From Piromyces finnis finn (lineage: Eukaryota; Fungi; Neocallimastigomycota): 64,000 bases of DNA. Under the pieces are notes generated by a model. The model searched no databases. It was not told where the DNA came from and was given only the letters and a program-made list of their open reading frames with translations. This document shows positions 1 through 64,000 of the stretch, piece by piece (positions within the stretch are counted from its first letter, which is position 1; the number at the start of each line of letters is the position of its first letter). Both the position numbers and the translations under genes were made by a program. Where the stretch lies: NCBI GenBank assembly GCA_002104945.1, contig MCFH01000020.1:756575-820574 (forward strand), in the 5' to 3' direction.

Positions 1-1653
1 ATAACACCAGAGTCATGGTTTGAAGAACAAGAAAAAATATATGGTCATTCAATTGTAAGAATTAAGAAGGAATATAGAAATTATAATTGATTATTTATAT
101 AAATTACAAAAATATATTTATAAAATACTTATATTTATTAATAGAAATATAAAGAAAAAAAAAAAGTTTCATCAGGTATTATTAAAATATAATAAATTAT
201 TATATAATTTAAATATTTTATATGAATAAATTCCAAAATTGATTTTAAAAATGATTAAAAATGATTTTATATTACACATATAAAAGATGCTATTGATAAT
301 AATAAAAGTTCATCAAATAACGGATCATTCACTAAAAATAAAAAAGCCAATCAAGGAAGTAAAGATAAAAAGGCATCTGATGAAGAAATTATTAATGAAT
401 TCGAAGAATATCTATATTCAGATGAAATAAATGAACCATGCCCACTTTATTTTACTGAACCAAAACAACTGCTTGATATATTTTCTGAATTAGAGGAAAA
501 CAACTTAGCTTTAATTCAAAATTGTCAAGAATCAGAAGAATCATTGGAAATATTAAAATTACAAATGAAAGAATCTAATGAAAAAATGTACATATACACA
601 AATATTTATTTATATTTAAAAATTGATATTATACTCTTTGCCTATGTACGATTAACATTTATATATATATATATTTGAAAATAACCCCATAAAATTCTAT
701 TTTCAAAATTTAATAAAAAAAGGGATAAAGAAACACAACAATTAAGACAACAAATTGAATCATTAAATGATGCTATTTTAAGAGAAGAAGAGAAAGCTAA
801 ACAATTAGAAGAAAAATCAATGTAATTTTTATATTATTAATAAATGTTTTAATTTAAAAGTTATTTTGTTATTTATATTTATATTAATTTACTTTCTATT
901 ATTAATAATAATTTAAATAAAATATAGAATATTTAAGTCAGGAACTAATGATGAAGAGGAATCACAAGAGAATTTATTAGAAGAATTAAATAAAAAAGTA
1001 AAAGATGTTTATAAAAAATGTATTGGTGATAATGATGCTAATTTGAGTACACTTCAAATGTTAACAAATGTTGAAAATAGACTGGAACAATTATTTGAAA
1101 TGATTGAATTAATGCCACCAGACAAATTAGAACAAGCTGAAAAAGTAATTGCTAAGACAACTGATTATATCAATATATATATACAAAGTATAATGATTAT
1201 AACATTACATTAATTATTCTTTAATTATTAATAAAATATAATTAACAAAACTAAAGATAAAAGATAAAGAAAGAAGACAAAGATTAAGAGAAGAAAAACT
1301 TGGTGCTCAAATAACATTACAAGAAGAAAGAGTTAAAAAATCATTAGAAAGAGCTCGTGCTCCTATTAAGAAAAAGGTAATGTTTTTAATTATATAAATA
1401 TTAATCAATATTCATTACTATTAATTATTATATAATTGTATAATCGCTAGATGGGAAAACCGGTGGCCTTCCGTTCAGTACCACCTCAAAAAATTAAAAA
1501 ACAATCAAAAGAAACAAACCAAATGGAAGAAGGTTTTATTATATTCTATATATTATATATACAAATATACAAATATGCTAATATTGCTAATAATATATAA
1601 AATAAAAATTATATATGATATATATAATAGATGACTTGGAATACTATTGGTAA
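1..1653 (+). CDS. CFAP100: Cilia/flagella-associated protein 100 (CCDC37-like), 3' part; 5' end lies outside the window
   Basis: Exons about 1-54, 145-175, 287-587, 723-821, 928-1144, 1257-1376, 1451-1531, 1631-1653 join in frame over GT-AG introns. The product contains LYFTEPKQLLDIFSELEENNLALIQNCQESEE, LSTLQMLTNVENRLEQLF and GKPVAFRSVPP, which match the CFAP100/CCDC38 C-terminus as I remember it. Confidence 0.8.
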
Positions 1654-2428
1654 GCTTGGAAAAAAATGAATTTTCTTTTTTTTTTTTAAGGCAGCGATAA
1701 TAAAAATAAATTTTAAAGAATCTATGAAAATATATCGTTTCCTTTTATATTACAAAATGCTAAATATTCTGAAATTATTTTTCAATCGAATATTTATATA
1801 TGCGTACACAATAGCTTTTAATTTTTTATAATATATATTTATTCAAACACTTAAAAAATAAAATAAAAATTTTAACAAAATTTCTTTTTTGTTTTTTGTT
1901 TTTAAGTGTTGGGCTTTTTATTTTTTATTTATTAAATTATTTATATTTTAAAAATTGCCTATTATTCTAATATACTTTATATTATATTATTTTATGTAAC
2001 AGTAAATTATTAAATATAAAATAAAACAATCAATAAAAAAATAAAGAATATTTATTAATGTTTTTGACATTTAATATTATTAACGATAGAACGAAAAAAT
2101 AATGATACTTTAATAGTAATAATAATAATAATATAATAAAAGATAGTTGTTATAATGTCTAAATAAAATCTTTGTCGAAGACTGTCCAAGTATTTTTTTT
2201 TTTTTTTTAATTTAATTGTTATGCCGTTTTTATAACAATTACTAAGTATAATGGGCTATGATGGTTATGATGTTTACTTTGTTTCATTTACTAATATTTA
2301 AAAACTTTAATTTTTATAAAAATTGTAAAAATTGAAAGAAAAAAAAAAACATTGTTTTATTCAATAATAATTGTATTTTTGTTATCATCATTGTATTTCA
2401 TATTATAGTTGATAGCTGATAAGGTTAT

Positions 2429-2459
<31 letters not shown>

Positions 2460-2828
2460 TTTTTTTTGATAAAAAAAACAGTAATAACTAAAATATTAAT
2501 ATATAGATAATATATTACATTTTGATATTTATGAATTAAGAATATGGTATTAATGTACAAATAATAATAAAATGTCTGAAATTGAATAATTAAATGTATA
2601 GAGGACTGAATCAATATAATTTTTAAATGTTGATATAAAAATGATAATGATAACGACAATGAAAACAATAACACTTTAATTATTGAAATTTATCTCATAA
2701 TAATTATAAAGATGTTTGATTTTTTTCATAATGGGTGCATTAATTTTTTCTAAATATTTTAAATATATAAACATTAAACAAAACGTACTTATTATGAAAA
2801 TACTTTTTACGAACAGTCTTCCTAATTG

Positions 2829-4190
2829 TTAATCTTTTGGTTTTTTGACGTCTGAACTAATAAGTTTAATATTACTGAGATTTCCAATATTTCCTGACTT
2901 TTCATTTGAAGTTGATCCATTACTAATTACTTTGTGAGGCTGAGAATTAGCGAAAGTAGATTGTAAAAACAAGATAACCATTTCATCACTGACATTAGTA
3001 CAGGACTTTTGCAGATAGCTTTCCATCATAGTTAAACGAATAATATATTCTAAATGACTAAGGAGACCCCATTGATTTTCTCCTGATGGTAATATACTGT
3101 TGTTTTTTGTGACGTTTGTTTTCTTGATAACTTTTTTATTTTCACCATCTAAATCATTATCTTCAGGAATAAAATTATTGATTTCTAAAGCAATCCATTG
3201 TTCTTGAGAGACTCCCTCGACTTCATCAGAGTTTTCAATAATAATCTTAAGAATTAAGACAGCTGAATTACATTCTTCAATGTTAAGTAAAGATCCAGAA
3301 CTAGTGTAAAATAGTGACCTAATATTATTTATATTATAAATAATCTTTTTGCCTGGGATGAAATTTTTTTCATTAGGATAATTATTAAGATTACTTTTAC
3401 CATTGTCCAATTCTTCAGATTCATGATATCTATCATCTTCCAAATTCTCAACAATTTCAAGTTCATAATCGTAATCTTTTGTCTTACTACTGACTCTATT
3501 AATAAAAGCTCTACATAAATTAAATTCTTCTTTCCAGGTCCAATCTACATCTTGTTTTCTTTGTCTTGATGAGCTAGTAAACAAAGAATACATTTTTAAT
3601 GAAAAACTTGGGCCAACTTGGGCTTTGAGCTTATGACTTTCTATAAAAGCCTTTTCTGAGTTATAAAGCTCGGTTGTAGCCTTCATTAATTTTGATGGTG
3701 AAATTATGGTTTTTGGATAATTTTGATTACTCTGTTGTAAAATAGTAGAAGAAGTTAATAACGCTAAATTTAAAATTGGAGTAATTTCATCAATCATATT
3801 AATAATTTCAGAGAGTGAGCTTATTAAGTAATCTTCAGAAAGAGTAGCAATTTTATTTTCATTTTTATAATTATTGCAATAATCAATTTCCTCATATAGT
3901 GAATTAATTTTATTTTTTAAAGGTGTAATGACTTCCATAGTTGATACTAAGGAAGTATTACCACGAGCTACAATAAGTTCAAACATATCAATTGTTGGAA
4001 TAATCACACTCAATTTCATTTCCAATTTTTGTTTTAATGCTTCTAAAGCTGATTTATTTTTTGTTTTATTTTGAATTTGATCTTTAATATGATTTACAGC
4101 AATTTTAGCAACATAACTAAAAGCTGATTTACCAACAATTGATAAAGAATTACAAGTTAAATTTAATAATATTTCTTCAATTCCGGCCAT
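2829..4190 (-). CDS. YRB30: RanGTP-binding protein (Yrb30-like), single exon, 453 aa
   Basis: Intact ORF. N-terminal motif KLEMKLSVIIPTIDMFELIVARGNTSL and later WTWKEEF and GLLSHLEYIIRLTMMES match the fungal Ran-binding (Yrb30) family. Confidence 0.8.
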   Translation of the reverse strand: MAGIEEILLNLTCNSLSIVGKSAFSYVAKIAVNHIKDQIQNKTKNKSALEALKQKLEMKLSVIIPTIDMFELIVARGNTSLVSTMEVITPLKNKINSLYEEIDYCNNYKNENKIATLSEDYLISSLSEIINMIDEITPILNLALLTSSTILQQSNQNYPKTIISPSKLMKATTELYNSEKAFIESHKLKAQVGPSFSLKMYSLFTSSSRQRKQDVDWTWKEEFNLCRAFINRVSSKTKDYDYELEIVENLEDDRYHESEELDNGKSNLNNYPNEKNFIPGKKIIYNINNIRSLFYTSSGSLLNIEECNSAVLILKIIIENSDEVEGVSQEQWIALEINNFIPEDNDLDGENKKVIKKTNVTKNNSILPSGENQWGLLSHLEYIIRLTMMESYLQKSCTNVSDEMVILFLQSTFANSQPHKVISNGSTSNEKSGNIGNLSNIKLISSDVKKPKD

Positions 4191-4690
4191 AATAATATTA
4201 ATTTATAAGAAAACTAATAAAAAAAATCAGTTAATATATATGACTGTCTAAATACGATCTATAATATAATTAATGTTTTAAATGCCTATTTATATTTTTT
4301 TTTGTTATCATTACTCTTTACAATAGTAGAATTTTTAAAATTTTCGTTATAAAACTAATAAAACTAATATAATTGAAGTTTTAAATTACATTAAATATTA
4401 TTATAAAAATAATAGAGCTGATGGTAAACAACTTATGTTTATAATAATGATAATAATATAATTATTATTTACAATTTATTAGACTTTATATTATTATTTG
4501 ATTAGATTTAAGATTGCTAAGTAATATTTTTTACTTCTAATAAAAAAAAAAGAAAAAAAAAAAAGTATTATATATTGATTTATATATTAATATTAAAGTT
4601 TTAATAATAATTAAAGTTATTAATTTTATATTTAAAAATTATAGAATTTATAATAAATTCTATAATTATTACAAAATAATTTATATTTTC

Positions 4691-4721
<31 letters not shown>

Positions 4722-4942
4722 ATTTTTTTATTAAAAAATGTAACTGTTTTTTTTTTTTTTTGATTATTATTGATGCTTATTTATAAAATGAAGATAATAA
4801 CAACTAGTTTTTTTATTATAAAATAAATGAAAAATTAAAAATTAAAACGATGAATAAAATTTTTAATTAATAACAATTATTGTTTTATAGAAATTGGAAT
4901 CCTTTTTTTCTACACATAAAAATATAAACTAAATAATCACGC

Positions 4943-6745
4943 TTATTTATTGTTCTTTTTTTGAGCTTTTTTTTCCTCTTCTTCTCTCTTTTTTTTAACC
5001 TTTTTATCAATTTGGTCGTATTTTTCAACACTTTTTTTCACTGATGATGGAAGATGATCATAACATTGTTTGCATAAAGGTTTTAAATCCCATTCAAAGA
5101 ATGGTGCTTTTGTTATATTAAAATCTAAATTACAACCAAAACAAGTAAAGTGATTTTGACACCATTTTTTGTTCATAGCAGTAATAACTATTATTTATAT
5201 AAATATATTAATATATAAAATCATGTATAATAAAAAGATTTTTAATTTTATAATTACCTTTTCCTGAAGCTGGATGTTTACATCTACCACAATTTGATTG
5301 TGTTAATTCATTATAATGCAGCATACAATATGGTTTATCTTGATATTCATAGAATACACTATCATCAAAACGTTTTTCACATTTAAAACATACGAAATGC
5401 TATTCCATATAATTTATATTATTAATTTCAATATCGTATTAAAATTATAGGAATATTAAAAATAGAATAAAATTGTATATAATTTATTTTTTAATATTTA
5501 AATAAAGCTTACTTCTGTGTGGAAATCACGACCTAAAGCAGTTATACTTGGACCTTTATATATATAAATTTACGAAAATATTTTAATAACTCAATCTAGG
5601 TACATTCATAATTTATACTAACTGAAATTTAAATAATATTATTATATAAATAATTCATACCAAAGATTGGACGACGACAAGTATAACAAACAGGGGCTGT
5701 AACAATTTCATAATCCTTTGGGCAATATAGTTTTCCTTCATATTCTACACAATCTGCACCTAAAATAGTTTTACAAACAGTGCATGGAAAATGAAATGCA
5801 TGGTATCTAATGCCTTTAAGAATCAATAAATCTTCTGCAGCAATTGGCTTTTTACATTTACCACATGCTTCTTTTCTTAGCTTTTCCTCTTTTGTTGTAA
5901 TAAATATAATAGTTTTTAATAATTACAATTTAGTTATTTTTTACTTAAATAATGTTTTTTATAATATATATAATCGTGGAAATCTTAAATATTATATAAA
6001 AAGTTATGTTTAACTGTATTTACTAAATACCTTGTTGTTTAATTAAAGCAATACATGGTTTACAATATGGTTTACCATTTCTATTAATGAACGGCATGTT
6101 TTCCAATAAATTTCCACATTCTTCACATGTAAAGTGTTCAGAGTGCCATGTCATATTCATTGCTGTTAAACATTTTCCTAGAATAATTTGACCACATTTA
6201 CCACAACGATTACTATTAAAAAAATCATATTTAATAATTTTTATTGTATATAATATATAAATATATTTATAATTTTTTTAAAGTTTCTACCCAAATAAAA
6301 CGCTGTTATCATATTCACAATATAACCCATTCTCATTTTCGAAAATATTGCTACCTTCCGGGAAAGGCATTAAGCATTGATGACATCTAATATTTAAATT
6401 TAAATATAAATAATTTTAGTGAAAGAATAAAAAGAATTATATTGAATATAAAGGCTTAAAAAAAAGTGAAATGTATATTATAAGTAAAAAAAAATTAAAA
6501 AATTCCTTCTTCTAAAAAAAAAAAGAAAAGAAAATCATTATAAGAAACAATATAAAATATTTCAAGAAAAACATCTTTTTTTATATTAGTATTTATACCA
6601 ATATTATCGTATATACATACACAAAACAATCATTATGATATGATTTTTTCCCTTTTGTCATGCCTTCTAATACTTTTTCTTTACATATTGGACATATTGT
6701 ATCAATTTCAAAATTATCAATCGACGGTTCAACTACTGTAGCCAT
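4943..6745 (-). CDS. LIMS1: Five-LIM-domain adaptor, PINCH/LIMS1 orthologue
   Basis: Seven coding exons splice in frame from ATG 6745. Five tandem LIM domains match human PINCH1 domain by domain: CFVCHQCLMPFPEG vs CFVCAQCFQQFPEG; CRRPIFG vs CRRPIEG; EHFVCFKCEKRF vs EHFVCAKCEKPF; AMNKKWC vs ALNKAWC; EWDLKPLCKQCY vs EFDMKPVCKKCY. Confidence 0.85.
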
Positions 6746-8305
6746 ATTCTAAATATATATTTATTTAATATTAAATATTGATGATAAATAATAAATTTAT
6801 ATCGAGACAATTTTTTTTATGTAATTTTTTGTTTTTTAATATATATAATAAAATAAAATTTTTTTATTATATATTTAAACTTTAAAAAATAATGCTTTTA
6901 AATTTCTTTAATATTTTTATTCTTAAAATAATAGTAAAAATATTAATGAATAAAAATATATCTAGAAGGATTTATTATTAACTTAAATACTTATTTTATT
7001 TTTTAAATTTGTTCTTTTTAATATCTTTTAATTATCTTCGTTTTAGCAAAATTAAAAATATTAGATATAATAAAGTTAAAAAAACAAGATTGCACTAAAT
7101 CTATATTCAATCAATCAATACTTATCTTTAAAAGTCCGAATAACTTTTAATACATAATTACTTTTTAATATTAGGACTTACCTTTGGGTAATAAAAATTC
7201 CAGATATTAAAAACATGTAAACATACATGAGTTAAACGGAAAATTATATAATCTTTTTTTTTTTGTTTTCATCAATTAAAATATTCAAAATTTTTACTTT
7301 TCATTATTGGGGTTAGATAATATATATATTTATATTTTTTTTTTAGGATTAAATAATAATATTTAAATTTTTTTAATTAAAATTATAATTAATTTAATAA
7401 TAGTATTAAATAAATTAAATTTGAATTATAAATAATAAATTTAAAAAGATGAATAAAAATTAATACTCTTATAAAAGTAAAATAAAGTAAAAATCAACTA
7501 AATAAATTGTTTAATTTTTTTAAACATTTTTATTTTATTTTTTTATTTATTTTTTTATTGTTGTAGGAAAAAATAAGTTAAGGGTAAAAATCAATAAATT
7601 CTTAAATTAAAATGAAAATCAATAAATTTAAAGTAAAGAATTAATAACTATTATAATTAATTAATTATAATAAGATAAAAAGTTAAAAAGCACTTTTAAA
7701 ATTATATTATGATTAAATATCACCTATTACAAGAATATAATAATAGCATTTATTTCAAATATATAGTACACTAAAATATATTAATTATCATTTAATATTT
7801 ATAATGTACTTTTAATATATTTATATATTTATAATTCAATAATTTTCAATATTTATTATTTAAATAAATAACAACAAAAAATAATAAAATGTAATTGGAA
7901 ATGTATTTAATTATGCATGGAATAGATTTATTTAAAAAAAAGATAAAAAACATTTACCACAACAAGAAAATATACTTTTGAATATAAAACAAAAGATAAA
8001 ATAATTAAAATTAAAATTTATATATTAAATATATAATTAGGAAAACAAATAATTATTGAATGGATAAACAATCTTTTAAAATATTTTAATTATTAAAATT
8101 TTTATTAATTTCAAAATGTAAAATGTATTAATATTAAAAATTAAATATTATATACGAATTAATATATATTTTTAATATACATCTATTTTTTACATCTATA
8201 ACAACTTTTATAAAATATATATCTTAATATAATTATATATAACTTCAAAATTTTTTATTGATTATTTAAATAATATATAATTCAAAATAAAGTAGTAGTC
8301 AAAAA

Positions 8306-10025
8306 ATGTCTGAAAAGATTTCTATGGAAGAAAAGTTAAAAATTGCACATCAATTCATTTTAGAAAGTCCACCTGGTGAATTAAACGATGTATTTAATGG
8401 TTAGTATTATTGTTAAAAATAAATTTTAAGAGCTTAAATAATTATATATATATGTTGTGTATCAATGAATTTTTTTTTTTTTTTTTTTTTACAATATTTT
8501 AAAAAAATACTTTAAATAAATAATAATAAATACAACTTCAAAATTATAAATAATAAATCATTTGAAAAATTAATTAATAGATTTAATTGTTCTTCTTGAT
8601 GTTGACGATTACAAGGATTTATTACCTCAATTTGTTAAAAGCTTCCAAGAATACAACAATACCAATTTCATTCCAGTTGAAATTCCTGACCAAAAAACTA
8701 AAGTATGAATACATATATTTTTCAAATTAATAGAAATTAAAAGTTTAAAAAGAATTTATTATAATGTATTATAATGAAATTTAAAAACATTATTGAATTT
8801 CAATGATGATATAAATTATTAACGAATTTTTTTACTAAAATATATAAAAAAATTATTATATTTGAAAAGGCTATTATCTCTAAGTTTGGTATGATTGATG
8901 ATGAACATTATCTCGATCCAAGAAGTGGAAATTCTTTTGCTTTTGATCACTTCCATCAAGTAAATTTTTATAAAAGTTTCATTTAATAATATACATATTA
9001 ATATGAATAATAATATATATATAACATAACATATAATATAACTTTATAAAAAATTCCATAATAAATTATAGAAAGTTGATGATGTTCAAAAAGTGGAAAT
9101 TGAAGAAAACGATGAAATAAAACTTCGGTATATATTTATCATTTAGTATTTATTTAAATAAATAAATAAAAAAAATATAATATAGAAAGTAATTCTGATT
9201 TTGTGTTTATTAATATATAATATTTAAAGTGGAGCCGTTGATAAGGAAATTCAAAAGTACGTTAGTGAACACTTCCCAGAAGGTGTTAATGCTGTTTATT
9301 ATAAGGATGATAAGATGACCATTATTATTACAGCTAATAAATACAATCCAGATAATTTCTGGTAAATATATGATAAAACAATTGCACAATTATGATTCAT
9401 TATTAAATAAAATATATAATTCATATTTATTATTTGATATATATTTAAAAATTAGGAATGGTAGATGGCGTTCAATATACCACATCAATACAGAAAATAA
9501 TGAAGTAACTGGTTATATTAAAAGTAATGTTCACTATTATGAAGATGGTAATGTTCAATTAGAATGGAAGAAAGATACTACTTTTACATTAACAAAAGAT
9601 AAGGTAATAAACAAAATCATAAATGTTTTTTTTTATATTATTGTGTTATAATCTCTCATTATTATTGTTTGAAAAATTAAAAATTTTTACAAATAAAAAT
9701 TAATAGAGTAACATAGAAGAATATGCAAAGAATATTGCAAAAGGTATTGATGAATTTGAAAGAAATGCTGAAATTTCATTAAAGGAAACCTATAATGATC
9801 AAGCTGATAATATCTTAAAGTCTTTAAGAAGAGCTCTTCCAGTTACTAAGCAAAAGATGGGTAAATATTTTTAATTTATTAGACATAGTGATTATATCAA
9901 TTTTGAAATATAATATATATTAATTTTTATTATATTAAAATTACATATATTTTTTGTTACTCAAAGATTGGAACCAAATCTCATACTTTAAATTGGGAAA
10001 TGAATTAAATCCAAAATCAAAGTAA
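8306..10025 (+). CDS. CAP1: F-actin capping protein alpha subunit
   Basis: Eight exons over GT-AG introns. Motifs FILESPPGELNDVFND, KYNPDNFWNGRWRS, VHYYEDGNVQL and KSLRRALPVTKQKMDW. Confidence 0.95.
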
Positions 10026-10153
10026 ATTTAGTAGAATCCATAAAAATGAAAGATTATATATAGTTAAAACTATTTTAATCAAAGTAAATAAAAGGAAGAT
10101 AAATAAATAAATAAAAATAATAATTAAAATATTAAATGTTAATACCAAATCAA

Positions 10154-10185
<32 letters not shown>

Positions 10186-11343
10186 AGAAAAAAAAATGTA
10201 ATAAAAAAACAAATAAGCAAAAAAACTATATTAAATATAAAACATAAATGTAAAATGTGTAAAAAAAAAAAAGAAAAAAGTTATTAATAATTAAAAATAG
10301 TAAAAAAATAAAAATAAGAATAACAACAAAGTTATAATGAATATTCATATTGTTTTTGATGATTTTAATGAATAAATAGTAGCATACTGTTTAATGTTAA
10401 GTTTTTAATATAATATATAATATATATATATAATGCCTTTTTGTTTTTTATTTACTCAAACCCTCATCTTTTAATAATTATTGTTTTATTGTTTAGTTTG
10501 TTTTATTAAGAATATTAATTTAATTTTAATATAAATAAATTAAAGTTTTATAAGTATTGTTTTTTAAAGACATATAATTTTTAACTAAACCACCACACTA
10601 AAAACAATGAAAAAGCTTTTTATATTTATTTAAAAGTAGAAATTAAAAATAGTATGAAAGTTATTCATTAGTAAATTATTAGGTATAATTCTTATTAATG
10701 AATTTTCAAATGTTCATTTTAAATTAGGATAAGAAATTTGAAAGCTTATTTTCAATTAATTATTATAAATAAGGAGCTTTTTTATTGCCTAAAAAATCTG
10801 AAATCTGAAATTTAAAAAAACTAATTTTTGTAAAATAATTTATTAATAGATTTTTAAAATGAAATACAACCAATTTAATAATATTGAATTTAGGTAATAA
10901 TAAATTAATAAAAGTTAAATGAAATTTCAAGTATATTCATTTTAAATTGAACCTTTAAATTATTAATTTTCACAGAATTATTTATTTAATAATCATCTTT
11001 GAATTTAAATTAACCAAATTTTAATAATATATATATAAATATTTTAAGTAATCATCAAAATAGATTTCATTATAATAAATTAATTAAATTTACTTATATA
11101 TTTCCAAAATAGATTTAATAATCAATTGAAATCCTCAACAAAGATATACGGAATTTAGAAAAATTAGTAAGAAATTTTAATATTTAAAATAATTAAATTC
11201 TATTAACAAAAACATATTTTGTTAACAGAATTTAGGATAATAGAATATATTTATTATTTTATATTTTATATACTTTTGAGTTTGGTTTAAATTAACTTCT
11301 ATTTTATTTGTAATATATCAAAATTAAGAATATAATTTTTTTT

Positions 11344-11374
<31 letters not shown>

Positions 11375-13440
11375 GAATACTGCCTTGGATATTCATAGAA
11401 GAAATAAAATTTATTATATTTGTCCTTGATTATAATCGGAAGATGTTGATGTCTAAAATAGAGATTTATTTTATAAGAAAAAAGTATATTCGAAAAAAAA
11501 AAAAAACAGAATAATATAAATATATTTTATTCTAATTATTTATATAACTAGGAATTAATATATATATTTTTTAATGTTGCTCAGTATACTATAATATTTA
11601 AATAATGGATGGTTAATATTTTTTTATAGTATTCGACATATTATACATACATATTTTCTTTAATAACTTAGATGAAGTATCCATTAATCCATTACAATAA
11701 TCTTTTAAAACCATAAATACAATTTATAAAGTTTATCTAGAGTATAATTAATAATTAAAAATATATTTTAATTAATAAAAAATCATAATTAAAAAATATA
11801 TAAATTAAAGAATAACATTAACTCTATTATTATAAAAAAAGGTTAATTAGAGATTAAATATTTTAATATAATATATTAAAAATAATATGTTTAATAACAT
11901 CAAAGAATAAAATAATATGTTTAATTTAATAATATTACAAATTATAATCATTAATAAATTGGGTTTTTTTTTATTATTATTATTTATTTTTATATAATAA
12001 TAAATAACATTTTTATATCAAAAAAAGAAAAAAAAAAAAAAAAAAAAAAAGAAAAAATAAAAGATTTAATTTTTAATTATAAATATATTAAAAATTTCAA
12101 AAAATCAATATCTTTATATTTATTATTTTTTTTTTTAAATTTGTATCTTTTATTGATTAATCTGATAAAGTTAAAATATTTTATTTAAGGAGATAAATGA
12201 AAAATAAAAAAAAGAAATAATAAAAGCATTATAAGATACTATTTTTGAAAAATAAACATGACCATATGAAAATCAGTTTATCTTATAGTAAATATTCAAA
12301 TAAAAATTTTATTCTAATAATTGTTATTATTTTTATATCGATAATACACATTAAGAATTAAATAGTAATTAAATATTAATTACTCAATTCATAATAACAA
12401 TATGGGGATATATATTCTTTTGTTGATAATATAACATTCTTATATTTTATTAATTATAACTAAATAAATAAAAGGGAGAAATTATTTTAAAGTTTACCAT
12501 AAATCAATTCTAAATAAATCATTTAATATAATAATGAAACTATTTTATAAAAAATATTAAAATTTTAATTTTATTATTATCAACCATTTCATATATTAAA
12601 TATTTTTATATAAACCTTGAATTTATTTGAAAACCTAACATTTTATTAATTGGTAATATTCAATTTACTTTTTCATTTATTAACCATTAATATATATATT
12701 TGTTGAAAATAGAATATATATTTTCAAAACAAAACAAAACAAAAAAATTAAACATAAAAAACAAAAATAAAAAAATAAAAACAAAAGCAAAGCAAAAGCA
12801 GGAAAAAACAAAACAAAACTAAACAAACTAAAATAAACGAAACAAAAACAAAAATAAAAACATTACCATTTTTTTTTTTTTTACAATAAATCATAACCTA
12901 GATACTTCGAATTATAAAATAAGTAAATATAAAGAAGAAAAATAATATCCATATATAAAATTTTTATTTGTATTAAATCAATTTAATAAAATATATTTAT
13001 ATTAATATTAAATTAAATTTCTAGAAAAATAGAAAGAAAATTCAAATTTAATAGATAATAATTCAATAGACAATATTCTCTTTAAAAAATTATTTTGTAA
13101 GTGTTATTAAAAAATTAAATTTTAAGATATTTTTTTAATAAAAATTATATCTTTATTTAAAATATTATAGAAATATAATAATAGTGATTCTAAAATTAAA
13201 AATACTAATAATGATACCTTCTATATGTAATATATTTATTTTTTTATTTTATTAATAAAATTTAAATAGTATAAAACATTAATTTTTTAAAAAATAGCAT
13301 AAAAGAATATTGAGGAAATCTGTTTGTCTTTTTAATTAAACATATAATTAAAATAATACAAAATTTGCAACAATAATTTACATAGTTTGGATTCACACGC
13401 TCATTTTTATTAAATTTAATTTCAAAAAATAAATACAATA

Positions 13441-16400
13441 ATGAGTAGTGGTAAAAGTCATAAATCTTCAAAAAAGACACCTTCTAAGAAGATGTCAGTA
13501 TATTCAATGGTACCAACTCTTTTTATTCTTGAACGGCCTAGTCCTTCAAAGTATTTAAATCCTTCACGGCCTATAAATAATCGTAATACTTTTTTTTTAT
13601 TATATTTAAAAATTACTAATTTAAGATTTTATTTATTTTATTAATATATTATATTTATTAATTTATATGTAATAAAATAATAATAAAAAATTTTTTTATG
13701 AATATGTTAAAAAACATATTTTATTAGAAAAATTACATCCACTTGCAGAATCATATACTCCTTCAAATGATGAAAATTTAATGGTAGATAAAAAGTTAAA
13801 TAAATCTAGTAGCATTGAAAACATATTTGGTGAATCAGAACAAAGTAGTTATAAATTAACTATTACATCCAATAATGATGAAATAGGTTCTTCTATTGGA
13901 AAAATTGATGGACATTTAAAAAGAAATTGTGGTTTAGAATTAACAAGTAAATAGTCAAAACTATTATAAGAAAGTGCTATAATAAAAGTTTTATAAAATA
14001 TTTCAAAAATAAAATATTAATATATATATATATTTTCACAAAACATATTATACTCATCATTATATCTATAATTATTAAAATGATTTATCTTTTATTCATC
14101 ATTGTTATATTATAAATTACTACATAAACATTGTTCAATGTTGTTGTTGTATTATAGTGGAAGAAAATAAAGATGAATTAGAAATTAATATAAAATTTGC
14201 AACAAGATGCCTTATTAGTTCTTTAAACATTGAGTTTTTAACAACTATTGGAAAACCAAAAAAATTATATACCCCTCGTTCAGCCAAAACATCTAGAGAA
14301 TTTTCAAAATGTATGATAGTAGAAGAACAGGAATCAAGTTCAGATAATTTCGTTGGTGGTGAAAAAGATACCGTAAAATTAAATACAAGAAAAAGAGTTA
14401 GTAAGGTTCCAACAATAGAAACAGATGATATACAAAATTCATCAAATTTAAATGATACACTCAACTCAATTGATGATCGTTTTAAAGATAAAAGTTTCAA
14501 TAGAAATTATAATCCAAGAGTTAGCAATTTACGTCATTCTCCTTCAAAATCCAATAAATCAGAAAGAGTATATGTTCCGTTAAATGATATTAATGATAAT
14601 ATTGAAGAAGATGATGAAGCTCAAGATACATTGGGTGAATTAAAATGTAATAATGATTGTATACCATTTCCATCATTAAGTCAAATAACATCCTTTGAAC
14701 CCAAAGTACCGCCGAATACTCCATCTGATGATGATAATGATACTATTCCTTTCCCATCTTCAAATACTAATATGGAAAAGACAGAATCTTTCCCATCTTC
14801 TAATTCTAGCAAAATTGAAGATACTATACCGTTACCATCATCAAATAATGAAGAAGATTCAATACCATTCCCATCTTCAAATAATGAAGAGAATTCTATT
14901 CCATTTCCAACATCTAATAATGAAGAGAATTCTATTCCATTCCCAACATCTAATAATGAAGAAAATTCTATTCCATTCCCAACATCTAATAATGAAGAAA
15001 ACTCAATACCATTTCCATCCTCGAATAATGAAGAAAACTCAATACCATTTCCATCCTCGAATAATGAAGAAAACACCATACCGTTCCCAACATCAAATAA
15101 TGAAGAAAACACCATACCATTCCCATCTTCAAGTAGTGAAGAAAATTCAATACCATTTCCTTCTTCAAACAATGAAGAAAATTCAATGTCATCATCATCT
15201 TCGAACAGTGAAGAAAATTCCATTCCATTTTCGTCTTCAAATACAAAATCTAATACATCAAATCTTAATCCACGTTCCAGTTCTGTTCCTAAACAAAAAC
15301 CTATATTAGAAAAGAAAATAAACGGTGGCAGAAAAGGAAGAAGAAGATCTATTAGTAGTCCACCACCACCCTTCCCTGATTTAAACACAACATTAAATCT
15401 TTCATCTAGTGACAATACAGAGAGTGATGTTCTTTGCCATTTACGTGATATTGATGTTCAAGTGACTTATATGAAAGGTTATTCATCCTATACTGTAAGT
15501 TTTAATTATTATATTATTTTTATTATTAGTATATATTAATTATTAATATGGAATTAATATATTAAATCAAAGTAAATTGAATTTTAAAATTAATTTATTA
15601 TTCTTTTTTTTTTTTTTTTTATATTTATAGCCTCAAGTAACACAAGTATCAAGAAATTTAATGAATTATGATAATAAGAATGCAGCAATGAAAGACAAGG
15701 AAACTAAAGTATTAATTTATGAATTCCGAATTATTGGTATAGCAGATGGTGTTAATATAAAAATTAAGAAAATTTTGGATCCTTTAGCTGAACCAGTAAA
15801 TGTTTGAGTTTATTTTCTTTCTTTTTTTTATATATGAATATCATTAAGCACACATAATATTAATGTATTAATAATCTTTATCCAAAATAGACAAGGTTAA
15901 ATCTTGACCCATTAAAATTAATTAGGATTGCTGGTGTTAATGTTTATGCATCTCCTCAACCGAAGATGGTAATGCCATTAATGAATATGGTATCTTATAT
16001 GGAAGTAAGTATATAATTGTATATTAAAATATAATAAATAAATAATTATAAAAATTAAATTAAATTATTTTTATTTTTTTTTCATCGAGATTAATAATCA
16101 TCCAAAAACAGATATCATAGATGCTCATATTTTATTAGGTTTAGCATTACATTCTTCACATAAAAGTGTTCAAGGCATTGAAATAATAAATAAAGCATTA
16201 GTAAGCATAATATAAATTTTAATATTAACCTTTAATATCACTATTTCAACTCATATTGATTTAATTTATTGTTTTGATTAGGATATTATAAAATATTTAT
16301 TAACTTCAGGAGAAGTCTTCAAACAATCTAATATGACATTTCATAGCCATTTAGCACAAACACCATATACTATAACATCAAAATCCGAAATATTTTTATA

Positions 16401-19400
16401 TGTATATTTTATTCATATTTAATAGTATTTTAATAACTCATAATATTGTAAAATTAGAATAATCCAGTTTTTAATATTTATTATTATATATATTCTTTAT
16501 ACACAAACAACTAATGTAGACTCTATCTCGAATGGCAAAATTAGAATCATTAATTGCAGAAATGGAATATGTTAGAACTAGAGAAAATGAATCAATTCCA
16601 CATTTTATAGAAATATCAAGATTATGGAAGTTTTACTTAAAGGCACAAGATTTTGATGACAAAAAAAAGATTGACGAAATCATCGTTCAAATATTTAAGA
16701 CACCAAAAGAATACGACCCACTATTAAGTCGATTATCTAGTCCTGCAGAAGTAATTTATAATCTACATAATTTACCAGATTTTTTCTTATTTGTCTTGAA
16801 TGATAATCGTGATCCAGCAATTTATTTTAGATCAATGAGTTTAAGTGCAATTCAATTTATTATTGATACATCAGGATGCAGGTAATATATATTATATCTT
16901 TATTGTTGTTTTAATTTTAATATTATTAATTTATGTATAAATTTATCACTTTTATTAATCATTATAATATCCTTAATTCTGTAAACAATTTAACAACAAC
17001 AATAACAATAGTGTTGGTTCAGAATATTCAAAAATTTGTCAACATTTATTTCTTAATTATTCATTATGGGATGATAATCAGCAATTAAATGATCAATCAT
17101 CAGATATTGATGATAATAGTAACAGAAAAAGTATTGAAAATACTCCATTAAGCATGACATTTGAACGTGGTGGTTGGATTAATCAACTTTTCTATGTATT
17201 AGAATCGTGTTATAAACTTATACCAGAATTCTCTAATGAAGTATTAAGAGAATTTATAGAAGAATGGGCTTTCCCTGCTGCGGTTGCATTAAACCGTACT
17301 CAAGGAGTAAATATAAATAAACACATAAAAATATCTTAATTTTTATCAAATAATTCGATTAACACATTTATATATGTTTATTTATATTTTAAAATATATA
17401 TAGGCAATTATTCAGCTTTATAGATTTTTATGTTCAGCCTTCCTAAATATTGAAGGTTATGATATTTTAATATCAAACCCATTTTTAGATGCTGTCATTA
17501 GTGATTTAATCGGAAATGGAACTTTAAGTATTGCCGCAGGAAGATTTTGGGCTGTTTTAGTCGAAAAGACTTTAAATATCCTTTTATATTATTATTATTA
17601 GTATTATTGTTATATCTAATATTTTATAAAATCAGTATTTAATAATTTGATTTTTTAGATTTAATAAAATTATTTCTTAACAAATATGTTTACCTGTTAT
17701 AGAAAAGCATAATACAGGCTTAATTCTTAAGTATGTTACAGATAGAATTTGCCAAATGTTATGTGATGAAACAAGCGTCATTGAAGGCGAAATTTGCCTT
17801 TTATTAGATATTATTTGCCGTATTGCCAGTAAGGTTAAAAATATAGAAGATGATCCATTAAAAGATGAAATTGCCTGTAGTTTTGTCACTGTATCTGGTG
17901 TGTTATTAGATACTTTTGAAATAAGTGTAAGCTTTTTCAGAATATAAATATCAATTATTTAGATAATCAAGGAGATATTTTAAATTTATCAATGATAATT
18001 AATAATTATTATGCATATGTATATAGATTATTGATAGATATCCAGATATGTTTGTTACTCTTTGGCAAACATTTAGACTATCTGTTGAAATTATACCTCA
18101 AAATTTCAAAGGTGTTGTCGCTCAAGCTATTGCGTCAGTACTTCGTAATTTTACAAAAAAATTAAATGGTAATTTTTTGTAATAGATGATATAACACATC
18201 TTATTTCAAAGATATAATAACCATTAAATACAATAAATAATTAATTCAATAAATAATTAATTTTTTTTAATAACTTCTTTTAGATTGTGCACCAACACCA
18301 AAAGCTACTAAAGCGTTATATAATATTTTGCGTTATATTCAACCAGACGATCAAATTTTACAGTTGGCTATAGAATTGTTACCACCATTTAGTCAGGTAT
18401 TTCATCCATTACTATTGTTAAGGATAAAATTAAAATAAAAAACATTAATAAAAGTATCTAATTTTTTACTTTGTCTTTATGTATATTTATATAATATAGT
18501 CCATACCACATAGTATAGATAGTCATCAATTAGATGTATTAAGAGAATTAGTCATTATAAGTTCAAAAGCAATTAAAGACAGAAAAATCATGGAGGAAAT
18601 GATTAATGCTTTATTTGATAAGTTTACTGTTCGAAGTGAAAACTTTGAAAGAACATTAAGATTCTTAGCATCTCTTACTTTGACAAGATTAACACCAACA
18701 GGTAGATACTTTAAAAATAAAGCAATATGGAAATTCGAATGGCTTGAATGGGTTTTAGAAATTTGTCTATTTGAAAATCTAATTCCAGAAGGAAGTAAAT
18801 TTTATAAAAAGATTTATTATTATTATTATACACAATTTTATTATAATTCTTTATTAATTTATCTTTTTATTTTGTAATATTATAATAAAAATCTTTATTA
18901 TTATTTTATATTAAAATAAAGTATTTTCATTGGATACTGTAAATGATTCAAAGGGATTAGAAACAACAAATCAATTATTCATTGAAAAATTAAAGTATTT
19001 AAAATCATTAATTTCCATATTGAAGCCATATCATGTTAAATTAAACTTTGAAACCATCAATTTAGAATCTTCATTTATCACCCGTTATAATGATATAGCT
19101 GGATGTTGTTTCTTATTATTAGGTCATCCAGATATTCATGTTATATGTTTAGCATACGAAATAATGGTTGGTATTTCAACAAACATTATAAGAATCAACT
19201 CCATTCGTAATTATCCAAATGATAAGTATGCTATCTCTTAATAATAAATAAATTTAAAAGTAATAATCAATGTATAACATTTTCTTTATTTATTTTATAA
19301 ATTAGTCTTCTTAACGTATTAGAATACTATCCAACCTTTTTAATTAAAACTTTAAAAAGATTCCTTCATGATAAAGAAATGGTTCTTTCTTGCTTAAGTG

Positions 19401-20905
19401 CTATCATCTGGATGTATCAAGTAGGCTTTGGTTTTATTTTACTAATTGGTATTTAATAATAAATATTATTTTTTATTCTAAACTTATTTTTATTACTTTT
19501 ACAATAATTGCACTATTAGACTCTTGGTGAGATAGAATTAACTGACGAAGAATATACCAAAATATACCCTGAATCATTGTGGGATGTATGCATAAATGTA
19601 CTAAAGAGTCCATTCCGTGAAACTTCAGCAAGATCTATTGATTTAATTAGCGTAATATTCAATTTCGTTAATATACAGGTAAAAAATTAGTTAACATTTA
19701 ATTTAAAGATTCTTTTTTTTTTTTTTTTTTTTTTTGAATGAAAATGTAAATAATGATTTTATTTATAATAAAAAAATATTTTTTTTAATATATTGTTATT
19801 AAAGTTATTATCCACAAGAGGATGGAAAGGAATTAATGTAATATTACTCTATCTACTTAACCATGGTTCATGGAAAAGACGTTTAACTGGAATAAAACTA
19901 CTGTATATCTTGGCTAGAAGATGGCCAACATACATTCATCCTCATGAAGATCTTATTGAAAGAACAAAAGAAGCTCATGAAAGAGTTATTGTCCTTCAAG
20001 GTAACTTTAAAATAATATAACATTTATTATAATTAAAAATAATAATTTTAAATATATATTATAATGGATAAATTTGATTAATTTTTTTTTACTATTAATG
20101 ATATACTATAGATGATGGTCGTGATGCTGTTAGAAATGCTGCAACACATCTCTTTTTAATGTATAATTCCTCTGATATTACAGAAATATCAGAATTATTA
20201 ATCGAGCCACCGGATTTAAAAATTATTCCAATATCTATGGTCCCTCAATTTGCTTTACCAGAAATTCCAAGTGAAGATGGTGTTATTAAATTGGCTCTTG
20301 ACTATCATGATGAATGTGAATCTCCTAATATATTTAATTTCTGTGATCATCCTAAACGTATTCCAAGTTACTTTGAAATTGATTTGGGTTATTATCAATA
20401 TGTTGAACCTCTTGATTTAGTATACGAATGTCCAGAAATTGATATAGCGTAAGCTTTTATATATATAATAGATTATTGTAGTAAGATTATTAACTTTTCT
20501 TCCCCTTTAATATGCTGGATATTATATTACTCATTATTATAGTAGTACTCCACAAACATTAAAAGAATTTACTGAATTTCCATCTGAAGAATTTTATATT
20601 AATTATATAATGGAAAAGAATAAGGTAAAAATTATAGGACACAACAATTTTTTTTTCAATATTTCAATTTTATTATATTATAATTATTAATTAATTTTTG
20701 CTATTTTTAATATTAGTTGAGATGGGTTATTTTGAATGAACCTCAAAATACAGTTGAACAAATAGAATATAATTCAGGGGAGGTAATAATGATACTTGTT
20801 AATTATAATATATCTTTTTTTTTTTTTTTTCACTTTAATTAAATTTTCTTAATATATATGAAATATATATAGAATATTGATGAATTTGATGAGTTCACTG
20901 AGTAA
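13441..20905 (+). CDS. Large uncharacterised protein with an N-terminal low-complexity/repeat region and a HEAT/ARM-like helical C-terminal part
   Basis: More than 20 exons. The junctions I checked join in frame from ATG 13441 to TAA 20903-20905, including one AT-AC intron. HEAT-like segments such as GSWKRRLTGIKLLYILA and DDGRDAVRNAATHLF. Family not recognised. Confidence 0.65.
14823..15254 (+). repeat. Coding minisatellite: 12 x 36-nt units encoding (S/T)IPFP(S/T)SNNEEN
   Basis: Directly visible in ORF 14157..15539, with further degenerate IPFP copies upstream. Units differ mainly at synonymous positions. Confidence 0.95.
17576..17693 (+). other. U12-type (minor spliceosome) AT-AC intron, 118 nt
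   Basis: 5' splice site ATATCCTTTT at 17576, branch site TTCTTAAC at 17674-17681, TAC 3' end at 17691-17693. Removal joins ...GAA AAG ACT TTA A|CT GTT ATA GAA in frame and skips in-frame stops at 17599-17601 and 17678-17680. Confidence 0.9.
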
Positions 20906-23900
20906 TTATTCATAAATGATAGTGAAATAAAATTTGTATAAATAAATAATAAATATCAACAATATTTTTTAATAATAGTTTTCTAAATGTTTTAGTATAA
21001 AAATCAATAAATAAAAGCAATCAACAGAACAATTTTTTTTTATTAATTATAATTTAAAAGTAATAGCAGTATTCAATCATTAAAATACATCAATATATTC
21101 ATATAAAAAGTTGAGTAACTATAAAATTATTATGTATAATAATATATTTTTCATAGCCAAAATTGGAAAATAATAATAACAATAACAATAATAAAAATGA
21201 ATCAGTATACTATTAATATAATAATAATGATAATAATAACAACGATAGCAACAACAATAACATTAATATAAAAATCAGAAATTTATTAAAACAATTATAA
21301 AAATTATAGAATTATATATATCAAACTATAAAAATTCTTTTTTAACACATTCATTTTTTTTTTTTTTTAAAGGAGAAATTGCAAAATTTTAATTCATAAA
21401 TATTTAAAATTAAAAAACTATCATTATAAAGTAAAATCATAGTATATATATTTATATGATAGTGTTGATATATTTTTTTAATTATTTAAATATAAATATT
21501 TTAGAATTCTTTCTAATTCTTATATATATGTAAATATATAAAGATACTAACATTTTAATAAATTATATAGTTTTATTAAATTAAATAATATTTTATTATA
21601 AATAATTATATATTTTCTAATTCATATATCATCGAATTTTTAAAAATATTGAAAATTGTATTAAATTTTTTAATAATTAAAATATCATAGAAATACATTT
21701 ATTTTAAAAGTTCCATTTTTAGGAAACATAATATTTTAAGTTTTTTACTAGTATATTATTTTATATATAATTAAAGTTAATTATAATATATAATATTATA
21801 TAAGTTTTTGTAGATATGTAACATTATTAATTAATATTAATTATTATATGTTTGAATTAAATAAATAAATAATATATACATCGTGTAACGTGTCAAAAAA
21901 TAATATTTTATATAGCATATTTTAAAACCGAAATATATAATAAAAAAAAACAATATTAAATAATAAATGAATAAATAAAATTATGTAACCATTAATAAAT
22001 ATGTTTTTTAATTAATTGAATAATTAAAATAAAAATTTAATTAATGAAACGTCTACCAAAAAAAGTGAAACGGTAAATAAGTTATATTCATTTTTAAAAG
22101 AAGTAAAGTTTTTCATAAAAAAAAAAAACGTGAAAAAAAGAAGGAATAAAATAGGATAGGATTTTTAAAATAAACATTTTTAACATATATTTTATTAATA
22201 ATTAATCATTTTAATCAAATTTATATTATTATTATTATTATTATGAATTAATATTTATCCTAAATTTTTGGAAGATTAATCCAAAAATTTTGGTCTGTGT
22301 AAATATTAATAAAAGAGGAATAGATAGTGAAAATAAAATTTAAGTATTACTGTATATTAGTGTTTTTTTTATTCTATCTATTATTATTATCTAAAATAAA
22401 TGTTATATTTTAAACTTTATTTATTATTTTTCTTTTTTGTTTCTTTTTGATGATGTGGTAAATTACTAATTATAGTAACAAATTGTGATATTAATTTATT
22501 TTTAATTTCTGTTAATTAACTAAAAAGTTTAATGAATGATTAAAAAAAAAATAAATGAATTAACAACAATTTAAATAAATTCATAATAATAAAATAATAG
22601 TATTATATTTATGAATATAATCTATGCATTAATATAAATATACATATATACATATACAACCAAAAACAACCTTTAAGTTTAACCCATTAATATATTATTT
22701 AATTGCTATATATAATATATTAATAATTTTATTTATATATGTTGTTCTATTATAAATTAATTATAATATATAGTTATAAACTTTAATATATATAAAAAAT
22801 TCCAATTCGTTTGAATAAATTAATTGATAGACTATTTAATAAAAAAATAATAAAAAATAATGGATTCATTTAATGATTATTGGAATAATTAAATTAAAAA
22901 TATTTAAAAATATATAAATATACATTGTAATATATAAATAAATACTATTCAATTATTAATATATAATATATTTTTTTATATGAGAGTTACCGTTAAAAGT
23001 TATAATATATTAAAATCCCTTAATGATTTAATAATAAAAAAAAAAGCATTTCCAATTTAATCTTTTTTTAATGTTTATAATATATAATAAATAAGATTAT
23101 AATTAATAAAAATTATTTACAAGATAATTTTTCTTTTAGAAGTTTTCTTTCTTAGGATTGTTAAAAAAGAAATATTAAATATAAAAACTATAGAACTAAA
23201 TTGAATATTAATTGTTTTTATATTGGAAATAACAATAAAAGAAAAAATATATCATATCATATCATCATTAATAGATAAAAAATAATCAATCATCAAAAAT
23301 CCTTTTATTAAAGTGTAAAAAAAGTTTTTCATATTACATTGTATAATTCAAAATATTATTTTGGAAAATAAATCAACAGAATGAATGTTTTTACAAAATG
23401 TTTCATTTGATTAAACTTTAAAATGTCAAATAGTAAAATTATTGTTATCATGTAAAAAAAAAAAAAAAAAAAGATTTTAAAAATCTAGTTAATTGTAAAT
23501 TAATTATTATTAAATATTTAATCAATTTAAAGAAAAATATAACATGTTATTTAAAGTAATGAAATTATATTAATTAATAAATTTTAAATTCAAATAATTT
23601 GTAATTAACACCATTCTTAAAAATAATATAATTTTAACATTAGATATGTATTATTAAACATAATTAATTTAATTATAACATTACTTAAATATTATTAAAG
23701 AAAACATTAATTATAATATATTGATTTTCCAGAGTAATATTCTAATAATTTCATAATATAATTAACATAATTATTAATATATATATTTTCTCATATTTAA
23801 TAATTTTAGGTGAACTTATAAACTTATTAATATCATAAATTATAATCAACATTAGAAATATTAATAATTATCAATATTAGAAATATATATTATATAAATA

Positions 23901-24199
23901 TAATTATTTATTTTTGAAAATGATAAATTGAATTTTTTTTAATACAAATTAAATTAATAAATTTGAATTCTTATTGTTATAACATTTCCAATATAATTTT
24001 AACAACAATCAAATATTTAGTTATCAGTCAAAATAAATCAAGCCTTTAATTTAATTTTAAATTGAATTTTTTAAATATTATTATTTAACTTTGTAGAATA
24101 TTTTTTTCTTTAATTTTTAATTTACATATATATTATATTCAGATATACAATATATTTTTTTTTATAAAAAAAAAAAACAAAAACTTGAAAATATAATAT

Positions 24200-27100
24200 A
24201 TGGCAGTAAGTTAAAAATAATTAAAATTTATTTAATAAAAAAAAAATAAAAAAATTATTAATAAAAATTATAAATTCACTATAATTAGTCATTTTTATCA
24301 TCTACAAGAAAGAAATTACTTCAAAAGATTGAAGACGATAAACAGCCTGTAAGTTTTTATATTTCAATATACTTTTTAATATTTCTTTTTAATTATGGTT
24401 AATAAAATTATTAAAAATTAAAATGATACCAAAAAATTTATTTTTATATAATAAGAAAAGTAAAAAAAGTTTAATTTTTTCGTATAAAAATAAAAAATTT
24501 TAATTTTATTGATATTTTTTCTTATAAAAAAAACAATATTTATTCAAATTTGATAACTAATGCTATTCTTTTTTTTTATATAAATTATTTATATATACAA
24601 ATATTTTCATAAATAAAATTGCTGGAAATATATATATATTTAAAAAATTCAATAACACATGAAATAAACATAAACTGATTTATAATAAATATTTTATCAT
24701 TGTTAATAAAAAATATTAAAATTAAATATTAAAAATTACACTTTTTTTAATACGACACAAAATAAAAACTTCAATATTGAAATTACTTTATTACAATTTT
24801 TATTATAATAATTATTGCTGAATTATTATAATACAAATATATGCTCTAACTATATAGCAAAAAAAATCGGATGAACCACAAAGTTTATCAAATCTTCTTC
24901 ACGAGATCGAAGACTTTAGCATTAATTTAAGTAATAGCAAAGAAGATAATTCAAAATCATACGATTATAACTCGCGTTCAAGAAATGAAATGTCAGAAAA
25001 ACGTGATAAAAAAATAGAAACAGAAAGAAGTGGACGAACAAGAGAAAGAGAGAGACATGGATATGATGATCATTCAAGGTCAAGGTCAAGACCAAAAGAA
25101 TCTCGTTCTAAAAGTAGACATCGTCGTCCATCTTCTCCTGGATCTAGAGATAAATCTAGAAGTAGGAAGGATATAGGAGAAAGAAGTAGAACATTAGATA
25201 GAATGGAAAGAGATAGAAGAGATAGAGAAGGTGAAAAAAGTAGAACAATTGATAGAGAAAGAAGTAGAACAATTGATAGAGAGAGAAGTAGAACACTTGA
25301 TAGAGATAGAGAGAGGGATAGGGATAGAAATAGAGAAAGAGATAGAGATAGAAGCGAAAGAAAAGCTATTCCTGATAGAAGTAAAACGCTAGATAGTGTA
25401 AGAGATAGAGACAGAGATAGAGATAGAGACAGAGATAGAGATAGAAGTAAAACTTTAGAAAGAGATAGAATGCGTAGAGATAGGACGCATGCAAGAAAAG
25501 CTTCTTCTCCAGCTGATATATCAATATTGAAAAACAAAAATACTAATCCAAATGATTTTATTGGCCCTCCTATAACAAATTCATCATCAAATGCAGAAAA
25601 TACAAGTGCTATAAAAGGTTATTCCCATGCTATTGCAACATTTCCAAGAAATACCTCATTATCAAAAATAAAAACAGATCAAACATCAAAAATTGATAAT
25701 AAAATACCATTCTCACCAGGTGTCACATCAAATAATGGTATGGATTCTTCATTTGCATTAAAAAGAAAAGATGATCCATTCCCATTATCTGCATCACCAA
25801 TATCTGCAGTAAATCCACATGAAGGTATATTTTTGTTTATTTTCAATAAGTAGAATATAAATTATAATTAAATTATAATTATAAATATAAAGTACATTAA
25901 TTATTATTATTTTTTTTTACATATTAAATAACTATTAATATTTTTATTACTAATAATTTTAATGAAACTATAGAGAGTCATTCTTCCGCAGAATCATCCA
26001 CTACTGCTGTTATACAAGAAAACAAACCAGTTTTTCCAACAAGATCAGAGAGTAAAGGATTTACAAGATCAAGGTCCCGTGCTAATACCCAAACTTCATC
26101 TGATAGTCGAAAGTAAGTGGAAAAATTTTATTCTATATATTAATATATAAATTATAATAAATTATAATTTAAAAATAAGAATATATAAATTAATTTTAAA
26201 ATCTTCATTTCCTATGGCAATAAATAAAATAATATTTTTTTTGATTTAATAATGAAGAGATGTAAGTAATATGTCATTATCAGAAATGAAAAGTGCATTA
26301 TTAAAGGATCCAAAAAAATTAGGGGGACCAGCATCATTATTAGCTGCATTAAAAGTTGGAGATAAATATCATATGTATAAAAATGAAGATACCATTAATC
26401 CAAGTTTTAATATTCAAAAAGATAAAGATTTAATGAAAGAATTATTAGAAAATGTATTTACTCAATCAACAAATTGTTATATATTAAAGAAGGAATCATT
26501 TGAAATAATTCAAGACAAAATAAAAAGATATACTGATCAAATTTCATCTATAAAATCGAAATTACAAAGTGAATCTAGTATCCAAGAATCTGTTATTAAT
26601 ATTGTAAAAAATGGATCAAAAGATTCACAAACTCAAAAAACAGCAAAAGAAAAATTATCCTCTACAAATAGAAAATTGGATAAATTAGCTGCAGATTTAT
26701 TCAAAACAAATGATAAATTAAGAATTGCACAAAATGATTATTTTTCACATATTGTTGGTGTATATAATTGGGAAGTGGAAAGAATGAGACAATCAAACAA
26801 AGGTTTTGCATTAAGTAATGATGATATGATTAGAAGATTAAAACAAGAATTAGAAGATCATGTATATATTATAAATGAACAAAAAGAAGATTTAGATGCA
26901 TCAAAGGCATTAATTTTGCAGTTACAAGCACAATTAGAGTTAAAGAAACAAGATTCTAATGATAATATGAGTACTCTAGATAGAAAAAATATGGATGAGA
27001 TTCGTCAACAAATAAAAGAATTAGAAAAACAACGTATTGAGATTAAATCCTTAGAAAATAAATTTAATGAATCATCTACTGTTGCTTCACCAACAAATTC

Positions 27101-29846
27101 ATGGACAAATAGCTTAGGTCGTCAACGCAATATTAAGAGAATGAGAGAATTGGAAGATGAAATCATTGATTTAAAAGATCAAATGTCAGATCAAAAAGAT
27201 ATAATTGATAAATTAAGATCTGAAAATTCCGATCTAAAAGCAAAAATGACTACTATTGAAATTATTTATCAAAGTTTACCATCTGCTCTTGCTGCTAATC
27301 GTCATTTTACTGTTGATAATTTAGAAAAAACAATTAAACTTTTAGTGGAAGATAATGAAGAACAGTTTAAACGTATTAAGAACTTAAGTAAAGATAATCA
27401 AGATATAAAAAAGAAACTTCGTGAAGCAGAAGCAGAAAATGAAATGCAACAAAAGAGAATGAATAAAATGGAAAAGCAAACTCTTCAAAGCCTTCGTTCT
27501 CCAATATCACCACGTTCTGAATCATTAAAGAAAATTGCTGGTGGTGATTCAGATACCCAACAATTAAAGGTAGAAGTTTGCAATTTGAAAAAGGAGATAT
27601 TTGATCAAGGTAATGAAATTTCACGATTAGAACGTGATTTAAAGCTTTCTCAAGGTCAAAATAATGATATGAAGAATGATTTGAATGAAAGTAAGAATAG
27701 AGAAGAAAAGTATAAAAAGGAAGCTAAAGACTTGGAATCTGAAATTAGAAAGGTTGAAGATGACTACAAAAAGGCTAGAGATGAAGCCGAAGATCAACGT
27801 ATTAAGATCGAAACTCTTAAGAATCATATCAGTGAATTAGAACGTGAAGTGAACAGCAAAAAGTTAGCCCAACGTTCTGCTTCTGATGAGTTAAGTTCTA
27901 AACGTCAAGAATTATTAGATACAGCCGAAGATCTTAACGCTCTTCGTGAAGAAAATAAAAACTTAAAGAAAAAATTGAAAGAAGCGACAGGTGAACAAAG
28001 CCAACTTACTAGAGATGTTTCTAAAAACAATTTAGAATTAGGTGAATATAAATCAAAATACAATAAGATACAAGAAGAATTTGACCAATTAAATAGTAGA
28101 TATGAATCTCTTCAACATGAATTAGAGGATGTTAAGTATGAATTAGAAAGCGAAGAAGCTAAAACAAAGAAATTAAGAGAAACAAATAATACTCTTCAAG
28201 AAAAATACGATACACTTTTAATTGAAAAACAATCACAAGAAAGAGGAAATAATATCGATAAAAAGAAGCAAAATGATCAATTAGCCGATGCTGAAAATAG
28301 AATTCTAAGTGTTAAGCATGAACTGAATAAGGTTCAAGAAGAATTAAATGATAAGAACTCTCAAATAAGAAAAGCAGAAGATAATGAAAAGAAATTATTA
28401 AGAGAATTAGAAGATGTTAAGATGGACTACAAATATTTAAAGGATGAACATACAACTATGTCAGATGCTCACTCTAAATTACTTGACGAACAACTTTCCA
28501 TGAAACGTAAATTAGAAGATATGAAAAATGAAAGAGACGAATTTGAAGAAAATTGTAAACGTCGTTTCAAAAATGAAATTCGTGACCTTCAACATGCTCT
28601 TCAAGATGCAGAAGATGAAGTTGATCAACAGGCTATTCGCGTTAAAGAATATCAATCAAAATATGAAGATGAAGTTAATAATTCAAAGAGTCTTCGTGAT
28701 GAATTGGATAGTCTTAAGCAAAATGTTGCTTCAGCTAGAAACTTGATGAATGATACACTTTCCAACAAAGAAAAAGAATTAGAAGAAGCCATTAAAAAGG
28801 TAAAGGAAGCTGAATCTAAATCAGGCGATTCTCAATTAAAGGTAGAAAATATGGAAAAATTAGTTGAAGATATTCAAAACCAATTAACACGATCTGAAAA
28901 TGCATTAGTTGATTTCAAAGCAAAGTCTTTCCAAGAACGTGAACAATTCCAGGAAAAGATTGAAAATCTGAACCAAAAAGTAAAGGAAGCTGAAGAGAAT
29001 AATAGAATGTTAGAAAGAGATCTTAAAGAATGTCGTAAGAAGGCTAATGAACAAGAAGAAGAATTATCTCACTCAAATAAGGAAATTGACCGAATTATAG
29101 AACAACATGAAAAGGATATGAAGTCACTCACTGATTCTTATCAAAGTATGATTGATGATTTAGAAGAGAAATTATCCGAAGCTGAATCAATTCGTGATAA
29201 ATTAGATGATTTAGAATTCAAATATCAAAATGAAGCTGAAAAGTGGAATAGATCAAAGAGTGATTATGAAAAGGAAATATTAGAATTGACTGAAGAACAA
29301 ACTCAATCTAAGAAAAAATTGGATGATCTTCATAATGAATTAATGCAAGCTCGTCAAAGAGATACAGGAGCCACTTTTGATGAAGTTCAAAATCTTAAAG
29401 ATAGAGAACAAACCTTAACCGAAGAATTAAAAAAGAGAGAAGAAAGAGAAGTAAGATTGGAAGCTGAATTAGAAGCTACTTTGAAGGAATTTGAAAGACT
29501 TACAATGAATATTGCTGATTTCGAAGGAGAAAAGATGAAAATGAATAAATTGAATAAAGAACAAAAAGAAGAAATAGAAGATCTTCGTAAGAAGTTACAA
29601 GAAGCCACAGTAGATAACTTAGGTAGTAAAGTTGCAGCAAATGCTACAGCTAGAACTAAGGAACAAACAATGCGTAATGAATTTAGAAAAATGATTCAAG
29701 AAGTTAGAGAAGATTATCAAAAGCAATTAAAGAAAGAAAGTGATCGTAATAATGAATTAGATCAAACAATTAAACAGATGAAACGTGAAAAGGATATGAT
29801 GTCTTATCGTACATGTAATATTGGTACTCAAACCAGTATCTATTAA
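24200..29846 (+). CDS. Uds1 (up-regulated during septation) domain long coiled-coil protein with an N-terminal Arg/Asp-rich region
   Basis: Exons about 24200-24205 (ATG GCA), 24289-24348, 24859-25825, 25973-26111, 26258-29846 join in frame. The segment STNCYILKKESFEIIQDKI...KLQSESSIQESVINI...STNRKLDKLAADLFKTNDKL...YFSHIVGV fits the Uds1 domain. The C-terminal EFRKMIQEVRED motif is typical of this fungal family. Confidence 0.75.
25190..25480 (+). repeat. Coding (AGAGAT)n-like repeat giving RD/RE dipeptides and repeated RS(R/K)T(L/I)DR motifs
   Basis: Visible in ORF 24990..25853. It also explains the antisense poly-(LS) shadow ORF 25070..25537. Confidence 0.9.
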
Positions 29847-30935
29847 TTCTAACTATTTATTTTGCTTTTTTTTTTTTTATTAATTCCCGGAAAATCATTA
29901 AAATATAACTATCAAAATAATACCACAATACTAAAAGTATAAAAATTAAAATAAATAAATAATAACAAACAACAAAATCACCACAATAATATCATCACAA
30001 TAATTAATCCTAAAAAAATAAATAAAAAAAATATAACAAAAATTTAAATCACCAAATAAATAAAAAATACAAATTATAATTAAATATAAACCAATCCCAA
30101 AGAGACAACAACGAGATATCCTAAATGTCAGTATATATAAATATATAAATGTCAATAATATTACTACAAAAATACAATGTATATAAGTTAAATACAATAA
30201 AAAAAAATTTTTTTTTATTATTATTATTAATAAGAAATAATACTATTATTAAGAAAAAAGAAAAGTGACAATTTTTATAAATAATAATTTTTATAAATAA
30301 TGATAGTCTATATTATTTCAGTTAAATTAATTAATAATATTAATTTAATATGAATTATAATTTTTATTTAATATACTTTTCAATGAAATAAAAAAAGGTA
30401 TTTTTTTTTTTTTTTTTTAATAATTAGAATAAAGAAAAAGAGAAAGTAATCTATATATAATAAAAAAATAATACATAATAGAAATAATATTTATAAATCA
30501 ATTCATTTCTTTTTTTCATAAAGATATATATAACCTTTTAAACAAACAAACAAACAAACAAAAAAAAAAAAAAAAAAAAAAGAACTGTATTATTTTTCCC
30601 TTTTCTATCAAAAAAAAAGTTTTTTTTTTATACTTTTATAAATATTATCTATCCGATTTTTTTATTTTATTATAAAATATTTCTTTTTAATTTTAACTAA
30701 TAAAAATATAAAAAAAATAAAATAAATATAAAAAATGTTTCTTATATTTAATAAACATATAAATTTAGATATAGAATTTATTTTTTAATTTACTATTTAT
30801 GCCTATAAATAATATAAAATAAATAAATAAAAATATTTTAAGAAAAAAAAAAAAAAAACATATTAACAACTATATTTGAATTTTTGTTTCAATTTTTATT
30901 TTATTGTAAAATAAATAATAAATAATAATAATTGC

Positions 30936-30968
<33 letters not shown>

Positions 30969-31128
30969 TAACTTTATTGAATTTTAATAAAATAGTAAAA
31001 AAAAAATTTTTTTAAAAATTTATTCTTATTAATCATGAACAATTAATTATATTAAATAAATATATATATATAGGTTTTTTTTATATTGGATTATAGATTC
31101 TAATTTTATTTAAAAAAAAAATTCGCAT

Positions 31129-32421
31129 CTATTCTAAAACTTCTTCTGGAATACCAGATTTTAATGTCCAGGTAGAACCATGAGATGTTGCTAATTCTTT
31201 CAATATTTTACTATAAATAGTAGTTGGAATCTTACTTAATTGGGCAGCTGTAACTAATTTATTTAAAATACTCTTTTGAATACTTTGATTCTTCTCAAAG
31301 TAATTGATTAATAATTGACGATACTATAATATTTAAATAAATAAATAAATAAAAATAAAATTAAATGAATATTACTGAAATATAATAAAAGAAATTTTAA
31401 TATTAAAATTATATACTATATAAAAATCATTAACTTACGAGATCAACTTGTTCATCACCTGATGTTTTTAAAACATAAACATTCTTTCTAATAGATATAC
31501 AATATTTATTAAGTTTAGCTCTAATCATAGCTTGAGTAACATTATCACGGATTTTATTTGAAGAAAAGGCTTTATTTTATATAAAACAAAGGTATTATTT
31601 AATAAAAATTGTTGTTGTTAAATAAAATAGGAAAACTTAATATATATATAATAATGCATATAAAAAAATATATTTGTATAATTACTTGAGCGTTGACGAA
31701 TATTAATTAAACTCATAATGTAAGTTAACTTCAAAACACCATAATTCTTAAATAATTGATAAATTAAATTATCTAATTGTTCATCAACTGTTTGCCCCTT
31801 TATCATATAATGCTGAGTTGGAAGTAAATCATCAGAAAGTTTAACAATCTTAACATCTTCATCTTCTTCAACAGTATCAACTTCCATGGTATCATTATTC
31901 TTAATTTTTGATTTAGATGGAAGACTATTTGCTTTAGTTAAAATCTTCATAGACCTAATACATTAATACATAATATATAAATAAAAATATTCCAATTTAT
32001 TAATATTAAGTAATAAAAGTGATAAAAATATATATCTTTTACTAATTGACTTACATAGCTAATTCCTTGTTGAAAGCTTCTTCTTGTCTTGAAACAACTT
32101 CTGGGAATCTATTAGTAGAAAAAATTAATATTTTTTTTTTTTAATTTTAAAGTTAAAATTTATTTTATAAAAGTATATTTACTTCTTTTCAAATGCCTTG
32201 TTACGTGGGAATTTTAATTGCCATCCTTTACTATCTTTTCCACGATCACAGGTAGCAATTTCAGAAAACATTTCATAACTCATTTGTGGGTAAATATGAG
32301 TAAATTCGATAAATTCTTTTCTATTAACATAATCTTTAGTTTTGAATAAAGATAAAAGGTATTGACGAGCATGGTAGGAATAGTCTTTATATGAAATTTC
32401 ACTATAAAATATAGTAATTAA

Positions 32422-32486
<65 letters not shown>

Positions 32487-33749
32487 TAAATATAAAAAAG
32501 GAAAAAAAAATAAAAAAATTTAAAAATATTAATATAAATATATATTTTCAATAATATTATTGTATATATACACAAATAATAAAGACATATATTTTAAATA
32601 TATTTAAATTTACCTCTTTAATACCCAGTTTCCCTTAATTAAAATAGCGTACTTTTCTAATTCTTTTATAATAATTTCATCTTTAGTAACATTTGTTTTT
32701 ATAAGACTCTTAATGTTATCATATGTCATAATAAATGCTAAATAATATAAATATAAATGTATATTTAGTGATTATTATATATATTAAAATATAAAATTAT
32801 ATAGTCCTACAATTAAATATTAATGATCTAAGTTGTGGTCCTAATGGTAAAGTATGAATATCATTTAATGGTAAACCTTGAGAGTAACTGTAAGTTTTTT
32901 CAATATTTCTATATAAAATTATGAATTTTTTATGGTTAATAATTATATTTGTTTTCACTTTTATTATTATTACTATTATTAAAAAATGATAAAAAAAATA
33001 TTACTCTGTAGTAGAAACATATGGATGAATTCTATCAAGATAATCTTCAGTACTTTTATTAAATTCAATTTCTTCTTTAACTTCAGTTTGAATACCATTA
33101 TTACTTTTTGATTGTTCAGTCTTTAGAAACAATGATTTTATATTACATATTAATATATAAATGTTTAAAGAGAAATATAAATTAATTATTGATAATAATA
33201 TAAAAACAAAAATTACTATTAAATAAAAGTATATATATATAAAAAAAAAAAAATACTTCTGGCATATATATTTGTAAGAGAGACCATGGTTCTTCTTCCG
33301 CTATTCTTTGTTGAATTAAAATCTCATCTTGTAAAGTAGTAGCTTCAGTCTTTTTAACTTGCATCTAATAAAATTAAGAAAATATATTGTTTTTTGTGTT
33401 TTTTTGTCAATTATTTTATTTTAAGGAGAAAGTATTACTATTCAAGATTTTAATTCTAATTTTAATTTTTTATTTTTATTTTTATTATTATTATTTTTAT
33501 TATTATTATTATTATTATTATTACTTGAACAAGTCTTGAAACCGGTTCTTGTTCATCTTCATTTTCTTTTGAGCTTTTTAATTTTTCAATTTTATCAATA
33601 TTATCTAAATATTTGAAATTTGGACGAAGTTGTAATAATGCTGAAATTGGTGAAATATGAAGTCCATCTATTTTATTATTAATAATTAACATTTAGATTA
33701 TTATTATTATTTCTATTTCTACTTCTATTCCAATAAAAAAAAAGTATAA

Positions 33750-33784
<35 letters not shown>

Positions 33785-34420
33785 ATTCTTTACTACACCG
33801 AACATATAATTTCCATTTTTTGGTAAAAGTGATGAAGATAAAGTTTGCTTTTCTAATGTTTCGGCTTTTTTAATAAGTTTACGTCCTGGGCCAATACTAC
33901 TTTCTTCAACCAAACCTCTTGATAATTCATCAGCTTTTTGTCTATCATAAGTAACAGCACCAGTATTTATTGTTAAATCCAATTCTAATTGTTGAGCATT
34001 TGGCTTAATTCTTCCTTCAACTGGCATATTAAATTCATTGAAAGGTTGAGTTCTTATTGGATATTGTAATAAATAATGTGGATTTTTTGGATTTGATAAA
34101 AAAATATCAATTTGTTGAACTATTATTAAATTAATAATAATTAATTCATATTTAATATAATATTATCAATAATATGCCATTTTATATAAATAATTATATG
34201 AAAAAGGAATAATTTAAGAATAAGATGTTGAAATAAATTAAAATTTAATTTTTAAAATTTCAAAATCAAATTTCAAAATCAACAATTTTAAAATATTTTA
34301 AAACAAAATATTAGATACTGTCTATTTTCATATTTAATGATGATGATATATAAATATTTATTTATTTATTAAAAAAAAGAAGATATTTATATCTTTACCA
34401 ATTTCATCCTCTGATTCCAT
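31129..34420 (-). CDS. POLR3E: RNA polymerase III subunit RPC5 (Rpc37/Sin-like)
   Basis: Spliced N-terminus MESEDEIVQQIDIFLSNPKNPHYLLQYPIR, followed by IKPNAQQLELDL, GLHISPISALLQLRPNFKYLD, AEEEPWSLL and AILIKGNWVLKSE. All introns checked are GT-AG and in frame; TAG at 31129-31131. Confidence 0.9.
32422..32482. repeat. (AAT)n microsatellite, about 20 units, intronic
   Basis: Direct inspection. Similar tracts at about 40369-40407, 40825-40876 ((AAC)n then (AAT)n, just upstream of the ENDOV ATG) and 46510-46540. Confidence 0.95.
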
Positions 34421-37400
34421 GATGTTTTTTTTTTTTTTTTTGATTAGTATTATTAACAATAAGATATAAAAAGATTACTTTATTTTAACAAATATAGAGA
34501 AAATTCTATTAGATTCTATAGTAAAAATAAATGATGAAATATTCTATATATTTATGTATTTATTCTATAAATAATATTAAAAGTAAATTCTTTTAAAATT
34601 TCTTTCTAATTTCAAGCTTTTTAATCAAAAATTAGTTTTTAAAAATATAATATTGCAATATAATAATATAATATAATATAATAAAATTTTTCTACAAATT
34701 TATTGGACAAGATTTTGATTTTTAAAAAAAAATAATAAATAAAATTATGACTTCATGATATCCATGTGAAATTATGTTTATAAAGCATAATTGTATGTTG
34801 ACCATTTTTTGAAGTATTTTAAAATTTTAATAAAAAAGTTTATAAATTCATTTAATATGTTGTTATATATATTGTATTCTTAAAAAATACTTTAATTATA
34901 TTTAAGTATTTGTAAATTATAAAAATTAAAAAAAAAAAATTACAAAAAGGTTTTTAATTCTATGAATCTTCAAAAATAATTCTTTTTGATTGTTGTGATA
35001 CATAAACTAATAGAGAGATCTATGTTAAAACCCTCAAATAAAATTAGAAAAAAATTTTGCTAACTCCATATTAAAAGATTATGAGGAAAAAGACTTTATT
35101 AAAAAGTTTAATAAATTTTAAATTATACAAACTATTCTCTGACCTAATGTTTAAAACTTCAATTAATTTTAGTAAAATTATATTAAGTTAGGATTTCTAA
35201 TGATAAATAAAAATTAATGAATTTAAATATGATATAATCAAAATAAAAAAAAAAGTTTGATATACTATTATTGCTGTTATAACTTTAATAGTAAAATTAA
35301 GTATTTAAAAAAGAGCCCCTTTTTTAATTACTTCATTTTCCATAACATTTTATTTTATTGCTTAATTAATAAGGGTTCTTTTAATTTAATATTTTTCAGT
35401 TTTATAGTTATAGCATAATAATATAAGAGTAAATATTCTTCATTTCTTCTTTTTTTTTAAATATATAGAATTAGTTGATTAATTTATATTTATTAAATTG
35501 AGTAAGTAATTAAATAAGAACTAGTATTTTCTTTTGTTTAAATTCTCTTTAATATTTTTCTATCTTTAATTTTTTATTTACTATTTATTATTAATTTTAA
35601 TAATAAATATGTAAAGATATAAAAAAATTTTTTTTTGTTTCCTCTTAGTGTATGTATTAATTAAATTTATTTAAATTTAATTATAAAAATATTAAAGATA
35701 TATTAATTATTAATTTTTAACTATTGGGTAATCTCTTCAGTTAAGGTTACACGATTTTATTAGATTTAAATACAATTCTTTTAATATGTATTATATATTA
35801 CTCAAATTCTATTAATTAGAAATAAAAGTTTATTAATCTTTACATTATGAAAACTTTAACAAGTTTGTATTTTTCCCAATAATAATAGAAATATACTTTT
35901 ATATCAATGATTATATATAATTATATATTGATTAATAAGAAACTACTATATATTATTTTATTTTTTTTAATTCAAAGTTCTGTGGTTATCCTTATTAATA
36001 ATACATTGTTTATTTTATAGGTATAATAAATTTATACTGTATTACTTTTCGAATAATAATAAATAATACTTACTTAATCTTATTAAAAATTAGTTTATTT
36101 TAAAAAAGATATTTTTTATATTTATTTTGAAAGTGCAGTATATTTTTTTTATTCAAACATATTTATAATTCAACAGTCTTTCTTAAAAAAAGAAGAAAAA
36201 CTAATAAATATAATAATATATATTATTGTTGACATAAATAGAAAATTTATTTTATAGTTTTAGATGTAAGTAAGAATTATTAATAAATTTTAATTATTAC
36301 TAAAAACATAAACTTTTTTTTTGACAATTATAAAATTTGGTAAAATACATTTTAATATATTTCAATATATAATTTAACATATATTATTACATTAATTATG
36401 ATTTTATATATTTATTGTAATTAGAAATAGAAAAGAATACATATATATATACATAAATATATAAATATGGAAGGTTATGAAAATATTTTTTTTTTATCAA
36501 AATTCTTTTATTCATAAAGTGTTAATTGATTACATTTGTATTTAACTTAGGTAATAATGATAACTCTTTAATAATTCTTTCAATCATCATTATTATACTA
36601 TTTAATTTTATTACAAAAAAAAAGTAACTTCACATTAAATATGCCGTTTTTTTTTTTTATTGTTTCAAATAATAAAAAAAATAATTTTTTTAGTATTAAA
36701 TTATTATATGTTATAATATTATTATAATATATAATATAATATAATATATTTCAATATAAAAGATTTTTTATTTTATTTTTCTCATATATTATAACATATT
36801 AATTCTAAATAAATATAATTATAATTAAAGAATTATAAATAATAAATGATAAAAAAAAATAAAATAAAATAAAGTTTAATTATTGTTATTATTATAAAAA
36901 ATGATATAAATAAATATTAATATTATTAATATAAATACATACATATATTTTCTAAATTATTTTCTAGTTTTGTTATGAAAAGTTAAATAATAAAATAATA
37001 AAGAGGTTTTGGTTATATGTAGGATAAAGATAAATATAATTTATAATTTATAATATATATAAATTTATCATTATTATTATTAAGAGATAAAAAAAATTAT
37101 TGATATACATTTATAAATAAACAACACTTATTATAGTATAAATCACAAACAATTAAATTAAGAAATTAAATAACTAAGAATCTTAAAAATAACAATGCTC
37201 ATAACTTTATAAAAATAATATATAAATATAATAAGCATATATATATTGTATCGATAATAATAAAATTCTTAAAATATAAAAATTAAATTAAATATAATAA
37301 ACAATTTGTTAAATCTACAATTTTATATAAAAAAATTAAATTATTTAAAATAAAATACTAAAATAATAAAAACAAAAATTATAGCAACAACAACAAAATA

Positions 37401-37480
37401 ATAAACTATATGCAATATATTTTTCTTTCTTATATTTCTTAAAAATAACTCAAATATTTAATATAAAATAAATATTCAAA

Positions 37481-40177
37481 ATGAAATTATTTAAAAGAAA
37501 TCAATCTGTGAAAAAACAGGATGAAAATTATAATAAAATTTTAAATGAAAGTGAATTGGAGCCATATCCATATACCCCAACTCTTGATGCAGATGATATG
37601 AGTTTATCAGCAAAAGAAAGTTTGTTAAGTAGTGGAGATATAGAGAGTCGTTATGTTAATAGTAATTTTAATAATTCACAAAGCTTTACAGGTATGTCAG
37701 GAAAGGAAGATAATGGAAGTACAATTAAAAAAAGAGATTCATTTTTCAATGAAATACAGCAGAGAGAGGTTAATAATAAAAATACTTCATTTGTTATTCG
37801 TGGATCTCAATTCTATGGTGATGAATGTTCATCAATTCATGGTGAAATTGGTGTTTATGATGATGCTGAATCTGTAACAGATATTGGTACAACTGTTACA
37901 AATTCCTCAAAAGCAACTACACAATATTCCAAAACAGTTAGAGAAGAAATGTCTGAAGCTACATCAAACTATCAGAATTCATCAGAAAATAATTATACGA
38001 ATCTTCAAACTCAATCCATTTATGCAACACCTATCTTTTCAGGATTTTTATACAAATTAGGAAGAAATAAGCGTTGGCAATGGCGTATGTTTTGTTTTGA
38101 CGGTATGTCATTAGCCTGTCTTTCATCGAAGTGCAAACCAAAATATGTCATTCCCCTCGATAAAATAGAGTCTATAAAACTTCTACATCGTAATGCACCA
38201 GAATATAAACCAAATACTTTTGTAATTACAGTAGAAAAGAATGATTGCAAAGGTGAAATGGATGAAGGTTTTTTCCCTTATTCAGAAGCTTCTATATCAA
38301 ATGATCCATTAAGACCAAAAAGAACATTTTCTATTGGTTATTATTCATATTTACTGAGAGCAAAAACTAGCGTTGATTTAGAAAGATGGATGTTTGTATT
38401 ATTAACTATGTATGGTGTCATGAAAAAAGAAAAAATGATGAATTCTACATCTTTTAGTATTTCTACAGCACCACCACAACCAATGTTTTCATTTACTTCA
38501 AATTCTTATGACAATTCATTCCAATCAAGAAATGACCATTCATATAGTCGCCAAAGGATAAATAGTTATGATAGTGCAAATAATAGTGAAATGATATCAT
38601 CAAATAGTGATTCTTTGAGACAAATAAAAATTCCAAGTTTATCTTTTGCACCCCCTCTTTCCACTATGATTACATCACAATATAAAGACAGAGTTGGTAG
38701 TTTGAATACACACGTAAGTACCAGCACTCCAACAACACCAATTAGCAGCAATAATAATAGTGCAAAAAATAGCAATTCTAAGTTGAATTTTTCAAGTCCT
38801 GGAACTAAAGATGGTAAAGTTGAGATAGTTTCTGCACAACGTTACAGAGATCCAAACTATAATCCTGTAAATTATACATCCGATTTAAGTAATCTAAGAT
38901 TAGAATCAAGAAGGAATAATAAACAAGCCTATAGAAATCCATATATTTCATCCAAAGAAAACAATAATAATATAAATGTTAGATCTGTTAATTCTTTAAC
39001 TTCTAATAATATAGTAGCTTCACCAACAAACATTGGTAGTGGTAATGTAGCACCTTCTCCTAATCAACCTAGAAAAGCTTCATTGAATTCACCGAAGAGC
39101 AACCGTATATCACCTCGTGGGTCACCAAAAGTTAATAGAAGTAATAATCGTGTAGGTAGAGAATCGGTAATTGTTTCATCTATTATGCAAGATTTTATTT
39201 TCAATGATTTTGATAAAGATGTTGAAATTGATGATTCTCTTAAAGAATATGCTGTTCAATCTTTACGTTTATTCTCACTTGCTGAACAAAAAGCTATTGT
39301 GGAAAATGTACATCAAGCTTGGAAATTAGGAAAAGAAGAGGATGAAGAAATATTAGATGTTTTAGTAGAAGAGCTAAAAAGAACAACAGTTACTGTTGAG
39401 AATAAACATGAATCTGTTGTGAGTCAAATAGCACAAATTGAAATAATGGATGATGATGATGATGATGATGATAACGATGATCAAAATAAAAATCCACCAG
39501 ACAATACATTTATTTCATTTGCAGTTGATATGAATATTGATGAAAATGAAAATGATAGTAAAATTTACCGTAATAGAAGTACTGGTCATATTAATAAGCG
39601 TAATGGTTCGAATAATTCAATATCTGAAAATATTACAAAACAAGATAGTTATCAAGGAAACAATAGAAAATCAATGGATTATAGAAATTCAGCTTACGTA
39701 CAGAAAGCATGGAGAAATTCAATTGCATCATTATTAAATTTAGATAGTGAAATGAATGTAAGCCTTGGTCTTTCAAATTTTTGCCCAACACTTTCTCGTA
39801 ATAATGGGGAACTCCGTAGTAGTAATAGTCAATATTCTAATATTTATCCTTCTGATCATTTAAGTAGATCTAGAGAAAATTCATTAAATAATTATAATAA
39901 AAATCTTGGTCGTGGTGAAAGCAATGCTATTAAACCACGTATAGTTAATAATACTAAATTATCTACATTTAATAGTTTAAATCGTGGAAAAGCTATTTAT
40001 CTGGGTGACGTTGAAGATGAAAGTGATAGTGATGATAGTGAGAGTGAAGATGATGAAATAGATAGACCTGTTCGTAAAGATTCAATGAATCCACGTAATC
40101 AAAAAAAGAATAGAATGAGTTATATTCCAAAAGGACGTCCATTCAGTTATTATTTAAGTAAAAAACGTACAAAGTAA
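37481..40177 (+). CDS. PH-domain protein, single exon, 898 aa, otherwise Ser/Asn-rich
   Basis: Intact ORF. PH pattern FSGFLYKLGRNKRWQWRMFCFDG...YVIPLDKIESI...NTFVIT...YLLRAKTSVDLERWMFVL. Confidence 0.85.
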   Translation: MKLFKRNQSVKKQDENYNKILNESELEPYPYTPTLDADDMSLSAKESLLSSGDIESRYVNSNFNNSQSFTGMSGKEDNGSTIKKRDSFFNEIQQREVNNKNTSFVIRGSQFYGDECSSIHGEIGVYDDAESVTDIGTTVTNSSKATTQYSKTVREEMSEATSNYQNSSENNYTNLQTQSIYATPIFSGFLYKLGRNKRWQWRMFCFDGMSLACLSSKCKPKYVIPLDKIESIKLLHRNAPEYKPNTFVITVEKNDCKGEMDEGFFPYSEASISNDPLRPKRTFSIGYYSYLLRAKTSVDLERWMFVLLTMYGVMKKEKMMNSTSFSISTAPPQPMFSFTSNSYDNSFQSRNDHSYSRQRINSYDSANNSEMISSNSDSLRQIKIPSLSFAPPLSTMITSQYKDRVGSLNTHVSTSTPTTPISSNNNSAKNSNSKLNFSSPGTKDGKVEIVSAQRYRDPNYNPVNYTSDLSNLRLESRRNNKQAYRNPYISSKENNNNINVRSVNSLTSNNIVASPTNIGSGNVAPSPNQPRKASLNSPKSNRISPRGSPKVNRSNNRVGRESVIVSSIMQDFIFNDFDKDVEIDDSLKEYAVQSLRLFSLAEQKAIVENVHQAWKLGKEEDEEILDVLVEELKRTTVTVENKHESVVSQIAQIEIMDDDDDDDDNDDQNKNPPDNTFISFAVDMNIDENENDSKIYRNRSTGHINKRNGSNNSISENITKQDSYQGNNRKSMDYRNSAYVQKAWRNSIASLLNLDSEMNVSLGLSNFCPTLSRNNGELRSSNSQYSNIYPSDHLSRSRENSLNNYNKNLGRGESNAIKPRIVNNTKLSTFNSLNRGKAIYLGDVEDESDSDDSESEDDEIDRPVRKDSMNPRNQKKNRMSYIPKGRPFSYYLSKKRTK

Positions 40178-40367
40178 GATTTATCAAAAAAAAAAAAAAA
40201 AAAGTATAACACTTTGTCAAATTTTATCTGTAAAAATAATTTTAGTGTGTATTTTTTAAAATTTATATAATACATTCAGTTAGAATAGTAGAATAGTATA
40301 AAAAATATTATTATTATTATTATTTGTAAAACGATATTTTTTATTCATAATATATAAATTTTACTGC

Positions 40368-40410
<43 letters not shown>

Positions 40411-40824
40411 TTTAAAATGTTAATAATTTACCTATAAATTTTATATATTTAAATCTATAGTAATAATTTAAAAATAAATAAATAAATAAAATAAAAGACA
40501 TAAAAGTCAACAACTTTTATCTCTTACTAATAGCAAATAAAAAATTAAAAAATAAATAAATAAAAAATAAAGGAAATTGAAATATCAAATAATTAACTTT
40601 TATAATAATATAATTATAAATTTATTCAAATGGAAAGATTTTGAAATTTTTTAAGGTATATAATATGAAATATGAAATAGCTATTAATAATTTTTTTAAA
40701 AAAAAATAAAAATAAAAAATAAAAATACATATTTTATTAAATATATAAAAAGATAAAAAGATTTTATTTTTTAATTTTTATTAATATTTATTTTAAATAC
40801 TTGAGTAATATGGTTTAACAAAAT

Positions 40825-40860
<36 letters not shown>

Positions 40861-40876
40861 AATAATAATAATAATA

Positions 40877-42028
40877 ATGATTGAAGAAATTAAAAAAGTG
40901 GAAGAGCAATGGATAAAAGAACAATTAGAATTGAAAAAAAAATTAATACTTAAAAATGAACTTTCATTCAACCCAGAAACTTTGGAAAATCTCAAAAGAA
41001 TAGGCGGTGTAGATATTTCATTTTTTAAAGAAGATCCTAATAAAGCTGTAGCTTCACTTATAGTTTTAGACTATCCTTCTTTTAATATTATCTATGAAGA
41101 TAACGAAATAGTACCATTAACACTACCATATATTGCTGGGTTTTTAGCCTTTCGAGAAGTACCAGCTATTGAAAAATTATATAAAAAATTGGTTGAAAAA
41201 GATAAAGAAAATGAAGGTAATAATATAAAAATTATAAATTTAATTATTTTCTAAAATTCAAAATGGTTCTTCATTAAAATTTTAATAAAATGCAAATAGT
41301 ACAATAATATTTATTATTCCTTTTTTTTTTCAATAATAATTAAATAATAAATTGTATATTATAATTATTATTATTCTCTCCATATATAAATATATATATT
41401 TTATTTGAAATCTATATTTGTCTAAATATTTAAAAGAAAGTAAATTACCACAAGTAATTTTTGTTGATGGTAATGGATATCTTCACCCTAGACAATTTGG
41501 ATTTGCATGTCATTTAGGAGTAATATTAGATATCCCTACTATTGGCGTTGGAAAAAACTTTTTAGTTATTGAAGATGGTGTTGAGATGTCTATGAGCTAT
41601 GTAAAAAATAAATGGAAAACAGAAACACTTCCTCAACACAAAGATAGACAGCCTCTAATAGGCAAATCTAAAACATTATATGGATATGCTATAAAATCAA
41701 ATGAAACTACTACTAATCCTATATTTGTATCTATAGGACATAAAATTGATATAAATACTGCAATTAAAATTGTACTTAAAACATGTGTAAAAAGAGGTAT
41801 TTTATTAATATTACTGAAATTGATATACTTTATAATTAAAAGTACATTAATTAATACCACATACAAAATGTTATATATATATATATTAAATAAAATAAAA
41901 TAAAACAATCTCTAACATATATTTCTTTTCAAAATTTAAATAAATTATTTGTAGTTCCTGAACCAATTCGCCAAGCAGATTTAAGGTCAAGAAAATGTGT
42001 TAGAGAAATTTTAAAATCTCATAAATAA
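40877..42028 (+). CDS. ENDOV: Endonuclease V
   Basis: Three exons. Catalytic motifs IGGVDISF, PYIAGFLAFRE, IFVDGNGYLHPRQFGFACHLG, PTIGVGKN, PIFVSIGH and VPEPIRQADLRSR. Confidence 0.95.
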
Positions 42029-42544
42029 AATATCCATAGTTTAATTAAAAAAATAAAATAATATTGTCTTTCATTACATATTACATAATAATGTTTTGTT
42101 ATAAAATTTCTCTGATTTCTTCTTTTTTAATGTTTTTGTTATTTTCAATTGAAAATATAATATTATTTTTAACTTTCAGTAGTTTTTTTTACATATAAAT
42201 AAATACAATATATAATATACATATATTAAAATATATTAACAGAAATTAAAATAATAAAAAATTATAATTCAAATTTAATTACAAAATTTTGGTTATGGTG
42301 GAATGAATTAAATTAATTGATTTTAAATGGAATTAGTTATATAAAATTTTTTTAATATTTTAAAAAATTTAATATTTTTCATTTTGACTTTATTTCAATT
42401 GATTAAAATTAAGTGTACTTATCATGAAGTTAAATAACTAATATTAGTTATTATAAATATCATAATAAATATAATAAAATTAAATACAATATCTAATTTT
42501 ATTTTTATTATAATTATTATTTCAACTTTACATAAAGTTAAAAT

Positions 42545-43451
42545 ATGGCATCATTATATGGTGATTTACCACCACCAGAAACAAAAAGCAAAACAAATAA
42601 TAATGGTAGTTCTTCAACTACTTCAAGTTCGTCAAATAACACACAAAATCAAACTAAAATAAGTAAATTATATAATTTTACACCACAAGTAAAATCAACT
42701 GTAAAATCATTAAAAAAGCCAATTATACCAGGTAAATAAAATTATTAAAATTATATTATCATATATATATAATGCTTGCTATTTTTTATATTTATAATAA
42801 AAATTTAATCATAAATTTAATTTTCATGTTTTTTAAATTATTTCATTTTATTTATATTATTATTTCAAATATATATAAAAATTATTTATAAATAAATATA
42901 AATAAATAAAAATAAAATAAAATAAAATAAAAAAAGCGAGTTGGACCACTGCAACTCAATTTAAACCTACACAAAGAAAGCCAATAACTAAACCAAAAAC
43001 AATAATTAAATCTTCAACACCAACCTCAACAATATCAATAAAACAGAATAATAATTCCAATGAAAACATACCTATACCTACCATTATATCTACTGAAATT
43101 ATTACAAAAAAAAAGGATACTTTTATTGATAATAGTGTAATAGAAGCTAAACAGAATAGTTGGTTACAATCATCAGTTACTTCAAAAAAGGTTAATATTA
43201 TATTTAAAGTTTTATAAATATTGAGAAATTGAGAAGAAATGAAAAATAGAAAAAGAAAGATAGAAACATAGATTTATATTTAATATGCATTTTCAATTTT
43301 CAATATATGTTTAATTTTAAGTTACACTTTGTAGAAATAGATTTTATCTTTAGTTAAGATTATTGTAAAAGAAAAAAGAAAATTAAAAAAAAAGGAGTTT
43401 ATTCTTTATATTCAAATAAAATATTCTTTTATTATCATTATCATAATTTAA

Positions 43452-43485
<34 letters not shown>

Positions 43486-44497
43486 CAAAATGCTGTGCAA
43501 AATAATAAGAAATCAGTTGGTATGGAAGACGTATATGATCCAAAATTCCCAAATGAATATGAAGTATATAAAAAAGAAAAAAAAATGAAAAAGCGAATGG
43601 AAAAGGAAAGACGAGAAATGGAAAGGCAAATGGAAAAAGAAAGACGTCATAATCATCATCATCATAGTCATCATAGTAAATATTTTTGTTTAATAATTAT
43701 TTTTAATTTCATATTAAACAGAAAATAAATGTTTATACTAAATAATCAACATATACAATATAAAATTATAATAGACTCACCGCCTTCACAACCTATACCA
43801 CAACCTGTTATACAACAAGCACCAAATGTACAAAATAAAGATATATCAGGAGAAGAAGCTTACTTGATGAGAGCTCGCTTATCAGCAAAACCTGTTCAAC
43901 CCACACCAAGTAAATATAAATATTACAAATAATGGTGTTTTGAAAAAATATATTAATAGATAATTTATTAATAAAAAAAATATGATATATTTCACAGTGG
44001 CTCAACCAAATATTATACCAAGTAGAGTTGTTTTATTAACAAATTTAGTTGGTGCAGGAGAAGTAGATGATACCTTACAAGAGGAAACAGCTGAAGAATG
44101 TCAAAAATACGGAGGTTAGAGAAATTGCTATATATAATGAAAATAGTTGACAATCATATATTAACGATTATAAAATTTCTTTATATCTGACATAAATATA
44201 TATAGAGGTTAAAACATGTTTAATTTATGAAGTTAAGGGTAATGTACAAGATGATGAAGCTGTAAGAATATTTATTAAATTTGGAAAAATAGAAGAAGCT
44301 GCAAAAGGTAATGATAATAATTTTTATATTCAAAATTTATAAATATATTAATTAAAACCATTTGTTGATAATGAATAAAATTAGCTTTTGGAGCATTAAA
44401 CGGTCGTTTCTTTGGTGGACGCAAAGTTAAAGCTAAATATTTTGATGAAAATAGATTTTCTAAACTAGATTTGGCACCAAAACCAGGAGAGATTTAA
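42545..44497 (+). CDS. SPF45: Splicing factor 45 (RBM17/DRT111-like) with C-terminal UHM
   Basis: Seven exons. MASLYGDLPPP start, SPF45 motif YDPKFPNEYE, SGEEAYLMRARLS, and UHM VVLLTNLVGAGEVDDTLQEETAEECQKYG...LNGRFFGGRKV. Confidence 0.9.
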
Positions 44498-45040
44498 ATA
44501 TAATCAAAAATAATAGTTGAAATTAATAATACTATTTCTACACCTAAAACTTTGAGAAAAACCATGAAATAAAATAATTGTAGTTTTCTTTTGTATTTTG
44601 ATATTTTAATATATTTTTATCAATAAAATTTATCATATTAATAAAAATTATAAAACAACATATTATGTTATTATAATTCATTTGAAATTTTATGTTTATT
44701 TAATTTTATTGATATTCTAGAATTAAATTGAATAAAAAAATAAAAAAATAAAATAAAATAAAATAATAAAATAATAAAAAAAATATTAATAAAAATAAAT
44801 ATTAATAATAATAATAATATATATATTGTTTATAAAAAAAAAATGGAATTATTAAATAGTAAGTTATAAAAGAAATAGAAACAGAAATGGAATAAAAAAA
44901 AAAAGTAAATGAAAATTAACTATAAAAGTGTAATAAAATAAAATAATTCCTAAAAACTATAATTATAGTTTTTAGGAATTATTTAATATTTTCATTTCCA
45001 AAAATATAAAAACTACTTAATCTAATTAAATTATTACTGT

Positions 45041-46509
45041 TTAATTGGATATTTTTAAAGTTTTGCGAGATGATTTTTGTGTTGATGATGAGAAAAGGGA
45101 AGTGTTATCATTGGTACCAATAGATTTAGAATTTTTTGATTCAATAACTTCTTCTGCATTTGAGGCCTCTATATGACTACTTTCATTGATATGGCTTGAT
45201 GTCTTTGATTTATTAACTTCAGATGAGGCATAATATTTTTTGATTCTGCCATCATAGTCATCTATCTTTTTAATTTCCATTGGGGCATCATCTATTGATT
45301 CATTGTTTAAATTCATTTCAAAATCTTCATCATCCATGACTCTCTTTAATGCATTAGAATACATCTTTGAACTCTGGGTGTTTTCATTAGCTTGTTTTGA
45401 TATTAAAGGTATTTGTTTTAAATTTTCTAATAACAAATATAATAATAACAATCTATTTTAGTAAAATATAATAATAATATAAAAATTATAAACTAATAAA
45501 TAAAATACCTTTAATTTCTTTATTTTGTTTTAAAGAAAATGGTGATAAATTATTTAATACTGAGTTTGTGTAATTTGGTTGATTAATTTCAGAATTAGCT
45601 ACGCTCTCATCGATTTCATCACTAAAATTATTATATATATAAATATAAAAAATTAAATAATTATTTCATAAAATAAAATAAATATATATATTTATCCACA
45701 AATAAATAAAATAAAAAAAATAAAAAATTGAATGAATAAAAATTATGAAGACATACATAATTAAATTTGTTTCTGAAATTGATGGCGGTAAAATGAATGG
45801 ACCTGATTGAGAACTTTTAGTTGAACCTGATAACATTTGACTCTTTAATGCCTTTAATAATAATTTTTCATCATATTCGCTTGCATCATGAATTAAACTT
45901 GATGCAGAAAGTGGTACTGGATTTTCTTTTTATAAGTAAATTATAATAATTTATACAAATTTAACAAAATTCAATAATAGTTTTTTCAAAAATAAAAATT
46001 AATTAAATAATTAAAAATTATTAAACTTTTATTTTTGTTTATTTATTTTATTATACTACCTTTCTCAGTAGGAATTGGAACATCACTATTATTATTATCA
46101 ATATCCATTGCATCATCATTTAATGAATTATTCAATTTCTCTTCTTTTTCAATTTCTAACATAGTACGTTGGACCTTTGGTAACAAAAGTTTTAAATTTT
46201 GAATAAGAGCTTCTCTTTCTTCTTGGTGAGTATCATTAATGAAAATTCCAGATGCTTTATTTTCTTCATAGAGCTTTATAGCTTCAATATATTTACCATG
46301 ATATATGTAATACATTAATAAAAAGTCTCTACATAACTTTTTATTTGATTCCTTTGTATATCTTACTAATTGTGCCTCTTCTTCTTTATTATATGGAAAT
46401 TTACGAATCTTATTTATTAAAGAACTATTTGGTATTTCTAGAATTTTAATTCAGAATAGGTTTTATAATTATAAAAATTAATATGATATTAAATATTTTA
46501 TAAATCATA

Positions 46510-46540
<31 letters not shown>

Positions 46541-48035
46541 TTTGATAATATATATATATATAAGGATAATGACACCAACCTTCTTCAAAACAATATTTTA
46601 AAAAGAATGTAAATAAATTAGATCCTTCTTTATTCTTGAAATAATTATATCTTCTCTATAAATAATTATTTTTTAATGAAAAACATTAAACATTAATGGT
46701 TTTATTATATAACTAAATAATTTATAAGATATAAAAAATATATATAATAAATTACTTGGAATAAGAAAGCATCTAAAATATTTGTCTTTAAATAAAGTTT
46801 CATTTGAAGCTCAATACCAATATCGGAAGTTATTGATGTTTTAGTGATTTGAATAAAACGACATGCTTCGTTATAATACTTTTGATCAAATAAGAGTTGA
46901 ATAATTTTTTCTGGCCAATCAATTTCAATTAATGGATTCCATAAATAATTAAATGCTTCCTGTTATATATTTGAAATAATAGAGTATTTAGAAAAAAAAA
47001 AATAAGTTCATACATGATTTTTTTATTAATAATAAAAGCATAAACATACTTTTATGTTTTGATGATCTAAAGCCCAGTAACCATTGATAGCAATTAAATA
47101 CTGTGGCAAAATAGACCATTGTTGAGCATATTCTTCATAATTGCAATTTAAATCTTTTAATACATAGTATATCTACAGTTTAAAAAAAATATTAACATTA
47201 ATATTATAAGATAATTTGTAATAGTTGTTAAATATTAGTGCATACAATGCAATGGCCAGTAATATGATATGTATCATTTTTAAATAATTGATTTTGAACT
47301 TCTTTTAAATCATCATAAGTATTAAATGGATATCTTACATCTACGTTTATATATAAAAAAATTAGTTATATTAGGATATTAATATTATCATTTTTAGATA
47401 CATTTAAATATAAATTTACCTATATCCATTGTTTCTAATAATAATTCAATAAATAATTTAGAATCATGCATTTTTTCTCTTACAATATTAATTGAATTTT
47501 TTTGTTCTTCAGTATATAAGGATGGAGCTTCTCTTAATTCTTGTGGTATATTTGCCCTTGGTATCTATTTTTTAATATTATATTATTATTTATTATTCAT
47601 TTTTATGTTTCAATTTTATTTACTAAAATTCTTATTTTTAAATTATTTAAAACAATTTATTAACTTTATATTATCTTTACTTTTAAACTAGCAGTTTGAG
47701 AATATTCATCATCTGTATAACCAATATATTTAGTTAAATATAATACATCACAGCAGATTCCATTAGAATATGAATTAATATCCTATTTAAATATAAATAC
47801 ATATAAAGGTAAATACAAAATTAACATGTTTGTTTCTTTATTTAATAATTCATAATTTTAAACATTAATTACCAAGACTCTTAATGATACAGCAGTTGTT
47901 GCTGGTGTAAAGTATGTTTGAGTAATATCAATTTCAGAAACTTCTCTCATAATTTCTATAGATATAACCTTTAATACAGTTTTTGATTTATGAATATAAA
48001 CAATATATAAAAATAATTCATCTTTTACATAATGA

Positions 48036-48066
<31 letters not shown>

Positions 48067-49947
48067 TAAAATAAAATTAGGTAAATGATTTACTAAATAT
48101 GATGATCAAATATTTTTATATATTTATTCATAATCATACTTACTTGATGATAATGAAACACTTTCAATCTTCCCTGGTGTGTTTGGAAAATCAATACTTG
48201 AAATAGTTTCATCCGTTAAATTTAAAACACTTACATAAATACTTTTATTTCATAATGTTGTCAACATATATATATGTGTGTGAATTTTTTATATATTAGA
48301 AATCTTTCTTTTCTTTAATAATATAAAAATAATAAAAAAAAAATTACTTTCTAGAATAATCAAATTCTGTATAAGAACCACTAGCAACAAAAAGTTTCTT
48401 ATTTTTATATATAATTGAACAAACTGAGGCTTTAATATATAAATTAAAATACAAAAAAAATATATATTAATAAATTTATATTTTTATATGTAACATTAAT
48501 AATATCAACTTACATAAAATATCAGATGTAGAATATTCTTTATTCATTTCTAATGATGTATTTAATTCATTATCAACAACAAGATAGTAAGAAATGATTT
48601 TTCCTTGAGTAAATCCAGCAAATAAAATTGGATGATTTTCTTCAATGCAAGTTTCTAATGCAGAAATCTTTATTTTAATTAAACAAAAATATTTAATAAA
48701 ATTATATTGAAATTTATTTAAATTTTAATTTTAATTTTTTTTTTTTTAATATTACATTTCCATTTTCTTCATCAATTTTATAGAAAGACCAAGAATTCTA
48801 TTAATTTTATATAATTTTGAATTAATTAAATTTCATTTGCTTGACTTTTTTTCTATATGATAAAAAATACCTTTTCTAAAATAATTGAATTGCTTCTAAT
48901 TCTTCTTGGAATTTGTAATAAATCTGAAACAATTTCATTTGAAGATGTACTCATAATAATAAAATGGTACATAATATCTGAGCTTTCAATACCATTCTAT
49001 ATTTAATTAAAAATACAAGTATAATGATTTTAATTTTAAAGATTTTTAAATCATTTCTTTTTAAATTTTCATTATTTTAAAGCTTTATTCGATATTAAAT
49101 ATAGTTAATTACAATATCAAAAGAGTCCGAAACTTTGAGTTTAGTGATTTTAGCATTAAATGTATTTCCAACTTTAACTGTGATTTTTATTAATGGATCA
49201 AAAATAAATAATTCTGAATTTTGATTATTATCTTCCACACATACAACTAAAAGATATTTATTTCCTGATAAAACGACGGTAACTTGAGTAAATGATTTCT
49301 GTTTGTAGTTCCATTATGATTTATCCAAAAAGGAATTATATTACATTTATATATAAATAAGTATTTAACAAAAGAAAAAAAAATAACATTAGCATTACTT
49401 ATTACAATATATTATTAACTAATTTAAAATGTAAATTGATTATTTCATTCAATTTCCTTTTCTTTTTATTGTTATCGTTGTTGTTTCATATTAAAAGTAA
49501 AAAATATATTATTATGAGATTTCTTCTTTATTTTGAAAATACTATTTTTTAAATTTAAGTGTATTATATTTTAAATTATATAAATAATATTCAATGCTTT
49601 TTAAAAAATTGCTTTTGAATTCATTTTAAGTTTATTGTAATATTTCTTTGGTGGTTTATTCAACATATAAATAATTTATTAAAGCTTCGTAATATAGCTA
49701 TTATATATATTAATTGATTATTAATATTTTTACATCACTTTACATTTTGATGATAATTTTGTAAATTTTCAATTGGTAAAAAAGCCATAACTTCTGAGGA
49801 ACGAAGATCTCTTATTTCAATAAAAGTCGAATCCCATCTATAGCACCAATCTGCATCATTAGATTTATTGAATCCTCCATCATGTTCGCATTTTGGATCA
49901 AATATATGCTTTATTGTTTTAAATTCATTAACATCTGCTTCTATCAT
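45041..49947 (-). CDS. ELYS: Nucleoporin ELYS/Ely5-like
   Basis: Multi-exon gene. ELYS-domain-like segment YAQQWSILPQYLIAINGYWALDHQKH..EAFNYLWNPLIEIDWPEKIIQLLFDQKYYNEACRFI...LKTNILDASYFQ, followed by DFLLMYYIYHGKYIEAIKLYE. Start codon is tentative because an AG acceptor lies just upstream. Confidence 0.7.
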
Positions 49948-50355
49948 CTTGATATATTGCTATTTTATAAAATAACTATATATAGCTTATCTATACAAAA
50001 TGATAAATATATTTAAAAATATGAAAAAAAAAAAAAAAAAAATAAAAATATATAAAAAAAATTTTAAATAAATCAAAAAAATTTTATTATATAATAAATT
50101 TTTATATAGTAGTAAAAATATTAATAATTCCAGTAAGATTTTTAAATTTTATTATTTTATATTTCAATTATTAATTTTTACAATTATTTATAATATAATA
50201 GATACACCTATTAAATATGTTAAAATATAAATGTTTAAATTTTACTATATATGATAGTTTTTTTTTTTTTTTTTATTACTTATTTTTTTTTTATTATTAA
50301 ATAATAGTTAATATTAAAATATATATATTGAAAATCAGTAAATTTATTATATTTG

Positions 50356-53300
50356 TTAAGTTGATTTCATTAACTTTTTAAGTTCTTCTTTTGTATCTTT
50401 TTGTTCTTGTCGAAGAGATTCAGGTAAGAAATTTATAATAGAAACAAGGCGTTCTTTTTCCTTACTAAGATAATTAGTAATGTATTCTAAACGTTTGTTT
50501 CTTTCTTCCATTTTTTGCACATATCCATATTTAACATCATCATAAATACGATTTGACCTTCTTTTAATAGTATTATTTTCAATATTTTCTAACCTTTCTC
50601 TCTTTAATAATTCATCCATTTCAAGATAACGTGACTTCATGTTCTCTTTAATCAATACTTCCTGAGTTATAATATCTTTAGTGAACTTTAAGTTTTTAAT
50701 TAACCAATCGTTTTCTTTCACCTTTTTAACATAGTCATTCTTATAAAATTCAGTGTTTTCTTCTAATTCATTTATTTTTTTGGTATATTTTAATATTTCA
50801 TCATGTTTTTCCTTAACATAAGCATCATGCTCATCCTTTAGTTTAGTTAGTTCTCCTAATACATCATTAATTTTCATATTTAAAGAATTATATTTTCTTT
50901 GTGAATCGTCTTTCTCACTCTCAAGTATCTTAATTTGAGATTCATAATTTTCTATTTCTTGTTCCTTTTGTTTTATTGTATTTTCTAAATTAATATTTTG
51001 CTCCTTGATTTCCTCATAATCTTCTGGATAAATTTCATTATTACTATTCTGAAGTTGCTCCTGAACTTCCTTTTCAATAATTTCTTCAATCTTTTGCTTT
51101 TCTTTTTGAATTTGAATTTCTTTCTCTTCAAAAATATGTTCCTTTTCTTCAATAATTTTCTCATATTTTTCCTTCATATTTTTAATTTGTTCACTATTTT
51201 CACTATTTTTTAATTTAAGAAGATTATATTCTTCTGTTTTTTTATTATTTTTTTCTTTCAATATTTTGATTATTTCTAATAACTGTTTTTTTTCTTTTAC
51301 TTCTGCTGCTTTTCCTTGATTATTTTTACGTATATAATCATTGAAAGACTTCTTCAAATCAGAATTCATTTTTTTTATAGTAGTATAATCAATACTCATT
51401 TTAGCATTGTTAACAATATCTTTAGCATGTTGAGCCACTAAAATAGCAGCTTGATTCTCTAATTTGGTAATTTTTTCACTGAAATTTTTTATAGCTTCAC
51501 GATCATCTTCTATTTTTTCTTTGTATTTTTTAATTTCAGTCATATATGCCTTAATCTCTTTAGTATATTTTTCACGTTGTGCAATTAAAGTTTCATCTAA
51601 TTTATTTTTTTCCGATGTTATTCTTTGAAGATCTAAACGTTCTCTATCTCTTTCAATCAACAATACTTTAATATTATTTTTTTTATCTAATAATTCTGTT
51701 CTAAGATCAGAAATTTCTTTTTCATTAATTTCATTATCACTTTGATGTTGTTTTTGTTCTCTTAATAAAGAAGTTTCAAGAGATTCTTTTTGTCTTTTTA
51801 GTTGACTGTATCTTTCTAATTCTTTATTATATTTATCCTGAAGAATTTCTAGATCGTTTTTTACAGAAATAATTTTCCCATCTGACTCATACTTAGCTTT
51901 CTTCCAATAAATAATATCTTTACTTTGTTCATTACATTGAATTACTAATTGACTTAATTCAAATTCCAAGTCTTTGATTGCATTTACTTTTGTTTTTAAA
52001 ATATTTTCACAAATCGTGTAGTTTTTTGATATTTTTTTCATTGAATTTCTTAAAATATCATTCTTTTCTTGTAAAATTTTTGTACCATTTTTTGCTTCAT
52101 CTTGTAAAATACAAATTGTTGCATTTAAATCTAAACATTCTTTATAAGTGTTCTTAAGTTTTTCTTTTACTGAAATAAGTTCATTTTGTAATTGAATAAT
52201 TTGAGAATCTCTTTCTCTTGCTTTTTCTTTTTCACTTTCCAAAATATAGGTTGTCTAAATCATCATTATTAAATAAAAAATAGTAATAAATATTTTTAAT
52301 TAAATTTCTAAGCTATTACAATATTGAGAATAATATATTATTATATATTATTATTACCTTTGATAGTTTTGATTCTGAATTAATTAAAAATGCCAAAAGA
52401 CTAGAAAGCTCAACTTTTAAAAGTCTAATATAATCCTTTAAGCGTTCACTTTGCAATTCTTGCCATTCTTCTGCAAAGATATAATATTTCATTGATTTTT
52501 TCAAAGCGCTTTCTAAAGAACCCGAAGTAATAATTTCATCTCTGTAACCTTTTTTTAATTCATAATATTGATCTTTAATCATATTATTTTCTTTTTTTTT
52601 TAATGCTATATACGATTTAGCTAATGCTCCTGAAAATACACCACCATGTTTAAACCCGCTTAAACCTAATTCCCCAATAATACCATTCCGATATCCACCC
52701 TCATTATCCATTTTTTCATTTTCATCCTCACGTTGTCGTTTTTCCCTAATAACTCTATGAACAGAATCATTATAATACGGACAATTTGGTAAATCTAAGG
52801 TATAGAGTTGATTTTTTGACTTTAATATTCTTCCCTCTTTTATAGTTTCTTTTAAAATTGTATTGGAATATTTATCAATCGTTTCGTCTATTGATGATTT
52901 TTTTAATTTTCTATTATTTGAACTGTTAAAAGTTGAGGGTTGAATATTTCCATTATGCTGAGTAGTTGGTTTTGTTATTGAGTTTAAATTATGATTTTGA
53001 TTAGACATTGGCTGTGGTTGTGTCTGTGGATGTAAACTATTTTCAGGAATGACTGAAATATTAACAGAGGAAATAGAAGAAGGGATAGGATTGGCAATTG
53101 ATGATACCGGTGCATTAATAGATGAATTAGATATACCTAATATTGATTTTTCATAGTTACAATCATTACTGGAAATCTGTTTTTGCTCTTGAACATAATC
53201 TTGATTTATTACTTGATTTTGTGTATAAATTTGTCCTTGAGTTTTATTTTTCGACTTTTTGCCTTTCTCTTTTTCCCATACTCTAAGTTCAGCCTGAGTA

Positions 53301-54100
53301 AATGGATTTGCTTTTTTATCATAATATTCAAAGTACGGGGGGCAAGTTAGGTATTTTCCTAATTTATTTTCATTACAAGAATTTAAAGCAGGATAAATGT
53401 ATTCCTTATGATCTAAGCAATGTGTATATATTTTTAAAAGTTGTTCCTGGCATTCCGGACATATATGTTCATTAATCATTGTTTTGACATGACCAATTGA
53501 ATTTGAGCTATCAGCCGAAGAAGGCCTAGAATTAGAATTAGCACACATTTCATTTGTGGTAAAAACATGAACTCGTTGAATTGAAGGATGTAAATTTGAA
53601 TTATTTAAATTTAGATTTTCAATATTGTCATCTTTCATTAAGTCAAATTTATTAAAGACCATATCATTATATTGTTTTTCTAATGGAGATTCTTCATGAC
53701 CCTCCAAGTGAAAAGGATTGCTATTATTAGTCATTTTTTTAACATCCATAGTTTTAATGAGTCCATGCTTTAAATAATCTTCAGAATTTTCGGTGTTACT
53801 TTTATTAGATTCTTTATTACTTTTTAATATTGGATCATGGGTATGATTCTCATTTTGTATATGAGGATGGATATCATTTTCTGTTATATTAGAAGTATTT
53901 TCTGTATTACTCTCTTTAGAATTCGATGGATTATTCACAATTTTATTTCCTAATTCTGTAATAAGTTCGTCAATTGTCTTATCATTAGTACAATATATAG
54001 ATTGTTCTTGAAAATCACTTTCATTTGGTAATGGTTGATTATATATATTAGAATAAGCAGATGTATCTAGAGCATTTGTATTTAACGATTGTGCCAACAT
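50356..54100 (-). CDS. Uncharacterised ~1200-aa protein: low-complexity N-terminal half, long coiled-coil C-terminal half
   Basis: ORFs 52316..54100 and 50356..52242 join in frame through a GT-AG intron at 52255-52357 (KLSK|TTYILESEK). No family recognised. Confidence 0.75.
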
Positions 54101-55223
54101 TTTATATATTTATATTCTTTTTTACAACTTTGCTAATTTTATAAATTTCATTAGTAATTGTTTAATAAAATTTTATATATTTAATATATAATTCAGTAGA
54201 ATCTTCCAATTATAAAATTATTTATTGTATATAAAAATTTAAAGCAATTTAATCCACACTAATATATTATTTATAATTATTTTATTTTGTATTATTCTTC
54301 TTCTAATGTAAATTGGTTCTACTTAATTATACATATGAACCTTTATATTAATATAATAACTATTTTAACTTCTTCAAGCACTATATACTAACTTTAAAAA
54401 AAAAGTATATTTTTTTTTCAATACCTTAATATTAATTTATTTATATTATAAATTAAGTAATAATTTTAAAAACCATAAAAATATACTAAAGTAGAAATTT
54501 TAATAAAAATTAAAGATAATTAATATTTAATACTTTAATAAAATAAAAAATATTTTTAATAAATGTATTATTGTATTGAATATCAAAGGACCCCGTAGTA
54601 ATTTTGTTTTAATTTTATATTAATATTATTAAAAAAGTTTTATTCTTTATTTTAATTTCATGGGAAAAGTATATATATAATTTCATAAAATAAAAAATTT
54701 CCGAGTTTTTTTTTTCTTTTTTTTTAATTATTATTATTATTATTTTAATTATAATTTTTATAGTTTGTTGATTTAATTTACCACCACTTTATTATTACCT
54801 TCGATTATAATCATTTTTTATAATACTATTATTACATTTTAGTCCTTTTATCGTTATATTACTATATAGAAAATAGAAAAAATGTTTATGATAAACAATT
54901 GTTCTAATCTCCTTTCATAACATTATATTTATTTATAAAAATAAGCAATATATATTTTATAATGTAACAATATTGATTTAATATTCCTATATTTAAAATT
55001 ATTTAATTAACTTCATTACACAATAAAAAATTTAAAAATTAATACAGTTTTTAATTTTTTTTTTAAAAAAAAATTAAAATAAAAATAAAAAACATTTCAA
55101 ATTAAATTATTCTAAATTCAAAATTTCATAAATGAATTAATTATGAATTATAAACGTTATTAATATAATAATAAATAAAATAAAAAATATAAAATCATAT
55201 ATTATAATAAAACTTCATCAAAG

Positions 55224-57950
55224 ATGGTAAAATAAAATATTATACATTATGAAATTTAAAAAAATCAATTGTTAAAACAGTTTATCAATATGTTATGTTA
55301 TATACAAATTCGACAAATCCTTTTATTTTATTATTATTTTATCATTTATTTATTTATTTAAAAAAATCGTTTAATAAAGTTTCATTCAAAAATCATAAAA
55401 TTGCATTTTAAATATTAACTCATTTATTTTTATTTTCTACTTAAATATCTTTAATACAATTTTTAAACTGAACTGTCATATAGTCTGTACTCTATATACT
55501 TGGTATATACGTTTTTATAATATGCAGCTTCATATTTATTATGTTATTTGGACCAAATGAAGTAATATTTTATGGCACCTATAATTCAATTCATTATAAT
55601 TTTAAGTCTTAAATTTCTCCATTTTATATTTTTTTCTATATTTCTATACAAATGTTTTTAATTTCATAATGATTAATTAAGGAAATTCCTTTTTTTTTTT
55701 TTTTTTTTTTTTTTAATTAAAATATTAAAATTTAAAATTGTTTATATTCACATACGTATATCATTTACATTTTATTATTAATTTCATTATTGCTAGATGT
55801 TCAAAGGAACAATAATTGAAAAAATACATTGGTTCTTAACTATTGGCGCTCGTCAATATCTCTTGTATATATTTTATTGAAAATTTAAGAAAAATACATA
55901 TTATATATTTTATTTCCAATATTTAAATGAATAGTAACTAATTTCAATAATTTTCTATTTTAAAGACAATTATATAAATATATCTTTGGAAAAGAATTTA
56001 ATACAGAAAACAAAATTTTCAAAGCCATATATGGTTTTAGACATAGATTTATCCAAGTATGAAATTTTATATGCAATTTTAAATATTATTGATAATATTT
56101 AATTAACAAATCTTTTAAATATAATATAAAACATAAAATCATTTATTTATTTATAATTTTTTTTTTTTTTAATTTATAATGTTATCTTTTAAATTAAAAA
56201 CTCATTTTTAAATTTAATCATATATTAAATATATTCATTTAATTCCATTTTAAAATAATAATATTACTAATAATTAATAAAAAAAAATAAAATAATAGTT
56301 GTTTTATTTATCAATTTCCTCAGGAGGTATCGTTCTCTTTTTCTATACAGCTCTTAGTCGTCTTCCAAATAGATATTTAGGCCCAATTCATTTGTAATAT
56401 ATATCTTATTATTAACATTAAATAATATATATTCATATCGAATATCAAAGATAAAATTCAAAAGTATTATTAATTTATATATATTATTCTATCAAATTTT
56501 TTTGGGGAATAGCTTTATTATGCCTGTTGTTATTGGATTTATTTATGTTTCATTCTATATTGCTTGTGTATCGGATCCAGGTTTTATTACAAAAGAAAAT
56601 GTTGACAAAATTTGTAAACATTTCAAATATGACCACATTTTGTATTCTGAAAGAACATGTAAAACGTGCCAATTTAATAAGTAATGAGAAAGAAAATTTT
56701 ATATATAAAATAAAATATTTTTTATCAGTTTAAGTTTAATTATTTATTTTTATAAAAAAAATATTCATATTATTAGACCAGCAAGATCAAAACATTGCAG
56801 TACTTGTGGACATTGTGTAGCTAAATCCGAGTAATTAATATATTTTCTTATGAATTATTTTATAAAAAAAAGTTGAATTAAAAGTAATAAATATTCCATT
56901 TTATTATATAAATATAAAATAAATGAAAATGAAAGTCATCACTGTTCATGGATTAATAATTGTGGTAAATAGACAATATCTTAAACTTCATTATAATAAT
57001 TATTCATTTTTTTATATAATTATTATCACAAATTAACTTAAAATCCCTTTCCATATTTATATTAGTTGGATATTTAAATTTTAGATGGTTCCTTACTTTC
57101 CTTATTTCGAATATTATAATTAGTTTCTATGGTTGTTACCTTTCCTTTTATATTATGAAAGATAAAGCCCACGTTATGGGAATAGATAATGGTTATGCAT
57201 TCAATCGTTATACTCATCAATATGAAGAAATTCATCTTAAGCAATTATTCTTGGTAAATATTTAAATAATAGTACTTTAATATTTTTATTAAATTTATAA
57301 TTAACACTAAGAATAAAAAAATGTTTTTAATAATATAGATTATGATTAATGAAGAGCCAATTCTTTGTGCTTTATTTTTATTTTTAGGCGCTTCTGCCTT
57401 TGTGGTCATTGGTTTTGCTGGCTATCAATCATATCTTTCTATTGTTGCAGGAATGACAAGTAAGATTTTTCATGATTAACTATTAAAGTATAAAATTTAA
57501 TGAATAGAATATATATTATTCTTTCAAACATATTTTCTTTTATTATGTTTACTAATATTATTTCATATTATTGTTATATTAGCTAATGAATTAGCCAAAT
57601 GGGGAAGACTAGAAGGACGTTTAGACAATGGAGAAACCTTTATTACAAAAACATATGTTGGTGATCAAATCACAGAAGAAGGTAAAAAAATACAACAGCA
57701 ACAAGAAGAAAAAAAAGATGGAATAAGAAATAGAAAAGGAAACACATCTAATGAAAAAAGCAATATGAATGAAGAAGAAAAAAAGAATAAATCATCTGCA
57801 TTAGATATGGATGAATACTATGATGGTATGATAAAGAATGGTTATCGTTATACTACAATATCTAGTTTTGAAGATGTTCAAAATCACTATAACTATGGTA
57901 TATTTAAAAATTTCAAAGAAATATTTTTCCCTAATGAAGATATATTTTAA
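55224..57950 (+). CDS. SWF1: DHHC palmitoyltransferase, SWF1/ZDHHC4-like
   Basis: ATG-only first coding exon (55224-55226), then in-frame exons giving [69 protein letters not shown] and GMTTNELAKW. Confidence 0.9.
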
Positions 57951-58280
57951 AGAAATGCATAAAAATATTTTATTTATAATAAAAAGTAAAACAGATAATA
58001 AAAAATAAAATATTGTCATTGATATATCTAAATAAATATTTAACAATAATAATAATATTAAAAAAAATTATAAATTATAAAAATAAAAGTAATAGTAATA
58101 CTACTAATTAATACTAATTAATTAGTACTTTTATTTTATATTTATAATTTATCTCTTCTCTAATAAAAATTATATATTAATTATTAATTATTATAAATAA
58201 AAAAATACAGAAAACTCAATAATAAATATTAATAGTTATACATCCAATAATATTTTAAGAATCATTAAAATGAAATAATT

Positions 58281-58317
58281 TGATTGGTTAAAAATCAAAA
58301 AAAGTTTTGTATATAAA
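58281..58317 (+). promoter_or_regulatory. Inverted CCAAT box (TGATTGG, 58281-58287) and TATA box (TATATAAA, 58310-58317) upstream of the left snoRNA copy
   Basis: The same two motifs occur in the same order and at similar spacing upstream of the right copy, although the surrounding sequence has diverged. Confidence 0.6.
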
Positions 58318-58374
58318 CTCAATAACATTCAAAATTTTTAAATATATGGTAATGTTTTTATTTTAAAAATTAAT

Positions 58375-58856
58375 TATTTATTAATAAAAACTTAAATTAT
58401 ATAGTATTTAAGAAATTATTAATAAAGTATCAAGAAGGTTTATTAGATTTCTAATATAGATGAGTAGTAACGATGATTAAGGATGTAGGTAGCATTAGAT
58501 TAGTGTATCCTTATGTATTTTCATACATTTGGTAGGCACTAATCACCCAAGGTGATGTATAATACTATCCTTAATATCGAAGATAGAAGTATTATTTTGA
58601 AGGATTGGTAGTTATAGTGTATTATAGCTTCTTTTAGCGTATCCTTGAGCAGTCTTTACATTTGGATTTTTTTCCATGTTTAGACCGTTCGGAGAAACTG
58701 AAAGGTTCCAGGTTATTTTATGCTTATCGATTTTTCAAAGTAATTGTTACCATATATTCTATATCTTTTCGGAAAAGTACAAGGTAACGCAGTTATCAGT
58801 ACTGACTCGTCACTATGTGGCGTTGATCGTTGAGGTAAACCATATGGAAAACATCT
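58375..58856 (+). ncRNA. snR30: snR30/U17-like box H/ACA snoRNA, copy 1 (5' end uncertain, 58375 to about 58460)
   Basis: Candidate H box AAAGTA (58737-58742); basal stem CCATAT/ATATGG; m1-like ATATTCTA (58754-58761); exact m2 AAACCAT (58837-58843); ACA at 58851-58853 plus 3 nt. The layout parallels the U17 3' hairpin (..CATATTCCTA...AAACCATGCAGGAAACATAT). GC-enriched body with several helices. Confidence 0.8.
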
Positions 58857-58925
58857 CATTATTAAAACAACAAATTATAAAATTAATTAATTTAAAAATT
58901 TTATATGAAAAATATTTGTTTTTTT
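58375..58925 (+). repeat. Left arm of a ~550-bp inverted repeat
   Basis: Reverse complement of 60509-61058, compared base by base. Only three differing sites (about 58389, 58438, 58918); 58439-58917 is identical. Confidence 0.97.
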
Positions 58926-59461
58926 ATTAATTTTTCTGATTAAAAAATATATATATATGGAAAGAGTTTCAAATTTAATCAAGGAAATTCCGAAAGATAC
59001 ATATTATAACAATCAACGGGAACTTTTGACCATTAGGATTAGTGCAATCAATAGATAGAGTTATAATTCTGTCCTGGAAAAGTTTGGTATATGTTTATTT
59101 GCTCCATTAAAGAACAATTATTATATTATAATAGTGCCTTATTTTAATTATAATTACAATATATCCATTTTTATTCTTTTATATTTATTTAAACCTATTT
59201 TAATTAATTATTTTTATTTATAAATACATGTATCATACATAATTAATAGATAAAAGATTATAATATATATAAAAATTAAATAATAATAAAAGAAAATTTT
59301 TAATATATAATTTTTATTTTATTTTTTTTTAAAATTTCTAATTTATTGATTTTAAATTTGAATTTTAAAATTTTTCATACTATCCATTTATTTATGTTGC
59401 TTGTATAAAATAACTTTGTATATATAATATATTTTAATAAAAATAAAAATTAAAAAAAAAA

Positions 59462-60433
59462 ATGATTAAAAGTTGTCTATATAAAATAATATTATTATTT
59501 TATATATTTTATATAAATAATGGTCAATGTCATTCATACGAATCACCTTATTGCTCAGCTGAGCTTGATAGCATAAATACCAGAAATCATTTTGTTTCTG
59601 AAAATATTGATGATCCAACTGGTGGATTTATGCTCACCATTCAACCAAAATTAAAAAATAATATAAAGTTTTCACCCGATTTTACCATTACACTTTTTGG
59701 TTCAAAATATAAAAGTATCAAAGGTCTTATCCTTTATGTTGAACATGAAAATCAAACCCATTTTACGGAAGAGGAGGATCTTAATTTAAGAATTGGTCAG
59801 TTTATAAATATTAACGATCAATATTTTAGACCAAAAAAATGTGGTGTAAAGTCGCCTATTAATAGTACTTTGGAACATTTTAATGGAAAAGATAAACCTC
59901 TTCCACAAACTTTTACCTGGACTCTAAGCAATGTTTTTGATTTTGAAAATGATTTTAATGGTGTAGTAAGAGGTTTAGGTAATTATTTTTTTTTTTTTTT
60001 TTTCCTCATAAAATAAAAATAAATAAATATAATAAAATTTAAATTTCCTATTTTTTAATTAAAAATATAACATGAATACTATGATTTATAAATTATTTTT
60101 ATATTCCTTGTTAAAATAAATATATATAAAAGTGGTTGTTTCAATGCACGAATGGGGTGTGCCAGAACCTGTAAAATTTAACCAAAAAATATAATGATGA
60201 ATATTTATCAAGAAGAATATCAGAAATATATATTAATTCATACTCCATTTATGAAAAGAATGGTACAGAATTTATTTTCATTATTTGCTTTAAGCATTGC
60301 CTCAGCACTAGTTTTCTATTTCATTTCTCGATACATTGTTAGAAAAGTAAAATTATATATAAAGGATAGAGAATATGGAGAATATCATAAACTTGAAAAT
60401 ACTAAAACTCAAAATTTAACTAAAGTAGTATAA
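59462..60433 (+). CDS. Signal peptide + Reeler-like domain + C-terminal transmembrane helix (type I membrane protein)
   Basis: Hydrophobic N-terminus; Reeler-like pattern IKGLILYVE..RIGQF..C..TLEHFNGKDKPLPQTFTWT..VVRGL|VVVSMHEW across an intron at about 59979-60132; TM segment LFSLFALSIASALVFYFI with a basic tail. The junction near 60171-60223 needs either a 53-nt intron or one extra A. Confidence 0.65.
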
Positions 60434-60508
60434 AACTAAATTGCTTTTACAAATTTATATTTAAATTAATCAAAATTTTAATAAAATTAACAAATAATAA
60501 CATATATC

Positions 60509-61058
60509 AAAAAAATAAATATTTTTCATATAAAATTTTTAAATTAATTAATTTTATAATTTGTTGTTTTAATAATGAGATGTTTTCCATATGGTTTACC
60601 TCAACGATCAACGCCACATAGTGACGAGTCAGTACTGATAACTGCGTTACCTTGTACTTTTCCGAAAAGATATAGAATATATGGTAACAATTACTTTGAA
60701 AAATCGATAAGCATAAAATAACCTGGAACCTTTCAGTTTCTCCGAACGGTCTAAACATGGAAAAAAATCCAAATGTAAAGACTGCTCAAGGATACGCTAA
60801 AAGAAGCTATAATACACTATAACTACCAATCCTTCAAAATAATACTTCTATCTTCGATATTAAGGATAGTATTATACATCACCTTGGGTGATTAGTGCCT
60901 ACCAAATGTATGAAAATACATAAGGATACACTAATCTAATGCTACCTACATCCTTAATCATCGTTACTACTCATCTATATTAGAAATCTAATAAAACTTC
61001 TTGATACTTTATTAATAATTTCTTAAATACTATATAATTTAAGCTTTATTAATAAATA
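60509..61058 (-). repeat. Right arm of the ~550-bp inverted repeat
   Basis: See left arm. Over the identical core, paired coordinates sum to 119434. Confidence 0.97.
60578..61058 (-). ncRNA. snR30: snR30/U17-like box H/ACA snoRNA, copy 2
   Basis: Identical RNA body on the minus strand: m1-like at 60673-60680, m2 at 60591-60597, ACA at 60581-60583. Confidence 0.8.
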
Positions 61059-61118
61059 CTTTTTTTCAGTTTTACTAAAAGATAAAAATAAAAATTCTGG
61101 CATGGAAAATTAGCACTA

Positions 61119-61165
61119 TTTATATATAGAATATCCAATAAGATTTTTAAGTAATTAGCCAATCA
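61119..61165 (-). promoter_or_regulatory. TATA box (61119-61126) and CCAAT boxes (61135-61139, 61159-61165) upstream of the right snoRNA copy; possibly shared with the divergent C/D snoRNA
   Basis: On the minus strand the order is TGATTGG...TATATAAA, ending 60 nt before the repeat arm (57 nt for the left copy). Confidence 0.6.
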
Positions 61166-61378
61166 TATCTTTAAATGAATGATATTCATAAGATTTTATT
61201 GGTAATAAAAAGCCACTAATTTTTTTAATGATATATAATAATAGTTTTTTTCCAAGTTTTTTTTAATTAATCATTAAGCAAAAAGTTGTTAAAAAAGAAA
61301 ATAATTATTAATACTAGTTGTATTAATGGTAAATTTCTTTTTTAAATAAGATTTAAAAAAAATATTATTTATTGTTAA

Positions 61379-61487
61379 CATATGGTGATGATAACTTTTA
61401 TTTTTTTTGAGTGGAATAGAAACGCTGTGTTAGTTGTTTCACTGCAATGAATCAGAAAAATTTATAGTCATAGTTACACTGAATATG
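61379..61487 (+). ncRNA. snR63: Box C/D snoRNA, snR63/U46 (SNORD46)-like guide for LSU rRNA 2'-O-methylation
   Basis: Box C GTGATGA (61385-61391), box D CTGA (61479-61482), 5-bp terminal stem CATAT/ATATG in correct kink-turn register. The guide AGTCATAGTTAC (61466-61477) is complementary to the conserved LSU GUAACUAUGACU. The D+5 rule picks the second A of GUAAC, which is yeast Am2256. Confidence 0.85.
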
Positions 61488-62073
61488 ATAACATAAGTAT
61501 GAAAATAAATATTTAATTTAAAAATTAAAGTTGGAAATGGTTGTATAAAATTTTTTATTTTATTTTATTAGAAAATATAATTTTGGTTATTGATTTTTTA
61601 GTGATTTTATTATTAATTTCTTTTTATTTAGAAAAAGAAAAGGAACTTTGTGTATTTTATATTAAATTAAATATATTATCAAGTATCCTATTTTTATTAC
61701 ATATATTTAATTACTTTCATCAAAATTAACAAAACCAAAAGATTTAATATCATTTTTACTAATTTTTGTTTTTATTTTTTATTTTATTATTCAAAAAAAA
61801 AAATAAATTATATAAATGATTAAATATATAACTTTTTTATATATGATTATATGTAATTTTTAACTGATAGAAAAATTAATAATTATAATTTTTTTTCTTT
61901 TAAAAAATACAAATATAAAATTCATTGTTTTTATAAATTTACTTTTGTCAATAAATCATTTTTAAAGTATATATGGCTATGTAATGATTTTAAAATAATT
62001 TATTGAATTTATTAAAAAAAAAAAAAAAAACATTATTTATGAAGAGTTAAATTATGATAATATCTTATTTTGA

Positions 62074-64000
62074 TTAAATAAAACCAGATTCAATTAACAA
62101 TCTAGCAAGCTTTTCATCTTCACGTTCTATTGGTTCTAAACTTAAAGACATATTATACATATCAGATTCATCCTCCAATTCTTACTAAAGATTCCTTTAA
62201 CCAATTTTGTAATTCTGGAACATCCTGTAAACAGTAAACTTGATTTTGATATTGTTGAATTTCACGAATTACATCGGCAGTTTTACTTCTCTTACTAAAG
62301 TTAATTAACTTTTCATTAACCTCACCATCAGCATTCTTAAGATTATTTGAGTTACCATCATCAATGAAAGTTAAATCAGTAAGATAAACACCTAAAAATG
62401 GAACACATGGTGGGTTTACTGAGTGAAGTTGTTCACGATAAGTAGAAAAGTTTTTGTTCTATCCATAGTCTTATTTAATGAGTCCAAAGTAGCTATATTT
62501 TTATTACTTAAAAAGTCCCAGGTCTTCTTAACGATGAATTGGAGCTGAACTAAAACCAGCTAAAATAGACATTAAAGTATTAAAGTTATTTAATGCATAA
62601 CATTTTCAGCATATATATAAAATGCTTCATTATAGATGCACGCTTCTTTAAATCAGTTTCTTTCAAAATTGTAATTGCAACCCATCCAGTAACTTGGTTT
62701 GACATTTCAATCATCATCTTATATTTACGGCTGGTGAATTTAATTTTTTGTGACCATGCTTTATTAGACATTCTACTGGTTGAATTTGGTTATACAATTT
62801 AGAGCACATTAATGTTAATTGTCTAGCTATTTCTGTTGGATCAAGTTCATTGAACGTATATGACGAAAAGATTTCGGTATGATTGGAACTGGAGCTTCAC
62901 GACCAGGAGATGGAGCAATTCCCTTAGTAAAAACCTTTATCAAATCTATCAAGAAGTTTTGATACAGTAAGGAAGGTTGGATCACTTTGAATTTGTCTAT
63001 CAAAGAATTCCTTTGCCATATTGAAAGCTTTTTGATCTTCTTCATCAGTTTCAATAGCATATTCTAACCAACTTTTACAACATTACATACACGAAGACGA
63101 ATTGGTTTTAATTTCTTTTCATGCCATTCATTAACTTCATTAATATCTGTAAGACCTGCTGGTTGTGGAAGTAAATATCTCTTTAATAACTCAGACATGA
63201 ATTGTATAGTAGTACAAAAAGAACGGTAAGTTAAAAGGAAAGTATTTGTAAAATTAGCATCAAAGGAATCATGACAAGTTAATCGTTCAACAAGAGCTTC
63301 AAATGTTCCACCTTTAACCTTCCATCCATATTAAATAAAAGATCTTTTACATCATAATCATATTCTAAATACCACTTCTTCTTAGGAGGAGCATTTGTTA
63401 CCTCTGAACCTAAAAGTTGCATTAATTTAGCTGAAGTCTTACGTTCACTAAACTGATCAATTTCAACTTGAACACCATTTTGATCATAATATAATGGTGG
63501 TGGTTGTATTGGTGAACAGAATGAGAAGAACTCTTACGTGGATGTGGATTAGTAATGTACTATTGTTAAAATTCTCGGTAAGTTTACTTGGTAATGATCG
63601 TTGAGAAAAGGTTCTATTTCTAGCTTGACCATTTTCTTCAAAATCTGGGTATTCAGTATCTGGAACGTCCATTGACATAGCTCTACGATTACGTGTTAAC
63701 GAAGCAGTATTATTTATTGATGTATTATTATTTATTGAAGCAACATTAACACTGGCAGAGAGAAGAAAGTTATTTGTATCGTTTGAAGAAGCAGAAGAAT
63801 TTACAAGAGATGCTTCAGATGAAGCAGACGCCCTACGGTTATAGTCATAATATATTTTTTGATATTGATCAACATTTTCTTTTTCTTGAAGTAGACATTT
63901 TGTGGAAATTACAAGTTCTTTAATAGCCTTTTCAATTAATTCAGTACTTAAAAGAATCTGTTCCTCAAAATTACTTGGTCTTAAAGTATTAACAATATTT
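62074..64000 (-). CDS. Ras guanine-nucleotide exchange factor (Cdc25/Sos-like REM + CDC25 domains), 3' part, broken by at least 12 single-base frameshifts in this sequence
   Basis: Motifs across shifting frames: WYLEYDY, KGGTFEALVERLT, FTNTFLLTYRSF, PIRLRVCNVV, ELDPTEIARQLTL, MSNQVTGWVA, LNNFNTLMSILAG, NPPCVPFLGVYLTDLTFIDDGN, LINFSKR, EREDEKLARLLIESGFI*. Start lies beyond the window. Confidence 0.9.

Follow-up and report, generated by a model that had tools for sequence, protein, structure and literature searches.

An snR30/U17-like RNA encoded by convergent twin genes in an inverted repeat of the anaerobic gut fungus Piromyces finnis

The window analysed here, a 64-kb stretch of the genome of Piromyces finnis, has an inverted repeat with arms of 555 nt that are 98% complementary and are separated by a spacer of 1551 nt, as determined by repeat search and pairwise alignment (Table 1). 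The arms differ at ten sites (58390, 58438 and within 58918-58938), all of which lie outside the body of a putative RNA gene that is 100% identical between the two arms. The copies are convergent and have a GC content of 33.8%, compared to 20.4% for the whole window. These features agree with the preliminary description of the locus, made from the sequence alone, which reported two convergent, identical and GC-enriched copies in an inverted repeat of about 550 bp. No further copy was found in the 64-kb window. The spacer encloses a gene for a Reelin-domain protein (BCR36DRAFT_448704).

Table 1. Features of the inverted repeat and of the RNA gene that it carries twice (window positions).
Feature	Position	Strand	Right copy	Remarks
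Left arm of inverted repeat	58387-58941	+		Contains the putative promoter region, the RNA gene and a 3′ flank of ~85 nt
Right arm of inverted repeat	60493-61047	-		Outer flank orthologous to the single-copy loci in Piromyces sp. E2 and Anaeromyces robustus
TATA-like element, putative promoter	58398-58412	+	61022-61036	~55 nt upstream of RNA body
snR30/U17-like RNA, left copy	58465-58856	+		5′ end approximate (58460-58470); predicted 3′ end 3 nt past ACA
snR30/U17-like RNA, right copy	60578-60969	-		Identical to left copy
5′ hairpin domain	58471-58579	+	60855-60963	Consensus fold
H-box-like hinge AGAUAGAA	58581-58588	+		Alignment columns 156-166
Long internal hairpin	58591-58744	+	60690-60843	Consensus fold
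3′ hairpin	58750-58847	+	60587-60684	Basal stem, internal loop, upper stem, branched top; isolated-hairpin minimum-energy fold and conservation
m1-like motif AUAUUCUA	58754-58761	+	60673-60680	Canonical AUAUUCCUA, C7 to U; aligned to SNORA73
m2 motif AAACCAU, exact	58837-58843	+	60591-60597	Invariant in five species
ACA box	58851-58853	+	60581-60583	3 nt before conservation ends
Spurious 84/83-aa ORFs	58676-58930; 60507-60758	one per arm		ATG-initiated
Enclosed gene, Reelin-domain protein BCR36DRAFT_448704	59462-60433	+		Window protein 100% identical

Orthologous loci were located via the enclosed Reelin-domain gene, which is syntenic in loci L121, L122, L129 and L131, and the resulting alignment takes in five species, which belong to two or more genera, with Neocallimastix, Caecomyces and Pecoramyces absent from the comparison. 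When the Reelin-domain protein was used as query in profile and exhaustive searches, no further genome-scale contigs were returned, the one additional match being a 1075-nt transcript with 41% identity. The syntenic RNA orthologues share 86% (Piromyces sp. E2), 81-83% (A. robustus), 82% (species of locus L129) and 87% (species of locus L131) identity with the P. finnis RNA. When region 56000-64000 was compared with the orthologous loci by local BLAST, homology of the right-arm flank was seen to extend to 61328 with Piromyces sp. E2 and to 61266 with A. robustus.

Conservation across species begins at around 58465-58470 and ends 3-4 nt past the ACA (after ACAU). The predicted length of the RNA is approximately 390 nt, shorter than the 400-480 nt first proposed. 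An AT-rich hairpin at 58377-58426, which had been counted as part of the RNA, lies upstream of the point where conservation starts and is more likely the promoter; the TATA-like element found there is retained in part by Piromyces sp. E2 and A. robustus.

Evidence of transcription comes from RNA runs of the same organism, which contain 75-90% of the sampled words of the RNA, a figure that reports presence in the RNA-run assemblies only, and from a random-primed metatranscriptome containing 65-89% of them. For the RNA runs of relatives, the words present numbered 3 of 9 for the 3′ hairpin and 5 of 40 for the RNA as a whole. Folding of the RNA region is strand-asymmetric, with -122.7 kcal/mol (z -6.0) on the plus strand and -81.3 kcal/mol (z -2.7) on the minus strand.

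A covariation check across the orthologues, suggested in the preliminary description, was carried out on 119 proposed pairs, for which 97% of cells are paired. Thirteen of these are changed on both sides, far above the 5.4-6.8 seen in shuffles (0/500) and the 0-4 seen in slid controls. All 13 compensatory pairs lie in the 5′ hairpin (five in helices 1-4, with 95-100% of cells paired) and the long internal hairpin (eight in helices 5-9, six of them in the basal helix), and covariation is seen in the 3′ hairpin's apical arm as well. The pairing of TTAAGGAT had to be revised, as its partner was originally placed at 58508-58514 and the covariation-supported fold pairs it with ATCCTTAA at 58567-58574.

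The hinge lies 2 nt past the 5′ hairpin and keeps the pattern AGA-N-N-G-A-A in all five species. Within it, a strict ANANNA occurs only in P. finnis (AUAGAA, 58583-58588) and in the species of locus L131 (AAAGAA), and no canonical H box ANANNA common to all five species was found in the alignment. Two other H-box candidates were rejected, namely AAAGUA (58737-58742), which lies inside the basal stem of the internal hairpin where compensatory changes occur, and AGGUUA (58710-58715), which is aligned as the H box by the covariance model and sits in an internal-hairpin stem without such changes.

Apart from its apical arm, where each species forms a stem from a sequence of its own, the 3′ hairpin shows 100% conservation in the five species, and the remainder of the RNA has diverged by 13-18%. 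When folded in isolation, it has a basal stem CCAUAU/AUAUGG (58750-58755 and 58842-58847) and an upper stem UAUCUU/GAGGUA (58762-58767 and 58832-58837), with AUAUUCUA and AAACCAU facing each other across the proximal internal loop, and the same minimum-energy fold is obtained in four species. This independent fold reproduces exactly the stems, the facing m1 and m2 elements and the ACA located 3 nt from position 58856 that were initially described. Folding of the whole alignment with RNAalifold favours a rival pairing, in which the m1 region pairs with AUAUGGAA and a long-range helix GGUAGC/GUUACC forms. As the 3′ hairpin is invariant, covariation does not decide between these two folds and the support for its core fold is thermodynamic only.

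The reference m1 and m2 motifs, with C7 of m1 invariant in 14 species, are those listed in Table 1 of PMC7601244, and an m1/m2 element 7 nt upstream of the ACA is invariant in all known snR30/U17 RNAs (PMC2664660). In P. finnis, AUAUUCUAU at 58754-58762 keeps six of the seven invariant letters of m1, position 7 being changed from C to U in all five species, while m2 and the ACA are separated by exactly 7 nt. The number expected by chance in 64 kb of composition-matched random sequence is 0.033 for an m2 followed after 7 nt by ACA, with ATATTC at most 140 nt upstream, which makes the combination rare on the scale of the window. However, with some 30 chance sites expected in the 56-Mb genome, this combination of motifs is insufficient alone, and it is the conservation evidence that carries the claim. 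A metagenome scan with the m1...m2 pattern returned at least 120 stretches and was swamped by chance, no orthologue being present among the matches listed.

Among the Rfam covariance models, SNORA73 (RF00045) is the only H/ACA family that aligns end to end. The alignment spans its full length (1-219), scoring 14.1 bits in P. finnis (E-value 0.43) and 17.2 bits in A. robustus (E-value 0.042), where its E-value is the lowest of any family. These 14-17 bits are far below the RF00045 gathering score of 74 bits, and an Rfam scan at gathering score gave no matches. Near-matches to Fungi_U3 (14.7 bits) and ToxI (17.8 bits) were partial or short and were dismissed.

The snR30/U17 RNA is a box H/ACA snoRNA that all eukaryotes require for making 18S rRNA, at the early cleavage steps by which this rRNA is released. 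Taken together, the exact m2, the near-canonical m1, their position in the proximal loop, the 7-nt spacing and an ACA tail, all invariant in five species, support the original assignment, and each arm is most probably an independent gene encoding the snR30/U17 orthologue of the Neocallimastigomycota (probability of about 0.85). The assignment is weakened by the sub-threshold Rfam score, the change of C7 to U in m1, the lack of a conserved ANANNA H box and the alternative RNAalifold pairing. In the proposed RNA of ~390 nt, a hinge bearing a degenerate H box would join the 5′ hairpin to the long internal hairpin, after which come the 3′ hairpin and the ACA. If yeast and human are a guide, its 3′ hairpin would bind Cbf5-Nop10-Nhp2-Gar1, and the lower internal-loop strands m1 (AUAUUCU) and m2 (AAACCAU) would pair with rm1 (GGAAUA) and rm2 (UGGUUU), targets expected within the ES6 expansion segment of pre-18S rRNA. 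The AUUCU of the altered m1 should be able to pair with yeast rm1 GGAAU through one G-U pair. Neither the window nor the orthologous loci contain rDNA of the lineage. The 3′ hairpin's invariant upper portion may serve to dock snR30-specific factors such as Utp23. We infer these protein partners, and a role in 18S processing, from the better-known systems.

A structured ncRNA specific to this lineage that only resembles snR30, for example a pseudouridylation guide of the H/ACA class or an RNA that has an H/ACA tail and serves another function, with the true snR30 encoded elsewhere, would also accommodate the sub-threshold covariance-model score, the deviant m1 and the missing conserved H box. 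This is considered unlikely. In guide RNAs it is the distal half-loop that is used, whereas the P. finnis motifs sit in the proximal half, and the entire 3′ hairpin is frozen across genera against a background of 13-18% divergence in the rest of the RNA. An exact m2 located 7 nt from the ACA and facing AUAUUC across the proximal half-loop is moreover the signature of the family (PMC7601244; PMC2664660). On reading the RNA sequence, no telomere-template-like CCCUAA was seen, which likewise speaks against such a look-alike.

It is less probable still that the locus is a feature of the DNA only, such as a segmental duplication that arose recently in inverted orientation, or a palindromic element that is mobile or serves recombination, even if arms of 98% identity around a 1.55-kb spacer and an enclosed gene whose orientation relative to the RNA block differs between genera would suit this. 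Other species hold single copies at syntenic sites, the compensatory pairs and strand-asymmetric folding indicate selection on the RNA, RNA runs contain the sequence and the window has no additional copy. As for the ORFs of 84 and 83 aa, the presence of an ATG-initiated frame in both arms could be taken to suggest a small protein, a reading which has next to no credibility. No gene is on record for the 84-aa products and no homologue was found among 5.8 billion proteins, while the longest ATG-initiated ORFs of the orthologues are of 28-43 aa and on the other strand, indels in the apical arm shifting the frame. They are, as had been stated at the outset, a misreading of the RNA. Synteny, covariation and unique flanks led to the rejection of the protein-coding, mobile-repeat and assembly-artefact readings.

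Comparison with known members of the family places the snR30/U17 assignment in context. The snR30 of Saccharomyces cerevisiae is a box H/ACA RNA of 606 nt that is essential for 18S processing. The P. finnis RNA shares with it the domain order (5′ hairpin, hinge, internal hairpin, 3′ hairpin and ACA), the location of m1 and m2 on opposite strands of the proximal 3′-hairpin loop with m2 7 nt before the ACA, and strong constraint on the upper 3′ hairpin. It differs in its length of ~390 nt without a conserved long leader, in its m1 (AUAUUCU rather than AUAUUCC) and in its non-canonical H box. Vertebrate U17/SNORA73 (RF00045) is ~207 nt long and the U17 of Schizosaccharomyces pombe 325 nt. With these, the basal stem, m1, m2 and ACA are in register on the Rfam model, whereas the 5′ domain of the P. 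finnis RNA is unrelated and the apical part of its 3′ hairpin is branched and ~40-50 nt longer. Similarity to known snR30/U17 members, as seen via the SNORA73 model, is limited to the 3′-hairpin core. An altered m1 is known from Trypanosoma brucei snR30, where it is accompanied by a compensatory rm1 in 18S rRNA (PMC2664660). As in T. brucei, the m1 change is lineage-wide and m2 is unchanged; unlike in T. brucei, it is a single C to U change which could pair with an unchanged rm1 through G-U.

The history of the palindrome appears to extend beyond P. finnis. A second species also has a palindrome around the same Reelin-domain gene, so that the structure is older than the species, and the orientation of the gene with respect to the RNA block is reversed between the genera Piromyces and Anaeromyces. 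Gene conversion between the arms would keep both RNA copies identical. A more speculative proposal, which we regard as doubtful, links two features of the locus: the C7 to U change of m1 would be matched by a G to A change in rm1 of Neocallimastigomycota 18S rRNA, and the palindrome would be a recombination-active "flip-flop". If true, this rm1 change would be the second natural compensatory snR30-18S pair after that of trypanosomes, and the flip-flop would maintain the identity of the twins and account for the inverted Reelin-domain gene between Piromyces and Anaeromyces.

The anaerobic gut fungi are without snoRNA annotation, and the snR30/U17-like RNA identified here is unannotated and missed by the Rfam model. 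A survey of fungal snoRNAs (PMC5824354) does not mention the Neocallimastigomycota, and a literature search for snR30 together with Piromyces returned no paper. With the present analysis, two spurious ORFs can be dropped from consideration and a conserved twin-gene palindrome with concerted evolution is documented. The alignment of five species identifies position 7 of m1 and the H box as the parts of the RNA in which change is tolerated, and it provides a seed for the search for snR30 in very AT-rich, early-diverging fungi.

The sequence is very probably (probability about 0.85) the snR30/U17 orthologue of the anaerobic gut fungi, present in P. finnis as two identical genes. The repeat search reported a single long inverted repeat in the window, and the ten mismatches between its arms are confined to 58390, 58438 and 58918-58938; the RNA segment 58465-58856 is therefore identical to its mirror at 60969-60578. 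With a GC content of 33.8% against 20.4% for the window, the segment is, as proposed in the preliminary description, GC-enriched and present in two inverted copies. The gene between the arms codes for a Reelin-domain protein whose sequence matches BCR36DRAFT_448704 at 100% identity. A segment lying between the left arm and this gene (58958-59135) is slightly GC-richer at about 23% and holds a 33-codon ATG ORF; BLAST against the orthologous loci gave no match to it, its Rfam matches are at chance level only, and it appears specific to P. finnis.

Coordinates of the features of the twin-gene locus (left copy for the RNA domains)
Feature	Position	Strand	Basis or remark
DHHC palmitoyltransferase	56400-57950	+	upstream flanking gene
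Inverted repeat arms	58387-58941 and 60493-61047	inverted	repeat search: 555 nt, 98% complementary, 1551 nt spacer
TATA-like element	58398-58412		upstream region of left copy; partly conserved in alignment
5′ hairpin	58471-58579	+	consensus fold
Hinge, 11 nt	between 5′ and internal hairpins	+	consensus fold
Long internal hairpin	58591-58744	+	consensus fold
Linker, 5 nt	between internal and 3′ hairpins	+	consensus fold
3′ hairpin	58750-58847	+	consensus fold
Reelin-domain gene	59462-60433		enclosed by palindrome; protein match to BCR36DRAFT_448704
RasGEF	62016-64000	-	downstream flanking gene

Folding of the isolated 3′ part gave the hairpin described earlier, with a basal stem CCAUAU/AUAUGG, an upper stem UAUCUU/GAGGUA and, between the two, an internal loop across which AUAUUCUA and AAACCAU lie opposite one another; the ACA of the left copy is 3 nt ahead of 58856. 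In snR30/U17 the motifs m1, AUAUUCC(UA), and m2, AAACCAU, have been tabulated across 14 species (PMC7601244), and the m1/m2 element is invariantly 7 nt upstream of ACA and sits in the loop's proximal part, the distal 3′ hairpin being essential too (PMC2664660). The P. finnis RNA has an exact m2, the same 7 nt between m2 and ACA, and its motifs proximal in the loop; the upper stem stands 13 nt from ACA, and the upper part of the hairpin is frozen across the species compared. The proposal of an snR30/U17 RNA of this lineage in two copies stands as very probable. At position 7 of m1 all five species have U in place of C, and by sequence AUUCU can pair with the core GGAAU of rm1, the 18S rRNA target of m1, if one G-U pair is allowed. 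The order of domains, 5′ hairpin, hinge, internal hairpin and 3′ hairpin, is that of yeast snR30 (PMC7601244). The hinge reads AGA-N-N-G-A-A in all species aligned; the strict H-box pattern ANANNA lacks such conservation and is matched in only two of five.

Orthologous loci were reached via homologues of the enclosed Reelin-domain gene, namely in Piromyces sp. E2 (locus L121), Anaeromyces robustus (L122) and two further relatives, represented by a Logan contig (L129) and JGI metagenome contigs (L131-L138). The RNA adjoins the gene at every one of these loci with 82-87% identity to P. finnis. A metagenome pattern scan for the RNA was swamped by chance matches, with no orthologue among the matches listed. 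In the alignments, conservation starts at about 58465-58470 and ends 3-4 nt past ACA, and the AT-rich flanks outside this body did not align across species; these limits predict an RNA of about 390 nt. On this estimate the 400-480 nt suggested previously is too long, and the hairpin at 58377-58426, formerly counted as part of the RNA, falls upstream of the conserved body. Both flanking genes are syntenic in Piromyces sp. E2, which rules out a chimeric assembly here.

Folding is far better for the + strand, with -122.7 kcal/mol and z -6.0, than for its complement, with -81.3 kcal/mol and z -2.7. Consensus folding, done domain by domain, gave 119 pairs with standard pairing in 97% of cells of the four- and five-species alignments. 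Thirteen pairs are changed on both sides, compared with 5.4-6.8 in shuffles (13 reached in 0 of 500) and 0-4 in slid controls. Covariation across Neocallimastigomycota orthologues thus supports the 5′ and internal hairpins, to which all compensatory pairs are confined; the core of the 3′ hairpin carries no such signal because its sequence does not vary between the species. Given the full alignment, RNAalifold offered an alternative pairing for the m1 region; the isolated 3′ hairpin took the same H/ACA-like shape in all four species folded. The stem that forms its apical arm differs in sequence from one species to the next, being GGUAAC/GUUAUC for P. finnis, UAAUAGC/GCUAUUA for Piromyces sp. 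E2 and, as read from the alignment, GUUAGC/GUUAAC for the L131 species; A. robustus and the L129 species have shorter stems.

The Rfam search that had been proposed as a check gave no match at gathering thresholds in the window or the orthologous loci. At permissive thresholds SNORA73, the U17/snR30 model, aligned in full length to 58694-58856 (14.1 bits, E 0.43) with basal stem, m1, m2 and ACA in register, and for the Anaeromyces orthologue it had the lowest E-value among 4227 families (17.2 bits, E 0.042); both scores are far under the gathering score of 74 and not significant if taken genome-wide. A motif test drawn from the literature (m2, 7 nt, ACA, plus ATATTC at most 140 nt upstream) matched the two copies only, with 0.033 expected per 64 kb; this chance expectation scales to tens of sites per genome, and therefore the motifs alone do not settle the identity.

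A coding role was rejected: the 84/83-aa ORFs have no database record and no homologue was found, and they are disrupted in every orthologue, in line with the earlier view that they are misread. A run index gave indirect evidence of expression: 75-90% of sampled words were present in three small assemblies (29-45 million letters) that come from the same organism and are probably of RNA, and a random-primed metatranscriptome contained 65% of those from the whole RNA and 89% of those from the 3′ hairpin. Of the words from the 3′ hairpin 3 of 9, and of those from the whole RNA about 5 of 40, occur in gut and digester metatranscriptomes and in the runs of five or more other coded organisms; the hairpin is therefore the part exactly common to relatives. 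In A. robustus, contigs of Reelin-domain gene transcripts lack the RNA, which suggests that it is transcribed separately from that gene.

Flank homology matches the P. finnis right arm to the single copy seen in Piromyces sp. E2 and to that of the L129 species. A. robustus keeps the same block of RNA, outer flank and conserved box C/D candidate, lying upstream of the Reelin-domain gene, whose direction it shares; relative to this block the gene in A. robustus (L122 8001-9222) is oriented opposite to that in Piromyces sp. E2 (L121 8001-9062) and at the right arm of P. finnis. Recombination between the arms, by inverting the segment they enclose, would give the A. robustus arrangement. For the L131 species, the 3′ end of an upstream copy is linked to the Reelin-domain gene on contig L136, and on L131 a convergent copy follows downstream of the gene. 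L136 1-161 (Ga0187902_10349061) and L131 1804-1966 (Ga0187900_1004786) are inverted repeats of each other (95.7% over 163 nt) with no difference in the 57 nt of RNA visible, so the twin arrangement occurs in at least two species. Contigs L131 and L132 start near the repeat end, as if the assembly had broken there. The arms are alike within species and 13-14% different between species, which suggests that an old palindrome has evolved in concert; some lineages would then have lost one copy. The box C/D snoRNA candidate, at 61378-61529, adjoins the snR30-like gene, as it does in A. robustus (81% over 153 nt, L122 5726-5878); its Rfam matches are weak (SNORD46, 21 bits, E 0.055; DdR4, 22.8 bits), and BLAST against Piromyces sp. 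E2 gave no match at E<1e-4.

A literature search on snR30 with Piromyces returned no paper and no earlier description of this RNA was found; a survey of fungal snoRNAs leaves the phylum of the anaerobic gut fungi unmentioned (PMC5824354). This RNA adds a new member to the known snR30/U17 family and departs from it in three respects: m1 has the C7 to U change, the H box is degenerate, and the genes are twinned in a palindrome.
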